A stretch of DNA of 64,000 bases from the NCBI RefSeq assembly GCF_044324785.1, contig NZ_CP172127.1; one strand, written 5' to 3'. How positions within the stretch are numbered: position 1 is the first letter of the stretch; every line of letters begins with the position of its first letter. The position numbers were made by a program, and so were the translations under genes. Source of the DNA: Escherichia coli (GTDB taxonomy: Bacteria > Pseudomonadota > Gammaproteobacteria > Enterobacterales > Enterobacteriaceae). Shown one piece after another: positions 1 to 64,000 of this stretch. The notes under the pieces were generated by a model that saw nothing but the letters and a program-made list of their open reading frames with translations, searched no databases and had not been told where the DNA came from.

Positions 1-297
1 CAAGGTATCGCGCATGTCGTTATTTCACTGGGTGCCGAAGGCGCGCTTTGGGTTAATGCCTCCGGCGAATGGATCGCCAAACCACCGTCAGTCGATGTCG
101 TAAGCACCGTTGGCGCAGGGGATTCTATGGTTGGTGGCCTGATTTATGGCTTGCTGATGCGTGAATCCAGTGAACACACACTGCGTCTGGCGACAGCTGT
201 TGCAGCCCTGGCGGTAAGTCAAAGCAATGTGGGTATTACCGATCGTCCGCAGTTGGCCGCAATGATGGCGCGCGTCGACTTACAACCTTTTAACTGA
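1..297 (+). CDS. fruK: 1-phosphofructokinase, C-terminal fragment (5' end outside window)
   Basis: Frame-1 translation ends ...GAGDSMVGG...DLQPFN-stop; PfkB GAGD signature; sits immediately upstream of fruA as in the fruBKA operon. Confidence 0.85.
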   Translation, partial: QGIAHVVISLGAEGALWVNASGEWIAKPPSVDVVSTVGAGDSMVGGLIYGLLMRESSEHTLRLATAVAALAVSQSNVGITDRPQLAAMMARVDLQPFN

Positions 298-313
298 CAG
301 CAGGAGAGGCATA

Positions 314-2005
314 ATGAAAACGCTGCTGATTATTGACGCTAATCTCGGTCAGGCACGCGCCTATATGGCGAAGACCCTGCTGGGCGCGGCGGCGCGAAAA
401 GCAAAACTGGAAATCATCGACAATCCGAACGACGCTGAAATGGCGATTGTTCTCGGTGATTCCATCCCGAACGACAGCGCGCTGAACGGTAAAAATGTCT
501 GGCTGGGCGATATTTCCCGGGCAGTTGCGCACCCTGAGCTGTTCCTGAGTGAAGCCAAAGGCCATGCGAAACCTTACACTGCGCCGGTCGCTGCGGCAGC
601 ACCGGTTGCCGCCAGCGGTCCGAAACGCGTAGTTGCGGTGACTGCTTGCCCGACTGGCGTAGCACACACCTTTATGGCGGCTGAAGCCATTGAAACCGAA
701 GCGAAAAAACGTGGCTGGTGGGTGAAAGTTGAAACCCGTGGTTCGGTTGGCGCGGGTAATGCAATCACCCCTGAAGAAGTAGCCGCAGCGGATCTGGTGA
801 TTGTGGCGGCAGATATTGAAGTGGATCTGGCGAAATTTGCTGGTAAACCGATGTATCGCACCTCTACCGGTCTGGCGCTGAAGAAAACCGCGCAGGAGCT
901 GGATAAAGCGGTTGCTGAAGCAACGCCGTATGAACCGGCGGGCAAAGCTCAAACGGCGACCACTGAAGGTAAGAAAGAGAGTGCAGGCGCTTATCGTCAC
1001 TTGCTGACGGGCGTTTCTTACATGCTGCCGATGGTCGTTGCAGGTGGTCTGTGTATCGCGCTTTCCTTTGCTTTTGGTATCGAAGCGTTTAAAGAGCCGG
1101 GTACGTTGGCAGCGGCGCTGATGCAGATTGGTGGTGGTTCAGCCTTTGCGCTGATGGTGCCGGTACTGGCAGGTTATATTGCCTTCTCCATTGCCGATCG
1201 TCCGGGTCTCACGCCGGGTCTGATTGGCGGTATGCTGGCGGTCAGCACTGGTTCTGGCTTCATTGGCGGTATTATTGCGGGCTTCCTGGCTGGTTACATT
1301 GCGAAGTTAATCAGTACGCAATTGAAACTGCCACAGAGTATGGAGGCGCTGAAACCGATTCTGATCATTCCGCTAATTTCCAGTCTGGTGGTCGGTCTGG
1401 CGATGATCTACCTGATCGGTAAACCGGTTGCTGGCATTCTCGAAGGGTTGACTCACTGGCTGCAGACCATGGGGACTGCGAATGCGGTTCTGCTGGGGGC
1501 GATCCTCGGTGGCATGATGTGTACTGACATGGGCGGTCCGGTAAACAAAGCAGCGTACGCGTTCGGTGTGGGTCTGCTGAGTACTCAAACCTATGGCCCG
1601 ATGGCGGCGATTATGGCGGCAGGTATGGTGCCACCGCTGGCAATGGGCCTGGCAACAATGGTGGCGCGTCGCAAATTCGACAAAGCGCAGCAGGAAGGGG
1701 GCAAAGCCGCTCTGGTATTGGGACTGTGCTTCATTTCGGAAGGTGCAATTCCGTTTGCTGCTCGTGATCCGATGCGTGTGCTGCCGTGCTGTATCGTGGG
1801 TGGGGCGCTGACTGGCGCAATCTCAATGGCGATTGGTGCGAAACTGATGGCACCGCACGGTGGTCTGTTTGTTCTGCTGATCCCTGGCGCGATTACGCCG
1901 GTATTGGGTTACCTGGTAGCCATTATTGCCGGTACGCTGGTGGCGGGTCTGGCCTATGCCTTCCTGAAACGTCCGGAAGTGGACGCAGTAGCGAAAGTAG
2001 CTTAA
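314..2005 (+). CDS. fruA: PTS fructose-specific EIIB'BC component
   Basis: 563-aa ORF with ATG start and SD caggagagg; N-terminal IIB-like domains followed by polytopic hydrophobic IIC domain; length matches K-12 FruA. Confidence 0.93.
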   Translation: MKTLLIIDANLGQARAYMAKTLLGAAARKAKLEIIDNPNDAEMAIVLGDSIPNDSALNGKNVWLGDISRAVAHPELFLSEAKGHAKPYTAPVAAAAPVAASGPKRVVAVTACPTGVAHTFMAAEAIETEAKKRGWWVKVETRGSVGAGNAITPEEVAAADLVIVAADIEVDLAKFAGKPMYRTSTGLALKKTAQELDKAVAEATPYEPAGKAQTATTEGKKESAGAYRHLLTGVSYMLPMVVAGGLCIALSFAFGIEAFKEPGTLAAALMQIGGGSAFALMVPVLAGYIAFSIADRPGLTPGLIGGMLAVSTGSGFIGGIIAGFLAGYIAKLISTQLKLPQSMEALKPILIIPLISSLVVGLAMIYLIGKPVAGILEGLTHWLQTMGTANAVLLGAILGGMMCTDMGGPVNKAAYAFGVGLLSTQTYGPMAAIMAAGMVPPLAMGLATMVARRKFDKAQQEGGKAALVLGLCFISEGAIPFAARDPMRVLPCCIVGGALTGAISMAIGAKLMAPHGGLFVLLIPGAITPVLGYLVAIIAGTLVAGLAYAFLKRPEVDAVAKVA

Positions 2006-2019
2006 TAAAACGTGAACGA

Positions 2020-2042
2020 CAGGGCAGAAATTTCCTGCCCTG
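2020..2042 (+). terminator. Hairpin 15 nt after fruA stop (8-bp stem cagggcag/ctgccctg, 7-nt loop), weak U-tract
   Basis: Inverted repeat read directly; followed by tatcattt. Confidence 0.4.
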
Positions 2043-2159
2043 TATCATTTGAAGATCGCAAGGTGACTGACTAGTTCTTGAGGGTAACTATATGAATTTT
2101 ATGTTTTTATCTTTAAGTTGAAACCAGAAATCTCATCAAACGTTAATGTTATTTCCTCA

Positions 2160-2187
2160 AGGGCAGATTATTTTCTGCCCTTTTTTA
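2160..2187 (+). terminator. Rho-independent terminator (stem agggcaga/tctgccct followed by TTTTTT)
   Basis: GC-rich 8-bp stem plus 6-T run read directly; stem sequence nearly identical to the hairpin at 2020-2042. Confidence 0.6.
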
Positions 2188-2323
2188 TTGTTCCTGTTCT
2201 GTGCATCCCGTCACAAATTCCCCGTTTTTATAATTCAGGCATTTAATCGCGTTTTGTGAGCCTGCTCAAATCTGCCCATTTTGCCTCTCTGGCGGTAATT
2301 TACTTTACGTAAAACATGCATAC

Positions 2324-2359
2324 TATGAGCACATGTTTAAATATGAACACATGTTTAAA
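2324..2359. repeat. Tandem 18-bp direct repeat (tatgaGcacatgtttaaa / tatgaAcacatgtttaaa) about 70 bp upstream of psuK
   Basis: 17/18 identical adjacent copies, each containing the palindrome ACATGT; candidate regulator binding sites in the psuK promoter. Confidence 0.7.
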
Positions 2360-2426
2360 CCGTCTTTGCAGTATCAATATTCTTGTGGATTGACAGGGTT
2401 GGTAATTTTTTACCAGAGGACGTGCT

Positions 2427-3368
2427 ATGCGCGAAAAGGATTATGTCGTAATTATAGGTTCGGCGAATATTGATGTCGCCGGATATTCACATGAATCATT
2501 AAATTATGCGGATTCAAATCCAGGTAAAATAAAATTTACGCCTGGTGGAGTCGGGCGCAATATTGCACAAAACCTGGCGTTGCTGGGGAACAAAGCCTGG
2601 CTACTGAGCGCCGTAGGCAGTGATTTTTATGGTCAATCGCTGCTAACGCAAACCAATCAATCTGGCGTTTATGTCGATAAATGCCTGATAGTGCCGGGAG
2701 AAAATACGTCAAGCTATTTATCATTACTCGATAATACCGGTGAAATGCTGGTTGCTATAAATGACATGAATATTAGCAACGCTATTACAGCTGAATATCT
2801 CGCACAGCACCGTGAATTTATTCAGAGGGCAAAGGTCATTGTCGCAGACTGTAATATCAGTGAAGAGGCACTGGCATGGATTCTGGATAATGCCGCCAAC
2901 GTACCTGTATTTGTCGATCCTGTTTCCGCGTGGAAATGTGTCAAAGTGCGCGACCGTCTAAATCAAATCCACACTCTCAAGCCAAACCGCCTTGAAGCGG
3001 AAACCCTGAGTGGGATTGCGCTGTCAGGGCGTGAAGATGTGGCAAAAGTTGCTGCCTGGTTCCATCAACATGGCCTGAACCGACTGGTATTGAGCATGGG
3101 CGGCGACGGCGTTTATTACAGCGATATCAGCGGTGAAAGTGGCTGGTCTGCGCCGATCAAAACCAATGTTATTAATGTTACCGGAGCGGGCGATGCCATG
3201 ATGGCGGGGCTTGCTTCGTGTTGGGTAGACGGAATGCCGTTTGCCGAATCTGTTCGTTTCGCACAGGGATGTTCGTCAATGGCGCTCTCCTGTGAATACA
3301 CCAATAACCCCGATTTATCGATTGCCAACGTTATATCGTTAGTGGAGAACGCAGAATGTCTGAATTAA
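2427..3368 (+). CDS. psuK: Pseudouridine kinase (PfkB family)
   Basis: 313 aa; GAGDAMMAG PfkB signature; SD agagga; position and length as K-12 PsuK (YeiC). Confidence 0.9.
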   Translation: MREKDYVVIIGSANIDVAGYSHESLNYADSNPGKIKFTPGGVGRNIAQNLALLGNKAWLLSAVGSDFYGQSLLTQTNQSGVYVDKCLIVPGENTSSYLSLLDNTGEMLVAINDMNISNAITAEYLAQHREFIQRAKVIVADCNISEEALAWILDNAANVPVFVDPVSAWKCVKVRDRLNQIHTLKPNRLEAETLSGIALSGREDVAKVAAWFHQHGLNRLVLSMGGDGVYYSDISGESGWSAPIKTNVINVTGAGDAMMAGLASCWVDGMPFAESVRFAQGCSSMALSCEYTNNPDLSIANVISLVENAECLN

Positions 3369-4294
3369 AAATTTCCCCTGAATTATTACAAATTTCCCCA
3401 GAAGTGCAGGACGCTTTAAAAAACAAAAAACCGATCGTGGCGCTGGAATCGACCATTATTTCTCACGGGATGCCGTTCCCACAAAATGCCCAGACCGCAA
3501 TTGAAGTTGAAGAAACTATTCGTAAACAGGGCGCGGTACCTGCCACTATCGCCATTATTGGCGGCGTGATGAAAGTGGGTTTAAGCAAAGAAGAAATTGA
3601 ATTGCTGGGTCGTGAAGGGCATAACGTGACCAAAGTTAGTCGTCGCGATTTACCTTTTGTTGTTGCCGCAGGGAAAAATGGCGCAACCACCGTTGCTTCA
3701 ACGATGATTATTGCGGCGCTTGCCGGAATTAGAGTATTTGCCACCGGGGGAATTGGTGGTGTGCATCGCGGGGCGGAACATACCTTCGATATTTCTGCCG
3801 ATTTGCAAGAGCTGGCAAATACTAATGTCACCGTTGTTTGTGCCGGGGCGAAATCTATTCTCGATTTAGGATTAACCACTGAGTATTTAGAAACTTTCGG
3901 TGTACCGCTAATTGGCTATCAGACCAAAGCGCTGCCTGCGTTTTTCTGCCGTACCAGCCCGTTTGACGTCAGCATTCGTCTCGACAGCGCCAGTGAAATT
4001 GCCCGTGCAATGGCGGTGAAATGGCAAAGCGGGCTGAACGGTGGCCTCGTGGTAGCGAACCCGATCCCGGAACAGTTTGCGATGCCGGAGGAATCTATCA
4101 ATGCAGCCATAGATCAAGCCGTCGCCGAAGCCGAAGAGCAGGGCGTTATTGGTAAAGAAAGCACACCGTTCCTGCTGGCTCGTGTTGCTGAACTGACTGG
4201 CGGTGACAGCCTGAAATCCAACATCCAGCTGGTGTTCAACAACGCCATTCTGGCGAGCGAAATTGCCAAAGAATATCAGCGTCTCGCGGGTTAA
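3356..4294 (+). CDS. psuG: Pseudouridine-5'-phosphate glycosidase
   Basis: 312 aa, overlaps psuK stop by 13 nt (translational coupling); length and position as K-12 PsuG (YeiN). Confidence 0.9.
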   Translation: MSELKISPELLQISPEVQDALKNKKPIVALESTIISHGMPFPQNAQTAIEVEETIRKQGAVPATIAIIGGVMKVGLSKEEIELLGREGHNVTKVSRRDLPFVVAAGKNGATTVASTMIIAALAGIRVFATGGIGGVHRGAEHTFDISADLQELANTNVTVVCAGAKSILDLGLTTEYLETFGVPLIGYQTKALPAFFCRTSPFDVSIRLDSASEIARAMAVKWQSGLNGGLVVANPIPEQFAMPEESINAAIDQAVAEAEEQGVIGKESTPFLLARVAELTGGDSLKSNIQLVFNNAILASEIAKEYQRLAG

Positions 4295-4321
4295 TTTCTG
4301 ACGGGCAGAAAGCCGTCGCCC
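4294..4321 (+). promoter_or_regulatory. Conserved 28-nt leader element (atttctgaCgggcagaaagccgtcgccc) with 5-bp stem hairpin, upstream of psuT
   Basis: 27/28 identical to the element at 7522-7549 upstream of the paralog nupX. Confidence 0.5.
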
Positions 4322-4387
4322 GTACTCATCAAGCATACCAAAACCTGGCGCTGACGCCGGGTTTACTGGCATGAAGGGAAAATCATT

Positions 4388-5638
4388 ATGGATATAATGA
4401 GAAGTGTTGTGGGGATGGTGGTGTTACTGGCAATAGCATTTCTGTTGTCAGTGAATAAAAAGAGCATCAGTTTGCGCACGGTTGGAGCCGCACTGCTGCT
4501 GCAAATTGCCATTGGTGGCATCATGCTCTATTTTCCGCCGGGAAAATGGGCAGTAGAACAGGCGGCATTAGGCGTTCATAAAGTGATGTCTTACAGTGAT
4601 GCCGGTAGCGCCTTCATTTTTGGTTCGCTGGTCGGGCCGAAAATGGATGTCCTCTTTGACGGTGCGGGTTTTATCTTTGCCTTTCGCGTACTCCCGGCGA
4701 TTATCTTCGTCACTGCGCTCATCAGCCTGCTGTACTACATTGGCGTGATGGGGCTGCTAATCCGCATTCTTGGCAGTATTTTTCAGAAAGCCCTCAACAT
4801 CAGCAAAATCGAATCTTTTGTTGCGGTTACTACTATTTTCCTCGGGCAAAATGAGATCCCGGCGATCGTAAAACCGTTTATCGATCGCATGAATCGCAAC
4901 GAGCTATTTACGGCAATTTGTAGCGGGATGGCGTCCATTGCCGGTTCGATGATGATTGGTTATGCCGGAATGGGCGTACCAATTGACTACCTGTTAGCGG
5001 CATCGCTGATGGCGATCCCTGGTGGTATTTTGTTTGCACGTATTCTTAGCCCAGCCACCGAGCCTTCGCAGGTGACATTTGAAAATCTGTCGTTCAGCGA
5101 AACGCCGCCAAAAAGCTTTATCGAAGCAGCGGCGAGCGGTGCGATGACCGGGTTGAAAATCGCCGCTGGTGTGGCGACGGTGGTAATGGCGTTTGTCGCA
5201 ATTATTGCGCTGATCAACGGTATTATCGGCGGAATTGGCGGCTGGTTTGGTTTTGCCAATGCCTCTCTGGAAAGTATTTTTGGCTATGTGCTGGCACCGC
5301 TGGCGTGGATCATGGGTGTGGACTGGAGTGATGCCAACCTGGCGGGTAGCCTGATTGGGCAGAAACTGGCGATTAACGAATTCGTCGCTTACCTGAGTTT
5401 CTCCCCATACCTGCAAACGGGCGGCACGCTGGAAGTGAAAACCATTGCGATTATCTCCTTTGCGCTTTGTGGTTTTGCTAACTTTGGTTCTATCGGTGTT
5501 GTCGTTGGCGCATTTTCGGCTATTTCGCCAAAACGCGCACCGGAAATCGCCCAGCTTGGTTTACGGGCGCTGGCAGCTGCCACGCTTTCCAACCTGATGA
5601 GCGCGACTATTGCCGGGTTCTTTATTGGTTTAGCTTGA
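4388..5638 (+). CDS. psuT: NupC-family nucleoside (pseudouridine) transporter
   Basis: 416 aa polytopic membrane protein, about 85 percent identical by eye to the nupX product in this window; length as K-12 PsuT (YeiM). Confidence 0.9.
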   Translation: MDIMRSVVGMVVLLAIAFLLSVNKKSISLRTVGAALLLQIAIGGIMLYFPPGKWAVEQAALGVHKVMSYSDAGSAFIFGSLVGPKMDVLFDGAGFIFAFRVLPAIIFVTALISLLYYIGVMGLLIRILGSIFQKALNISKIESFVAVTTIFLGQNEIPAIVKPFIDRMNRNELFTAICSGMASIAGSMMIGYAGMGVPIDYLLAASLMAIPGGILFARILSPATEPSQVTFENLSFSETPPKSFIEAAASGAMTGLKIAAGVATVVMAFVAIIALINGIIGGIGGWFGFANASLESIFGYVLAPLAWIMGVDWSDANLAGSLIGQKLAINEFVAYLSFSPYLQTGGTLEVKTIAIISFALCGFANFGSIGVVVGAFSAISPKRAPEIAQLGLRALAAATLSNLMSATIAGFFIGLA

Positions 5639-5705
5639 GTTTCATTGCCGGAGGTACGCGCTTATTAAATGTTGCATCCGGCAATCGCGCTATTGCAAAT
5701 AATTT

Positions 5706-6365
5706 TTACTGCATCATCCCGGAGAATTTATTCTCCGGGTCCATCTCCAGTGCCAGTCCTGACAACTGCTTTCTGTTTTTAATTAGATACCCTTTCTTGC
5801 TTTTAATTAATAAACCGTCGTGAATGAATTGCGCGAGAACATATAAAAGATGTCGATAAGAAACGCCTAAATACTCTGCCGCTTGCGTATGCTTTTCGTG
5901 ATAAAGATCACCTTCCTGCGAGAGTAATATAAAAGCTGCCAGGCGATTCACTAATGGAAATGATTGATTCTGAGTTAAAGAAACAATATTACGATAATTT
6001 TTATGACTTAAGGTGACGCAGAGTTTTCGTAAAAATAGCGTGTCGTTTAATAACAGCGGGCGGTAATGTTTCATAGGGAGCGCAAGGCACCAACACTCTT
6101 CAATAGCCTGCACCGCACGCGGTTCATGGTCTTTGTCGATTAACTCAATCTCGCCAATAAAACAGGGGGCGGCAAAGAAATCGATCAGCGACACGCGACC
6201 ATTAGCTAGCGTGGCGTAAAGCCTGGCGCGGCCTCGCGTCAGGTAAAACAGCCAGGACGGCTGTTGCCCTTCCTGCACAATGTAGTCACGCGCTAAAAAA
6301 TGAAACAGCCGCGTATCGGCTGAAACATCCGTTGAAAAGCAATCCTTAAACGCGGATTCACTCAT
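5706..6365 (-). CDS. yeiL: CRP/FNR-family transcriptional regulator
   Basis: ORF-track 232-aa frame begins at GTG; internal ATG at 6365 gives 219 aa (MSESAFKD...) matching the K-12 YeiL length; cNMP-binding-like fold plus C-terminal HTH. Confidence 0.85.
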
Positions 6366-6418
6366 CAATTGCTGCTTAAGATCATTATTGTGGATTTCTT
6401 TCACGATGTTTATCCGCT

Positions 6419-6432
6419 ATGAGATTTCTCAT
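6419..6432. promoter_or_regulatory. Perfect palindrome ATGAGA-TT-TCTCAT in the yeiL/rihB divergent promoter region
   Basis: Read directly; 54 bp upstream of the yeiL start, 102 bp upstream of the rihB start. Confidence 0.3.
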
Positions 6433-6533
6433 ATTTAGCATACGTACGCTGTTGTTAAGATTCAATCATCGGCCCGGTCGAATTTTCTTTGCTGTAGAAA
6501 AAATAACGCAACTGGAAACAGAGGAAATAAACA

Positions 6534-7475
6534 ATGGAAAAGAGAAAAATTATTCTGGATTGTGATCCGGGTCATGATGATGCTATTGCAATGATGATGG
6601 CAGCGAAACATCCGGCGATTGATTTATTAGGTATCACCATTGTAGCGGGTAATCAGACGCTTGATAAAACATTAATTAATGGCCTGAATGTTTGCCAGAA
6701 ACTGGAGATTAATGTTCCGGTTTATGCGGGGATGCCACAGCCCATTATGCGGCAACAAATTGTTGCCGATAATATTCACGGTGAAACCGGACTGGATGGC
6801 CCGGTATTCGAGCCGCTGACCCGCCAGGCAGAAAGCACTCATGCGGTGAAATATATCATCGATACCCTGATGGCAAGCGATGGCGATATCACTCTGGTGC
6901 CGGTTGGTCCGCTTTCAAATATCGCGGTGGCAATGCGTATGCAACCCGCGATCCTGCCCAAAATCCGTGAAATTGTGCTAATGGGCGGCGCTTACGGTAC
7001 AGGCAACTTCACCCCATCTGCCGAGTTCAACATCTTTGCCGACCCGGAAGCCGCACGCGTGGTGTTCACCTCCGGCGTTCCGTTGGTGATGATGGGCCTC
7101 GATCTCACCAACCAGACTGTTTGCACCCCGGACGTGATTGCCCGGATGGAAAGGGTAGGCGGCCCCGCCGGAGAGCTGTTCAGCGACATCATGAATTTCA
7201 CTCTAAAAACGCAGTTCGAAAACTACGGCCTGGCTGGCGGCCCGGTGCATGACGCCACCTGCATCGGTTATCTGATTAACCCTGATGGCATTAAAACCCA
7301 GGAGATGTACGTCGAAGTGGACGTTAACAGCGGCCCTTGCTACGGGCGTACGGTCTGCGACGAGCTGGGCGTTCTTGGCAAGCCCGCCAATACCAAAGTC
7401 GGCATCACTATTGATACCGACTGGTTCTGGGGATTAGTCGAAGAGTGCGTGCGCGGCTACATCAAAACCCATTAA
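6534..7475 (+). CDS. rihB: Pyrimidine-specific ribonucleoside hydrolase
   Basis: 313 aa; N-terminal DCDPGHDD nucleoside-hydrolase motif. Confidence 0.9.
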
Positions 7476-7521
7476 GTGTTGATAACAAGCCGGATCAGTG
7501 TCGCAAGATGCAGGCCCGGCT

Positions 7522-7549
7522 ATTTCTGATGGGCAGAAAGCCGTCGCCC
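7522..7549 (+). promoter_or_regulatory. Conserved 28-nt leader element (atttctgaTgggcagaaagccgtcgccc) upstream of nupX
   Basis: Near-identical copy of 4294-4321; the C-to-T change keeps the stem as a G-U pair. Confidence 0.5.
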
Positions 7550-7574
7550 AAAATGACATGAAGAGATAATAACT

Positions 7575-8825
7575 ATGGATGTCATGAGAAGTGTTCTGGG
7601 AATGGTGGTATTGCTGGCAATTGCGTTTTTGCTGTCAGTAAACAAGAAGAAGATCAGCCTGCGTACCGTTGGCGCGGCGTTAGTGTTACAGGTCGTGATT
7701 GGCGGCATTATGCTTTGGTTACCGCCAGGGCGTTGGGTCGCAGAAAAAGTCGCTTTTGGCGTGCATAAAGTGATGGCGTACAGCGACGCGGGTAGCGCAT
7801 TTATCTTTGGTTCTCTGGTCGGACCGAAAATGGACACCTTATTTGATGGCGCAGGATTTATCTTTGGCTTCAGGGTATTACCGGCAATTATCTTCGTTAC
7901 AGCACTGGTGAGTATTCTCTACTACATCGGTGTGATGGGGATCTTAATTCGAATTCTCGGCGGTATATTCCAGAAAGCATTGAATATCAGCAAGATCGAG
8001 TCATTCGTCGCGGTTACTACCATTTTCCTCGGGCAAAACGAAATTCCGGCAATCGTCAAACCCTTTATCGATCGTCTGAATCGCAATGAATTATTTACAG
8101 CGATTTGTAGTGGCATGGCCTCGATTGCTGGTTCGACAATGATTGGTTATGCCGCTCTGGGCGTGCCTGTGGAATATCTGCTGGCGGCATCGTTAATGGC
8201 GATCCCCGGCGGGATCTTGTTTGCCCGCCTGTTAAGCCCGGCTACCGAATCTTCGCAGGTTTCCTTTAATAACCTCTCTTTCACCGAAACACCGCCAAAA
8301 AGCATTATTGAAGCCGCCGCTACAGGGGCAATGACCGGGCTGAAAATCGCAGCAGGTGTGGCGACAGTGGTGATGGCATTTGTTGCCATCATTGCGTTGA
8401 TTAACGGAATTATCGGCGGCGTTGGCGGCTGGTTTGGTTTTGAACATGCCTCGCTGGAGTCAATTTTAGGTTATCTGTTGGCTCCACTGGCGTGGGTGAT
8501 GGGGGTTGACTGGAGTGATGCGAATCTTGCCGGGAGTTTGATTGGACAGAAACTGGCGATTAATGAATTTGTCGCTTACCTCAATTTCTCACCTTATCTG
8601 CAAACAGCTGGCACTCTGGATGCTAAAACCGTGGCGATTATTTCTTTCGCGTTGTGCGGTTTCGCTAACTTTGGTTCTATCGGGGTGGTGGTTGGCGCAT
8701 TTTCTGCGGTTGCGCCACACCGTGCACCGGAAATCGCCCAGCTTGGTTTACGCGCGCTGGCGGCGGCGACACTTTCTAACCTGATGAGTGCCACCATTGC
8801 AGGATTCTTTATTGGCTTAGCGTAG
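7575..8825 (+). CDS. nupX: NupC-family nucleoside transporter
   Basis: 416 aa, paralog of psuT. Confidence 0.9.
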   Translation: MDVMRSVLGMVVLLAIAFLLSVNKKKISLRTVGAALVLQVVIGGIMLWLPPGRWVAEKVAFGVHKVMAYSDAGSAFIFGSLVGPKMDTLFDGAGFIFGFRVLPAIIFVTALVSILYYIGVMGILIRILGGIFQKALNISKIESFVAVTTIFLGQNEIPAIVKPFIDRLNRNELFTAICSGMASIAGSTMIGYAALGVPVEYLLAASLMAIPGGILFARLLSPATESSQVSFNNLSFTETPPKSIIEAAATGAMTGLKIAAGVATVVMAFVAIIALINGIIGGVGGWFGFEHASLESILGYLLAPLAWVMGVDWSDANLAGSLIGQKLAINEFVAYLNFSPYLQTAGTLDAKTVAIISFALCGFANFGSIGVVVGAFSAVAPHRAPEIAQLGLRALAAATLSNLMSATIAGFFIGLA

Positions 8826-8838
8826 TGCGCGAGTTATG

Positions 8839-8872
8839 AGCCGGATAAGACGCGGTCAAGCGTCGAATCCGG
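8839..8872. repeat. Degenerate REP-like palindromic element between convergent nupX and yeiI
   Basis: gccggataagacgcg...gcgtcgaatccggc, resembles the E. coli REP consensus. Confidence 0.4.
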
Positions 8873-8880
8873 CAACATTG

Positions 8881-9969
8881 TTACACCATCGGCACTAATG
8901 AAAGCGCGTTTTCGGCAGACAGGGTAGGGTTGTTTAAGCTGCCGCTGGCGCGTGAAATTGCCGCGCAGGCCATCGCAAAACGGGCGCTGTCACGGAAATT
9001 GTTTCCCTCCAGAAAGCTATATACCAGGCCCGCCATAAAACCATCGTCAGCACCAAAACTGTCTACTGTCGTATGCGCTGGCGCTGTCAGCAAAAATTGT
9101 TCTCCATCCTTTTCGCTGCAATAAACTGACTCATCGGGCAAATAAACAAACAGTTGCTGAACACCTTGCTGATGCAACGTATTCACTGCGGCATTACGGT
9201 CAGCATCGCTGGTGATCGCCTGTCCCCATAAAATTTCCAGCTCCGGTAAAGTGGGTTTCAGGGTGTGAATATGCGCCAGCCAGTGTTTGATTTTGCCCGC
9301 TTTGAATTCTGAAACGGTATCGACAAACACCGGGATTTCATCAGCGAGGGTAAAGACCCACTCCAGCGCCTCGGCTGTCAGGTTGCAATCAGCAAGTACC
9401 ACGCCCGCATGACGAAGTAAATCGCGCGACCCGTTCAGTAGTTGCGGTGTCAACTGATCCAGCAGATGGGTATCGTTAATCGCCAGCACGGTTTGATCGT
9501 CTCGATTGGCAATTGCCAGATACGTCGATGTGCTTTGACCATGTAAACGAACGCAGCCGGAGACATTCACGCCGGCGCGGCGCGTTTCTTCCAGGAGCAT
9601 TTCGCCATAAAAGTCATCGCCAATCACTGAAAGCAAATGGACGTCGCGGCCTAACAGCGCCAAATTGTGGGCGATATTGCGCCCCACGCCGCCCGCCGAG
9701 CAATGAATTGTACCGGGATGAGAAGCCGCTTGCGGGTAACGGATATCCGCCATCCCGCGAATATCCATATTGATTGTCCCCACCACTACGCAGTATTCCT
9801 GCTCGGTGAGAATGTAACCTTTGCCTTTAATTCGACCTTTGCGCATTAAATCCATAATATGCGCCGCAACGCGCGAACGGCTGATTTGCAGCATATCAGC
9901 AATTTCGTTCTGCTGAATCAGCGGGTTACGCCGTAAAATTGCAAGGATCTCCTTCTCCCGGTTGTTCAT
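8881..9969 (-). CDS. yeiI: HTH-domain fused to PfkB-family (PsuK-like) sugar/nucleoside kinase
   Basis: 362 aa; N-terminal winged-helix segment (EILAILRRNPLIQQNEIADMLQISRSRVAAHI) then kinase domain with GGVGRNIAHNLA motif. Confidence 0.85.
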   Translation of the reverse strand: MNNREKEILAILRRNPLIQQNEIADMLQISRSRVAAHIMDLMRKGRIKGKGYILTEQEYCVVVGTINMDIRGMADIRYPQAASHPGTIHCSAGGVGRNIAHNLALLGRDVHLLSVIGDDFYGEMLLEETRRAGVNVSGCVRLHGQSTSTYLAIANRDDQTVLAINDTHLLDQLTPQLLNGSRDLLRHAGVVLADCNLTAEALEWVFTLADEIPVFVDTVSEFKAGKIKHWLAHIHTLKPTLPELEILWGQAITSDADRNAAVNTLHQQGVQQLFVYLPDESVYCSEKDGEQFLLTAPAHTTVDSFGADDGFMAGLVYSFLEGNNFRDSARFAMACAAISRASGSLNNPTLSAENALSLVPMV

Positions 9970-9971
9970 CT

Positions 9972-10829
9972 TCAGGCTACCGCTTTTTCAGTTTGTTGCG
10001 CTTTCAGCCAGGCGATCTCTTCTGCCCAGATATCCGGGTTGATGGTTTCAAGGATCAGCGGAATGCCGTCGAAACGGTCGTCCTGCATGATCCAGCGGAA
10101 CGCATCATGACCGATATTGCCTTCACCGAGGCTATGATGGCGGTCAACGCGGCTGCCAAAGGTGCTTTTCGCATCGTTAAGGTGCATCCCGCGCAGATAC
10201 TTAAAGCCGACAATACGGGCAAAATCAGCGAACGTTTTCTCGCATTCGGCTGGAGTACGCAAATCATACCCGGCAGCAAAAGCATGGCAGGTATCAATGC
10301 AGACGCCGACGCGGGATTTATCTTCCACGCCGTCGATAATCGCCGCGAGATGTTCGAATTTAAACCCTAAGTTACTGCCCTGACCGGCGGTGTTTTCAAT
10401 CACCGCTGTTACACCTTGAGTTTTATCCAGCGCAATGTTGATGGATTCAGCAATACGCGCAAGGCAATCCTCTTCTGAAATCTGCATCAGATGGCTGCCA
10501 GGGTGGAAGTTGAGCAAAGAAAGCCCCAGCTGTTCGCAACGCTGCATTTCATCTATAAACGCATCGCGCGATTTTTCCAGAGCTTCAGCGACCGGATGTC
10601 CGAGGTTAATCAGATAACTGTCGTGGGGAAGAATTTGCGCCGATGTGTAGTGATATTTTTCACAGGCGGCTTTGAATTCATCGATGGTTTGCGTCGTGAG
10701 CGGTGCGGCACGCCACTGACGTTGGTTTTTGGTGAACAAGGCAAACGCGGTTGCGTCGATTTCGGCGGCGCGAATTGCGGCATTTGCCAGACCGCCAGCA
10801 GCACTAACGTGCGCTCCAATGTATTTCAT
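9972..10829 (-). CDS. nfo: Endonuclease IV (AP endonuclease)
   Basis: 285 aa, length and neighbourhood as K-12 Nfo; TIM-barrel AP endonuclease family. Confidence 0.92.
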
Positions 10830-10902
10830 GCGAGGACTCCTGTTAAACCCGCTGGAGGAAAACGGTAATGATAGCGGGTTAACAGGAGCAAGATGTAGTG
10901 GT

Positions 10903-11952
10903 TTATGCGATGACGCTTTGAATCACATAGTTAATCGCACCACCACCAACAATCAGCCAGGCAAACAGTACCAGTGCCATCAGCAGAGGTTTCGCCCCGG
11001 CTTTTTTCAGCGCGCTGACGTGAGTGGTCAGACCCAGCGCCGCCATCGCCATTGCCAGCAGGAAGGTATCCAGCGTTACCAGCATGTTCACCACGCTCTG
11101 CGGTAACAGGTGGAACGAGTTAAAGATGGCAACTACGATGAACAAGATGGCAAACCACGGAATAGTGATTTTGCTTTTCTCGCCGCTGTTCGCCCCAGAC
11201 AGCTGTTTAACACGCGCCGCCAGCAGGATGAGGAACGGAGCCAGCATCATCACGCGCAGCATTTTGGAAATAACTGCTGCGTTTTCCGCATCCGGGCTGA
11301 TGGCATGACCTGCCGCCACCACCTGCGCCACTTCGTGCACAGTAGAACCAATGTAGATACCGAAAGTTTCCGGACTAAACCATTGAGACATCAGCGGATA
11401 TATCGCCGGGTAGAGGAAAATCGCCACGGTCCCGAAGATAACAACGGTTGCAACAGCCACGGTTACTTTACTGGCTTCCGCTTTCACTACCGGCTCAGTC
11501 GCCAGTACCGCGGCAGCACCACAGATACTGCTACCGGCACCGATCAACCAGCTGGTGTGCTTATCCAGACCAAACACTTTCTGCCCCAGGAAGCAAGCCA
11601 GCAGGAAGGTACTGGACAGCGTCAACACGTCAATAATGATCCCACTGATACCGACATCGGCAATTTGCGAGAACGTCAGACGGAAGCCATAAAGAATGAT
11701 ACCCAGACGTAATAAATATTGCTTGGCAAACAGCACACCACCGTCACAGCTTTTCCAGATGTGCGGATAGATGGTGTTGCCTAAAACCATCCCCAACAAA
11801 ATTGCGAGGGTGAGGGCACTAAACCCGGCACCCGCAACCGCGGGAATGGAACCACCCCACAGGGCGACCCCGGTGATAACTGCACTCAGGGCTAACCCCG
11901 GAATAAAATGCCACAGTGTACGATGTTGTTTCTGTAAGGTGATATTCGTCAT
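10903..11952 (-). CDS. yeiH: UPF0324-family inner membrane protein
   Basis: 349 aa polytopic hydrophobic protein divergent from LysR regulator yeiE. Confidence 0.85.
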
Positions 11953-12018
11953 AACCCTCTCCTTTAACCGGGCATAAGGTTACGACTAACTGGTTTAAAA
12001 ATAAAATTGATTATATAT

Positions 12019-12037
12019 TTATAATTAATCTTTATAA
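12019..12037. promoter_or_regulatory. LysR-type box TTATAA-N7-TTATAA in the yeiH/yeiE divergent region
   Basis: Inverted repeat fitting the T-N11-A LysR pattern, 14 bp upstream of the yeiE start. Confidence 0.4.
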
Positions 12038-12050
12038 GTGGTAAGCGACT

Positions 12051-12932
12051 ATGCACATCACCCTCCGGCAGTTGGAAGTTTTTGCAGAAGTATTGAAAAG
12101 TGGATCAACCACCCAGGCGTCGGTGATGCTGGCGTTGTCGCAATCAGCAGTGAGCGCAGCCTTGACCGACCTGGAAGGGCAGCTTGGCGTGCAACTGTTT
12201 GATCGCGTGGGGAAAAGACTGGTTGTTAATGAACACGGGCGGCTGCTCTATCCGCGCGCGTTGGCACTGCTTGAACAGGCGGTTGAAATCGAACAACTGT
12301 TTCGCGAAGACAACGGCGCGATTCGTATCTATGCCAGTAGTACTATCGGTAACTACATTCTGCCTGCAGTCATTGCCCGTTATCGCCATGATTATCCGCA
12401 GTTGCCGATTGAACTTAGCGTTGGGAACAGCCAGGACGTGATGCAAGCGGTGCTGGATTTCCGCGTTGATATTGGCTTTATTGAAGGACCGTGCCACAGC
12501 ACTGAAATCATTTCTGAACCGTGGCTGGAAGACGAGCTGGTGGTTTTCGCCGCGCCGACTTCGCCATTGGCTCGTGGTCCGGTCACCTTAGAACAGCTGG
12601 CCGCTGCGCCGTGGATCCTTCGTGAACGCGGCTCCGGCACGCGGGAGATTGTCGATTATCTGTTGCTGTCACATTTACCGAAGTTTGAGATGGCGATGGA
12701 ATTAGGTAACTCCGAGGCAATCAAACATGCGGTGCGTCATGGGTTGGGAATTAGTTGCCTGTCGCGACGGGTGATTGAAGATCAATTGCAGGCAGGCACA
12801 TTAAGTGAAGTTGCGGTCCCTCTGCCGCGCCTGATGCGTACGTTGTGGCGTATACATCATCGGCAAAAACACCTTTCCAACGCGCTACGGCGCTTTCTGG
12901 ACTATTGCGATCCCGCGAATGTACCGCGTTAA
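12051..12932 (+). CDS. yeiE: LysR-family transcriptional regulator
   Basis: 293 aa; N-terminal HTH ([24 protein letters not shown]) plus LysR substrate-binding domain. Confidence 0.9.
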
Positions 12933-13136
12933 GTTGCTGTACAAGAACATGCTGGTGCTGTGTCGATTTCGTGACGCAGCGCCCTCAGCATGCATTCGCC
13001 AGAAAAGAGATTGGCTGCTTTACTTATAATCCCTGGGCGATCATGAAGGTGTCTTATAACCGTGTATTTCTGCCGGAAGGATTGCCAATCGTCTGCTACA
13101 ATCGCGCCTCATTTTTAAGATGGATAGCATTTTTGT

Positions 13137-14606
13137 ATGGTTTCCGAAACTAAAACCACAGAAGCGCCGGGCTTACGCCGTGAATTAAAGGCGCGTCACC
13201 TGACGATGATTGCCATTGGCGGTTCCATCGGTACAGGTCTTTTTGTTGCCTCTGGCGCAACGATTTCTCAGGCAGGTCCGGGCGGGGCATTGCTCTCGTA
13301 TATGTTGATTGGCCTGATGGTTTACTTCCTGATGACCAGTCTCGGTGAACTGGCTGCATATATGCCGGTTTCCGGTTCGTTTGCCACTTATGGTCAGAAC
13401 TATGTTGAAGAAGGCTTTGGCTTCGCGCTGGGCTGGAACTACTGGTACAACTGGGCGGTGACTATCGCCGTTGACCTGGTTGCAGCTCAGCTGGTCATGA
13501 GCTGGTGGTTCCCGGATACACCGGGCTGGATCTGGAGTGCGCTGTTCCTCGGCGTTATCTTCCTGCTGAACTACATCTCAGTTCGTGGCTTTGGTGAAGC
13601 GGAATACTGGTTCTCACTGATCAAAGTCACGACAGTTATTGTCTTTATCATCGTTGGCGTGCTGATGATTATCGGTATCTTCAAAGGCGCGCAGCCTGCG
13701 GGCTGGAGCAACTGGACAATCGGCGAAGCGCCGTTTGCTGGTGGTTTTGCGGCGATGATCGGCGTAGCTATGATTGTCGGCTTCTCTTTCCAGGGAACCG
13801 AGCTGATCGGTATTGCTGCAGGCGAGTCCGAAGATCCGGCGAAAAACATTCCACGCGCGGTACGTCAGGTGTTCTGGCGAATCCTGTTGTTCTATGTGTT
13901 CGCGATCCTGATTATCAGCCTGATTATTCCGTACACCGATCCGAGCCTGCTGCGTAACGATGTTAAAGACATCAGCGTCAGTCCGTTCACCCTGGTGTTC
14001 CAGCACGCGGGTCTGCTCTCTGCGGCGGCGGTGATGAACGCAGTTATTCTGACGGCGGTGCTGTCAGCGGGTAACTCCGGGATGTATGCGTCTACTCGTA
14101 TGCTGTACACCCTGGCGTGTGACGGTAAAGCGCCGCGCATTTTTGCTAAACTGTCGCGTGGTGGCGTGCCGCGTAATGCGCTGTATGCGACGACGGTGAT
14201 TGCCGGTCTGTGCTTCCTGACCTCCATGTTTGGCAACCAGACGGTATATCTGTGGCTGCTGAACACCTCCGGGATGACGGGTTTTATCGCCTGGCTGGGG
14301 ATTGCCATTAGCCACTATCGCTTCCGTCGCGGTTACGTATTGCAGGGACACGACATTAACGATCTGCCGTACCGTTCAGGTTTCTTCCCATTGGGGCCGA
14401 TCTTCGCATTCATTCTGTGTCTGATTATCACTTTGGGCCAGAACTACGAAGCGTTCCTGAAAGATACCATTGACTGGGGCGGCGTAGCGGCAACGTATAT
14501 TGGTATCCCGCTGTTCCTGATTATTTGGTTCGGCTACAAGCTGATTAAAGGAACCCACTTCGTACGCTACAGCGAAATGAAGTTCCCGCAGAACGATAAG
14601 AAATAA
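13137..14606 (+). CDS. lysP: Lysine-specific permease (APC family)
   Basis: 489 aa, 12-TM amino acid permease, length as K-12 LysP. Confidence 0.93.
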   Translation: MVSETKTTEAPGLRRELKARHLTMIAIGGSIGTGLFVASGATISQAGPGGALLSYMLIGLMVYFLMTSLGELAAYMPVSGSFATYGQNYVEEGFGFALGWNYWYNWAVTIAVDLVAAQLVMSWWFPDTPGWIWSALFLGVIFLLNYISVRGFGEAEYWFSLIKVTTVIVFIIVGVLMIIGIFKGAQPAGWSNWTIGEAPFAGGFAAMIGVAMIVGFSFQGTELIGIAAGESEDPAKNIPRAVRQVFWRILLFYVFAILIISLIIPYTDPSLLRNDVKDISVSPFTLVFQHAGLLSAAAVMNAVILTAVLSAGNSGMYASTRMLYTLACDGKAPRIFAKLSRGGVPRNALYATTVIAGLCFLTSMFGNQTVYLWLLNTSGMTGFIAWLGIAISHYRFRRGYVLQGHDINDLPYRSGFFPLGPIFAFILCLIITLGQNYEAFLKDTIDWGGVAATYIGIPLFLIIWFGYKLIKGTHFVRYSEMKFPQNDKK

Positions 14607-14625
14607 GTTTCTCCCTTCCTTGCTA

Positions 14626-14652
14626 AGCCCTCTCAACCGAGAGGGCTTTTTC
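14626..14652 (+). terminator. Rho-independent terminator of lysP (agccctctc-aacc-gagagggct then TTTTTC)
   Basis: 9-bp GC-rich stem plus U-tract 20 nt after the lysP stop. Confidence 0.75.
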
Positions 14653-14703
14653 AATTCCATTTCCCTGACAAATCATGCGGATATAAAATTTAACATTTGG
14701 ATT

Positions 14704-14728
14704 GATAATTGTTATCGTTTGCATTATC
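14704..14728. promoter_or_regulatory. Fur box(es) in the cirA promoter (gataattgttatc...gcattatc)
   Basis: Matches the GATAAT-N-ATTATC Fur consensus; cirA is a classical Fur-repressed gene. Confidence 0.6.
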
Positions 14729-14897
14729 GTTACGCCGCAATCAAAAAAGGCTGACAAATCAGAGGCTGTTCCGGCTTTCTGGGATGATCACCTGCATACA
14801 AATAAGTCCACCGCGATGCTGCCGTACGCAAGGGGACATGAAGAAGATGTGAGCGATAACCCATTTTATTTTCGTAGTTACCTCATGGAGATATGGA

Positions 14898-16889
14898 ATG
14901 TTTAGGTTGAACCCTTTCGTACGGGTCGGGCTGTGTTTGTCCGCTATTTCTTGTGCATGGCCTGTGTTAGCGGTCGATGATGATGGCGAAACGATGGTTG
15001 TCACTGCATCTTCCGTTGAGCAAAACCTTAAAGATGCACCCGCTAGTATCAGCGTCATTACCCAGGAAGACCTGCAGCGAAAACCGGTACAGAATCTGAA
15101 GGATGTCCTCAAAGAAGTGCCTGGCGTACAACTGACGAACGAAGGGGATAACCGTAAGGGCGTTAGTATTCGTGGTCTGGACAGCAGCTACACCCTGATT
15201 CTCGTCGACGGTAAACGCGTTAACTCCCGCAATGCCGTCTTCCGCCACAATGATTTCGATCTGAACTGGATCCCGGTCGATTCCATCGAACGTATTGAAG
15301 TGGTCCGTGGCCCGATGTCGTCGCTGTACGGTTCCGATGCGCTCGGCGGTGTAGTGAATATCATCACCAAAAAAATCGGTCAGAAATGGTCGGGTACCGT
15401 TACTGTCGATACCACCATTCAGGAACATCGCGATCGCGGTGATACCTATAACGGTCAGTTCTTTACCAGCGGACCATTAATTGACGGTGTGCTGGGAATG
15501 AAAGCTTACGGCAGCCTGGCAAAACGTGAAAAGGATGACCCGCAAAACTCAACGACCACCGATACCGGAGAAACGCCGCGTATTGAAGGATTCTCCAGCC
15601 GCGACGGCAATGTGGAATTTGCCTGGACACCGAATCAAAATCACGATTTTACTGCCGGATACGGTTTCGACCGTCAGGATCGTGATTCCGACTCGCTGGA
15701 CAAAAACCGCCTGGAACGCCAGAACTACTCCGTCAGCCATAATGGGCGTTGGGATTACGGCACCAGCGAACTGAAATACTACGGTGAGAAAGTCGAGAAC
15801 AAAAACCCTGGCAACAGCAGCCCGATAACTTCCGAAAGCAATACGGTCGACGGAAAATACACGTTGCCGCTGACGGCGATTAATCAGTTTCTCACGGTTG
15901 GCGGTGAATGGCGTCACGACAAACTTAGCGATGCGGTGAACCTGACCGGGGGAACCAGCTCCAAAACGTCTGCCAGCCAGTACGCGCTGTTTGTGGAAGA
16001 TGAATGGCGGATCTTCGAGCCGCTGGCGCTGACGACCGGCGTACGTATGGACGATCATGAAACCTACGGTGAACACTGGAGTCCGCGTGCCTACCTGGTT
16101 TATAACGCCACCGACACCGTAACGGTGAAAGGGGGCTGGGCGACGGCATTTAAAGCACCTTCTCTGTTGCAACTTAGCCCTGACTGGACGAGCAATTCCT
16201 GCCGTGGCGCATGTAAGATTGTGGGTAGCCCGGATCTGAAACCAGAAACCAGCGAAAGTTGGGAGCTGGGGCTTTACTACATGGGTGAAGAAGGCTGGCT
16301 GGAAGGGGTTGAATCCAGCGTGACAGTTTTCCGTAACGATGTGAAAGATCGTATCAGCATCAGCCGTACGTCTGACGTCAACGCTGCACCGGGCTACCAA
16401 AACTTTGTCGGTTTTGAGACGGGCGCTAACGGACGGCGCATACCGGTATTTAGCTACTACAACGTTAACAAAGCACGTATTCAGGGCGTGGAAACCGAAC
16501 TGAAAATTCCGTTCAACGATGAATGGAAACTGTCGATCAACTACACCTACAACGATGGTCGTGATGTCAGCAACGGCGAAAATAAACCGCTATCCGATCT
16601 GCCGTTCCATACCGCTAACGGTACGCTGGACTGGAAACCGCTGGCGCTGGAAGACTGGTCATTCTATGTTTCCGGACACTATACCGGGCAGAAACGCGCC
16701 GACAGCGCGACGGCTAAAACACCGGGCGGTTATACCATCTGGAATACCGGCGCGGCCTGGCAGGTGACTAAAGACGTCAAACTGCGCGCAGGCGTGCTGA
16801 ACCTTGGCGACAAGGATCTCAGTCGTGACGACTACAGCTATAACGAAGACGGACGTCGTTACTTTATGGCAGTGGATTATCGCTTCTGA
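14898..16889 (+). CDS. cirA: TonB-dependent catecholate siderophore / colicin I receptor
   Basis: 663 aa; signal peptide, TonB box ETMVVTAS, C-terminal ...YRF; length as K-12 CirA. Confidence 0.93.
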
Positions 16890-16920
16890 TGAGAAGATGC
16901 CCGGCGAACCGGGCGGACTT

Positions 16921-17790
<870 letters not shown>

Positions 17791-18014
17791 TCATCATACC
17801 GTTTATTCAATGTGCTGTGAGTAACTTTCACTTCCGTATTTGCATAACGATGTTTTAACATCTGCTGATGAAAGGCAGCGGCAATTACAATAATTATCGC
17901 TGTGAATACTGGATTATGTGCGCCGCCTCACGCACAATAATCAGGCTGTAAATCAGCTTAATAACTTTGCCCCCACGCAGGGCGGAGGCGTCACACCTGC
18001 AGGAGAAATCATAA

Positions 18015-18683
18015 ATGCCATCACTCAGTAAAGAAGCGGCCCTGGTTCATGAAGCGTTAGTTGCGCGAGGACTGGAAACACCGCTGCGCCCGCCCGTGCA
18101 TGAAATGGATAACGAAACGCGCAAAAGCCTTATTGCTGGTCATATGACCGAAATCATGCAGCTGCTGAATCTCGACCTGGCTGATGACAGTTTGATGGAA
18201 ACGCCGCATCGCATCGCTAAAATGTATGTCGATGAAATTTTCTCCGGTCTGGATTACGCCAACTTCCCGAAAATCACCCTCATTGAAAACAAAATGAAGG
18301 TCGATGAAATGGTCACCGTGCGCGATATCACCCTGACCAGCACCTGTGAACACCATTTTGTTACCATCGATGGCAAAGCGACGGTGGCTTATATCCCGAA
18401 AGATTCGGTGATCGGTCTGTCAAAAATTAACCGTATCGTGCAGTTCTTTGCCCAGCGTCCGCAGGTACAGGAACGTCTGACGCAGCAAATTCTCATTGCG
18501 CTACAAACGCTGCTGGGCACCAATAATGTGGCTGTCTCTATCGACGCGGTGCATTACTGCGTGAAGGCGCGTGGCATCCGCGATGCAACCAGTGCCACGA
18601 CAACGACCTCTCTTGGTGGGTTGTTCAAATCCAGTCAAAATACGCGCCATGAGTTTCTGCGCGCTGTGCGTCATCACAACTGA
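18015..18683 (+). CDS. folE: GTP cyclohydrolase I
   Basis: 222 aa, length and position as K-12 FolE. Confidence 0.92.
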
Positions 18684-18699
18684 TTAAAAGGCAGGAGCC

Positions 18700-19857
18700 A
18701 TGGAGCGCAACGTCACGCTCGATTTTGTTCGCGGCGTCGCCATTCTGGGGATCCTGCTATTAAACATCAGCGCCTTTGGGCTACCAAAGGCGGCTTATCT
18801 CAATCCCGCCTGGTACGGCGCTATTACGCCGCAGGATGCATGGACTTGGGCATTTCTCGATCTCATCGGCCAGGTGAAATTCCTCACGCTTTTTGCGCTG
18901 CTGTTTGGTGCGGGCCTGCAAATGTTGCTGCCCCGTGGCAGACGCTGGATCCAGTCGCGGTTAACGCTGTTAGTCTTGCTGGGCTTTATTCACGGTTTAT
19001 TATTCTGGGACGGCGATATTCTGCTGGCTTACGGGCTGGTGGGCTTAATCTGCTGGCGGCTGGTGCGCGATGCGCCATCGGTAAAAAGCCTGTTTAATAC
19101 CGGCGTCATGCTTTATCTGGTGGGGCTTGGCGTTTTGCTGTTATTGGGGTTGATTTCCGACAGCCAGACCAGCCGCGCCTGGACGCCGGATGCATCGGCT
19201 ATTTTGTATGAAAAATACTGGAAGCTTCACGGCGGCGTTGAAGCGATCGGTAATCGTGCCGATGGTGTTGGAAACAGTTTACTGGCACTGGGCGCACAGT
19301 ATGGCTGGCAACTGGCAGGGATGATGCTCATTGGTGCGGCGCTGATGCGCAGCGGCTGGCTGAAAGGGCAGTTCAGCTTACGTCACTATCGTCGTACTGG
19401 TTTTGTGCTGGTGGCGATTGGGGTGACCATTAACCTTCCTGCCATCGCCCTGCAATGGCGACTGGACTGGGCGTATCGTTGGTGCGCCTTCTTACTTCAG
19501 ATGCCGCGGGAACTGAGTGCGCCGTTTCAGGCGATTGGCTATGCGTCGCTGTTTTATGGCTTCTGGCCGCAATTGAGCCGCTTTAAGCTGGTGCTGGCAA
19601 TCGCCTGCGTCGGACGGATGGCACTGACCAACTATCTATTGCAAACGCTGATTTGTACCACGCTTTTTTACCACCTCGGTTTGTTTATGCTGTTTGACCG
19701 CCTGGAGCTGCTGGCGTTTGTTATTCCGGTATGGCTGGCGAATATCCTCTTCTCTGTTATCTGGCTGCGTTACTTCCGCCAGGGGCCGGTGGAATGGCTC
19801 TGGCGTCAGTTAACTTTGCGTGCTGCCGGACCGGCAATATCTAAAACATCAAGATAA
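18700..19857 (+). CDS. yeiB: DUF418-family inner membrane protein
   Basis: 385 aa polytopic membrane protein 16 nt downstream of folE. Confidence 0.85.
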   Translation: MERNVTLDFVRGVAILGILLLNISAFGLPKAAYLNPAWYGAITPQDAWTWAFLDLIGQVKFLTLFALLFGAGLQMLLPRGRRWIQSRLTLLVLLGFIHGLLFWDGDILLAYGLVGLICWRLVRDAPSVKSLFNTGVMLYLVGLGVLLLLGLISDSQTSRAWTPDASAILYEKYWKLHGGVEAIGNRADGVGNSLLALGAQYGWQLAGMMLIGAALMRSGWLKGQFSLRHYRRTGFVLVAIGVTINLPAIALQWRLDWAYRWCAFLLQMPRELSAPFQAIGYASLFYGFWPQLSRFKLVLAIACVGRMALTNYLLQTLICTTLFYHLGLFMLFDRLELLAFVIPVWLANILFSVIWLRYFRQGPVEWLWRQLTLRAAGPAISKTSR

Positions 19858-19887
19858 CGATCTGGATCACATTCGTTAACAAAACGG

Positions 19888-19903
19888 CTGTAACCGTTTC
19901 CAT
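19888..19903. promoter_or_regulatory. GalR/GalS-type operator upstream of galS (cTGTAAcCGtTTcCAt)
   Basis: 12 of 14 constrained positions of the gal operator pattern GTGnAAnCGnTTnCAC. Confidence 0.45.
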
Positions 19904-19998
19904 TGCTGTGACTCGATTCACGAAGTCCTGTATTCAGTGCTGACAAAATAGCCGCCAGCAAGCAGTCATTTACTGCAATCTCATAACAGGTAGTGAAT

Positions 19999-21039
19999 AT
20001 GATCACCATTCGTGATGTAGCGCGTCAGGCTGGCGTCTCTGTGGCAACGGTTTCCCGGGTGCTCAATAACAGCACGCTGGTCAGTGCCGACACGCGTGAA
20101 GCAGTAATGAAAGCCGTGAGTGAGCTGGATTATCGGCCAAACGCCAATGCCCAGGCGCTGGCAACTCAGGTTAGCGATACCATTGGCGTGGTGGTGATGG
20201 ACGTTTCTGATGCGTTTTTTGGTGCGCTGGTAAAAGCGGTGGATTTGGTCGCCCAGCAGCATCAGAAATACGTGCTAATAGGCAATAGCTATCATGAAGC
20301 GGAAAAAGAGCGTCACGCCATTGAGGTGTTAATTCGCCAGCGTTGTAATGCGTTGATTGTTCACTCAAAAGCATTGAGTGATGATGAACTGGCACAATTT
20401 ATGGATAACATTCCCGGTATGGTGTTAATCAACCGCGTTGTACCGGGGTACGCCCATCGTTGCGTTTGCCTGGATAATCTCAGCGGTGCCCGAATGGCAA
20501 CGCGCATGTTGCTGAATAACGGTCATCAACGTATTGGTTATCTTTCTTCCAGTCACGGCATTGAAGATGACGCCATGCGTAAAGCAGGCTGGATGAGTGC
20601 GTTGAAAGAGCAGGATATTATTCCGCCGGAAAGCTGGATTGGCACTGGTACGCCGGACATGCCGGGCGGTGAGGCGGCGATGGTTGAACTGCTGGGGCGC
20701 AATCTTCAACTTACCGCTGTATTTGCTTATAACGACAATATGGCCGCTGGCGCACTGACAGCATTAAAAGATAATGGCATTGCGATTCCGTTACATCTCT
20801 CCATCATCGGTTTCGATGATATTCCCATCGCCCGTTACACCGACCCGCAATTAACGACCGTGCGTTATCCCATTGCTTCAATGGCGAAATTAGCCACCGA
20901 ACTGGCCTTGCAGGGGGCAGCTGGCAATATTGATCCTCGTGCCAGCCACTGTTTTATGCCGACGTTAGTGCGTCGCCATTCTGTCGCAACACGCCAGAAT
21001 GCGGCGGCGATCACTAACTCAACAAATCAGGTGATGTAA
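19999..21039 (+). CDS. galS: LacI-family galactose isorepressor
   Basis: ATG at 19999 gives 346 aa ([27 protein letters not shown]); the ORF-track frame starts 2 codons upstream at GTG. Confidence 0.9.
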
Positions 21040-21049
21040 CCGCTTTCAA
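21034..21049. promoter_or_regulatory. GalR/GalS operator of the mgl promoter (aTGTAAcCGcTTtCAa), overlapping the galS stop
   Basis: Operator-like 16-mer directly upstream of the CRP site. Confidence 0.45.
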
Positions 21050-21051
21050 TC

Positions 21052-21067
21052 TGTGAGTGATTTCACA
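21052..21067. promoter_or_regulatory. CRP binding site (TGTGA-gtgatt-TCACA) upstream of mglB
   Basis: Perfect match to both CRP consensus half-sites. Confidence 0.6.
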
Positions 21068-21318
21068 GTATCTTAACAATGTGATAGCTATGATTGCACC
21101 GTTTTAACGTTGTAACCCGTATGTAACAGTGAATAATCACTTTCACCGAGGTAATAGCGTCATAACAACAATTAAAGCCGTTTTCTGGAGCGTTACCGGG
21201 CATGGAAGAACGAATTTTAAAAAGTGAGCTTCGGCGTTCAGTAACACTTCATTAACTCTACTGCCCCGCCGAGCATTTATCTCAAGCACTACCCTGCATA
21301 AGAAAAACCGGAGATACC

Positions 21319-22317
21319 ATGAATAAGAAGGTGTTAACCCTATCTGCTGTGATGGCCAGCATGTTATTCGGTGCCGCTGCACACGCTGCTGATACTCGCA
21401 TTGGTGTAACAATCTATAAGTACGACGATAACTTTATGTCTGTAGTGCGCAAGGCTATTGAGCAAGATGCGAAAGCCGCGCCAGATGTTCAGCTGCTGAT
21501 GAATGATTCTCAGAATGACCAGTCCAAGCAGAACGATCAGATCGACGTATTGCTGGCGAAAGGGGTGAAGGCACTGGCAATCAACCTGGTTGACCCGGCA
21601 GCTGCGGGTACGGTGATTGAGAAAGCGCGTGGGCAAAACGTGCCGGTGGTTTTCTTCAACAAAGAACCGTCTCGTAAGGCGCTGGATAGCTACGACAAAG
21701 CCTACTACGTTGGCACTGACTCCAAAGAGTCCGGCATTATTCAGGGCGATTTGATTGCTAAACACTGGGCGGCGAATCAGGGTTGGGATCTGAACAAAGA
21801 CGGTCAGATTCAATTCGTACTGCTGAAAGGTGAGCCGGGGCATCCGGATGCAGAAGCACGTACCACTTACGTGATTAAAGAATTGAACGACAAAGGCATT
21901 AAAACTGAACAGTTACAGTTAGATACCGCTATGTGGGATACCGCTCAGGCGAAAGATAAGATGGACGCCTGGCTGTCTGGCCCGAACGCCAACAAAATCG
22001 AAGTGGTTATCGCCAACAACGATGCGATGGCAATGGGCGCGGTAGAAGCACTGAAAGCACACAACAAGTCCAGCATTCCGGTGTTTGGCGTCGATGCGCT
22101 GCCAGAAGCGCTGGCGCTGGTGAAATCCGGTGCACTGGCGGGCACCGTACTGAACGATGCCAACAACCAGGCGAAAGCGACCTTTGATTTGGCGAAAAAC
22201 CTGGCCGATGGCAAAGGTGCGGCTGATGGCACCAACTGGAAAATCGACAACAAAGTGGTCCGCGTACCTTATGTTGGCGTAGATAAAGACAACCTGGCTG
22301 AATTCAGCAAGAAATAA
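21319..22317 (+). CDS. mglB: Periplasmic D-galactose/D-glucose-binding protein
   Basis: 332 aa with N-terminal signal peptide ([23 protein letters not shown]). Confidence 0.93.
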
Positions 22318-22325
22318 GACTGATT

Positions 22326-22352
22326 GGGCGCAGTCGTTTACTGCGCCCTTAT
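22326..22352 (+). terminator. Intercistronic hairpin/attenuator between mglB and mglA (gggcgcag...ctgcgccc then ttattgt)
   Basis: 8-bp GC stem 9 nt after the mglB stop, short U-rich tail. Confidence 0.5.
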
Positions 22353-22377
22353 TGTATGGCCAACAAGGTAAAATTAT

Positions 22378-23898
22378 ATGGTCAGCTCAACGACTCCGTC
22401 TTCCGGGGAATACTTGTTGGAAATGAGCGGTATCAACAAGTCTTTTCCTGGTGTTAAGGCACTTGATAACGTTAATTTAAAAGTCCGGCCACATTCTATC
22501 CATGCATTAATGGGGGAAAACGGCGCAGGAAAATCAACATTATTAAAATGCCTGTTTGGTATTTATCAAAAAGACTCCGGCACCATTTTATTCCAGGGTA
22601 AAGAGATCGATTTCCATTCTGCCAAAGAAGCGCTGGAAAATGGTATTTCGATGGTACACCAGGAGTTAAACCTGGTATTACAACGTTCGGTGATGGATAA
22701 CATGTGGCTGGGGCGATATCCCACCAAAGGCATGTTTGTCGATCAGGACAAAATGTACCGCGAAACCAAAGCGATTTTTGATGAACTGGATATTGATATC
22801 GATCCGCGTGCGCGCGTCGGCACATTATCCGTTTCGCAAATGCAGATGATCGAAATCGCCAAAGCGTTTTCCTATAACGCGAAAATTGTGATTATGGATG
22901 AACCGACTTCTTCGTTAACCGAAAAAGAGGTCAATCATCTGTTCACTATTATTCGTAAATTAAAAGAGCGCGGCTGCGGTATTGTTTATATCTCACATAA
23001 AATGGAAGAAATCTTCCAGTTATGTGATGAAGTTACCGTATTGCGCGACGGTCAGTGGATCGCCACTGAACCGCTGGCAGGACTGACGATGGACAAGATC
23101 ATCGCCATGATGGTTGGGCGTTCTCTTAACCAGCGTTTCCCTGACAAAGAAAACAAGCCGGGCGAAGTGATTCTTGAAGTGCGTAACCTGACGTCGCTGC
23201 GCCAGCCGTCGATTCGCGATGTCTCGTTTGATCTGCATAAAGGGGAGATCCTCGGTATTGCCGGTCTGGTGGGGGCGAAACGTACCGATATTGTTGAGAC
23301 GTTATTTGGTATTCGCGAGAAATCGGCTGGCACCATTACGTTGCACGGCAAAAAGATCAATAACCATAATGCCAACGAAGCCATAAACCACGGATTTGCA
23401 CTGGTAACTGAAGAGCGCCGCTCAACGGGAATTTATGCCTATCTGGATATCGGTTTTAACTCGTTAATTTCCAATATTCGCAACTACAAAAATAAAGTTG
23501 GTTTACTGGATAACTCGCGGATGAAAAGCGATACCCAGTGGGTGATTGATTCGATGCGGGTAAAAACACCGGGGCATCGGACGCAAATTGGTTCGCTCTC
23601 CGGTGGTAATCAGCAAAAGGTGATTATTGGTCGCTGGCTACTAACGCAACCAGAAATATTAATGCTCGATGAACCGACGCGCGGTATTGATGTCGGGGCG
23701 AAGTTTGAGATCTATCAGTTAATTGCCGAACTGGCGAAGAAAGGCAAGGGGATTATTATTATCTCCTCTGAAATGCCTGAGTTGTTAGGGATAACAGACC
23801 GTATTCTGGTCATGAGCAATGGTCTTGTTTCCGGAATTGTCGATACAAAAACAACAACGCAAAACGAAATTCTGCGTCTTGCGTCTTTGCACCTTTAA
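22378..23898 (+). CDS. mglA: Galactose/methyl-galactoside ABC transporter ATPase
   Basis: 506 aa, duplicated ABC cassette, Walker [10 protein letters not shown]. Confidence 0.93.
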
Positions 23899-23913
23899 GA
23901 TTAGGGGCTTCCC

Positions 23914-24924
23914 ATGAGTGCGTTAAATAAGAAAAGTTTTCTTACTTACCTGAAAGAGGGCGGTATTTACGTCGTTCTTTTAGTTTTGCTGGCAATTATT
24001 ATTTTCCAGGACCCAACATTTTTAAGTCTGTTGAACTTAAGTAATATTCTCACCCAGTCATCGGTGCGTATTATTATCGCGCTCGGTGTGGCAGGGTTAA
24101 TTGTCACCCAGGGGACCGACCTTTCTGCAGGTCGCCAGGTGGGGCTGGCGGCAGTGGTGGCAGCGACGTTATTGCAGTCCATGGATAACGCCAACAAAGT
24201 GTTCCCGGAAATGGCGACGATGCCGATTGCGCTGGTTATTCTGATTGTCTGTGCCATTGGTGCGGTGATCGGTTTGATCAACGGTCTGATTATCGCCTAT
24301 CTCAACGTGACGCCGTTCATTACCACGCTCGGCACGATGATCATCGTCTATGGCATCAACTCGCTCTATTACGACTTTGTCGGGGCGTCGCCAATTTCTG
24401 GTTTTGACAGTGGCTTCTCTACCTTTGCTCAGGGCTTTGTCGCGCTGGGGAGTTTCCGTCTCTCTTACATCACCTTCTACGCGTTGATTGCGGTGGCGTT
24501 CGTCTGGGTGTTGTGGAACAAAACCCGCTTCGGTAAGAACATTTTTGCCATTGGCGGTAACCCGGAAGCGGCAAAAGTATCTGGTGTCAACGTCGGCCTG
24601 AACCTGCTGATGATCTACGCGTTGTCTGGCGTGTTCTATGCCTTTGGTGGGATGTTAGAAGCCGGACGTATCGGCTCTGCCACCAACAACCTTGGCTTTA
24701 TGTATGAGCTGGATGCTATCGCGGCGTGTGTGGTGGGCGGTGTATCGTTCAGCGGTGGTGTAGGGACGGTGATTGGCGTGGTGACCGGGGTGATTATTTT
24801 TACCGTCATCAACTATGGCCTGACGTACATCGGCGTAAACCCATACTGGCAGTACATCATCAAAGGGGCGATTATTATCTTCGCCGTAGCGCTGGATTCA
24901 CTGAAATACGCGCGTAAGAAATGA
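23914..24924 (+). CDS. mglC: Galactose ABC transporter permease
   Basis: 336 aa polytopic permease. Confidence 0.92.
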   Translation: MSALNKKSFLTYLKEGGIYVVLLVLLAIIIFQDPTFLSLLNLSNILTQSSVRIIIALGVAGLIVTQGTDLSAGRQVGLAAVVAATLLQSMDNANKVFPEMATMPIALVILIVCAIGAVIGLINGLIIAYLNVTPFITTLGTMIIVYGINSLYYDFVGASPISGFDSGFSTFAQGFVALGSFRLSYITFYALIAVAFVWVLWNKTRFGKNIFAIGGNPEAAKVSGVNVGLNLLMIYALSGVFYAFGGMLEAGRIGSATNNLGFMYELDAIAACVVGGVSFSGGVGTVIGVVTGVIIFTVINYGLTYIGVNPYWQYIIKGAIIIFAVALDSLKYARKK

Positions 24925-24940
24925 TGTGAATGTGGGTATT

Positions 24941-24990
24941 GCCGGATGCGCTGCATCCGGCAATCGGTGCCAAATGCCGGATGCGTCTCT
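24941..24990. repeat. REP/BIME palindromic elements between convergent mglC and preA
   Basis: gccggatgcgctgcatccggc and a second gccggatgcg copy. Confidence 0.6.
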
Positions 24991-24994
24991 GATT

Positions 24995-26230
24995 TTACAA
25001 CGTTACCGGGTGTTCTTTCTCTCCCTTCTTAAACTTCACTTCTCCGAGATCAATACAACCCACCGGGCAGACGTGACCACAAAGCAGGCAACCAACACAT
25101 TTCTCGGTATTACAATGCGGTGTACGGGTTTTCTCGCTCCATTCCATCGCCTGGTGACCGCCGTCGTAACAGGAAATATAACAGCGTCCACAGCCAACAC
25201 ATTTATCAAGATTGATACGGGGATAGACAATGTAACTGCGGTCTAAATCTTCCGCCGGGACAATATTGTTATTCGCCAGACCCACCATCTCCTGCAACGA
25301 ATCAAATCCCTGATCGGCGAGATAATGCGACAACCCGCTCGCCATATCTTCTACGATGCGATAGCCGTACTGCATAATGCCGGTGGTGACCTGTAACGTT
25401 GCTGCGCCGAGCAATAAAAACTCCGCCGCATCTTCCCAGGTTTCAATACCGCCGATACCGCTGATCGGGAAATCGCGCAGCTCTGGATGGGTACGCATTT
25501 GCTGAATGAAGCGCAGGGCGATCGGTTTTACCGCTTTACCGGAATATCCGGAAATACTCGATTTACCGTTAACGATCGGCATACCGATTTTCTGATTAAG
25601 ATCGATATTGGTGATGGATTTAACGGTGTTAATCGCCGCAATGCCATCTGCGCCGCCGCGCTTCGCCGCCAGCGCCACTTCGCACATATCACCGATATTC
25701 GGCGTCATCTTCGCCAGCATTGGCAGCGTGGAACCCCGTTTCACTGCCCGACAATATTTTTCTACCAGCTCCGGGCTTTGCCCGACATCGCTCCCCATCG
25801 CATGAGAAGTCATTTGCGGACAGGAGAAGTTACACTCGATCATATCGGCGCCTGCTTTTTGCACCAGATGCGCCAGATCTTCCCATTGCTGCTCATTTTC
25901 GCCCATGATCGAAGCGATAAGCACTTTGTCCGGGTAATCTTCTTTCAACCGACGCAGGGCGGCCAGATTCTCCTCCAGCGGATGCTCGGCAATCTGCTCC
26001 ATATTTTTGAAGCCGATAAAACCGGTATCTTCTTTCACCAGATGATCAAAACGCGGAGAGACTTCGTTGGCGATAAAAAAGCCGATCGTTTTAAACACCA
26101 CACCGCCCCAACCAGTGTCGTAGGCTTTGGCACACATCTCATAGCAGTTGCCTACCGGCGAAGAAGAAAGGCAGAACGGGTTGGGAAACTTCACGCCGCA
26201 AAAGGTAATCGAAAGATCTTTCGTTAACAT
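24995..26230 (-). CDS. preA: NAD-dependent dihydropyrimidine dehydrogenase, PreA subunit
   Basis: 411 aa from ATG at 26230; C-terminal 4Fe-4S ferredoxin motifs CVGCGRC and CVGCLLC. Confidence 0.9.
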
Positions 26231-27462
26231 GAGCAAGCTCCCTCTAAATAGTGATGAATCGCCCCGGCGGCTTCTTTCCCGGTTTTCACGGCATAGACCA
26301 CGGTTTTGTCACCCTCAACAATATCGCCAGCAGCAAAGACTTGCGGATCGCGGGTCTGATAATTTTGTGTTTTGATGGTGTTACGCTGCGGCTCTAACTC
26401 CGCAAAGGCATCCAGTCTGGCATGCTGACCGACGGCGAGAATAATTTTATCTGCCGCCATCGTCAGTTCGCCCGGTAACCGTACATGCTTAAACGTGACT
26501 TTATTGCCTTCCACGGCTACTGGCGTGAATCCATCGATGATCGAAACGCCCAGCTCCCGGGCGCTGGCAAACTCTTTTTCGCTTGCCGGAAACTCATCTA
26601 ACTCTTCACGCGCTACGCAAGTTACTGCCTGACAGCCGAGAACTTTCAGCGTGCTGGCTACGTCCATCGCGACATCACCGCCGCCGATAATTAATGCGTT
26701 TTGTGGAATGCTGATATCGCCTTGCGCCTGTCGTGCACGTTGCAAGAAGTCGACGGCAATCTCAACGTCGCTATGCTCAAACAGTGGTAGCCCGGAACCG
26801 CTAGATAACCCCACGGTGACCAGTACCGCGCGGTTTTCCGCTTTCAGCTGCTCCAGGGTGAGTGTTTTACCGATTTCATTATTGCACTTAATGGTCACGC
26901 CCATTTTTTCAATACGGACGATTTCTGCATCCAGTACTGATTGCGGTAACCGGAATTGCGGAATGCCGTTACGCAACCAGCCACCGGGTTGTGCTTCTTT
27001 CTCATAGATCGTGACGTCATAACCCTGGTTTGTCAGCGTCACACTGGCCTGCAATCCCGCAGGACCTGCGCCAATAATCGCGACTTTGCCGAGCGTTTTA
27101 GTACCGGGCTGATAAATTTCCATCCCGGTTTGTTGTTCAAAATCAGTAACAAAACGCTGTAAGCGGCCGATATCAATGGGAGCATCAACACCGGCACGGG
27201 TACAACCGCTTTGGCATAATTTCTCCGTCGGGCACACTCTGGCACAAACGGCACCGAGGGCATTATTTTCGCGAATTGTCTCGGCAGCGCCTTTAAAATT
27301 ACGAAAGTAGATTGAGCGAATAAATTTACCCGGATCGGTCTGTGCCGGGCAAGCCTGACTACAGGGAGCGTCATGACATAATAAACAGCGAGAGGCTTCT
27401 TTAATCGCCAGTAAAGGCGTAAAAGCCGGAGTGAGTTCATCCAGATAATTTTGTTGCGGCAT
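26224..27462 (-). CDS. preT: NAD-dependent dihydropyrimidine dehydrogenase, PreT subunit
   Basis: 412 aa; nucleotide-binding IIGAGPAG motif; 7-nt overlap with the preA start. Confidence 0.9.
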
Positions 27463-27554
27463 GTGATCTTCCTTAATGCTATGAGTAATTAAGGCGAACG
27501 CTAAATAAATATTGCGTGCTGATATTAAGGCTATGCGCGTGGGGAAATTTAAAC

Positions 27555-27570
27555 TGTGAAAGGATTCACA
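27555..27570. promoter_or_regulatory. CRP binding site (TGTGA-aaggat-TCACA) upstream of preTA
   Basis: Perfect consensus half-sites 93 bp upstream of the preT start. Confidence 0.55.
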
Positions 27571-27655
27571 AATAGCTGCGGTTCAGAATGTTATATCCGC
27601 AGCTTATTGAGTGAAGTAATAATTATTCTCAATAATTAACAGAAAAGAGAAAATA

Positions 27656-29651
<1,996 letters not shown>

Positions 29652-29710
29652 GGCGTTGCCTCATAATCATGTAATGGGATAACAGTTTACGAACCCGTTA
29701 TGGCTTTATA

Positions 29711-29726
29711 TGTGATCTGAATCTCA
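29711..29726. promoter_or_regulatory. CRP site (TGTGA-tctgaa-TCTCA) in the cdd promoter, with CytR-like TGCAA motifs nearby
   Basis: CRP-like half-sites about 67 bp upstream of the cdd start; cdd is a known CRP/CytR-regulated promoter. Confidence 0.5.
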
Positions 29727-29780
29727 TTAATTATGCAACGCGTGAAACTTACATCAAAAATGCGCGACGCATCGCAAATT

Positions 29781-30907
<1,127 letters not shown>

Positions 30908-31001
30908 TTAATTCGTAAAACGTGCTACCGATCACATTAAGAATTCTCAGCATAGTTGAATTTTAGGGACGTAACCTCGGGCGAGCGCCCAGTTCAGCAC
31001 A

Positions 31002-31910
31002 CTAATTCTGCTGTAAAAAGTGCAGAAACTGACTTAAAGCATAAGAAGGCGTTTCGTTATTGCGCCAGAACACACCGACGCTGCCTTTCTGTTCTATCTT
31101 TGGCAGGTTGAGGATCACCAGTTGTCCCTGGCTGGCATAACGTTGCGCCAGGCGTAATGACAAAATAGAGATCATATCGCTGCTTTGTAACAGGTTGGTA
31201 CTGACGTTCATCGACGCCGACTCAATCGTGTTTTCTGGCAGCATCACGCCGTGGTCTACCAGCGCATTATCAATACTGATGCGAATGGGGGTACCTGTCG
31301 GCCAGACTATCCACCGCCAGTTAGCAAGATCATTCCAGCTGAGGGTGGCGTATTTCGCCAGTGGATGCTCAGCACGGGCGACAAAACACACCGGCTCGGT
31401 GTAGAGCACCTTATAATTCAGTGGCAGCTGCAAGGCGCGACCGCCAATTCGCCCAACGACCACGTCGACAGAACCTGCCAATAGATCTTGCAGCAATGGG
31501 GTCATAACCTTCTCTTCAATATTCAGGTGTAGAGTTGGCATCTCCTTGAGCAAATGCAAAATCGCCTGGGATACGCAGTCAGTGGCGACGGGAGAACAGC
31601 CAATTTTCAGACTGCCGACCAGCCCACCTTGTTTAAAACGGGCCAGTTCATGTTGCGAGCGCTCCATGTCATTGATTAACCGCTGGGCATGTTGCAATAA
31701 CAATCTACCGCCTTCGGTAGGGCGTAACCCTTTGCTGTGCCGCTCAAAGAGTGTGAGGCCGATCTCATCTTCGAGTTGTGACAACCATTTCGACAGCGCA
31801 GGCTGGGTGATATTCATCATCCGCGCGACATGGGTCAGATTGCCCTGTTCACCCAGCGCCACCAGCATTTGCAGGTGATGAAGCTTTAGTTTCTGCGCCC
31901 AGTTTGCCAT
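31002..31910 (-). CDS. mhbR: LysR-family regulator of the gentisate cluster
   Basis: ATG at 31910 with SD tggagg gives 303 aa; HTH near the N-terminus; divergent from the catabolic operon. Confidence 0.75.
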   Translation of the reverse strand: MANWAQKLKLHHLQMLVALGEQGNLTHVARMMNITQPALSKWLSQLEDEIGLTLFERHSKGLRPTEGGRLLLQHAQRLINDMERSQHELARFKQGGLVGSLKIGCSPVATDCVSQAILHLLKEMPTLHLNIEEKVMTPLLQDLLAGSVDVVVGRIGGRALQLPLNYKVLYTEPVCFVARAEHPLAKYATLSWNDLANWRWIVWPTGTPIRISIDNALVDHGVMLPENTIESASMNVSTNLLQSSDMISILSLRLAQRYASQGQLVILNLPKIEQKGSVGVFWRNNETPSYALSQFLHFLQQN

Positions 31911-31915
31911 TTGCC

Positions 31916-31931
31916 ATAACCTCCAGGTTAT
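31916..31931. promoter_or_regulatory. Palindrome ATAACC-N4-GGTTAT (LysR-type box) overlapping the mhbR RBS
   Basis: Perfect 6+4+6 inverted repeat in the mhbR/mhbT divergent region. Confidence 0.4.
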
Positions 31932-32036
31932 CTCTCTGCCCGAAATGCCATTGTACATTTCATCTCTTTAATCACAATATCGCAACATACATAAAACAAA
32001 AGAAACATCTACCTTACCTGCACTGAGGCATTTACT

Positions 32037-33395
32037 ATGACTCAACGACGTGATTTACAAGCACTGATCGATGCTGCTCCGGTCGGCAAGATGCAGTGGC
32101 GCGTTATCATCTGCTGTTTTCTGGTGGTAATGCTCGATGGTTTTGACACCGCGGCTATCGGCTTTATCGCCCCTGATATTCGCACTCACTGGCAACTCAC
32201 CGCAGGCGATCTCGCCCCGCTTTTTGGCGCGGGTCTGCTGGGGTTAACCGCAGGCGCACTGCTTTGTGGTCCGTTGTCCGATCGCTTTGGCCGCAAACGT
32301 GTGATTGAGCTGTGCGTCTTTTTGTTTGGCGCGTTAAGCCTCGCCTCGGCTTTCTCACCGGATCTGCAAACGCTGGTATTCCTGCGTTTCCTCACCGGCC
32401 TTGGGCTGGGTGGCGCGATGCCAAACACAATTACCATGACCTCGGAATATCTGCCTGCCCGCCGCCGCGGCGCGCTGGTGACGCTGATGTTTTGCGGCTT
32501 TACCCTGGGTTCGGCGTTTGGCGGGATTGTCAGCGCGCAGCTGGTGCCGGTGATTGGCTGGCACGGGATCCTGGTGTTGGGTGGCGTATTACCGCTGATG
32601 CTGTTTGTTGCACTGCTGGTGGTTCTGCCGGAATCGCCACGCTGGCAGGTGCGCCGCCAGCTACCCCAGGCGGTGATTGCGAAAACCGTCAGCGCCATCA
32701 CCCGCGAGCGTTATGTCGATACCCACTTTTATCTCATTGAATCAGCCTCCGTTACAAAAGGCAGCATTCGTCAACTGTTTATGGGGCGTCAGTTACCCAT
32801 CACGTTGATGCTGTGGGTGGTGTTCTTTATGAGCTTGCTGATTATTTACCTGCTCTCAAGCTGGATGCCAACGCTGCTCAACCATCGCGGCATCGACCTG
32901 CAACATGCCTCCTGGGTTACCGCCGCGTTCCAGATTGGCGGTACGTTGGGCGCGCTGGCGCTGGGCGTGCTGATGGATAAGTTCAATCCTTTCCGCGTAC
33001 TGGCGCTGAGCTATGCCATAGGCGCTGTATGCATCGTGATGATTGGCTTAAGCCAGGACGGATTATGGCTAATGGCGCTGGCGATTTTCGGCACCGGCAT
33101 TGGCATCAGCGGATCGCAGGTGGGGCTGAATGCGCTGACCGCAACACTTTATCCAACACAAAGTCGCGCCACGGGCGTGAGCTGGTCAAACGCCGTGGGC
33201 CGCTGCGGCGCGATTGTTGGCTCGCTGTCTGGCGGCGTGATGATGGCGATGAATTTCTCTTTCGACACCCTGTTTTTCATTATCGCTGTGCCCGCGGCGA
33301 TCAGTGCGGTGATGTTAACCCTGCTGATCACCGTGGTTCGCCAGTCGACCTCTGTCCCTGACTCACTGCCTCACGCAGGTGTTGTGAACGAATAA
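32037..33395 (+). CDS. mhbT: MFS aromatic acid:H+ symporter (3-hydroxybenzoate transporter-like)
   Basis: 452 aa 12-TM MFS protein, first gene of the catabolic operon. Confidence 0.75.
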
Positions 33396-33406
33396 GGAGC
33401 ATCCCA

Positions 33407-34435
33407 ATGACTGATAACAATCAAAATAGCCGCGAGCAATTTTATCAGCATATTTCCGGGCAAAACCTGACCCCGCTGTGGGAGTCACTGCACCATCTGG
33501 TGCCAAAAACGCCCAACGCTAACTGTGCGCCAGCGTACTGGAATTATCAGGAGATCCGCCCGCTGCTGCTGGAGAGCGGCAGCCTGATTGGCGCGAAAGA
33601 AGCCGTGCGCCGCGTGCTGGTGCTGGAAAACCCGGCGCTGCGCGGGCAGTCTTCCATCACCGCGACTTTATATGCCGGTTTGCAACTGATCATGCCGGGC
33701 GAAGTGGCACCGAGTCATCGCCATAACCAGTCGGCGCTGCGTTTTATTGTTGAAGGTAAAGGGGCATTCACCGCCGTTGATGGCGAACGCACGCCAATGA
33801 ATGAGGGCGATTTTATCCTGACCCCGCAGTGGCGCTGGCACGATCACGGTAACCCTGGCGACGAACCGGTTATCTGGCTCGATGGGCTGGATCTGCCATT
33901 AGTGAACACTCTGGGCTGCGGTTTTGCCGAAGATTACCCGGAGGAGCAACAACCAGTAACGCGTAAAGAGGGCGATTACCTGCCGCGTTACGCTGCCAAT
34001 ATGTTGCCGCTGTGCCATCAGACCGGGAACTCCTCGCCCATCTTTAACTACCGTTATGACCGTAGCCGCGAAGTGCTACACGATTTAACCCGCCTGGGCG
34101 ATGCCGATGAGTGGGATGGCTACAAAATGCGCTACGTCAACCCGGTCACCGGTGGCTATCCGATGCCGTCGATGGGCGCTTTCCTGCAACTGCTGCCGAA
34201 AGGGTTTGCCTCACGCGTGGCGCGTACCACTGACAGCACCATCTACCATGTGGTGGAAGGTAGCGGGCAGGTCACTATCGGCAATGAAACCTTCAGCTTT
34301 AGTGCAAAAGATATCTTCGTGGTGCCGACCTGGCACGGCGTGTCGTTCCAGACCACGCAAGATACCGTTTTATTTAGTTTTTCGGACAGACCGGTACAAG
34401 AAGCCCTGGGGCTGTTCCGCGAAGCGCGTTATTAA
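33407..34435 (+). CDS. mhbD: Gentisate 1,2-dioxygenase (bicupin)
   Basis: 342 aa; cupin His motifs ([19 protein letters not shown]). Confidence 0.8.
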
Positions 34436-34450
34436 TTTGGGAGAGAGAAA

Positions 34451-35152
34451 ATGACTCAATACGTATTCGAACCACAAGCGCCCGTTACCGTACCGGTTGT
34501 TGGCAGTGATGAACAATTCCCCGTACGCCGCGTTTACTGCGTCGGACGTAACTATGCCGCCCACGCCCGCGAAATGGGCTTTGATCCGGATCGTGAACCG
34601 CCATTCTTCTTCTGCAAACCGGCGGATGCCGTTGTTCCGGTTGCCGCTGGCGAAACGCTGGCGCTGCCGTATCCGGCGCAGACCGATAACTACCATTATG
34701 AAATTGAACTGGTGGTGGCGATTGGTAAAAAAGGCAGTGATATCCCGCTGGAAAACGCCCATGAATATGTCTGGGGTTATGCCACGGGTCTTGATATGAC
34801 TCGCCGTGACCGTCAAATGGAAATGCGCCAGATGGGCCGCCCGTGGGAAATCGGCAAAGCGTTCGATCTCTCGGCCCCCATCGCGCCGCTGCACAAAGCC
34901 AGCGAAACTGGCGGTATTGATAACGCACCTATCTGGTTACAGGTTAACGGCGAAGATCATCAGCGCAGCGATATTCGTCATCTCATCTGGTCAGTGAATG
35001 AAACCATCAGCTACCTGTCAGGCTTCTTTGAGCTGCAACCGGGCGATCTAATCTTTACCGGTACGCCGGAAGGGGTTGGCCCAGTAGTCAAAGGTGATGT
35101 GATCACGGGCAACGTCGAGGGCTTAACGCCTATCGCGGTGAAGATTGTCTGA
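34451..35152 (+). CDS. mhbH: Fumarylpyruvate hydrolase (FAH family)
   Basis: 233 aa FAH-fold protein. Confidence 0.7.
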
Positions 35153-35804
35153 GGTGATGATGAAGCTGTACAGTTTTTTTAATAGTTCAGCGTCTTACCG
35201 GGTGCGCATTGCGCTGGCGCTGAAGGGTATCGATTACCAGACCGAAGGGGTGAATATCCGCATTGGTCAGCAAAACGAACTGGCCTACCGGCGGATGAAT
35301 CCGGTCGGGCTGGTGCCGACGCTGCTGACCGACGAGGGCGAATCACTCGGACAATCGCTGGCGATTATTGACTGGCTGGAGAGTCACTACCCGCAAGTTC
35401 CGCTGATGCCGCAGGAAGAACCGGCCCGCAACAAGGTGCTGGAAATTGTCTATGCCATCGCCTGCGATATTCATCCATTGAATAACCTACGCGTGCTGCG
35501 CTACCTGACCGAAGAGCTGAACGTCAGTGAAGAAGATAAAAAACGCTGGTATGCGCACTGGATCCAGCAAGGGTTAAGCGCGGTGGAACAGCTACTGCGC
35601 CAGAGCCAGTCGGGGCAATTTTGTGTGGGCGAGACGCCGACGCTGGCAGATTGCTGCCTTGTTCCACAGTGGGCGAACGCGCTACGTATGAACTGCGATC
35701 TGAGCGGGTATCCGCGCTGCAAAGCGGTGTACGACGCCTGCACGCAGCTGCCAGCGTTCATTGCCGCAGCGCCAGAAAATCAACAAGATAAAATTTCAGC
35801 CTGA
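35145..35804 (+). CDS. mhbI: Maleylpyruvate isomerase (GST zeta-like); start codon uncertain (TTG 35145, ATG 35157 or 35160)
   Basis: GST N-terminal thioredoxin fold ([23 protein letters not shown]). Confidence 0.7.
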
Positions 35805-35818
35805 CCAGGAGAACCATA

Positions 35819-37012
35819 ATGACTAAAGTGACACGCGCAGTAATTGTGGGAGGCGGGATCGGCGGTGCGGCAACTGCGTTGTCACTGGCCCGCCAGGGGA
35901 TCAAAGTGGTGCTGCTGGAAAAGGCGCATGAGATCGGTGAGATTGGCGCAGGTATCCAGTTGGGGCCAAATGCGTTTTCGGCGTTGGATAGCCTCGGCGT
36001 CGGCGAAATCGCCCGCCAGCGCGCGGTATTCACCGATCACATCACCATGATGGATGCGGTAAACGCCGAAGAAGTGGTGCGCATTGAAACCGGTCAGGCC
36101 TTTCGCGATCATTTCGGCGGCCCTTACGCGGTGATCCACCGGGTTGATATTCACGCCTCGGTGTGGGAAGCGGTACTGACGCATCCGGACGTGGAATATC
36201 ACACCTCCACCAACGTCGTGGATATTCGCGAGACAGAAGACGATGTCACCGTTTTCGACGATCGCGGCAATAGTTGGATCGGCGATATTCTGATTGGCTG
36301 TGACGGCGTGAAGTCAGTGGTGCGCCAGAGCTTATTGGGCGATGCGCCGCGTGTCACCGGGCATGTGGTCTACCGTGCGGTTATCGATTGTGCCGATATG
36401 CCGGAAGATTTGCGCATTAACGCACCAGTACTGTGGGCGGGGCCGTGCTGTCACTTGGTGCATTACCCTTTACGCGGCGGCAAGCAGTATAACCTGGTGG
36501 TGACATTCCACAGCCGCCAGCAGGAAGAGTGGGGCGTGAAGGATGGCAGTAAAGAGGAAGTGCTCTCTTACTTTGAAGGGATTCACCCCCGTCCGCGCCA
36601 GATGCTGGATAAACCGACCTCCTGGCGACGCTGGTCAACCGCCGACCGTGAACCGGTAGCGAAGTGGGGAACGAAGCGCATTACGCTGGTGGGCGATGCG
36701 GCCCATCCGGTGGCGCAGTATATGGCGCAGGGTGCCTGTATGGCGCTGGAAGACGCGGTAACACTGGGTAAGGCGCTGGCGCAGTGTGAGGGTGATGCGG
36801 CACAAGCCTTTGCGCTGTATGAGTCGGTACGTATTCCGCGCACCGCGCGCATCGTCTGGTCGACCCGTGAAATGGGGCGGGTTTATCATGCCGCAGGAGT
36901 AGAGCGCCAGGTACGTAACCTGTTGTGGAAAGGGAAATCGCAGGCAGAGTTTTACCGCGGCATGGAGTGGCTGTACGGCTGGAAAGAAGATAACTGTTTG
37001 CAACCACGCTGA
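35819..37012 (+). CDS. mhbM: 3-hydroxybenzoate 6-monooxygenase (FAD-dependent aromatic hydroxylase)
   Basis: 397 aa; Rossmann [19 protein letters not shown] and DG..S.VR flavoprotein hydroxylase motifs. Confidence 0.8.
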
Positions 37013-37073
37013 GTACTTTAATCCGTTGACCATAGGCGCTAACATAGCGCCTCATTTTTTTGCGGGTGATGAT

Positions 37074-38021
37074 ATGCGTGTGTTACTGGCTCCGATGGAG
37101 GGTGTGCTTGACTCTCTGGTGCGTGAATTGCTGACCGAAGTTAACGACTACGATCTGTGCATCACCGAGTTTGTCCGCGTGGTGGATCAACTGCTGCCGG
37201 TAAAAGTCTTTCATCGCATTTGCCCTGAGCTACAAAACGCCAGCCGGACACCATCCGGTACGCTGGTGCGCGTGCAGTTGTTAGGTCAGTTCCCACAATG
37301 GCTGGCAGAGAATGCCGCCCGTGCGGTCGAGTTAGGTTCCTGGGGCGTGGATCTCAATTGCGGCTGCCCGTCGAAAACGGTTAACGGTAGCGGCGGTGGG
37401 GCGACGTTACTCAAAGATCCTGAACTCATCTATCAGGGTGCAAAAGCGATGCGCGAAGCTGTACCGGCGCATTTGCCCGTAAGCGTAAAAGTGCGTCTGG
37501 GCTGGGACAGCGGTGAGAAGAAATTTGAAATCGCCGATGCGGTGCAACAGGCTGGCGCTACGGAGCTGGTGGTGCATGGGCGGACAAAAGAGCAGGGTTA
37601 CCGCGCGGAGCATATTGACTGGCAGGCGATTGGCGAGATTCGCCAGCGGCTGAATATTCCGGTGATTGCCAACGGTGAAATCTGGGACTGGCAGAGTGCG
37701 CAACAATGCATGGCGATCAGCGGCTGTGACGCAGTGATGATTGGTCGCGGGGCGCTCAATATTCCCAACCTGAGCCGGGTGGTAAAATATAACGAACCGC
37801 GAATGCCGTGGCCGGAGGTGGTTGCTTTGCTGCAAAAATATACCCGTCTGGAAAAGCAGGGCGATACCGGGTTATATCACGTTGCGCGGATTAAACAGTG
37901 GTTGAGTTATTTGCGTAAAGAATACGATGAAGCAACGGAATTATTTCAGCATGTTCGGGTGTTGAATAATTCCCCTGATATTGCAAGGGCTATTCAGGCA
38001 ATTGATATCGAGAAACTCTAA
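37074..38021 (+). CDS. dusC: tRNA-dihydrouridine synthase C
   Basis: ATG at 37074 gives 315 aa ([10 protein letters not shown]...); LNCGCPSK active-site motif; the ORF-track frame begins at an upstream TTG. Confidence 0.9.
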
Positions 38022-38040
38022 AAAACCATAGTGATGTTTT

Positions 38041-38067
38041 TTGACAATGTGTTAGCTCTTTATCAAT
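38041..38067 (+). promoter_or_regulatory. sigma70-like promoter in the IS left end (TTGACA -35, TATCAAT -10 region)
   Basis: Perfect -35 hexamer 20 bp after the dusC stop; the spacer is only 14-15 bp (shorter than the 17-bp optimum). Confidence 0.3.
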
Positions 38068-38069
38068 AG

Positions 38070-38250
38070 GCCGCACGGTTGTTTGGTGGCGTCAAAATCG
38101 CCGAGGCGTTCCCTGAAGGCCGGGGCAGCCCACATGGATGTGGGCTGAGGGCGCGTTTTACAGGGATAATGAGATGGACGCTCCAGATTTTACGGTATCA
38201 AAGTACCAGACTGGATCGTTGCAATACGTCCTGAAAAATTAGGAGCGTCC
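38070..38250 (+). ncRNA. Candidate structured ncRNA (bridge/guide-RNA-like) in the IS110 left end; speculative
   Basis: Downstream of the promoter-like motif; contains a 9-bp stem hairpin cagcccaca-tgga-tgtgggctg (38126-38147) and an inverted 10-mer. Confidence 0.25.
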
Positions 38251-38252
38251 AC

Positions 38253-39278
38253 ATGAAAGTATCAACTCTTGGTATCGACCTGGCAAAGAACGTTTTTCAG
38301 CTTCATGGTGTCGATCATGAAGGCCATACTATTTTGCGTAAAAAACTCACCCGGGCTAAGTTTGTTCAGTTTGTGATTCAACTGGAACCTTGTCTGATTG
38401 GCATGGAAGCCTGCTCATCCAGTCATTATTTTGCGCGATTATTCACCCGCTATGGTCATGAGGTAAAACTCATACCTCCGCAGTATGTGAAGCCTTATGT
38501 GAAAACGAACAAGACGGATGCAGCAGATGCTGAAGCAATCTGCGAAGCGGTAACCCGTCCGAATATGCGTTTTGTTCAGATAAAAACCGAAGAGCAGCAG
38601 GCCGTTTTAGCGTTACACACTGAACGGGGAATACTTATCCGTGAGCGGATTGCCTGTGCCAATAGTTTAAGAGCCACACTTGCTGAGTTTGGTATTACGA
38701 TTGCGGCCGGACAAAGCCATTTAACCCGTGAGCTGCCAGCCATTCTGGAGGATGGCGAAAATGGTTTATCTCCCTTTGTCAGAACCAGCATCTACAGACA
38801 GTCTAAACATATCCGGGAACTTGAAGAACAAGTTAAACAGGTAGAAGAAGCTCTGGCCTCCTGGTATAGAACGCAGGAAGCCTGCCAGAGAATGGCCAAA
38901 ATCCCGGGGGTTGGCATGCTAACGGCCACTTATGTGGTAGCAGCAGTGGGTAATGCCCGACAATTCAGTACCGCAAAGCAGTTCGCTTCATGGCTGGGGC
39001 TGACACCAAAGGAACATTCCAGCGGCGGGAAACAGCAACTGGGAGGGATCAGCAAACGTGGAGATGGATATTTCCGATACCTGCTGGTTCACGGCGCACG
39101 CGCACTTACCGCCTGGGTCAACCGAAACGGCGCGGTTGAGGAGAATTCCTGGCTTCAGGGACTCCTTGAGCGGAAGCACTACAATGTAGCTGTTGTCGCC
39201 ATGGCGGCAAAAACAGCGAGGATCATGTGGTCAATGTTGTCACACAATACTGAATATCAACCTCGGCAGCTCGCCTGA
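38253..39278 (+). CDS. IS110-family transposase/recombinase (DEDD RuvC-like N-domain plus C-terminal Tnp domain)
   Basis: 341 aa; N-terminal LGIDLAKN, GMEACSS, TDAADAEA motifs; C-terminal GLTPKEHSSGGK...GISKRGDGYFR; SD aggag. Confidence 0.85.
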   Translation: MKVSTLGIDLAKNVFQLHGVDHEGHTILRKKLTRAKFVQFVIQLEPCLIGMEACSSSHYFARLFTRYGHEVKLIPPQYVKPYVKTNKTDAADAEAICEAVTRPNMRFVQIKTEEQQAVLALHTERGILIRERIACANSLRATLAEFGITIAAGQSHLTRELPAILEDGENGLSPFVRTSIYRQSKHIRELEEQVKQVEEALASWYRTQEACQRMAKIPGVGMLTATYVVAAVGNARQFSTAKQFASWLGLTPKEHSSGGKQQLGGISKRGDGYFRYLLVHGARALTAWVNRNGAVEENSWLQGLLERKHYNVAVVAMAAKTARIMWSMLSHNTEYQPRQLA

Positions 39279-39638
39279 CACAAGGTCAGTCAATCTGACG
39301 AGGTGCTGAAAAAAAGTTAACGTCCTGGTAGGTGCAGGTGACTTCAGAAGATGGCAAAACAGGTAAGACCGCAGGCAGGATACACCGAGAGGTAACAAGG
39401 GCAAGTTAGCCCGTAGAGGATGATTGGTACCTGCCTGGCGGATTTCATCATGGTTCGGGATAAAAATCCCATCAGAAACCGGATATATGGCTGCACCTAC
39501 CCGTTTTATTACATAACTGAAGAAAGCATTGCATTCCGGGAGCGTCCATATATGTTACCTCGCGCCCGACCCGGTAGCCGTAAGGGATAAGCCGAGGGCA
39601 CCGCGCAGCGGCGATTTTGTTCGCCAGAGCCCGGGGGT

Positions 39639-39670
39639 GCAGGGGGCGGCGGCGATTGGCCGCCCCCTGC
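39639..39670. repeat. GC-rich perfect 12-bp-stem palindrome (gcagggggcggc-N8-gccgccccctgc)
   Basis: Read directly; no flanking U-tract; possibly a REP/BoxC-like host element or IS-associated structure. Confidence 0.5.
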
Positions 39671-39779
39671 GCGCTCCTTGCGCCAGTGATTATATGAAGC
39701 AATGCACATGACAGGAGCGCAACAGGATGAGAGACTGAAATATTCTCGTTATTTTCGGATCTGATGACATTAATTAATT

Positions 39780-39863
39780 TTAAAATATCATCTTAAATAC
39801 GCCAGTCACCACCAGTAGCCCAATCAGGAAAATAATCAATACAGCCCAGAGTATAATTTTCAT
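39780..39863 (-). CDS. yohP: Small (27 aa) single-TM membrane protein
   Basis: Hand translation of the minus strand: MKIILWAVLIIFLIGLLVVTGVFKMIF-stop; below the 60-aa ORF-track cutoff; matches my recollection of K-12 YohP. Confidence 0.75.
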   Translation of the reverse strand: MKIILWAVLIIFLIGLLVVTGVFKMIF

Positions 39864-40086
39864 TGGCGTTCCTTTATTTGTGAGTGCTGAATAAGTATAG
39901 GAAAAAACGAAGTCCTTTGCCGTTATCCATAAACGATTAAGATAAATCGGAAGATATCATTCACTTAGTGTATATTTTTCTGGATATGTCATATTATTGC
40001 CACTGATGTTTTGCCACGCGAAACTAAAAAATATATCGCAACACACGGTAATCTCCGCGCACCTTTTCTTACCTGATTATTCCCCC

Positions 40087-41523
40087 ATGAATCGTGATTC
40101 CTTTTATCCCGCCATCGCCTGTTTTCCGCTGTTACTGATGCTGGCCGGGTGTGCGCCTATGCATGAAACCCGCCAGGCGTTAAGCCAGCAAACGCCTGCT
40201 GCACAAGTTGACACCGCATTACCCACGGCGCTGAAAAATGGTTGGCCAGACAGCCAATGGTGGCTGGAGTATCACGATAATCAGCTCACTTCCTTAATTA
40301 ACAATGCACTACAGAACGCACCGGATATGCAGGTGGCTGAACAGCGCATTCAGCTAGCTGAAGCCCAGGCGAAGGCAGTTGCTACTCAGGATGGTCCGCA
40401 GATCGACTTTTCTGCGGATATGGAGCGGCAAAAAATGTCGGCAGAAGGGTTAATGGGGCCGTTTGCTCTGAACGATCCTGCCGCAGGTACGACCGGTCCG
40501 TGGTACACCAACGGTACTTTTGGCTTAACGGCGGGCTGGCATCTCGATATCTGGGGAAAGAATCGGGCGGAGGTAACTGCTCGCCTGGGTACGGTTAAAG
40601 CACGAGCGGCGGAACGCGAGCAAACCCGCCAATTGCTGGCTGGCAGCGTAGCCCGCCTGTACTGGGAGTGGCAAACCCAGGCGGCGTTAAACACTGTCTT
40701 ACAGCAAATCGAAAAAGAGCAGAACACCATTATCGCCACCGATCGCCAGCTATATCAGAACGGGATTACTTCTTCAGTTGAAGGTGTGGAAACCGATATT
40801 AATGCCAGCAAAACCCGGCAGCAGCTCAACGATGTCGCGGGGAAAATGAAAATTATTGAGGCACGGTTAAGCGCACTTACAAATCACCAGACAAAGTCAC
40901 TGAAGCTTAAACCGGTCGCGTTGCCGAAAGTGGCAAGCCAGCTTCCTGATGAACTGGGGTACTCCTTACTGGCGCGGCGGGCAGATTTGCAGGCGGCGCA
41001 CTGGTACGTTGAGTCATCGTTAAGCACCATTGATGCGGCAAAAGCGGCATTTTATCCTGACATCAACCTGATGGCCTTCCTGCAACAGGATGCGTTGCAC
41101 TTAAGCGATCTGTTCCGTCATTCCGCGCAGCAAATGGGCGTTACGGCAGGCCTGACGCTACCCATTTTCGATAGTGGTCGTCTTAACGCCAATCTCGATA
41201 TCGCAAAAGCCGAAAGCAACTTGTCTATCGCCAGCTACAACAAAGCGGTGGTTGAAGCGGTGAATGACGTGGCGCGGGCAGCCAGTCAGGTTCAGACACT
41301 GGCGGAGAAAAACCAGCATCAGGCGCAAATTGAGCGCGATGCCTTGCGTGTAGTTGGTCTTGCGCAGGCGCGCTTTAACGCGGGCATCATTGCCGGTTCC
41401 CGCGTCAGCGAAGCCAGAATCCCGGCGCTTCGCGAGCGGGCCAATGGCCTGTTATTGCAAGGGCAGTGGCTGGATGCCTCCATTCAACTCACTGGTGCGT
41501 TGGGCGGGGGTTACAAACGCTGA
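40087..41523 (+). CDS. mdtQ: Outer-membrane efflux lipoprotein (OMF/NodT family), apparently intact
   Basis: ATG at 40087 gives 478 aa with lipobox LLMLAGC; uninterrupted frame. Confidence 0.8.
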   Translation: MNRDSFYPAIACFPLLLMLAGCAPMHETRQALSQQTPAAQVDTALPTALKNGWPDSQWWLEYHDNQLTSLINNALQNAPDMQVAEQRIQLAEAQAKAVATQDGPQIDFSADMERQKMSAEGLMGPFALNDPAAGTTGPWYTNGTFGLTAGWHLDIWGKNRAEVTARLGTVKARAAEREQTRQLLAGSVARLYWEWQTQAALNTVLQQIEKEQNTIIATDRQLYQNGITSSVEGVETDINASKTRQQLNDVAGKMKIIEARLSALTNHQTKSLKLKPVALPKVASQLPDELGYSLLARRADLQAAHWYVESSLSTIDAAKAAFYPDINLMAFLQQDALHLSDLFRHSAQQMGVTAGLTLPIFDSGRLNANLDIAKAESNLSIASYNKAVVEAVNDVARAASQVQTLAEKNQHQAQIERDALRVVGLAQARFNAGIIAGSRVSEARIPALRERANGLLLQGQWLDASIQLTGALGGGYKR

Positions 41524-41575
41524 TGATATGCGCCTTCTATACTTAACGTTTATTCAGCGTTAAGTGGAGAACTCG

Positions 41576-42337
41576 ATGGCACAGGTTGCGATTATTACCG
41601 CCTCCGATTCGGGGATCGGCAAAGAGTGCGCGTTATTACTGGCGCAGCAGGGGTTTGATATTGGTATTACCTGGCACTCAGATGAAGAAGGGGCAAAAGA
41701 TACCGCGCGTGAGGTAGTTAGCCACGGCGTACGTGCGGAGATCGTGCAACTGGATCTCGGCAATCTACCAGAAGGTGCGCAGGCGCTGGAGAAACTGATT
41801 CAACGGCTGGGGCGTATTGATGTGCTGGTGAATAATGCGGGTGCAATGACCAAAGCGCCGTTTCTTGATATGGCTTTTGATGAGTGGCGCAAGATTTTTA
41901 CCGTTGATGTCGACGGTGCATTCTTATGCTCGCAAATTGCGGCCCGCCAGATGGTGAAACAAGGGCAGGGCGGTCGCATCATCAACATTACGTCGGTACA
42001 TGAACATACGCCGCTGCCGGATGCCAGCGCCTACACAGCCGCTAAACATGCGCTCGGCGGGTTAACCAAAGCGATGGCGCTGGAGCTGGTCAGGCATAAG
42101 ATTTTGGTGAATGCGGTTGCACCTGGGGCGATCGCCACGCCAATGAACGGCATGGATGATGGCGACGTGAAGCCCGGCGCGGAGCCTTCGATTCCTCTGA
42201 GGCGTTTTGGCGCAACGCATGAGATTGCCAGCCTGGTAGCGTGGCTGTGCTCAGAGGGCGCAAATTACACCACCGGGCAGTCGTTGATAGTGGATGGCGG
42301 CTTTATGTTGGCGAATCCGCAGTTCAACCCAGAATAG
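41576..42337 (+). CDS. yohF: Short-chain dehydrogenase/reductase
   Basis: 253 aa from ATG at 41576 (SD gtggaga); TASDSGIGK cofactor motif and YTAAK catalytic motif. Confidence 0.88.
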   Translation: MAQVAIITASDSGIGKECALLLAQQGFDIGITWHSDEEGAKDTAREVVSHGVRAEIVQLDLGNLPEGAQALEKLIQRLGRIDVLVNNAGAMTKAPFLDMAFDEWRKIFTVDVDGAFLCSQIAARQMVKQGQGGRIINITSVHEHTPLPDASAYTAAKHALGGLTKAMALELVRHKILVNAVAPGAIATPMNGMDDGDVKPGAEPSIPLRRFGATHEIASLVAWLCSEGANYTTGQSLIVDGGFMLANPQFNPE

Positions 42338-42369
42338 CGCAGTGAGGTGCGTGGTTATTTCAATGGGTT

Positions 42370-42450
42370 AGGCCAGATAAGACACGCCAGCGTCGCATCA
42401 GGCATGGAACACTCGGTGCCGGATGTGGCGTGAATGCTTATCTGTGGCAA
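42370..42450. repeat. BIME: two REP elements in opposite orientation between convergent yohF and yohD
   Basis: ggccagataagacacgccagcgtcgcatcaggc and gccggatgtggcgtgaatgcttatctgtggc. Confidence 0.6.
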
Positions 42451-42455
42451 CTGCT

Positions 42456-43034
42456 TTACGCTTGATTATCCGGCTTTTTCTTCCCGCGCCGTTTCAGCCA
42501 CCAGCGCACGCCTACCACCAGAACCACGACCAGAATCAACCAGACCCAGTGCTTCAAATGCTGGTCGAGATTGTGCAACCATGGCGCAATCACCTGACCA
42601 CCAGCGTAACCGATAGTGGTAAAAATCAACGCCCAGGCAAATGCGCCGAGGATATTCAGTGGCAGAAAGATTTTCGGCGGCAGCTGGCTGGCACCAATCA
42701 GCGTCGGGCCAATCACCCGAAAGCCATACATAAAACGCGTACCAATGACAAACAGATACGGATGGCGCTGGATAAGTTTCTGCGCCCGCTCAATTTTATC
42801 CTGATGTTTCGAGAAACGGCGTAACAGCTTGCCGCCAAACCGCCGCCCGCACAGATAGAGCACCTGGTCGCCAATCATGCCGCCAAGCGCCACAGAAAGT
42901 ACCACCAGCGGGAACTTTAATAGCCCCTGATGTGCCGCAACGCCTCCCAGCAAAGTCACGGTTTCACCTTCCGCCAGGCTACCGATCACCAGCGCGGCAT
43001 AACCATATTGTGAGATGAGTGTATTGAGATCCAT
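42456..43034 (-). CDS. yohD: DedA-family inner membrane protein
   Basis: ATG at 43034 gives 192 aa. Confidence 0.85.
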   Translation of the reverse strand: MDLNTLISQYGYAALVIGSLAEGETVTLLGGVAAHQGLLKFPLVVLSVALGGMIGDQVLYLCGRRFGGKLLRRFSKHQDKIERAQKLIQRHPYLFVIGTRFMYGFRVIGPTLIGASQLPPKIFLPLNILGAFAWALIFTTIGYAGGQVIAPWLHNLDQHLKHWVWLILVVVLVVGVRWWLKRRGKKKPDNQA

Positions 43035-43203
43035 AGGCCAGTCTGTCTCCCTTTGGTTGCCTGTAAGCATACACCCTGTGAATCATTCACGCTGAAAAAG
43101 GACGTACATCAGACGGTGCAAATTACATGGGCGAACAAAAAATAATCACAAGCTGGCTTATACTTGAACTGTCAGGTTCATGAACTCACAACAAGGGGGC
43201 GGT

Positions 43204-43791
43204 ATGAGCCATGTCTGGGGACTGTTTTCCCATCCCGATCGTGAAATGCAGGTGATTAATCGCGAAAACGAAACGATTTCTCACCATTACACCCACCACG
43301 TTTTGCTGATGGCGGCGATTCCGGTGATTTGCGCCTTCATTGGCACCACACAAATTGGCTGGAATTTTGGCGATGGCACTATCCTGAAGTTATCCTGGTT
43401 TACCGGACTGGCGCTGGCTGTCTTGTTTTATGGCGTTATGCTGGCTGGGGTCGCGGTGATGGGGCGGGTCATCTGGTGGATGGCGCGCAATTATCCGCAA
43501 CGTCCATCACTTGCGCACTGCATGGTCTTCGCGGGCTACGTTGCAACTCCGCTGTTTTTAAGCGGTCTGGTGGCGCTTTATCCGCTGGTCTGGTTGTGTG
43601 CGCTGGTCGGCACGGTGGCGCTGTTTTACACCGGCTACCTGCTTTACCTCGGTATTCCGAGCTTCCTGAATATCAACAAAGAGGAAGGCCTTAGCTTCTC
43701 CAGTTCGACGTTGGCGATAGGCGTGCTGGTGCTGGAAGTGCTGCTCGCCCTTACCGTTATACTATGGGGTTACGGTTATCGTTTGTTCTAG
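43204..43791 (+). CDS. yohC: Yip1-family inner membrane protein
   Basis: ATG at 43204 gives 195 aa (MSHVWGLFSHP...). Confidence 0.85.
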   Translation: MSHVWGLFSHPDREMQVINRENETISHHYTHHVLLMAAIPVICAFIGTTQIGWNFGDGTILKLSWFTGLALAVLFYGVMLAGVAVMGRVIWWMARNYPQRPSLAHCMVFAGYVATPLFLSGLVALYPLVWLCALVGTVALFYTGYLLYLGIPSFLNINKEEGLSFSSSTLAIGVLVLEVLLALTVILWGYGYRLF

Positions 43792-43806
43792 AAAGTTCTT
43801 TTGTGT

Positions 43807-43836
43807 TGCATTGCTGGCGTAAATGTCAGCAATGCA
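43807..43836 (+). terminator. Hairpin (10-bp stem tgcattgctg/cagcaatgca) 16 nt after the yohC stop; weak U-tract
   Basis: Inverted repeat read directly. Confidence 0.35.
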
Positions 43837-43964
43837 GCATTTCCTCACGATTCTCCTTTGACGATCGCACTTTTTGCTCGTTATGATGGCGTCGCTAGCC
43901 TCAGTAAATCCTTACTCCGGCGGTGCGCAACCTGTGCGCGTGAACCACTATCTGAATGCTCATC

Positions 43965-44897
43965 ATGCCGAAATTTCGAGTTTCTTTATTTAGCCTGGCC
44001 CTGATGCTGGCTGTGCCTTTTGCACCGCAGGCCGTTGCGAAAACGGCAGCCGCTACCACCGCTTCACAGCCGGAAATTGCCTCCGGTAGCGCGATGATTG
44101 TTGATCTGAATACCAACAAAGTGATCTATTCGAACCACCCGGATCTGGTGCGTCCGATTGCGTCTATCAGCAAATTAATGACCGCGATGGTCGTGCTGGA
44201 TGCGCGACTGCCGCTGGATGAAAAACTAAAAGTGGATATCAGCCAGACGCCGGAGATGAAAGGGGTCTATTCGCGCGTACGACTGAATAGCGAAATCAGC
44301 CGTAAAGATATGCTGTTGCTGGCGCTGATGTCTTCAGAAAACCGCGCGGCGGCAAGCCTTGCGCACCATTATCCCGGTGGTTACAAAGCCTTTATTAAGG
44401 CGATGAATGCGAAAGCGAAATCGCTCGGAATGAACAACACGCGCTTTGTTGAACCGACCGGATTGTCGGTGCATAACGTTTCAACCGCCCGTGACTTAAC
44501 CAAACTGCTCATTGCCAGCAAACAATATCCGTTGATCGGGCAGTTAAGTACTACCCGGGAAGATATGGCAACCTTCTCTAACCCGACGTATACGCTGCCG
44601 TTCCGCAATACTAATCATCTGGTGTATCGCGATAACTGGAATATCCAGCTAACCAAAACCGGCTTTACCAATGCGGCGGGCCATTGTCTGGTGATGCGTA
44701 CGGTTATCAATAATAAACCGGTGGCGCTGGTAGTGATGGATGCGTTTGGCAAATATACCCATTTTGCCGATGCCAGCCGCCTGCGTACCTGGATTGAGAC
44801 CGGTAAAGTGATGCCTGTTCCGGCAGCAGCGTTGAGCTATAAAAAACAAAAAGCCGCCCAGATGGCGGCGGCGGGGCAGACGGCGCAGAACGATTAA
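43965..44897 (+). CDS. pbpG: D-alanyl-D-alanine endopeptidase (PBP7)
   Basis: 310 aa from ATG at 43965 (alternative ATG at 43956); signal peptide; SxxK active site in ASISKLMTA. Confidence 0.88.
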
Positions 44898-44904
44898 GTG
44901 AAGT

Positions 44905-44937
44905 ACGGATGGCGATACTCTGCCATCCGTAATTTTT
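44905..44937 (+). terminator. Rho-independent terminator (acggatggc-N8-gccatccgt then aattttt), shared by convergent pbpG and dld
   Basis: 9-bp stem plus T-run; the dld stop overlaps the T-run. Confidence 0.7.
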
Positions 44938-46651
44938 ACTCCACTTCCTGCCAGTTTTTCCGCTTACTGGTTTTACCGATCCCCGGATTCATACTGTTGG
45001 TCGGATCGTTCTCGCGATAAAACTTCTGCAACGTCTCCGGTGCTTTATACAAATGACCGACGTTATGCTCGGCAGGGTATTGCGCGCCGCGCTGCTGTAG
45101 CAGTTCCAGCATCTGTTCTTTCAACGCATGCACATCCACGCCTTTTTTAACGATGTAATCCTGATGGAAGACATAGCACATAAAATGGCCGTAATAGAGC
45201 TTGTGCACCAGTTGGCTGTCGATCTCCGGCGGTAAATGCTCATACCACTCGGTGTCGTTACGCCGCAGAGCGATATCCAGTGCCAGAATGTCTTCGACTT
45301 CATCGGAATGCACCGCCTGATAACGAATTGCTGCGCCCGCAGCGGCGAAACGGTGTAAAAACGCTTTGCTACCTTCCTCCGGCGTACAGACAAAGAAATC
45401 GCCTTCGGCCTGTTTGAAATAATCCACCAGCCACGATTTGGCTTCACCGACGCCATCGCCCGCCATTTTTAACAGCAGATGATGTTCGTATTTATCGCGC
45501 CAGTTTTTCATGCGCGGCGGTAAATGGCTGGGGAACAGGTGACCGAATTTTTGCATCGCACGGTCGGTAAAATGCGGACGGAAGAATTTCACTTTCTCCA
45601 GCATCGCATCGGTGCGCCCCTTGAGATTAAAGAAGAACGGCATCTTGTCGGTGCCTAACTTATCAATCATCAGGAAGGTGTCTTTGCCGTATTTTTCCGC
45701 AATATCGTAGATATCCCGGTGCATATATTCCCCGGCAACCGGCAGATTTTCGAAATTAGCCAGAATATGACGGCGGATTTCTGTCAGTACTTCCGGCTGG
45801 TTGGTGCCGATATAAAACACCTGCTGATTTTTTTCCGCTTCGAAGGTATCAAGACGTACCGCAAAGACGGCCAGCTTCCCGGCGCAACCAGAAGATTCAA
45901 ATAACCGATCCGGATCGGCGTTATAACGTGCGGGCGTGTCGGCTTCAATATCACGAACGCGGTGGACATAGTCATAATCGTGGGCGTGACGACCATCGTG
46001 GCGCACATCGTCATCTTTGATGCGATCGTCATCCAGCTTGCTAAGGATCTGCTCCGGCGTTTCGCCCAGATCAATCCCCAGATGGTTCACCAGCGTCAGT
46101 TTGCCGTCTTCATTTATACGCGCGAATAACGACATTTCGGTATACGCCGGGCCACGCTGCACCAGCGAGCCGCCGGAGTTGTTACAAATACCGCCGATGA
46201 CCGATGCGCCTATACACGATGATCCAATCACCGAGTGCGGTTCGCGTCCCAGCGGTTTGAGGGCTTTTTCCAGCGAATAAAGCGTGGTGCCCGGGTAGGC
46301 CAGCACCTGTTCGCCCTTGCCGAGAACGTGCAGCTTGTCGAGACGCAGGGTGCTGATGATCACGATATCGCGATCATAGTCGTTACCGTTTGGCGTCGAT
46401 CCTTCGGTCAGGCCTGTATTGGCAGCCTGCATCAGAATAATTTTGTCGGCGGTGACGCAGGCTTTCAGCACCCGCCACAATTCCAGTAGTGAGCCAGGGA
46501 AAACGACAGCCAGCGCGTCGCCCTGACCAGAACGGAAGCCCTTGCGATAGCGGGCCGTTTTTGCGGGATCGGTGAGCAGGTGTGAATGACCGACCAGACG
46601 GGCAAGTTCATTCAAAAAGGCTTTATTATCAGTTGTTGTCATGGAAGACAT
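44936..46651 (-). CDS. dld: FAD-dependent respiratory D-lactate dehydrogenase
   Basis: 571 aa from ATG at 46651 (MSSMTTTDNK...). Confidence 0.9.
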   Translation of the reverse strand: MSSMTTTDNKAFLNELARLVGHSHLLTDPAKTARYRKGFRSGQGDALAVVFPGSLLELWRVLKACVTADKIILMQAANTGLTEGSTPNGNDYDRDIVIISTLRLDKLHVLGKGEQVLAYPGTTLYSLEKALKPLGREPHSVIGSSCIGASVIGGICNNSGGSLVQRGPAYTEMSLFARINEDGKLTLVNHLGIDLGETPEQILSKLDDDRIKDDDVRHDGRHAHDYDYVHRVRDIEADTPARYNADPDRLFESSGCAGKLAVFAVRLDTFEAEKNQQVFYIGTNQPEVLTEIRRHILANFENLPVAGEYMHRDIYDIAEKYGKDTFLMIDKLGTDKMPFFFNLKGRTDAMLEKVKFFRPHFTDRAMQKFGHLFPSHLPPRMKNWRDKYEHHLLLKMAGDGVGEAKSWLVDYFKQAEGDFFVCTPEEGSKAFLHRFAAAGAAIRYQAVHSDEVEDILALDIALRRNDTEWYEHLPPEIDSQLVHKLYYGHFMCYVFHQDYIVKKGVDVHALKEQMLELLQQRGAQYPAEHNVGHLYKAPETLQKFYRENDPTNSMNPGIGKTSKRKNWQEVE

Positions 46652-46846
46652 TTTCCACTCCTTGTGGTGGCGAAAAAATATCACAAACTAGAATAGCGCC
46701 TTGTATGACAATTCAGCGAGTGAATATTTTGAAAATTCAGACAATAAACTGAGCATTCTTTTTCTCTCTCCACCATGCTTATGGCAAACTACGGTTTTTG
46801 CACCATTTTCGCTGCCACGTCGGGCAACAAAGGAAGAAAAATCCAT

Positions 46847-49144
46847 ATGAAATGGCTATGTTCAGTAGGAATCGCGGTGAGTCTGGCCCTGCAGCCAGCA
46901 CTGGCGGATGATTTATTCGGTAACCATCCATTAACGCCTGAAGCGCGGGATGCGTTCGTCACCGAACTGCTTAAGAAAATGACAGTTGATGAGAAAATTG
47001 GTCAGCTGCGCTTAATCAGCGTCGGCCCGGATAACCCGAAAGAGGCGATCCGCGAGATGATCAAAGACGGTCAGGTTGGGGCGATTTTCAACACCGTAAC
47101 CCGTCAGGATATCCGCGCCATGCAGGATCAGGTGATGGAATTAAGCCGCCTGAAAATTCCTCTTTTCTTTGCTTACGACGTGCTGCACGGTCAGCGCACG
47201 GTGTTCCCGATTAGCCTCGGTCTGGCCTCGTCTTTTAACCTCGATGCGGTGAAAACGGTCGGACGTGTCTCTGCTTATGAAGCGGCAGATGATGGCCTGA
47301 ATATGACCTGGGCACCAATGGTCGATGTTTCGCGCGATCCGCGCTGGGGACGTGCTTCCGAAGGTTTTGGCGAAGATACGTATCTCACCTCAATAATGGG
47401 TAAAACCATGGTGGAAGCGATGCAGGGTAAAAGCCCGGCAGATCGCTACTCAGTGATGACCAGCGTCAAACACTTTGCCGCTTACGGCGCGGTAGAAGGC
47501 GGTAAAGAGTACAACACCGTCGATATGAGTCCGCAGCGCCTGTTTAATGATTATATGCCGCCGTACAAAGCGGGGCTGGACGCAGGCAGCGGCGCGGTGA
47601 TGGTGGCGCTGAACTCGCTGAACGGCACGCCAGCCACCTCCGACTCCTGGCTGCTGAAAGATGTTCTGCGCGACCAGTGGGGCTTTAAAGGCATCACCGT
47701 TTCCGATCACGGCGCAATCAAAGAGCTGATTAAACATGGCACGGCGGCAGACCCGGAAGATGCGGTGCGCGTGGCGCTGAAATCCGGCATCAACATGAGT
47801 ATGAGCGACGAGTATTACTCGAAGTATCTGCCTGGGTTGATCAAATCCGGCAAAGTGACGATGGCAGAGCTGGACGACGCTGCCCGCCATGTACTGAACG
47901 TTAAATATGATATGGGGTTGTTTAACGACCCATACAGCCATTTGGGGCCGAAAGAGTCTGACCCGGTTGACACCAATGCCGAAAGCCGCTTGCACCGCAA
48001 AGAAGCACGTGAAGTGGCGCGTGAAAGCCTGGTGTTGCTGAAAAACCGTCTCGAAACGCTGCCGCTGAAAAAATCTGCAACCATTGCGGTGGTTGGCCCG
48101 CTGGCAGACAGCAAGCGTGACGTGATGGGTAGCTGGTCCGCAGCCGGTGTCGCCGATCAATCTGTTACTGTGCTAACAGGGATTAAAAATGCCGTCGGTG
48201 AAAACGGTAAAGTGCTGTATGCCAAAGGGGCGAACGTTACCAGTGACAAAGGCATTATCGATTTCCTGAATCAGTATGAAGAAGCGGTCAAAGTCGATCC
48301 GCGTTCGCCGCAAGAGATGATTGATGAAGCGGTGCAGACCGCGAAACAATCTGATGTGGTGGTGGCTGTGGTCGGTGAAGCTCAGGGGATGGCGCACGAG
48401 GCTTCCAGCCGTACCGATATTACTATTCCGCAAAGCCAACGTGACTTGATTGCGGCGCTGAAAGCCACTGGTAAACCGCTGGTTCTGGTGCTGATGAATG
48501 GGCGTCCGCTGGCGCTGGTGAAAGAAGATCAGCAGGCTGATGCGATTCTGGAAACCTGGTTTGCGGGTACGGAAGGGGGTAATGCGATTGCCGATGTATT
48601 GTTTGGCGATTACAACCCGTCCGGCAAGCTGCCGATGTCCTTCCCGCGTTCTGTCGGGCAGATCCCGGTGTACTACAGTCATCTGAATACCGGTCGCCCG
48701 TATAATGCCGACAAGCCGAACAAATACACTTCGCGTTATTTTGATGAAGCTAACGGGGCGCTTTATCCGTTCGGCTATGGTCTGAGCTATACCACTTTCA
48801 CCGTCTCTGATGTGAAACTTTCTGCGCCGACCATGAAGCGTGACGGCAAAGTGACCGCCAGCGTGCAGGTGACGAACACCGGTAAGCGCGAAGGGGCGAC
48901 GGTAGTGCAGATGTACCTGCAGGATGTGACGGCTTCTATGAGTCGCCCGGTGAAACAACTGAAAGGTTTTGAGAAAATCACCCTGAAACCGGGCGAAACT
49001 CAGACCGTCAGCTTCCCGATTGATATCGAGGCGCTGAAGTTCTGGAATCAACAGATGAAATATGACGCCGAGCCTGGCAAGTTCAATGTCTTTATCGGCA
49101 CTGATTCCGCACGCGTTAAGAAAGGCGAGTTTGAGTTGCTGTAA
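46847..49144 (+). CDS. bglX: Periplasmic beta-glucosidase (GH3)
   Basis: 765 aa from ATG at 46847 (SD aggaag); signal peptide MKWLCSVGIAVSLALQPALA. Confidence 0.92.
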   Translation: MKWLCSVGIAVSLALQPALADDLFGNHPLTPEARDAFVTELLKKMTVDEKIGQLRLISVGPDNPKEAIREMIKDGQVGAIFNTVTRQDIRAMQDQVMELSRLKIPLFFAYDVLHGQRTVFPISLGLASSFNLDAVKTVGRVSAYEAADDGLNMTWAPMVDVSRDPRWGRASEGFGEDTYLTSIMGKTMVEAMQGKSPADRYSVMTSVKHFAAYGAVEGGKEYNTVDMSPQRLFNDYMPPYKAGLDAGSGAVMVALNSLNGTPATSDSWLLKDVLRDQWGFKGITVSDHGAIKELIKHGTAADPEDAVRVALKSGINMSMSDEYYSKYLPGLIKSGKVTMAELDDAARHVLNVKYDMGLFNDPYSHLGPKESDPVDTNAESRLHRKEAREVARESLVLLKNRLETLPLKKSATIAVVGPLADSKRDVMGSWSAAGVADQSVTVLTGIKNAVGENGKVLYAKGANVTSDKGIIDFLNQYEEAVKVDPRSPQEMIDEAVQTAKQSDVVVAVVGEAQGMAHEASSRTDITIPQSQRDLIAALKATGKPLVLVLMNGRPLALVKEDQQADAILETWFAGTEGGNAIADVLFGDYNPSGKLPMSFPRSVGQIPVYYSHLNTGRPYNADKPNKYTSRYFDEANGALYPFGYGLSYTTFTVSDVKLSAPTMKRDGKVTASVQVTNTGKREGATVVQMYLQDVTASMSRPVKQLKGFEKITLKPGETQTVSFPIDIEALKFWNQQMKYDAEPGKFNVFIGTDSARVKKGEFELL

Positions 49145-49154
49145 TGCTTTAGTA

Positions 49155-49177
49155 AGGGCGCGACGTCTGCGCCCTTT
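49155..49177 (+). terminator. Terminator hairpin after bglX (gggcgc-gacgtct-gcgccc then ttt)
   Basis: GC stem 11 nt after the bglX stop. Confidence 0.5.
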
Positions 49178-49292
49178 AAGTATTTATCTGATTCTGCAAC
49201 TGAATCCGCCCAGACAGGCTAACCCTGTCATTATCAACTATGCTTTTCTCTTAATTCGCTGAAAACAACAGTAAAAGAATGAGGAAAGCATC

Positions 49293-50210
49293 ATGCCACT
49301 CTCAAAGCTCTGGGCAGGTTCATTGGTTTTGTTGGCAGCCGTGAGCCTGCCGCTACAGGCGGCTTCCCCCGTTAAGGTCGGTTCAAAAATCGATACCGAA
49401 GGCGCGCTGCTCGGCAACATTATTTTGCAAGTGCTGGAAAGCCACGGCGTACCAACGGTCAATAAAGTGCAACTTGGAACGACTCCTGTGGTGCGCGGGG
49501 CGATCACTTCCGGTGAACTGGATATCTATCCGGAATATACCGGCAATGGGGCGTTCTTCTTTAAAGATGAAAACGATGCTGCGTGGAAAAATGCCGGGCA
49601 AGGCTACGAGAAAGTCAAAAAGCTCGATGCAGAGCAAAACAAGTTAATCTGGCTGACGCCTGCGCCTGCAAATAACACCTGGACCATCGCCGTGCGTCAG
49701 GATGTGGCAGAGAAAAACAAACTCACTTCGCTTGCTGACCTGAGTCGTTATCTGAAAGACGGTGGCACCTTCAAACTGGCTGCCTCAGCAGAATTTATTG
49801 AACGCGCCGATGCGTTACCCGCGTTTGAAAAAGCCTATGGCTTTAAGCTCGGTCAGGATCAGTTGCTGTCACTGGCTGGTGGCGATACGGCAGTGACGAT
49901 CAAAGCCGCTGCTCAGCAAACCTCTGGCGTTAATGCCGCAATGGCTTACGGTACCGACGGTCCGGTCGCGGCGCTGGGGCTGCAAACTTTAAGCGATCCG
50001 CAAGGCGTGCAACCTATCTACGCGCCTGCACCAGTGGTGCGTGAGTCGGTGTTGAAGGAGTATCCGCAAATGGCACAGTGGCTACAGCCAGTCTTCGCCA
50101 GCCTCGATGAAAAAACATTGCAGCAACTGAATGCCAGCATTGCTGTGGAAGGACTGTATGCCAAAAAAGTGGCTGCCGACTACCTGAAACAAAAAGGGTG
50201 GACGAAGTAA
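49293..50210 (+). CDS. osmF: Periplasmic glycine betaine-binding protein of an osmoprotectant ABC transporter
   Basis: 305 aa with signal peptide; first gene of a 4-gene ABC operon. Confidence 0.9.
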   Translation: MPLSKLWAGSLVLLAAVSLPLQAASPVKVGSKIDTEGALLGNIILQVLESHGVPTVNKVQLGTTPVVRGAITSGELDIYPEYTGNGAFFFKDENDAAWKNAGQGYEKVKKLDAEQNKLIWLTPAPANNTWTIAVRQDVAEKNKLTSLADLSRYLKDGGTFKLAASAEFIERADALPAFEKAYGFKLGQDQLLSLAGGDTAVTIKAAAQQTSGVNAAMAYGTDGPVAALGLQTLSDPQGVQPIYAPAPVVRESVLKEYPQMAQWLQPVFASLDEKTLQQLNASIAVEGLYAKKVAADYLKQKGWTK

Positions 50211-50216
50211 TTTCCC

Positions 50217-51374
50217 GTGACTTATTTCCGTATTAATCCTGTTCTGGCGCTGCTGCTGTTGCTGACGGCAATCGCAGCGGCGCTGCCGTTTATCAGTTAC
50301 GCGCCTAATCGTTTAGTTTCGGGTGAGGGGCGTCATCTCTGGCAGCTGTGGCCGCAAACGATCTGGATGCTGGTGGGCGTTGGTTGCGCCTGGATGACAG
50401 CCTGTTTTATTCCCGCTAAAAAAGGCAGCATTTTTGCACTCATTCTGGCGCAATTCGTCTTCGTATTGCTGGTGTGGGGAGCAGGAAAGGCGGCGACACA
50501 ACTGGCACAAAATGGCAGTGCGCTGGCGCGTACCAGCCTCGGCAGTGGTTTCTGGCTGGCTGCGGCGCTGGCATTGCTGGCCTGTAGCGATGCCATCCGC
50601 CGAATCTCCACGCATCCGCTGTGGCGCTGGTTGTTGCATATGCAGATTGCCATCATTCCGCTGTGGTTGCTGTACTCCGGCACGCTTAACGATCTCTCGC
50701 TAATGAAAGAATACGCCAACCGTCAGGATGTGTTTGACGACGCGCTGGCACAACATCTGACGTTGCTGTTTGGTGCGGTGCTGCCTGCGTTAGTGATTGG
50801 TGTGCCGTTGGGCATCTGGTGCTACTTTTCCACCGCGCGGCAGGGGGCGATTTTTTCTCTGCTCAATGTCATTCAGACCGTGCCTTCGGTGGCGCTCTTT
50901 GGCCTGTTGATTGCGCCGCTTGCCTCGCTGGTTACGGCCTTTCCGTGGCTGGGTAAGCTCGGCATAGCAGGAACCGGAATGACACCCGCACTGATTGCGC
51001 TGGTGCTCTATGCCTTGCTGCCGCTGGTGCGCGGCGTGGTAGTCGGCTTGAACCAGATCCCGCGCGATGTGCTGGAGAGCGCCAGAGCGATGGGCATGAG
51101 CGGGGCGCAGCGATTCCTGCATGTTCAGTTACCGCTGGCGTTACCGGTATTTCTGCGTAGCCTGCGGGTAGTGATGGTGCAAACCGTCGGCATGGCGGTG
51201 ATTGCGGCGTTAATCGGTGCAGGCGGTTTTGGGGCGCTGGTTTTCCAGGGGCTGCTAAGCAGCGCCATTGATTTAGTATTGCTGGGGGTGATCCCGGTAA
51301 TTGTTCTGGCGGTGCTGATCGATGCGCTGTTCGATTTGCTTATCGCACTGCTGAAGGTGAAACGTAATGATTGA
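50217..51374 (+). CDS. yehY: ABC transporter permease
   Basis: 385 aa polytopic permease. Confidence 0.88.
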
Positions 51375-52293
51375 ATTTAGCCATGTCAGCAAACTGTTCG
51401 GCGCACAAAAAGCCGTTAACGATCTCAATCTCAATTTTCAGGAAGGGAGTTTTTCGGTGCTGATTGGTACATCAGGCTCCGGTAAATCCACCACTCTGAA
51501 AATGATTAACCGCCTGGTGGAGCATGACAGTGGCGTGATCCGCTTTGCCGGAGAAGAAATTCGCTCGCTGCCAGTGCTGGAGTTGCGCCGCCGGATGGGC
51601 TATGCCATTCAATCTATTGGCCTGTTTCCCCACTGGAGCGTGGCGCAAAATATTGCCACCGTGCCGCAATTACAAAAATGGTCACGGGCGCGGATCGACG
51701 ATCGTATCGACGAATTAATGGCGCTACTGGGGTTGGAGCCAAATTTGCGTGAGCGTTATCCGCATCAGCTTTCCGGTGGTCAGCAGCAACGTGTGGGAGT
51801 GGCGCGCGCACTGGCTGCCGATCCGCAAGTCTTACTGATGGATGAACCTTTTGGCGCACTGGACCCGGTAACGCGCGGCGCGTTGCAACAAGAGATGACG
51901 CGCATTCACCGTTTGCTGGGGCGCACTATTGTGCTGGTCACTCATGATATTGATGAGGCGCTACGGCTGGCAGAACATCTGGTATTGATGGATCACGGTG
52001 AAGTGGTGCAGCAGGGCAATCCGCTGACGATGCTGACTCGTCCGGCGAATGATTTTGTCCGCCAGTTTTTTGGGCATAGTGAACTGGGTGTCCGCCTGCT
52101 TTCGTTACGTAGTGTGGCGGATTACGTGCGTCGCGAAGAACGGGCAGAAGGTGAGGCACTGGCAGAAGAGATGACGCTACGCGATGCGCTCTCCCTGTTT
52201 GTCGCGCGGGGATGCGAGGTGCTGCCGGTGGTGAACACGCAGGGCCAGCCTTGCGGCACGCTGCATTTTCAGGATCTACTGGTGGAGGCGTAA
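51367..52293 (+). CDS. yehX: ABC transporter ATP-binding protein with C-terminal CBS-like domain
   Basis: 308 aa; Walker [13 protein letters not shown] signature LSGGQQQR. Confidence 0.9.
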
Positions 52294-52297
52294 GCGT

Positions 52298-53029
52298 ATG
52301 AAGATGTTGCGCGATCCGCTGTTCTGGCTCATTGCTTTGTTTGTGGCACTGATTTTCTGGCTGCCTTACAGCCAGCCGCTGTTTGCTGCCTTGTTCCCAC
52401 AACTGCCACGACCCGTTTATCAGCAGGAAAGCTTTGCAGCTCTGGCACTGGCTCATTTCTGGCTGGTGGGAATTTCGAGTTTGTTTGCGGTGATCATTGG
52501 CACTGGTGCAGGAATTATTGTTACTCGCCCGTGGGGCGCGGAATTTCGCCCACTGGTGGAAACTATTGCCGCCGTTGGGCAGACTTTTCCGCCCGTCGCG
52601 GTGCTGGCGATTGCCGTTCCGGTGATTGGGTTTGGTCTGCAACCCGCGATTATCGCCTTGATCCTTTACGGTGTGCTGCCCGTCCTACAGGCGACACTTG
52701 CCGGGCTGGGAGCGATTGATGCCAGCGTGACAGAAGTTGCGAAAGGTATGGGAATGAGTCGAGGTCAGCGACTGCGTAAGGTCGAGCTACCGCTGGCGGC
52801 TCCGGTGATTCTGGCGGGCGTGCGAACTTCGGTGATTATCAACATTGGTACGGCGACGATCGCCTCAACGGTAGGGGCCAGCACGCTGGGTATGCCCATC
52901 ATCATCGGGCTTAGCGGATTTAATACCGCGTATGTGATCCAGGGGGCGTTACTGGTGGCACTGGCGGCGATCATTGCAGACCGCCTGTTTGAAAGGCTGG
53001 TGCAGGCGCTTAGCCAGCACGCAAAATAA
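52298..53029 (+). CDS. yehW: ABC transporter permease
   Basis: 243 aa polytopic permease. Confidence 0.88.
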
Positions 53030-53117
53030 AGGTATAACCTGCGAGCATGACGCCACCAATTCCGCCTAACGCCATAAACAGGAACAGGGCGATGACCCCA
53101 ATTTTAGCTATGCGCAT
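53010..53117 (-). CDS. yohO: Small (35 aa) single-TM membrane protein, convergently overlapping the yehW 3' end by 20 nt
   Basis: Hand translation: [35 protein letters not shown]-stop; below the ORF-track cutoff; symbol from memory of K-12 small proteins. Confidence 0.6.
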
Positions 53118-53176
53118 AATGCACTCCTTATGTTAACGAAAGGATTGTACAGTAAAGCGCATTTGTTAACGAATCA

Positions 53177-53908
53177 TTAAATGCCGAGTGGGAAAATATC
53201 ATGGCCTTGTTCCTGCCAACTGGTAAGTTGCTGCTGTTGGGCAGAGGTTCGATTTTCACCGCACCACACCAGCAATGTACGGCCTTCGAACAGTTCAGGG
53301 CGTAGTTGATTGAGCGAGTGGGCGAGGACATCAATGCGCCATCCTTGTTGACTGGCAATCCAGCCCTCCAGCCACAGACGGGTGGTATCCTGAATATTCC
53401 AGCCAACTACCAGCGCATCTTTACCCTGTTTTTTACGCGCCGAAGCCAGACAAATGGCGATGTAGTTGATCAGTACGCCGTCGAGGATCGCCAGCAGCGC
53501 CTGGAGAGTCGGTTGTTGGCACTGAAGTCGTCGGCGCAGAGGAATAAACAGATGTGTGGTGAGCGTCTGGGCGGGGTAATCCTGACCGCGCTCTTTGATC
53601 CACGTTCGCAGGCTATGCAGATTGCCGCTTTGCAGGTAAGTCAGTAATGTTTCTTGCTGATCGCGCCAGCCGTTCTGCACATCAACATTTTCATTACTGA
53701 GCAGCATTTTAACTTTGCTAACCTGCACGCCGTTGTCGATCCAGCGTTTGATCTCGCGGATCCGGTCAATATCGGCATCATTGAACAGCCGATGACCGCC
53801 GTCTGTCCGTTGCGGTTTCAGCAATCCGTAACGCCTCTGCCACGCGCGTAACGTGACAGGGTTAATATCACAAAGCAACGCCACTTCACCAATTGTGTAA
53901 AGCGCCAT
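53177..53908 (-). CDS. mlrA: MerR-family transcriptional regulator (curli/csgD activator)
   Basis: 243 aa; N-terminal MerR HTH YTIGEVALLCDINPVTLRAWQRRYGL. Confidence 0.9.
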   Translation of the reverse strand: MALYTIGEVALLCDINPVTLRAWQRRYGLLKPQRTDGGHRLFNDADIDRIREIKRWIDNGVQVSKVKMLLSNENVDVQNGWRDQQETLLTYLQSGNLHSLRTWIKERGQDYPAQTLTTHLFIPLRRRLQCQQPTLQALLAILDGVLINYIAICLASARKKQGKDALVVGWNIQDTTRLWLEGWIASQQGWRIDVLAHSLNQLRPELFEGRTLLVWCGENRTSAQQQQLTSWQEQGHDIFPLGI

Positions 53909-54129
53909 CGTCTCACCCTTGCTCGCGAGGTCCCGGTTTAACTTTAGACGCAGTTTTGCGAACCAGGTAGTTTTGCCCGTTTTTTGTGCATCTATAGGGT
54001 GATTTTATTTTTGCCAGGCGATTTTGAGTGATCGTACTCACGAATTCTCATTTTTCTGCAAGAGTTCAAAGAAAGTTAAACGCAGGCAATGTATGTTACG
54101 CGTTTTAAAGGGAAGTGTGGTTTGCGGGT

Positions 54130-55815
54130 ATGTACGATTTTAATCTGGTGTTGCTGCTGCTTCAGCAGATGTGCGTTTTTTTAGTCATTGCGTGGTTAAT
54201 GAGTAAAACGCCATTATTCATACCGTTAATGCAGGTCACGGTTCGTCTGCCGCATAAATTTCTCTGCTACATCGTCTTTTCCATCTTCTGCATCATGGGC
54301 ACCTGGTTTGGGTTGCACATTGACGATTCTATTGCCAATACCCGTGCGATAGGCGCGGTAATGGGCGGCTTGCTCGGCGGTCCGGTCGTCGGTGGGCTGG
54401 TTGGTCTGACCGGCGGGTTACATCGATATTCGATGGGGGGCATGACCGCGCTAAGTTGCATGATCTCGACCATCGTTGAAGGATTGCTCGGCGGCCTGGT
54501 ACACAGCATCCTGATTCGTCGCGGGCGCACTGATAAAGTCTTTAACCCCATTACCGCCGGTGCCGTCACGTTCGTCGCTGAAATGGTGCAAATGTTGATC
54601 ATCCTGGCGATCGCCCGACCTTATGAAGATGCGGTGCGTCTGGTGAGTAATATTGCTGCGCCAATGATGGTCACCAATACCGTCGGCGCGGCGCTGTTTA
54701 TGCGTATATTGCTCGATAAACGCGCGATGTTTGAAAAATACACTTCGGCTTTTTCTGCTACTGCGCTGAAAGTGGCTGCCTCGACGGAAGGCATTTTGCG
54801 CCAGGGGTTTAACGAAGTGAACAGCATGAAAGTGGCACAGGTGCTGTATCAGGAGCTGGATATTGGTGCAGTCGCGATTACCGATCGAGAGAAATTGCTG
54901 GCCTTTACCGGAATTGGTGACGACCACCATTTACCCGGCAAACCGATTTCTTCGACTTATACCTTAAAAGCAATTGAAACCGGTGAAGTGGTCTACGCTG
55001 ATGGCAACGAAGTACCTTATCGTTGCTCTTTGCATCCGCAATGCAAACTGGGGTCGACGCTGGTAATTCCGTTGCGTGGCGAAAATCAGCGGGTGATGGG
55101 CACCATCAAATTGTATGAAGCCAAAAACCGTTTATTCAGTTCAATCAACCGCACGTTGGGTGAGGGGATTGCGCAACTGCTTTCGGCGCAGATCCTCGCC
55201 GGGCAATATGAGCGGCAAAAAGCGATGCTCACCCAGTCAGAGATCAAACTGCTTCACGCTCAGGTGAACCCCCATTTTTTGTTTAATGCGCTTAACACCA
55301 TTAAAGCGGTGATCCGTCGCGACAGCGAACAGGCCAGCCAGCTGGTGCAGTATCTTTCCACTTTTTTCCGCAAAAACTTAAAGCGGCCTTCGGAGTTTGT
55401 TACTCTCGCCGACGAAATTGAACATGTGAACGCTTATCTGCAAATTGAAAAGGCGCGCTTCCAGTCGCGGTTGCAGGTCAACATTGCTATTCCGCAAGAA
55501 TTATCCCAGCAGCAATTGCCCGCGTTTACCCTGCAACCGATAGTGGAAAACGCTATTAAACATGGGACATCACAACTGCTCGATACAGGGCGAGTGGCAA
55601 TCAGCGCCCGACGTGAGGGGCAACATTTGATGCTGGAGATCGAAGACAATGCCGGTTTGTATCAACCGGTAACCAATGCCAGTGGGCTGGGGATGAATCT
55701 GGTGGATAAGCGTTTACGTGAACGGTTTGGCGATGACTATGGGATAAGCGTCGCCTGTGAGCCTGATAGTTACACCCGAATAACGTTACGACTACCATGG
55801 AGGGACGAGGCATGA
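54130..55815 (+). CDS. btsS: LytS-type sensor histidine kinase (pyruvate sensing)
   Basis: 561 aa from ATG at 54130 (GTG at 54115 is an alternative); N-terminal polytopic sensor domain plus His-kinase H-box [15 protein letters not shown]. Confidence 0.88.
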
Positions 55816-56531
55816 TTAAAGTCTTAATTGTCGATGATGAACCGTTAGCACGGGAGAACCTGCGCGTATTTTTGCAGGAGCAGAGCGATATTGAAATCGT
55901 TGGTGAGTGTTCAAACGCCGTGGAAGGGATCGGCGCGGTGCATAAACTGCGCCCGGATGTGCTGTTTCTTGATATCCAGATGCCGCGCATCAGTGGTCTG
56001 GAAATGGTGGGAATGCTCGACCCGGAACATCGTCCGTATATCGTTTTTCTCACCGCGTTTGATGAATACGCCATTAAAGCCTTTGAAGAACATGCCTTTG
56101 ATTATCTGCTGAAGCCAATTGATGAAGCGCGACTGGAGAAAACGCTGGCGCGATTGCGTCTGGAGCGCAGCAAGCAGGATGTTTCGCTGTTACCGGAAAA
56201 TCAACAGGCGCTGAAATTTATCCCTTGTACGGGGCATAGTCGGATTTATTTGCTGCAAATGAAAGATGTAGCATTTGTCAGCAGTCGGATGAGCGGTGTC
56301 TACGTTACCAGTCACGAAGGGAAAGAGGGCTTTACCGAACTGACATTACGTACCCTGGAGAGTCGTACACCACTACTACGCTGCCATCGTCAGTATCTGG
56401 TTAACCTCGCGCATTTACAGGAGATTCGTCTGGAAGATAACGGTCAGGCCGAGTTGATTTTGCGTAATGGCTTAACCGTGCCGGTCAGCCGTCGTTATCT
56501 GAAAAGCTTAAAAGAGGCGATTGGCCTGTAA
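55797..56531 (+). CDS. btsR: LytTR-family response regulator
   Basis: 244 aa; receiver domain [15 protein letters not shown] plus C-terminal LytTR DNA-binding domain; overlaps the btsS stop. Confidence 0.9.
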
Positions 56532-57048
56532 AAGACTGCTAAAATGGCTTTTTGCCTCATCAACACCTGAAGGCCTCATGCTAAGTAACGATATTCTGCG
56601 CAGCGTGCGCTACATTTTGAAAGCCAATAATAATGACCTGGTGCGTATTCTGGCGCTGGGTAATGTCGAAGCCACCGCGGAACAGATCGCCGTCTGGCTA
56701 CGTAAAGAAGACGAAGAGGGTTTTCAGCGTTGTCCGGACATTGTTTTGTCTTCCTTCCTCAATGGCCTAATTTATGAAAAACGCGGCAAGGATGAGTCTG
56801 CTCCGGCACTGGAGCCGGAACGTCGCATTAATAACAACATCGTGCTGAAAAAATTACGCATCGCGTTTTCGCTGAAAACCGATGACATTCTGGCGATCCT
56901 CACCGAACAGCAGTTCCGCGTTTCGATGCCGGAAATTACGGCGATGATGCGTGCACCGGATCATAAAAACTTCCGCGAATGCGGCGATCAATTTTTACGT
57001 TATTTTCTGCGTGGACTGGCAGCGCGCCAGCATGTGAAGAAAAGCTAA
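56521..57048 (+). CDS. yehS: DUF1456-family protein
   Basis: 175 aa. Confidence 0.8.
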
Positions 57049-57057
57049 GACGGGTAT

Positions 57058-57082
57058 GGCGGCCATGCGGAACATGGCCGCC
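57058..57082. terminator. Bidirectional terminator hairpin between convergent yehS and yehR (10-bp stem ggcggccatg/catggccgcc)
   Basis: GC-rich perfect stem with 5-nt loop. Confidence 0.55.
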
Positions 57083-57088
57083 GACAGA

Positions 57089-57562
57089 TTATTTCACTTC
57101 TTTAAAACCAGCGGCTTTCATCACCAGTTCCATTTGCGCCATAGTGATACCTTTTTTGGCATCTTCAGCAGAAACGTTGATTCCTGAAATACCCTGCAGG
57201 GCTTTAAAATCCACTTTTTCCATATCGATAGTCACGTTTTCCTGCGCGTAGGTATCGGTATAGGTTAATTTTTCTTCAACACCCGCGATGTTTTTGTATT
57301 TGGCGCTTAACGGCTCAAGTGTCTTGGCAGCGTCTTCTTTGGTGGTTGCACCAATGGAGGCAAATTGAATTTTGGTTTCAGAAGATTGCTTAAGCACCTT
57401 GTCACCTTTGTAGACATAGGTAATGGCAATTTCAGTACCGTTCAGATTGGCGCTGAATTTTTTCGATTCTTCTTTGTCACCGCAGCCAGCAAGAGAGAAA
57501 ACCAGAACAGATGCAACAACGAGGGAAAACAGCTTATTGAAAGCCTTCATGTAAAACTCCAT
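57089..57562 (-). CDS. yehR: DUF1307 lipoprotein
   Basis: 157 aa; lipobox SLAGC. Confidence 0.85.
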   Translation of the reverse strand: MEFYMKAFNKLFSLVVASVLVFSLAGCGDKEESKKFSANLNGTEIAITYVYKGDKVLKQSSETKIQFASIGATTKEDAAKTLEPLSAKYKNIAGVEEKLTYTDTYAQENVTIDMEKVDFKALQGISGINVSAEDAKKGITMAQMELVMKAAGFKEVK

Positions 57563-57674
57563 TTTATTTAATCAAGGAACTGGTGACTCTCACCAGGGGC
57601 TATATAGGATATGCCTAATACTGTGGCGTGAGCAGTCCGGAACTGGAGTAGAACTCTTAGTAAAAAGCACTATT

Positions 57675-59675
57675 TCATCCTTGTTGCTGAAGCATGGGGA
57701 ATAATTGTTCGCAAAGTAAAACACCGTTATTCATTGCTTCTACCCGTGCCTCGCTTTCTGTATTACGAAATTGTGCCAACACATGTGCCAGCCGATAAAA
57801 ACCCACCGCGGAGAGGTCATTCGCCAGCAACTCTGCCTGACCAATAGCACTCTGTTCCTGATAGCGCCAGCCGTTATGGAGCAGTTGAATAAGTAACGCC
57901 TGGCAGCGCATCAGCAACTGATGAGCGGTAGACGGCACAGGCAAAACGCTGGCAGAAGGTAGCGGTGCCACAGGCGCAGTTTCTGCGTCCAGCGCCCAGG
58001 CGCGAGTTTTTGTCATCATCACCCGTGGTTCCAGTGTCAATTGCCCCTCTACAAAGCTGACAAAGCCAGAAACCAGACTCACGGGGTCGTCTGTTTGTTG
58101 CAAAAGCGCCGCCATGCGTTCAACGGCAAAAGGAGAACAGGCAGATGCCGGAAGGGATAACGTCAGCACATTATCTTCCCCTTCGCCGCTAATGACCTGC
58201 GCATCCAGTGTCTGGCGGCTGCTATCCCAACCAAGCGAAATACACTCCGCTACCGGCAGAATAAATAAGTTATCGACCTGGTTGAGTGGTCGTATGCAGG
58301 CGGGGGGACGCTGGCGTAAATATTCCCGCAAAGCCACAATGCCCGGCTGGCGCAACGGCGCACTCAACATTTGCCAGGCGTCTGGCGACAGTGGAACAAC
58401 ACTACTCAAGCGGTTGCGGGTAGCTAACAGCAGCTCGCCATCGGCACTGCGTTTTGCTGCTTGTGAAACAATTTGCCCACCCGCCAGTGCGCCAGCCTGA
58501 AAACTAAACAGCCGACGCGTCGCTGCCGGTGAGTTTTCCTGTTCGCTTCTCGGCCAACTACGCGAAAGGTGCAAAATACTGCCGGTGTCGGGATCGGTAA
58601 ACCAGATGCGTAAACCATACTGCTCAATATCCTGCCAGCAACGCATACCTAAAGACACCAGCCGCAGATGATCAAGCTTTGCTTCTCCGGCAATGCCAGC
58701 GCCAACGACCGTGCGCCACGGCATGGGAGGAACTTCACCAACACTGTCGCGCCGGGCCATCTCTTGTGCACAATTTAATCGATTGTTTAATGCCGCAAGC
58801 TGACATAAGCATTCTCCGGCATGATAGTGGCTGGCGCGGGCGTGGAAGGCATCAACGCTGGCGCGCAGTTGCCGTAGCGATTCACTCACCCAGCGCCAGT
58901 TGCAGCGTTCCGCCGCTTGCTGCGCGCGGCTGAAAGCAGCCTCGTAATGAATAAGCGGCTGGCTGATGCCGCCAAGCCATAACGCCTGGCTTAATTGCTG
59001 AACATATTGACGACACGCGTCGCCCTCATCGTTGGCAAACGGATCGTCAGATGATGTGACGTGTTCGCTGCGCATCTGCCAGATTAAATGAGTAAATTCC
59101 GCTTGCTGCGCTTTGGCCTGGGCAAAGGCCTGTACTGCCAGTACGACATGTTCGCAAAGTGTGCCGTCAATACAATCACAGCGTGCGAAACGAATGCTGC
59201 TGCGGGAATAAAAACGTACATCGCTCATCGGTAAGCGGGCAGAGGGAATTTCGCCAGGCGTACAGAACAACTCAATGGTGATGCCTTTAGCGACCAGTGT
59301 CTGTGCGCGTTTGCGGGTGGCATCGGGCAGGGTAGCCAGTTCTTCCAGCCAGATTGCCGGATCCCACTCTTCTTCTTTTTCCGTAGGCTGGGTGGTGGCG
59401 CAAAGTCGCTGATAACTTAAAACCAGCATCACGCGATGGCGGCACATGCCGCTGGCCCCGCAGCTGCATTGAGCCTCTTTCAGTGCCTGACCGTTCGCCA
59501 GCTGGGTGCGGACACCGTCACTGAAGGTGGCGATTAAAGCGCCGTTCTCATGGCTGATTTCCGGGACGTTGCCATTTTCCAGTTCTTTAAGGCTGCGCTT
59601 AACAAAACCGGCATTGCTTAACGCCGTCAAAGCTTGTGGTGTCAGTTCTAATAATTCCGGCCGTAGTGAATTCAT
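57675..59675 (-). CDS. yehQ: SWIM zinc-finger protein of the yehLMPQ cluster
   Basis: 666 aa; two CxCx5CxH SWIM motifs (CSCGASGMCRHRV, CDCIDGTLCEHVV); start overlaps the yehP stop (ATGA). Confidence 0.8.
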   Translation of the reverse strand: MNSLRPELLELTPQALTALSNAGFVKRSLKELENGNVPEISHENGALIATFSDGVRTQLANGQALKEAQCSCGASGMCRHRVMLVLSYQRLCATTQPTEKEEEWDPAIWLEELATLPDATRKRAQTLVAKGITIELFCTPGEIPSARLPMSDVRFYSRSSIRFARCDCIDGTLCEHVVLAVQAFAQAKAQQAEFTHLIWQMRSEHVTSSDDPFANDEGDACRQYVQQLSQALWLGGISQPLIHYEAAFSRAQQAAERCNWRWVSESLRQLRASVDAFHARASHYHAGECLCQLAALNNRLNCAQEMARRDSVGEVPPMPWRTVVGAGIAGEAKLDHLRLVSLGMRCWQDIEQYGLRIWFTDPDTGSILHLSRSWPRSEQENSPAATRRLFSFQAGALAGGQIVSQAAKRSADGELLLATRNRLSSVVPLSPDAWQMLSAPLRQPGIVALREYLRQRPPACIRPLNQVDNLFILPVAECISLGWDSSRQTLDAQVISGEGEDNVLTLSLPASACSPFAVERMAALLQQTDDPVSLVSGFVSFVEGQLTLEPRVMMTKTRAWALDAETAPVAPLPSASVLPVPSTAHQLLMRCQALLIQLLHNGWRYQEQSAIGQAELLANDLSAVGFYRLAHVLAQFRNTESEARVEAMNNGVLLCEQLFPMLQQQG

Positions 59676-60808
59676 GACTGAAGATTCTCCGCAAGCCAGG
59701 TCGCCAGTTCGCCCGGCGTCATGGCGGCTATTTGTGCGCCGACATTAACCAGCGCCTGGGCCGTATCGTGGTCATAGCAAGGTGTTGCGGTGCTATCGAG
59801 CGCCGCCAGTCCCAGCACTTTGACGCCGCTCTGGACACACGTTTTCACCTGATGCGTCAGCAATGATGATGAACCCCCTTCATAGAAATCGCTCACGAGG
59901 ATAATGACGCTTTTCGCTGGTTGTTCAATAAGTTGCCGACCATACTCCACGGCACTGGCGATATTGGTCCCGCCGCCCAGTTGTACTTTCATTAATAACT
60001 CTACTGGATCAGCAACGTCTGCCGTGAGATCAACGACGCTGGTGTCAAACGCCACCAGATGGGTACGAATGCCGGGTAACTGCCATAAACAGGCCGCCAT
60101 CACCGCAGAGTGGATCACCGAATCGACCATCGATCCGCTTTGATCAACCAGTAAGACCAGTTGCCATTGTTCGCTTTGGCGTTTAATGCGGCTGTTAAAG
60201 CGGGGGGATTCGATATACAACTTGCCGTGTTGCGGGTGCCAGTGTTGCAGGTTGGCGCGCAGAGTACTTTTGAAATCAAAGTTTCGCGCCAGTGGAATAA
60301 ATGAGCGGCGACGGCGATCGCGGACACCAGAAAAAGCCTGGCGAACTTCCTTTGCCAGTCGCGCCATAATTTCTTCAACAACCTGGCGCACTATCCGGCG
60401 GGCGGCAGCCAGCACTTCGGGATTCATCAGATGTTTGGTGTGCAAAACGGCGCGTAGCAGGCTTTCAGAAGGCTGCATACGTTCCAGCACGTCGAGATTC
60501 GTCACCACATCTTCAATGCCGTAGCGCAGTACGGCATCGCTTTCCAGCCGCTCGATCACCTGTTGCGGAAACAGCGTGTGAATACTGTTGATCCACTCAG
60601 GGGTGGTGAGATTTGAGTCACCTAATCCACCGGAGCGTTCACCACGCTGGAGCCGTTCAGGATCGCGCCCATACAGCCACTCCAGCGCGTGGTCTATCTG
60701 CCGGGCATTGTCATCCAGCCCACAAAGGGTCGTTTCTGCCGCTTCGCCAAGAATTAATCGCCAGCGTTGTAGCTCACGGGTGGTCAGAAGATCGTTCAGT
60801 TCAGACAT
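59672..60808 (-). CDS. yehP: von Willebrand factor A (VWA) domain protein
   Basis: ATG at 60808 gives 378 aa (MSELNDLL...); MIDAS motif DQSGSM; overlaps the yehM stop by 8 nt; the ORF-track frame is an upstream extension. Confidence 0.85.
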   Translation of the reverse strand: MSELNDLLTTRELQRWRLILGEAAETTLCGLDDNARQIDHALEWLYGRDPERLQRGERSGGLGDSNLTTPEWINSIHTLFPQQVIERLESDAVLRYGIEDVVTNLDVLERMQPSESLLRAVLHTKHLMNPEVLAAARRIVRQVVEEIMARLAKEVRQAFSGVRDRRRRSFIPLARNFDFKSTLRANLQHWHPQHGKLYIESPRFNSRIKRQSEQWQLVLLVDQSGSMVDSVIHSAVMAACLWQLPGIRTHLVAFDTSVVDLTADVADPVELLMKVQLGGGTNIASAVEYGRQLIEQPAKSVIILVSDFYEGGSSSLLTHQVKTCVQSGVKVLGLAALDSTATPCYDHDTAQALVNVGAQIAAMTPGELATWLAENLQS

Positions 60809-63080
60809 GGAAAACTCCCCAGTGTTGCAGCGATGCCAGTGCCTGCTGTTCGAGTTGTTGATGATGTGCAATGGCTTGCGGTGGACAATGCAACGGCATT
60901 TGCAGCGCTGAAACGGGAAGCTGTGCGAGCTGGTAATGCTCAAGCACCTGATGCGCCAGCGTCCCGCGTTCCCGTGGTGGTAGCCAGGCCATCGCCGCAC
61001 GTAAATCGGGCAGGGCGTTAATAAAATCGTCGTCACTCAGTTGATTTAAATGACTACTGAAACCGGCGATAAATGCCGGCTGACAGGCCAGTTGATGGCG
61101 GGCCAGCGCCAGCAAACCGTGCAGTGCCTCGCCGGATTGTGCCGGGGATAATTGCGCCAGCATCGTCAGCGCCGCTTCGGCACTGGCGTTGGGATGTTCC
61201 AGACGCATCAGTGCGCCAAGAGCCGCGCCGCGATCCAGCGCCGGGGCATGAATCGCCTGACTGCGGCGCTCCAGTAAGGCTACCGCCGCAGAAAGAGAAA
61301 CGCCGGGTAAATTAACGCCGCTATGTAGATCGCGCAGGATATGGCAAAGCGCCTGCCAGCTATGCAGGTGAGCGTGAAACTCCTTTTCCTCCGGTCTGCC
61401 GTTGGATTCACACAGCCAGAGTGTGCGATCGATAGCCGCGCATAACGTCGTCTGTAATATCTGCGCGCCTTGCATACCGCTAATTTCATCCAGCCGCCAT
61501 AAGGCGTATAGCACTTCCAGCGCCTGGCCCATTTCGGCAAACTGATTTTCCTGGGCGATTAATAATGTAAGTTGCTCCAGTAATTGTTGACTGAAGGACG
61601 CCAGACCCGCTAACGCCGCCTGGCTAAGACATGTGGTGATACTGCCGATTCCACCCGCGTCCAGCATATCGGCTTCTAATTTATTGCGTGCGGCTTCCTG
61701 GAGTGTGGCACCAAAGCAGGCGGCCTCAATTAATGCCGCATGTTGGCTAAGCGGGCGGGTTAATTTCCAGCGTTCTTCACCGTTGCCTGCAAGTGTCAGT
61801 GTGCTTCCCTGCTGGCGTACAATCCCTGGGATCTCCAGTATTGCCAGCCGATGTAACACCTGACTTTGCGCTAGTCTATTGGGGTTAAAGCGATTTAAGG
61901 TAAGCTCCGCCGGAAGAGAGATTGCGGTACGTTCCAGTTCGCAGGTGACATCTTTTGGCAGAGGCGGTTGTGGCGTAGAAGGGGCAAGTTTACCGAATCC
62001 GTCACCCGCTAATGTGTCTATCAACGTTAGCAGAATCGGATCGGTATCGGGATGAATAACGCCGCGATAGCTCCACGGCAACGGCGCGTTCAAGGCTTCT
62101 TTAATCAGCGAGCCTGCTATGGCATCCAGCCAGTCAGTGCGTAACGGTAGTATATGACCGCGCAACTGTGCCAGCGCCATCGCATGCAGATGAGCGGCAG
62201 CCATATCCGCTGTTGAAGCAGGCAAGTGGTGCTGGCGCAAACGGGTAAGAACCGTTTTCAGCAGTTGTTCACCTGCCTGCTGCAAGCCCCACCGCCAGCA
62301 CCAGTTTTGCCAGACCGGGGCAGGCATTCCTGAAAGGTATCCTGCCAGCACATCAAGGCGCTTTTCACTGTATGGCGTGAGATAGCAACCTGTAACGGCA
62401 TCATCCAGTGAGAGCAATTCTGGCGTGTTAATTTCTTGCGGGCATTCGCGCCACATTTTTGCCAGTGCCGGAGCGTGCCAGCCTCCGCAGACGACTAATA
62501 CGTCGCCATTATTTTGCTGCATCGCCCATCCAATCCAGCGGGCCATAAAGGCTTCGCGCTGACGATTGAGTGCATCGCCGGAGGCGTCGCCCCGCAGTTG
62601 TACAAAATAGTGCGCCAGTGCAGAGGGTAATATAGTTTGCTGGCTTTCATCTTCGAACAAGTGATCCCACAGGGTGTCGCTGTTATCCATGCGGGTGGCA
62701 CGCAGCAGCAAGGTCTGGCTTTCCTCTTGCGTATCAGGCGAATTGTCCTCTTCTTCACTCTGTGCCCAGCAAGGCAAATCGATGAAGTAAGTTTGTGCCT
62801 GAATACGACGTGCGGCTTGTAGCGCCTGCCACTCCGGCGAAAATTCAGCAAATGGCGTCCAGGCACCACGCCCGGGGGCCGCACCGTCCTGATACTGGCA
62901 ATAACTGTAAATAGCTACCGGAAGCTGGTGGGCTAACAACAGTTCGTCTACCCGGTCATTAAAATCAGCCGGGCCTTCAATCAACACGTATCGTGGCCGC
63001 TGGCTTTCGATTAACGATTTCACCAGCCGGGCGCAGGCCGGACTATGATGCCGGATGCCGACAATTAACGGCTCGCTCAT
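60801..63080 (-). CDS. yehM: Large uncharacterised protein of the yehLMPQ cluster
   Basis: ATG at 63080 gives 759 aa (MSEPLIVGIRHHSPA...); the ORF-track 806-aa frame is an in-frame upstream extension. Confidence 0.8.
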   Translation of the reverse strand: MSEPLIVGIRHHSPACARLVKSLIESQRPRYVLIEGPADFNDRVDELLLAHQLPVAIYSYCQYQDGAAPGRGAWTPFAEFSPEWQALQAARRIQAQTYFIDLPCWAQSEEEDNSPDTQEESQTLLLRATRMDNSDTLWDHLFEDESQQTILPSALAHYFVQLRGDASGDALNRQREAFMARWIGWAMQQNNGDVLVVCGGWHAPALAKMWRECPQEINTPELLSLDDAVTGCYLTPYSEKRLDVLAGYLSGMPAPVWQNWCWRWGLQQAGEQLLKTVLTRLRQHHLPASTADMAAAHLHAMALAQLRGHILPLRTDWLDAIAGSLIKEALNAPLPWSYRGVIHPDTDPILLTLIDTLAGDGFGKLAPSTPQPPLPKDVTCELERTAISLPAELTLNRFNPNRLAQSQVLHRLAILEIPGIVRQQGSTLTLAGNGEERWKLTRPLSQHAALIEAACFGATLQEAARNKLEADMLDAGGIGSITTCLSQAALAGLASFSQQLLEQLTLLIAQENQFAEMGQALEVLYALWRLDEISGMQGAQILQTTLCAAIDRTLWLCESNGRPEEKEFHAHLHSWQALCHILRDLHSGVNLPGVSLSAAVALLERRSQAIHAPALDRGAALGALMRLEHPNASAEAALTMLAQLSPAQSGEALHGLLALARHQLACQPAFIAGFSSHLNQLSDDDFINALPDLRAAMAWLPPRERGTLAHQVLEHYQLAQLPVSALQMPLHCPPQAIAHHQQLEQQALASLQHWGVFHV

Positions 63081-63090
63081 GCATCTTTCC

Positions 63091-64000
63091 TCACGGCAGG
63101 CGGTGGCGAGCTTGATAATAAGCCTGCCAGTGAGCTTCTTTATGTGTAGCGACACGTTGTTCGAAGTAACGGCGCAGACGTGCGCGATCTTCTTCGTTAT
63201 CTTTGACGATGGTTCCGGCAATACAGTCCACCAGGTCGGCTGGCTCCCCCGCGCGATTCGCTAAAAACCAGGCGCGGACGCCCACAGCGTGGGCCACGTT
63301 CACGGCTTCAGCGGTGGACATAATCGCTGTCAGTGTATCCATTGACGTTTTCTTTTCGCCGTTGGCACGCAGATCGCGGAAGGTGCGTACCAGTAACTCC
63401 AGTACCGCGTCAGGCACTTTATGCGGAATACCGCTATGGGCCAACAAACGCGCCGAAGCACTGGCGACCAGTTCCAGCTCCTGGGCGAAATCCATAATCG
63501 GAAAGACAGTTTCAAAATCGAAGCGACGCTTTAGCGCAGCACTCATTTCATTGACGCCGCGATCGCGGGTATTGGCAGTGGCAATAATATTAAAGCCTTC
63601 CCGCGCATAGAGCTGACTGGCTTCACCAGTGAGTTCCGGCACCGTCATTACCCTGTCAGAAAGCATACCTAACAGACAGTCTTGTACTTCCAGCGGTGTA
63701 CGCGTTATCTCTTCAAAACGGACAATTTTGCCGTCGCGCATTCCCTGGTAAAGCGGGGCAGGGACCAGCGCTTCCGTTGACGGACCATGGTTGATAAGCA
63801 GGGCGTAGTTCCAGCCATACTTGATTTGATCTTCGGTGGTAGATGCGCCGCCCTGGATGGTTAACCCGGCATCGCCGCTAATAGCGGTTGCCAGTAATTC
63901 AGACAGGAGAGATTTTGCGGTGCCAGGTTCCCCCACCAACATCAAACCGCGCCCGGTAGCGAGAGTGACTAACATGCGTTCGACAGCGGAGGGACTGATC
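63091..64000 (-). CDS. yehL: MoxR-type AAA+ ATPase, N-terminus truncated by window end
   Basis: Walker A GEPGTAKS; frame stays open to the window edge; stop at 63091-63093. Confidence 0.85.
   Translation of the reverse strand, partial: ISPSAVERMLVTLATGRGLMLVGEPGTAKSLLSELLATAISGDAGLTIQGGASTTEDQIKYGWNYALLINHGPSTEALVPAPLYQGMRDGKIVRFEEITRTPLEVQDCLLGMLSDRVMTVPELTGEASQLYAREGFNIIATANTRDRGVNEMSAALKRRFDFETVFPIMDFAQELELVASASARLLAHSGIPHKVPDAVLELLVRTFRDLRANGEKKTSMDTLTAIMSTAEAVNVAHAVGVRAWFLANRAGEPADLVDCIAGTIVKDNEEDRARLRRYFEQRVATHKEAHWQAYYQARHRLP

Follow-up and report, generated by a model that had tools for sequence, protein, structure and literature searches.

Introduction

Small single-pass membrane proteins that bind to larger membrane complexes have been characterised in Escherichia coli, including AcrZ, KdpF, CydX and MgtS. 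YohO resembles these four proteins in its size range (about 30-50 aa), in its single hydrophobic helix, in the strong ribosome-binding site of its gene and in the location of this gene beside a transporter gene. However, YohO shows no sequence similarity to any of them, and its gene is on the strand opposite to that of the adjoining transporter gene, the permease gene yehW.

The yohO-yehW pair also belongs to a described class of gene arrangements, since it was listed among 165 convergent excludons called by ExcludonFinder in at least 50% of the E. coli RNA-seq samples (PMC12288877). The pair fits the structural definition of this class, namely two convergent genes with overlapping 3' ends. 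Most of the listed excludons overlap in their 3' untranslated regions only, their intergenic distance averaging 95 nt (PMC12288877), whereas in yohO-yehW the coding sequences themselves overlap and no intrinsic terminator is recognisable.

[quoted passage not shown] In a screen for D-alanine export, yohO appeared among the first-round candidates only and was dropped in the second round. The searchable literature, searched also under 'UPF0387' and under yohO with yohP, assigns no function to YohO, and neither interaction data nor a partner for the protein were found in it. Both the yohO gene and its overlap with yehW are already known; what the current study adds, from sequence comparison, is how old the overlap is and how exactly it is laid out, the asymmetry of the selection acting on it, a conserved putative dedicated promoter and the occurrence of unlinked copies in Erwinia.

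Identification of yohO in the window

A sequence-only reading of the window, that is, of the whole stretch of 64,000 nucleotides of E. coli DNA analysed here, had pointed to a minus-strand frame of 35 codons with an ATG start, had described it as a yohO-like membrane protein gene and had attributed its absence from the list of open reading frames (ORFs) to a length cutoff. An ORF listing with a minimum of 20 aa returned exactly this frame (Table 1), and the cutoff was indeed the reason for its omission, as the 60-aa default left yohO out of the list. A 35-codon ORF is not significant by itself, because the 5 kb around yohO hold 81 ORFs of 20 aa or more. This one goes beyond chance given its AAGGAG Shine-Dalgarno (SD) site, its match to the YohO profile and the purifying selection on its frame in 80 species. 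Besides, an in-frame TAA five codons upstream of the ATG rules out a longer form.

Table 1. Positions of yohO and of neighbouring features in the window
Feature	Position	Strand	Remarks
yehW	52298..53029	+	Permease gene closing the osmF-yehYXW operon (glycine betaine ABC transporter); ORF and RefSeq; TAA stop at 53027-53029
Convergent yohO/yehW CDS overlap	53010..53029		20 nt; yehW stop antisense to positions 2-3 of yohO Phe30 and position 1 of Ile31
yohO CDS	53010..53117	-	35 aa and TAA stop (53010-53012, tta on the + strand); UPF0387/YohO family, single-pass small membrane protein
Shine-Dalgarno AAGGAG	53124..53129	-	6 nt upstream of the yohO ATG
Inverted repeat I1	53124-53144	-	
Direct repeat D2	53131-53140, 53164-53173	-	TTCGTTAACA twice (+ strand TGTTAACGAA), 33 bp apart, flanking the -10 hexamer
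Putative yohO -10 hexamer TACAAT	53144..53149	-	From conservation
mlrA	53177..53908	-	Upstream of yohO on the same strand, ending 59 nt before its ATG; stop at 53177-53179

The label 'yohO-like' proved correct in a stronger form, as the feature is yohO itself. Both the protein and the gene DNA are identical to those of K-12 MG1655, and no difference from K-12 was found in the ribosome-binding site, the promoter region, the neighbours or the 20-nt overlap; over 241 nt covering yohO and its upstream region a single base differs, which is located in yehW outside yohO. The RefSeq protein WP_001216963.1 is the common accession of YohO in K-12 and in strain FDN-9, and strain FDN-24 showed 99.6% identity to the window over 701 nt. 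With a 701-nt query around yohO, matches of at least 95% identity were obtained in 5,423 of the 5,426 complete E. coli genomes, and all 55 complete E. coli genomes among the matches listed carry the RefSeq annotation 'yohO: protein YohO' between yehW and mlrA.

Profile searches were in agreement with this assignment. The NCBIfam equivalog NF010225 'protein YohO' matched with 80.1 bits (cutoff 57; E=8.8e-23), residues 1-35 being aligned to positions 1-35 of the 35-position profile, and in the precomputed annotation the YohO homologues belong to Pfam PF27791, UPF0387_membrane. The local Pfam-A search, based on another Pfam version than the precomputed contig annotations, returned no YohO family; its sub-threshold match to B12D was taken as noise, and B12D was rejected as the Pfam family of YohO. 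Altogether, the feature is almost certainly yohO itself, a real and annotated protein-coding gene for a 35-residue single-pass inner-membrane protein.

Sequence conservation and predicted features of YohO

The YohO family appears to be narrow, as a phmmer search over 1.84 billion representative proteins returned only 17 matches; the intact ones share one 11-residue YohO core, and the others resemble truncated or fused copies. An alignment-driven scan with one genome per species found a relative in 159 species, and 80 of these 159 loci were analysed, spanning Escherichia, Salmonella, Citrobacter, Klebsiella, Raoultella, Kosakonia, Leclercia, Pluralibacter, Shimwellia, Erwinia and other genera. 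The frame was open in all 80, with an ATG start, 34-37 codons and no premature stop.

Over codons 1-29, which are outside yehW, the 78 distinct sequences gave a pS of 0.60, a pN of 0.14 and a dN/dS of 0.12 in the yohO frame, compared with a dN/dS of 0.3-3.4 in the other five frames, all of these values being rough since they derive from pooled, non-independent pairwise Nei-Gojobori counts and since synonymous sites are near saturation (pS 0.6). The minor-allele fraction followed the codon positions, with 0.37 at third, 0.14 at first and 0.05 at second positions. These substitution patterns indicate that the yohO frame is under purifying selection at the amino acid level in Enterobacteriaceae and in Erwinia, and the signal is unambiguous. 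Loss of conservation in related genomes had been proposed as the observation that would speak against the gene; what was found is a frame that is always open.

The membrane location proposed from the sequence is in agreement with the hydropathy of the protein (GRAVY 1.58) and with its description as membrane-bound in the preprint mentioned above. The N-terminus is basic (MRIAK) and is followed by one hydrophobic stretch of membrane-spanning length, the best 19-residue Kyte-Doolittle window covering residues 8-26 with a score of 2.41. Conserved residues cluster towards the C-terminus of the helix, in a nearly invariant half that reads MAxxGIxGVMLAGYxFI. Alignment A2 shows no variation at residues G19, I20, G22, V23, M24, L25, G27, Y28 and I31; all of these are present in the YohO of the window, which also has every residue of the consensus at 90% or more over 49 distinct YohO proteins, MA..GI.GVMLAGY.FI. 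Therefore, the features that characterise the family, namely a length of 34-37 aa, one segment of transmembrane length, a basic N-terminus and the core G-I-x-G-V-M-L-x-G-Y, are all found in the window protein.

The same C-terminal half contains a GGxGG cluster and a small-residue face, G18xxxG22xxxA26, and small-residue patterns of the GxxxG type are typical of close helix-helix packing. Because of this pattern, YohO probably acts by packing its glycine-rich helix (G18-G19-x-G21-G22...A26-G27) against transmembrane helices, which could be its own, in an oligomer, or those of a larger membrane protein.

Overlap of yohO with yehW

The last five sense codons and the stop of yehW lie inside yohO. 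A convergent overlap of 20 nt comprising the final codons and stop of yehW had already been noted from the sequence alone; the coordinates agree, and the RefSeq annotation gives the same geometry in FDN-9 and in K-12, with yehW at 2099-2830 and yohO at 2811-2918 in locus L001. The position of the overlap is constant across the family, as the yehW stop was found over Phe30-Ile31 in all 76 sampled loci with yehW and in six further assemblies, which represent a more divergent lineage with a YohO 60% and a YehX about 65% identical to those of E. coli. Where yohO reads TTT-ATT the antisense yehW stop is TAA, and where it reads TTC-ATT the stop is TGA. The overlap measures 20 nt with a 35-aa YohO, 26 nt with a 37-aa YohO and 17 nt with one 34-aa form. 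In the 37-aa class (L031-L081), a 6-nt indel in or beside the overlap lengthens YohO and YehW by two residues each, the YohO end changing from RAG to RGGVG and YehW growing from 243 to 245 aa (tail of FERL plus 9 residues to FERL plus 11).

Selection on the shared nucleotides is asymmetric. In the overlap, dN/dS was 0.06-0.11 in the yohO frame and 1.1-3.3 in the yehW frame, which follows from the phase of the overlap, since the wobble positions of yehW are opposite the second positions of yohO and the second positions of yehW are opposite the yohO wobble positions. Just upstream of the overlap the dN/dS of yehW was 0.09, and the YehW tails drift over their last 5-7 residues (for example SQHAK, TRHVK and SRHRREQ). 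Given the low dN/dS in the yohO frame and values of at least 1 in the yehW frame, the sequence of the overlap is dictated by YohO and not by the YehW tail. Judging from the loci compared, the overlap is ancient. Its persistence requires no selective explanation, because only about three unconstrained yehW codons separate the yohO stop from the conserved FERL motif. Most likely, the overlap was frozen in place as a result of tight packing of the genes.

The transcripts would overlap as well, considering that a 20-nt overlap of the coding sequences implies an overlap of any full-length yohO and yehW mRNAs. No convincing intrinsic or bidirectional terminator was found after the yohO stop or the yehW stop on either strand, the folding z-scores after the two stops were -0.77 and +0.51, and the overlap had no Rfam match. 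Since neither strand has an intrinsic terminator, each of the two mRNAs would be expected to run antisense into the other gene. The initial suggestion that the two mRNAs are antisense to each other at their 3' ends is thus in line both with the terminator search and with the published excludon listing (PMC12288877).

Alternatively, the overlap may have been selected as a means of regulation, i.e., as a true excludon in which the transporter and YohO are expressed reciprocally, either through transcription interference between osmF-yehYXW and (mlrA-)yohO or through a 3' duplex cut by RNase III. Such a device would be in agreement with the listing of the pair in at least half of the RNA-seq samples (PMC12288877), with the retention of the coding overlap in 82 of the 82 loci with yehW, down to a YehX identity of about 65%, and with the lack of an intrinsic terminator between the genes. 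However, the listing is a genome-wide coverage call and not a test of reciprocal regulation for yohO-yehW, and the overlap could persist neutrally, as the yohO stop follows about three codons after the conserved FERL core of YehW, and the yehW codons that are left are fixed by the sequence of YohO. Moreover, Erwinia has yohO without yehW nearby, and one Escherichia genome (L005) retains yohO after the deletion of most of yehW-yehY. We consider the excludon a tentative possibility, somewhat on the unlikely side, and favour the frozen consequence of gene packing. A more specific proposal, in which the yehW stop, invariably antisense to yohO codons 30-31 in the sampled Enterobacteriaceae, would be at the centre of a conserved switch of the excludon type coupling YohO to the expression or assembly of OsmF-YehYXW, seems improbable; in a variant of this proposal, YohO itself could act on the transporter.

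Gene context of yohO

The order of genes in the window is the same as in K-12, with osmF-yehY-yehX-yehW converging on yohO-mlrA, followed by btsS-btsR. Adjacency of yohO and mlrA was found in 67 of the 76 sampled loci with yehW, and mlrA is missing from the other nine yohO-yehW loci (L036, L040, L044, L054, L059, L061, L063, L064 and L070), in eight of which btsS is located 220-300 nt upstream of yohO in divergent orientation. Considering its absence from nine loci and the position of btsS upstream in eight of them, mlrA appears to have been inserted between btsS and yohO, or lost from there, in some members of the family.

Two loci show that yohO can outlast its convergent neighbour. In L005 (Escherichia sp. 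MOD1-EC7003) most of yehW-yehX-yehY is deleted, and yohO, mlrA and btsSR are intact; in L068 (Trabulsiella odontotermitis strain 01) yehW is disrupted and yohO is intact. At positions 3092-3283 of L005 the last 30 yehW codons are joined to an osmF fragment.

Erwinia (L030, L043, L047, L082 and L089-L092) carries a free-standing yohO homologue of 34 aa without yehW or mlrA nearby. This gene follows, at a distance of 74 nt, a cluster of SDR, amine oxidase, DUF1365, CFA-synthase-like (CMAS), DUF2878 and DUF3833 genes. Downstream of it there are an MFS transporter gene, absent in L092, and then a 243-aa gene beside a RES-domain gene. The 243-aa product has a weak match to Xre/MbcA/ParS antitoxin domains, which suggests that this gene and the RES-domain gene form a toxin-antitoxin pair. 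After the stop codon of the Erwinia yohO there is a GC-rich hairpin. The MFS neighbour was considered as a possible ProP-like osmoprotectant carrier and was rejected, since NCBIfam gave only weak, sub-cutoff generic MFS matches and since the E. persicina strain L092 has no MFS gene.

These arrangements bear on the possibility that YohO serves the osmoprotectant transporter OsmF-YehYXW as an accessory subunit or as a regulator, comparable to AcrZ, KdpF and MgtS in their own systems. The location of yohO beside yehW in every sampled locus with yehW, a link steadier than that with mlrA, would agree with such a role, and the conservation of the C-terminal helix all round, together with the GGxGG and GxxxGxxxA patterns, suggests tight packing. 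Nevertheless, yohO is on the strand opposite to the transporter genes and is not transcribed together with them, and a linkage forced by the overlap carries little functional information. The Erwinia homologues occur in unrelated contexts, and yohO remains intact where yehW is deleted (L005) or disrupted (L068); interaction data for the pair were not found in the searchable literature. On our analysis a subunit or regulatory role at this transporter is unlikely. Overall, synteny does not point to a partner of YohO: the yehW link is forced by the overlap in Enterobacteriaceae, yohO outlasts an intact yehW in two loci, and the neighbours in Erwinia are inconsistent.

Putative promoter region of yohO

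The 59-nt gap between mlrA and yohO is strongly conserved. Within the SD site, A-G-G-x-G is invariant in a 20-species alignment, and (A/C)AGGAG occurs in nearly all of the 80 loci. The putative -10 hexamer is TATAAT in most genera; positions T1, A2, A4 and T6 are invariant across 20 genera and in the divergent lineage L083-L088, and position 3 varies. Since invariance of these four positions with a variable third one is the signature expected of a -10 element, the hexamer is likely real. Downstream of it GTTAACAT is found, followed by the SD site. The promoter was deduced purely from conservation, its -35 region being poor, so that the consensus scanner made no call; a conserved TTAACA box 14 nt from the -10 hexamer is too close to serve as the -35 element.

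The whole promoter/SD block is also present in the nine loci without mlrA, eight of them with btsS directly upstream, and in the divergent lineage L083-L088, where an ArsR-type gene or metG is upstream. Very probably, yohO has its own promoter, and the gene would be transcribed from this conserved element in the gap after mlrA. Read-through from mlrA is probably an additional source of transcription, because no terminator was found between mlrA and yohO.

Two repeats were observed in the promoter region. Both TTAAC cores of the direct repeat D2 are conserved at 90% or more across genera. The upstream copy, 14 nt from the -10 hexamer, is too near to it for a -35 element, and D2 may be an operator for some regulator. 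An operator for MlrA was considered, as the E. coli sequence TTAACA-N12-TGTACAAT matches the MlrA site of csgD, AAAGTTGTACA(12N)TGCACAATTTT, at 13 of 22 positions and at 10 of 14 core positions. This candidate was rejected, since by a binomial estimate about 40 core matches of this quality would arise by chance when both strands of the 64 kb are counted, and since most genera have CGTATAAT as the right half, the resemblance reflecting a chance overlap with the -10 hexamer. In the inverted repeat I1, TCCTT directly after the -10 hexamer can pair with AAGGA of the SD site to form a 5-bp stem around the palindrome GTTAAC. The stem is weak and of doubtful function; it would be present in mlrA read-through transcripts and probably missing from those that start at the yohO promoter, and its conservation is limited to Escherichia, Salmonella, some Citrobacter, K. 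oxytoca and Pseudocitrobacter.

With regard to regulation, the mRNA of yohO in Shigella flexneri was 2.96 log2 units lower under anaerobic than under aerobic conditions, and no significant effect of fnr is listed (PMC4229854). In addition, a genomic SELEX peak of a minor sigma factor is located inside yehW, beside yohO (PMC5493296).

The proximity of mlrA raises the question of whether YohO functions with MlrA in the stationary-phase pathway of curli and biofilm formation, as the product of the distal gene of an mlrA-yohO unit. The common strand, the short gap of 59 nt without a terminator and the adjacency in 67 of 76 loci would fit such a unit. Nonetheless, yohO retains a conserved -10 hexamer and an SD site of its own and is unchanged both in the nine loci without mlrA and in L083-L088 with their different upstream genes, and a joint function with MlrA appears unlikely. 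Finally, the reading of yohO as a chance open frame, or of its conservation as that of a non-coding element or of antisense yehW instead of a protein, is already refuted: short ORFs are plentiful around it and 20 nt of it overlap a real gene, but 87 of its 108 nt are outside yehW and show a three-base periodicity of substitutions, with a dN/dS of 0.12 in its own frame only, stops are absent in 80 species, the equivalog profile matches, the protein was seen by mass spectrometry (PMC12529367) and, according to the preprint, by ribosome profiling, and there is neither an Rfam match nor a stable RNA structure.

Concluding remarks

As a discovery the gene is minor, considering that yohO is annotated in all 55 complete genomes listed, that its product has been detected and that the overlap is on a published list of excludons. 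It is nonetheless of use as a positive control, being a genuine gene of 35 codons that could be recognised from the raw sequence. Besides, the yohO/yehW pair provides a clean example of shared selection, in which the frame of the small protein is protected and the last 5-7 codons of the permease drift. YohO is one of the conserved small membrane proteins of E. coli without an assigned function, and its conserved putative promoter, the glycine-rich face of its helix and the unlinked copies in Erwinia offer concrete experimental handles.

Follow-up and report, generated by a model that had tools for sequence, protein, structure and literature searches.

A possible five-component MoxR–VWA machine encoded in part by the yehLMPQ genes of Escherichia coli

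Our analysis points, tentatively, to a conserved cytoplasmic machine of five components, four of which are encoded by yehLMPQ and the fifth of which consists of one to three DUF4132 proteins. The reading that we place first, and hold provisionally, is that a MoxR–VWA motor and adaptor may couple nucleic-acid recognition to a TIKI-type hydrolase. Surveillance, whether in a conflict with invading DNA or of abnormal DNA–protein structures, is a more likely role than the maturation of a particular metalloenzyme. The yehLMPQ genes are a functionally unstudied, long-ignored E. coli operon, for which the five-part reading suggests concrete experiments.

Gene layout and conservation of the cluster

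All four open reading frames, yehL, yehM, yehP and yehQ, were found on the minus strand of the window, the 64,000 nt stretch of E. coli DNA that was analysed (Table 1). The window edge cuts yehL, with 302 of 362 residues inside and approximately 180 nt more beyond position 64000; the full-length gene, encoding 362 aa, was found in locus L001. A gap of 10 nt separates the yehL stop codon (TGA) from the yehM ATG, the end of yehM runs 8 nt into yehP, and yehP and yehQ meet in a common ATGA. These junctions bear out the arrangement of four translationally coupled minus-strand genes that had been proposed from the DNA letters alone (the sequence-only reading), and the MoxR, VWA and SWIM assignments made there agree with motifs and with Pfam (AAA_5, VWA_CoxE and SWIM). 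No terminator-like site was found in the gap between yehQ and yehR. The yehR gene was rejected as a module member, as no flanking gene family is conserved across genera.

Table 1. Positions of genes, domains and motifs within the window
Feature	Position	Strand	Description
yehL	63091..64000	(-)	MoxR-type AAA+ ATPase, AAA_5 family; 3′ 303 codons only
YehL Walker A GEPGTAKS	63910..63933	(-)	Residues 83–90 of the full protein
yehM	60801..63080	(-)	759 aa, DUF5682
Predicted TIKI-superfamily hydrolase domain	62301..63080	(-)	YehM residues 1–260
Predicted HEAT/ARM-like alpha-solenoid	60804..61745	(-)	YehM residues ~446–759
yehP	59672..60808	(-)	378 aa; N-terminal helical region and CoxE-type VWA domain
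YehP MIDAS DxSxS (D222-Q-S-G-S226; DQSGSM)	60131..60145	(-)	From sequence and orthologue conservation
+1 ribosomal frameshift cassette in yehP	59935..59950	(-)	Exact match in the window
yehQ	57675..59675	(-)	666 aa, SWIM protein
SWIM finger 1	59412..59510	(-)	YehQ residues 56–88; C70, C72, C78, H80; Pfam E 1e-3
SWIM finger 2	59127..59198	(-)	YehQ residues 160–183; C166, C168, C174, H176; Pfam E 0.1
Putative tandem OB-fold-like region	57990..58703	(-)	YehQ residues ~325–562
yehR	57089..57562	(-)	DUF1307 lipoprotein; 112 nt downstream of yehQ, same strand

The unit had been described as one of four genes, and the survey of gene neighbourhoods revises that count. The survey took in 82 loci from Proteobacteria and Actinobacteria. 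In 76 of them the same four genes have one to three tandem DUF4132 paralogues beside them, and the DUF4132/WGR genes outside the window, which in E. coli are yehI and molR just past its end, belong to the module as its fifth component. The historical name of MolR is ‘molybdate metabolism regulator’. Across the 82 loci, phmmer searches recovered YehL in 82, YehP in 80 and YehQ in 78, with near-identical order and spacing, and Pfam-labelled contexts, which are independent of the phmmer survey, returned the same cluster. All five genes point the same way, lie close together and are inherited as a set in two phyla, and the module extends to at least 560 species genomes and to 2260 clusters at 50 % identity. 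All 40 large neighbouring proteins contain DUF4132, and 34 of the 40 also contain WGR, which DUF4132 proteins of the module usually carry at the N-terminus. Matches of the WGR to 2ra8 (9e-22) and PARP3 (2e-3) suggest that the DUF4132 proteins bear a PARP-type WGR domain, the consensus of which is fitted by the N-terminus of the E. coli MolR-like protein.

Mean identity is 69 % for YehL (77 orthologues), 62 % for YehP (75 orthologues), 42 % for YehM and 30 % for YehQ. A near-frozen motor and adaptor, accompanied by a variable YehQ and multiplied DUF4132 proteins, fit a fixed engine with changeable recognition parts.

The encoded proteins

YehL is a MoxR/AAA_5 ATPase (Pfam AAA_5, 2.6e-34) in which the Walker A and other conserved motifs are intact, and YehP is a CoxE-type VWA protein (Pfam VWA_CoxE, residues 151–372) with a complete MIDAS; the Walker A GEPGTAKS and MIDAS DQSGSM noticed earlier are both present in the translations. 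Each of the eight Walker A residues except G86 is shared by at least 97 % of 77 YehL orthologues, and D222, S224, S226, T281 and D307 of YehP are kept in at least 97 % of 75. An AAA_5/MoxR gene likewise adjoins a VWA gene with a complete MIDAS in the CoxD/CoxE, NorQ/NorD, CbbQ/CbbO, CobS/CobT and RavA/ViaA systems. The solved sequences nearest to YehL are the AAA domains of midasin/Rea1 (7e-10), and the combination of an AAA_5 ring with a MIDAS domain makes YehL and YehP together resemble a split, minimal midasin. Midasin differs in being a single polypeptide of approximately 4,700–4,900 residues, judged from chain lengths, with six AAA modules. It acts on pre-60S particles, and no ribosomal link was found for the yeh module.

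YehM had been considered to lack any recognizable motif, a view now superseded by its match to Pfam DUF5682 (3.4e-97) and by a predicted layout in which a TIKI/TraB/ChaN/EreA-like domain at the N-terminus and an alpha-solenoid at the C-terminus flank a middle region. The top structural matches of the YehM model were TraB, ChaN, HopBA1 and EreA-like proteins, all of the TIKI superfamily, and at the level of fold this suggests a hydrolase domain of the TIKI/TraB/EreA type mounted on a HEAT-like scaffold. Pfam gave no TraB match to YehM, an hhalign comparison of the N-domain profile with E. coli YbaP gave no significant match (E 0.26), and the TIKI/TraB/PrgY/GumN/ChaN/erythromycin-esterase superfamily, which includes RRSP, HopBA1 and PMT, has no sequence-profile match to YehM. 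Unlike its putative relatives, the YehM domain is fused to a solenoid of approximately 500 residues and lies inside a MoxR–VWA operon. The N-domain contains two GxxH-type motifs, G8-x-R-H11-H12 and G199-G200-x-H202, and the invariant residues E35, H51, E83, D101, R163, R175 and E176; H11, E35, E83, R175, E176 and H202 are invariant in 79–80 of 80 orthologues. The invariant His, Glu and Arg residues appear to match the sequence positions of the 2His/2Glu+Arg motifs of the superfamily, making them candidate catalytic residues. TIKI-fold proteins are not all enzymes: ChaN is a haem-binding protein, and the motif is missing from PMT.

The predicted layout of YehQ starts with helices at the N-terminus, continues through two SWIM fingers and a four-helix bundle to a tandem OB-like beta region, and ends in further helices. 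Both of the CxCx5CxH SWIM motifs described previously are present; the first is near-invariant, with zinc ligands kept in 72–73 of 74 orthologues, whereas the ligands of the second are kept in only 37–38 of 74 and its D167 is invariant. Alignments with borderline scores to the tandem OB proteins RPA70 (DBD-A/B), POT1, CST and HIN suggest that YehQ may join its SWIM fingers to an RPA70-AB/POT1-like tandem OB region, and no solved structure combines such parts with a four-helix bundle in a single protein. The presence of SWIM and WGR domains is not proof of DNA binding. No solved structures were found for YehM, YehP or YehQ.

Candidate functions of the module

In the mechanism that we tentatively prefer, a nucleic-acid or nucleoprotein cue would be recognized by the WGR–DUF4132 and SWIM–OB subunits, and the YehP MIDAS would grip an acidic residue belonging to either a protein target or a partner subunit. 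The YehL ring would then use ATP to remodel the complex gripped by YehP, and the remodelling would license or feed the YehM hydrolase, leading to the cutting of a peptide or ester bond. VWA capture of a substrate peptide coupled to ATP-driven remodelling is the chemistry expected to be common to MoxR–VWA pairs (PMC7159879).

The alternative that survives best, although on balance an unlikely one, is an anti-phage or anti-plasmid conflict system representing a further class of MoxR-vWA ‘ternary’ system. The sensors of foreign DNA or of replication intermediates would be the WGR–DUF4132 and SWIM–OB proteins, the MoxR–VWA pair would set the activation threshold, and YehM would be a TIKI-type protease effector cutting a host or phage protein in abortive infection. 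Kaur et al. 2020 (PMC7159879) present MoxR-vWA pairs as the switches of diversifying conflict systems in which the vWA component is joined to effector domains, and in locus L086 the hydrolase-bearing DUF5682 is comparably fused to VWA_CoxE (YehM and YehP) in one 1180-aa polypeptide. The ternary systems and the yeh module have in common a MoxR-vWA core with further large components, a CoxE-type vWA N-terminal region, vWA–enzyme fusion in some genomes, and variable, duplicated accessory parts; the paper by Kaur, Burroughs, Iyer and Aravind makes no mention of SWIM, WGR, TraB or Yeh proteins. The yeh module differs in having no VMAP or iSTAND component, only a weak match to the bpMoxR model (E 0.0024) and, for the six proteins searched, no match in PADLOC.

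The genomic setting bears on the conflict reading in both directions. Fast-evolving, duplicated recognition-type components beside a frozen engine would suit a conflict system, as would the toxins RRSP and HopBA1 among the fold relatives of YehM. So would a cluster that is GC-rich compared with its flanks, reportedly silenced by H-NS, patchy among Enterobacterales, more divergent within E. coli than its neighbours (identity about 95.7 % versus about 98.4 %) and lost in Shigella sonnei lineages. Unlike most defence systems, however, the cluster occupies one fixed site in 5362 of 5426 E. coli genomes (98.8 %). The proposal that it belongs to the core genome is qualified by its base composition, silencing and patchiness. 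None of the eight contexts read resembled a defence island, the neighbours there being housekeeping genes. The cluster is rare on plasmids (38 of 72,556 records, including very large replicons and chromosome-size records) and practically absent from phages, with one weak match. All four genes are under purifying selection, with dN/dS values against typical E. coli of 0.010 (yehL), 0.118 (yehM), 0.073 (yehP) and 0.115 (yehQ), and the last three gave no whole-gene sign of positive selection.

It is doubtful that the module is instead a DNA-maintenance machine, which its WGR, SWIM and OB modules would bring to DNA ends, gaps or ssDNA. Proteins stuck on the DNA at these sites, for example in DNA–protein crosslinks, would be stripped off or degraded by the AAA+ motor together with the TIKI-type hydrolase, in functional analogy to SPRTN/Wss1 with Cdc48/p97. 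WGR is the DNA-break-binding module of PARPs, and the PARP3 match, the RPA70-AB-, POT1- and CST-like region of YehQ and the chromosomal, vertically stable position of the cluster in Escherichia are consistent with such a machine. The DdrO radiation/desiccation regulon of Deinococcus includes a DUF4132 gene (DRA0166) and a WGR gene (DR2173), according to a paper that also cites molR as a LexA-regulon member. In E. coli, a LexA-like box that deviates at one position (CTGG-N8-ACAG) precedes the molR-like ATG by 10 nt; however, the E. coli region contains no exact LexA box, a search of 25 proteobacterial and 14 actinobacterial loci found no LexA boxes upstream of the module, and SOS control of the module is not conserved. 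As far as has been reported, the operon is H-NS-silenced and not damage-induced. The lack of a conserved DNA-repair gene near the module, the existence of molR as a pseudogene in some E. coli, the loss of yehL/yehM in some Shigella, with no consequence reported, and a patchy distribution unusual for core repair also argue against this role.

An improbable reading is that of a metal-centre or cofactor-insertion chaperone of the CoxD/CoxE, NorQ/NorD, CbbQ/CbbO or CobS/CobT type, in which YehM would bind a metal or cofactor and not act as a hydrolase. YehP matches VWA_CoxE end to end (1.8e-71) and, weakly, a putative cobaltochelatase model, while YehL shares the AAA_5 family with CobS, NorQ and CbbQ and has weak NCBIfam matches to GvpN, MadB ATPase and McrB. 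Haem binding by ChaN, the invariant His, Cys, Glu and Asp residues of YehM, which could bind metal, and the historical name of MolR lean in the same direction. However, the cox, nor, cbb and cob systems adjoin their client genes, whereas the 82 loci show no conserved gene for a client enzyme or a cofactor pathway next to the yeh module, and Pfam finds no CobN/BchH-like subunit. The module also has three extra conserved large subunits (TIKI-like, SWIM/OB and WGR/DUF4132) absent from CoxD/CoxE-type systems. No evidence found here ties molR to molybdate, and the Deinococcus-regulon paper reports molybdate-metabolism genes as unchanged alongside the Deinococcus relatives of molR. The metal- or complex-insertion role raised in the sequence-only reading is thus weakened, because there is no nearby conserved client and the partners have nucleic-acid-binding-type folds (WGR, SWIM and tandem OB).

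Least probable of all is that the cluster is a decaying, silenced remnant of a horizontal acquisition, functionless in E. coli today: H-NS silencing, the S. sonnei deletions, an internal stop in molR of AR_0011, many truncated YehM and YehQ protein clusters among E. coli assemblies and an ST131 sublineage with a transposon inserted in its DUF4132 region fit such decay, but the window carries all four genes intact, query coverage is at least 80 % in 5202 of 5426 genomes, the catalytic-type residues are all kept at dN/dS 0.01–0.12, and decay in E. coli would say nothing about the other members of the family, which are intact in two phyla.

Published record and a frameshift site

The literature searched assigns no function to the cluster, in agreement with the earlier claim. 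It yielded no mention of DUF5682 and few papers on DUF4132, none of which states a function. In the matches read, the yeh gene names appear only in connection with H-NS silencing, deletions and a +1 frameshift study of yehP. That experimental report (PMC2790909) concerns the cassette GTGGAGTATGGTCGGC, which, among 87 fetched loci, only the two from Escherichia possess.

A five-gene unit shared by Proteobacteria and Actinobacteria

The genes yehL, yehM, yehP and yehQ belong to a co-inherited, operon-like unit of five genes, in which a DUF4132/WGR gene (76/82 loci) joins the four that a sequence-only reading had described as a complete MoxR/VWA/SWIM module. The observation behind that reading was confirmed and its interpretation was partly supported: four minus-strand ORFs do span 57675-64000, the motifs GEPGTAKS, DQSGSM and two CxCx5CxH (in YehQ) are all present, and Pfam concurs with the domain assignments (AAA_5, VWA_CoxE, SWIM). 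The gene junctions also read as described, with an 8 nt overlap of yehM and yehP, a common ATGA joining yehP to yehQ, and 10 nt between the TGA of yehL and the ATG of yehM. Scans of the yeh block gave no sigma-70-like promoter in the coding direction and no terminator-like site in the gap between yehQ and yehR. Full-length YehL, as taken from the near-identical strain N3, has 362 aa.

Features of the yeh block in the window. dN/dS is relative to AR_0011, a typical E. coli strain; identity is the mean to the window protein over about 75-80 orthologous loci; matches are counted over 82 loci.
Feature	Coordinates	Strand	Description	dN/dS	Mean identity	Loci with a match
yehL	63999..63091	minus	3′ 303 codons; rest beyond window edge	0.010	69%	82/82
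yehM	63080..60801	minus	759 aa ORF	0.118	42%	
yehP	60808..59672	minus	378 aa ORF	0.073	62%	80/82
yehQ	59675..57675	minus	666 aa ORF	0.115	30%	78/82
GTGGAGTATGGTCGGC	59935-59950	minus	+1 frameshift cassette, 16 nt, inside yehP; exact match			

Upstream of yehL, both N3 and AR_0011 carry yehK, yehI (DUF4132, 1210 aa) and a second DUF4132 gene at the molR locus, and a Variovorax homologue of YehM lies in a co-directional series of WGR+DUF4132, a small ORF, AAA_5, DUF5682, VWA_CoxE and a 751-aa protein. A YehM alignment, run against a single genome for each species, yielded at least 560 genomes with a relative, from which 80 loci were retained, representing gamma-, beta- and delta-proteobacteria and many Actinobacteria. 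Components were counted by single-round phmmer against six-frame ORFs of 82 loci; iterated-HMM counts for YehK, and partly for YehQ and YehP, were left out because the models were polluted by off-frame ORFs of GC-rich genomes. The neighbourhood comparison that the sequence-only reading had proposed found the cluster order kept across proteobacterial and actinobacterial loci, with a near-invariant succession and spacing of DUF4132 (1-3 copies), AAA_5, DUF5682, VWA and SWIM; in two Burkholderia loci the DUF4132 gene is placed after the SWIM gene. The DUF4132 assignment of the neighbouring proteins was recovered in 40/40 cases and an N-terminal WGR domain in 34/40 (best 8.8e-20), and the profile of this domain matches PDB 2ra8 (9e-22) and the WGR of PARP3 (2e-3). 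Within E. coli, WGR is missing from YehI and present in the MolR-like paralogue. No other flanking family was common to different genera among the 82 loci, and five more Pfam-labelled contexts showed the same cluster among unrelated housekeeping neighbours. YehK was rejected as a sixth conserved member: the E. coli protein (135 aa in the N3 locus) shows no match to the 144-aa Variovorax protein that occupies the equivalent place, and each is confined to close relatives.

Several loci depart from the canonical arrangement. The DUF5682 and VWA parts can form one polypeptide, as in locus L086 (2227-21543, a contig of GCA_022841245.1), where two paralogous systems stand in tandem and the first encodes a DUF5682-VWA_CoxE fusion as a single 1180-aa protein. 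Ahead of the second system, where DUF4132 would be expected, is a HEAT_2 protein. In Salinispora pacifica (L077, 2-3966) a second pair of AAA_5 and DUF5682 genes, more divergent in sequence, lies about 5 kb upstream of a canonical five-gene cluster. A further locus (L090, 5818-12939), possibly another version of the system, has a distant DUF5682 protein of 979 aa (33% identity) and, in place of the usual partners, an AAA_5 gene in divergent orientation, a protein with an FHA domain and a patatin-like gene.

Motor, adaptor and predicted accessory subunits

YehL matches AAA_5 (2.6e-34, Pfam) and shares an operon with a VWA partner, yehP, two genes downstream in the window, as befits a MoxR-type ATPase. 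At least 97% of 77 orthologues keep seven of the eight residues of its Walker A motif GEPGTAKS (all except G86), along with F155-E156-E157, N203 and R218-R219, the acidic pair sitting at the expected Walker B position. The closest solved sequences to YehL are midasin AAA modules (7e-10, PDB sequence search). YehP matches VWA_CoxE over the whole model (1.8e-71, positions 1-222 of 222) and has a full MIDAS (D222, S224, S226, T281, D307) conserved in at least 97% of orthologues; a PDB sequence search found no solved relatives of it. Judged by these residues, the MoxR ATPase of the unit is catalytically intact and its VWA adaptor bears a MIDAS. Both the MIDAS and the ATPase motifs are essentially invariant, and the DUF4132 partner occurs in up to three tandem copies, so that an engine that hardly changes is combined with accessory parts that vary and multiply.

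The cassette GTGGAGTATGGTCGGC is reported to promote +1 ribosomal frameshifting in yehP, giving a 303-aa product, for which there is experimental support (PMC2790909). As a feature of the wider family it was rejected, because it is confined to two Escherichia loci among the 87 fetched.

YehM matches DUF5682 (3.4e-97, Pfam), and a PDB sequence search with it returned nothing. Its predicted model has the alpha/beta fold with a parallel beta-sheet core that defines TIKI proteins, and its structural matches include a TraB-family protein (8bqs_DQ; rank 1, score 10.9), ChaN (2g5g; rank 2, 9.8), HopBA1 (5t09; rank 3, 9.8) and EreA-like Bacillus proteins (2rad, rank 14, 8.4; 2qgm, rank 52, 7.3). These proteins or close family members are included in the TIKI superfamily, the active members of which have a common 2His/2Glu site and a basic residue (PMC6254334). 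The N-terminal 260 residues of YehM contain two GxxH-like motifs, G8-x-R-H11-H12 and G199-G200-x-H202, and E35, H51, E83, D101, R163, R175 and E176 are invariant in 79-80/80 orthologues. The candidate catalytic set of H11/H12, E35, E83/E176, H202 and the basic R175 is invariant, its equivalence to the known site being judged by motif position only. TraB-family proteins carry the motifs GTAHxS, VxVE, ERD and GxGH, to the order of which that of the YehM candidate residues presumably corresponds. An attempt to prove the TraB relationship at the sequence level failed, with no TraB_PrgY_gumN-type Pfam match at E<=10 and an hhalign comparison of the N-domain profile with E. coli YbaP giving E 0.26 over 14 columns, the YbaP homologues being too alike for a deeper profile. 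The remainder of YehM is modelled as an alpha-solenoid similar to symplekin, importins and the C-terminal domain of TAF6. From the model, YehM is inferred to be a hydrolase of the TIKI type carried on a scaffold. Several large clusters of shortened YehM proteins in E. coli assemblies (for example 508 aa, 613 members; 424 aa, 1108 members) are either true truncations or contig-end artefacts.

The SWIM matches of YehQ are modest (1e-3 and 0.1, Pfam). The ligands of SWIM 1 (C70, C72, C78 and H80), which follow the CxCxnCxH pattern, are kept in 72-73/74 orthologues, and those of SWIM 2, present in the window protein, in only 37-38/74. A PDB sequence search with YehQ found nothing; the predicted model is confident (pLDDT 92.0) and lays out N-terminal helices, SWIM 1, SWIM 2, a beta-rich region at about 325-562 and C-terminal helices; the beta-rich region is a candidate pair of OB barrels of the kind found in RPA70 DBD-A/B or POT1. 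The nucleic-acid-binding-type folds predicted for YehQ and the WGR-DUF4132 proteins suggest that these are the recognition subunits. A mention of YehQ in a crosslinking paper was set aside as a decoy-database match. YehQ differs in length among Escherichia (about 605-709 aa), proteins of 623-624, 666 and 671-672 aa being common.

Relation to known systems and candidate roles

The core pair of the yeh module belongs to the families of MoxR-VWA systems in general and would work like them. The CoxD/E, NorQ/D, CbbQ/O and chelatase groups have a client or a large substrate subunit, whereas the yeh module has neither, and therefore falls outside them: no client enzyme or large subunit (CODH, NOR, Rubisco, CobN/BchH) is conserved beside it in 82 loci, and YehM, YehQ and YehI gave no CobN/BchH-type Pfam matches. 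It also stands apart from the VMAP and iSTAND ternary systems, because its third components are DUF5682, SWIM-OB and WGR-DUF4132 and these accessory domains are not mentioned by Kaur et al. 2020 (PMC7159879); YehL scores only 0.0024 against the bpMoxR model. PADLOC-DB v2 returned no defence-family match for YehL, YehM, YehP, YehQ, YehI, YehK or the Variovorax homologues. The module is not a member of any of these groups or of a PADLOC family, and the partner set of this MoxR-VWA system is previously undescribed.

The genes match 5362/5426 complete E. coli genomes (at least 80% of the block is covered in 5202), yet the searchable literature holds no functional study of them and assigns them no function, as the sequence-only reading had supposed; DUF5682 is not mentioned there, and DUF4132 receives few mentions, none with a function. 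The gene-specific literature covered here deals with H-NS silencing (PMC3686432), the yehP frameshift, deletions, and a swarming phenotype that PMC2790909 cites for a knockout of yehP.

Our data are consistent with a tentative model, to which we give a little less than even credence, where a nucleic-acid or nucleoprotein cue would be recognised and MIDAS capture with ATP-driven remodelling would link this recognition to hydrolysis by YehM. The proposal follows what Kaur et al. 2020 (PMC7159879) describe as shared by MoxR-vWA systems, in which the vWA domain captures a substrate peptide. Every functional statement on the yeh module rests on sequence and predicted structure, and we are far more confident of the five-part architecture than of this mechanism, and far less so of any particular biological role. 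The analysis recasts four uncharacterised genes as a defined machine of five parts in which individual residues and activities can be tested, namely a predicted active site in YehM (H11, E35, H202), predicted nucleic-acid modules in YehQ and MolR, and a motor and adaptor expected to bind the other subunits. Its interest lies in the E. coli host, in these testable features and in the size of the family, which comprises about 2,260 sequence clusters and at least 560 species; given this breadth, a function established in E. coli would annotate thousands of genes labelled DUF5682, DUF4132 or ‘SWIM zinc finger family protein’.

A role in conflict or immunity is possible, if on balance somewhat unlikely. 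A vWA protein fused to an enzymatic component, the variable and duplicated sensors, the toxin relatives of the TIKI fold, H-NS silencing and a patchy distribution would all suit such a system. Against it stand the lack of PADLOC matches, housekeeping neighbours in all contexts inspected, near-fixation in E. coli, scarcity on plasmids (38/72,556 records, including very large replicons and chromosome-size records) and near-absence from phages (one weak match in the phage collection). In a bolder reading, which we regard as doubtful, yehLMPQ with yehI/molR would be the first representative of a new class of MoxR-VWA machine that senses nucleic acids for immunity or surveillance. WGR-DUF4132 and SWIM-OB proteins would detect foreign or aberrant DNA and the ATP-gated TIKI-type protease YehM would respond; H-NS would silence the machine in nearly all E. 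coli, and hundreds of species of Proteobacteria and Actinobacteria would have it. An immune role, if true, would add a new MoxR-VWA effector logic to bacterial immunity.

DNA maintenance, for example the clearing of proteins stuck on DNA, is unlikely, although the WGR, SWIM and putative OB modules point towards it, as do the Deinococcus DUF4132 and WGR genes in the DdrO regulon, the citation of molR as a LexA-regulon member and a LexA-like site before molR. The E. coli metG-molR region contains no exact LexA box, only this one-mismatch site, which in AR_0011 (L084, 3922-3937) reads CTGG-N8-ACAG instead of CTGT-N8-ACAG and is found 10 nt ahead of the molR-like WGR-DUF4132 start codon (ATG). In AR_0011 the annotation lists the molR-like gene, which contains an internal stop, as a pseudogene. 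Conserved SOS control was rejected, since LexA boxes are missing upstream of the module in the 39 other loci (25 proteobacterial and 14 actinobacterial). Were processing of DNA-protein crosslinks or nucleoprotein the true role, the module would be a bacterial machine analogous to SPRTN/p97.

Insertion of a metal centre or cofactor is improbable: the CoxE-type VWA, the AAA_5 family and the haem binding of ChaN, a fold relative of YehM, recall such systems, but no client gene is conserved and WGR, SWIM and OB partners have no place in them.

Selection and history of the yeh block in E. coli

That the block is a silent remnant in E. coli is very improbable in view of the selection data, the low dN/dS of yehLMPQ indicating purifying selection rather than decay.

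By its composition, divergence, silencing, patchiness and loss from lineages, the yeh block looks like an old import. GC content is 0.52-0.58 over yehQ-yehL (57500-64000) and 0.47-0.51 in btsSR-yehS-yehR (54000-57500). Most E. coli share about 95.7% identity with the yeh block and about 98.4% with the adjacent btsSR-yehS; dS reaches 0.20 in yehQ, and only 2/5364 matching records have at least 99% identity across the block. Mutants in hns/stpA de-repress yehL and yehM, and H-NS is bound at the upstream intergenic region (PMC3686432). Homologues in Enterobacterales are patchy (Klebsiella, Erwinia, Serratia fonticola, Intestinirhabdus and Thorsellia), yehM and yehL are deleted in Shigella sonnei lineages 2 and 3, and the DUF4132 region adjoining the block holds a resistance transposon in one sublineage of ST131.

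The yehK-yehL intergenic region, just past the right end of the window, differs in length between strains. In N3 (L001, 12506-13652) it spans about 1.15 kb and contains two similar repeats about 600 nt apart, with near-identical ORF translations (12741-12953 and 13349-13561), and in AR_0011 (L083) the equivalent gap is only about 300 nt. yehK itself is annotated with 105 aa in AR_0011 against 135 aa in N3.
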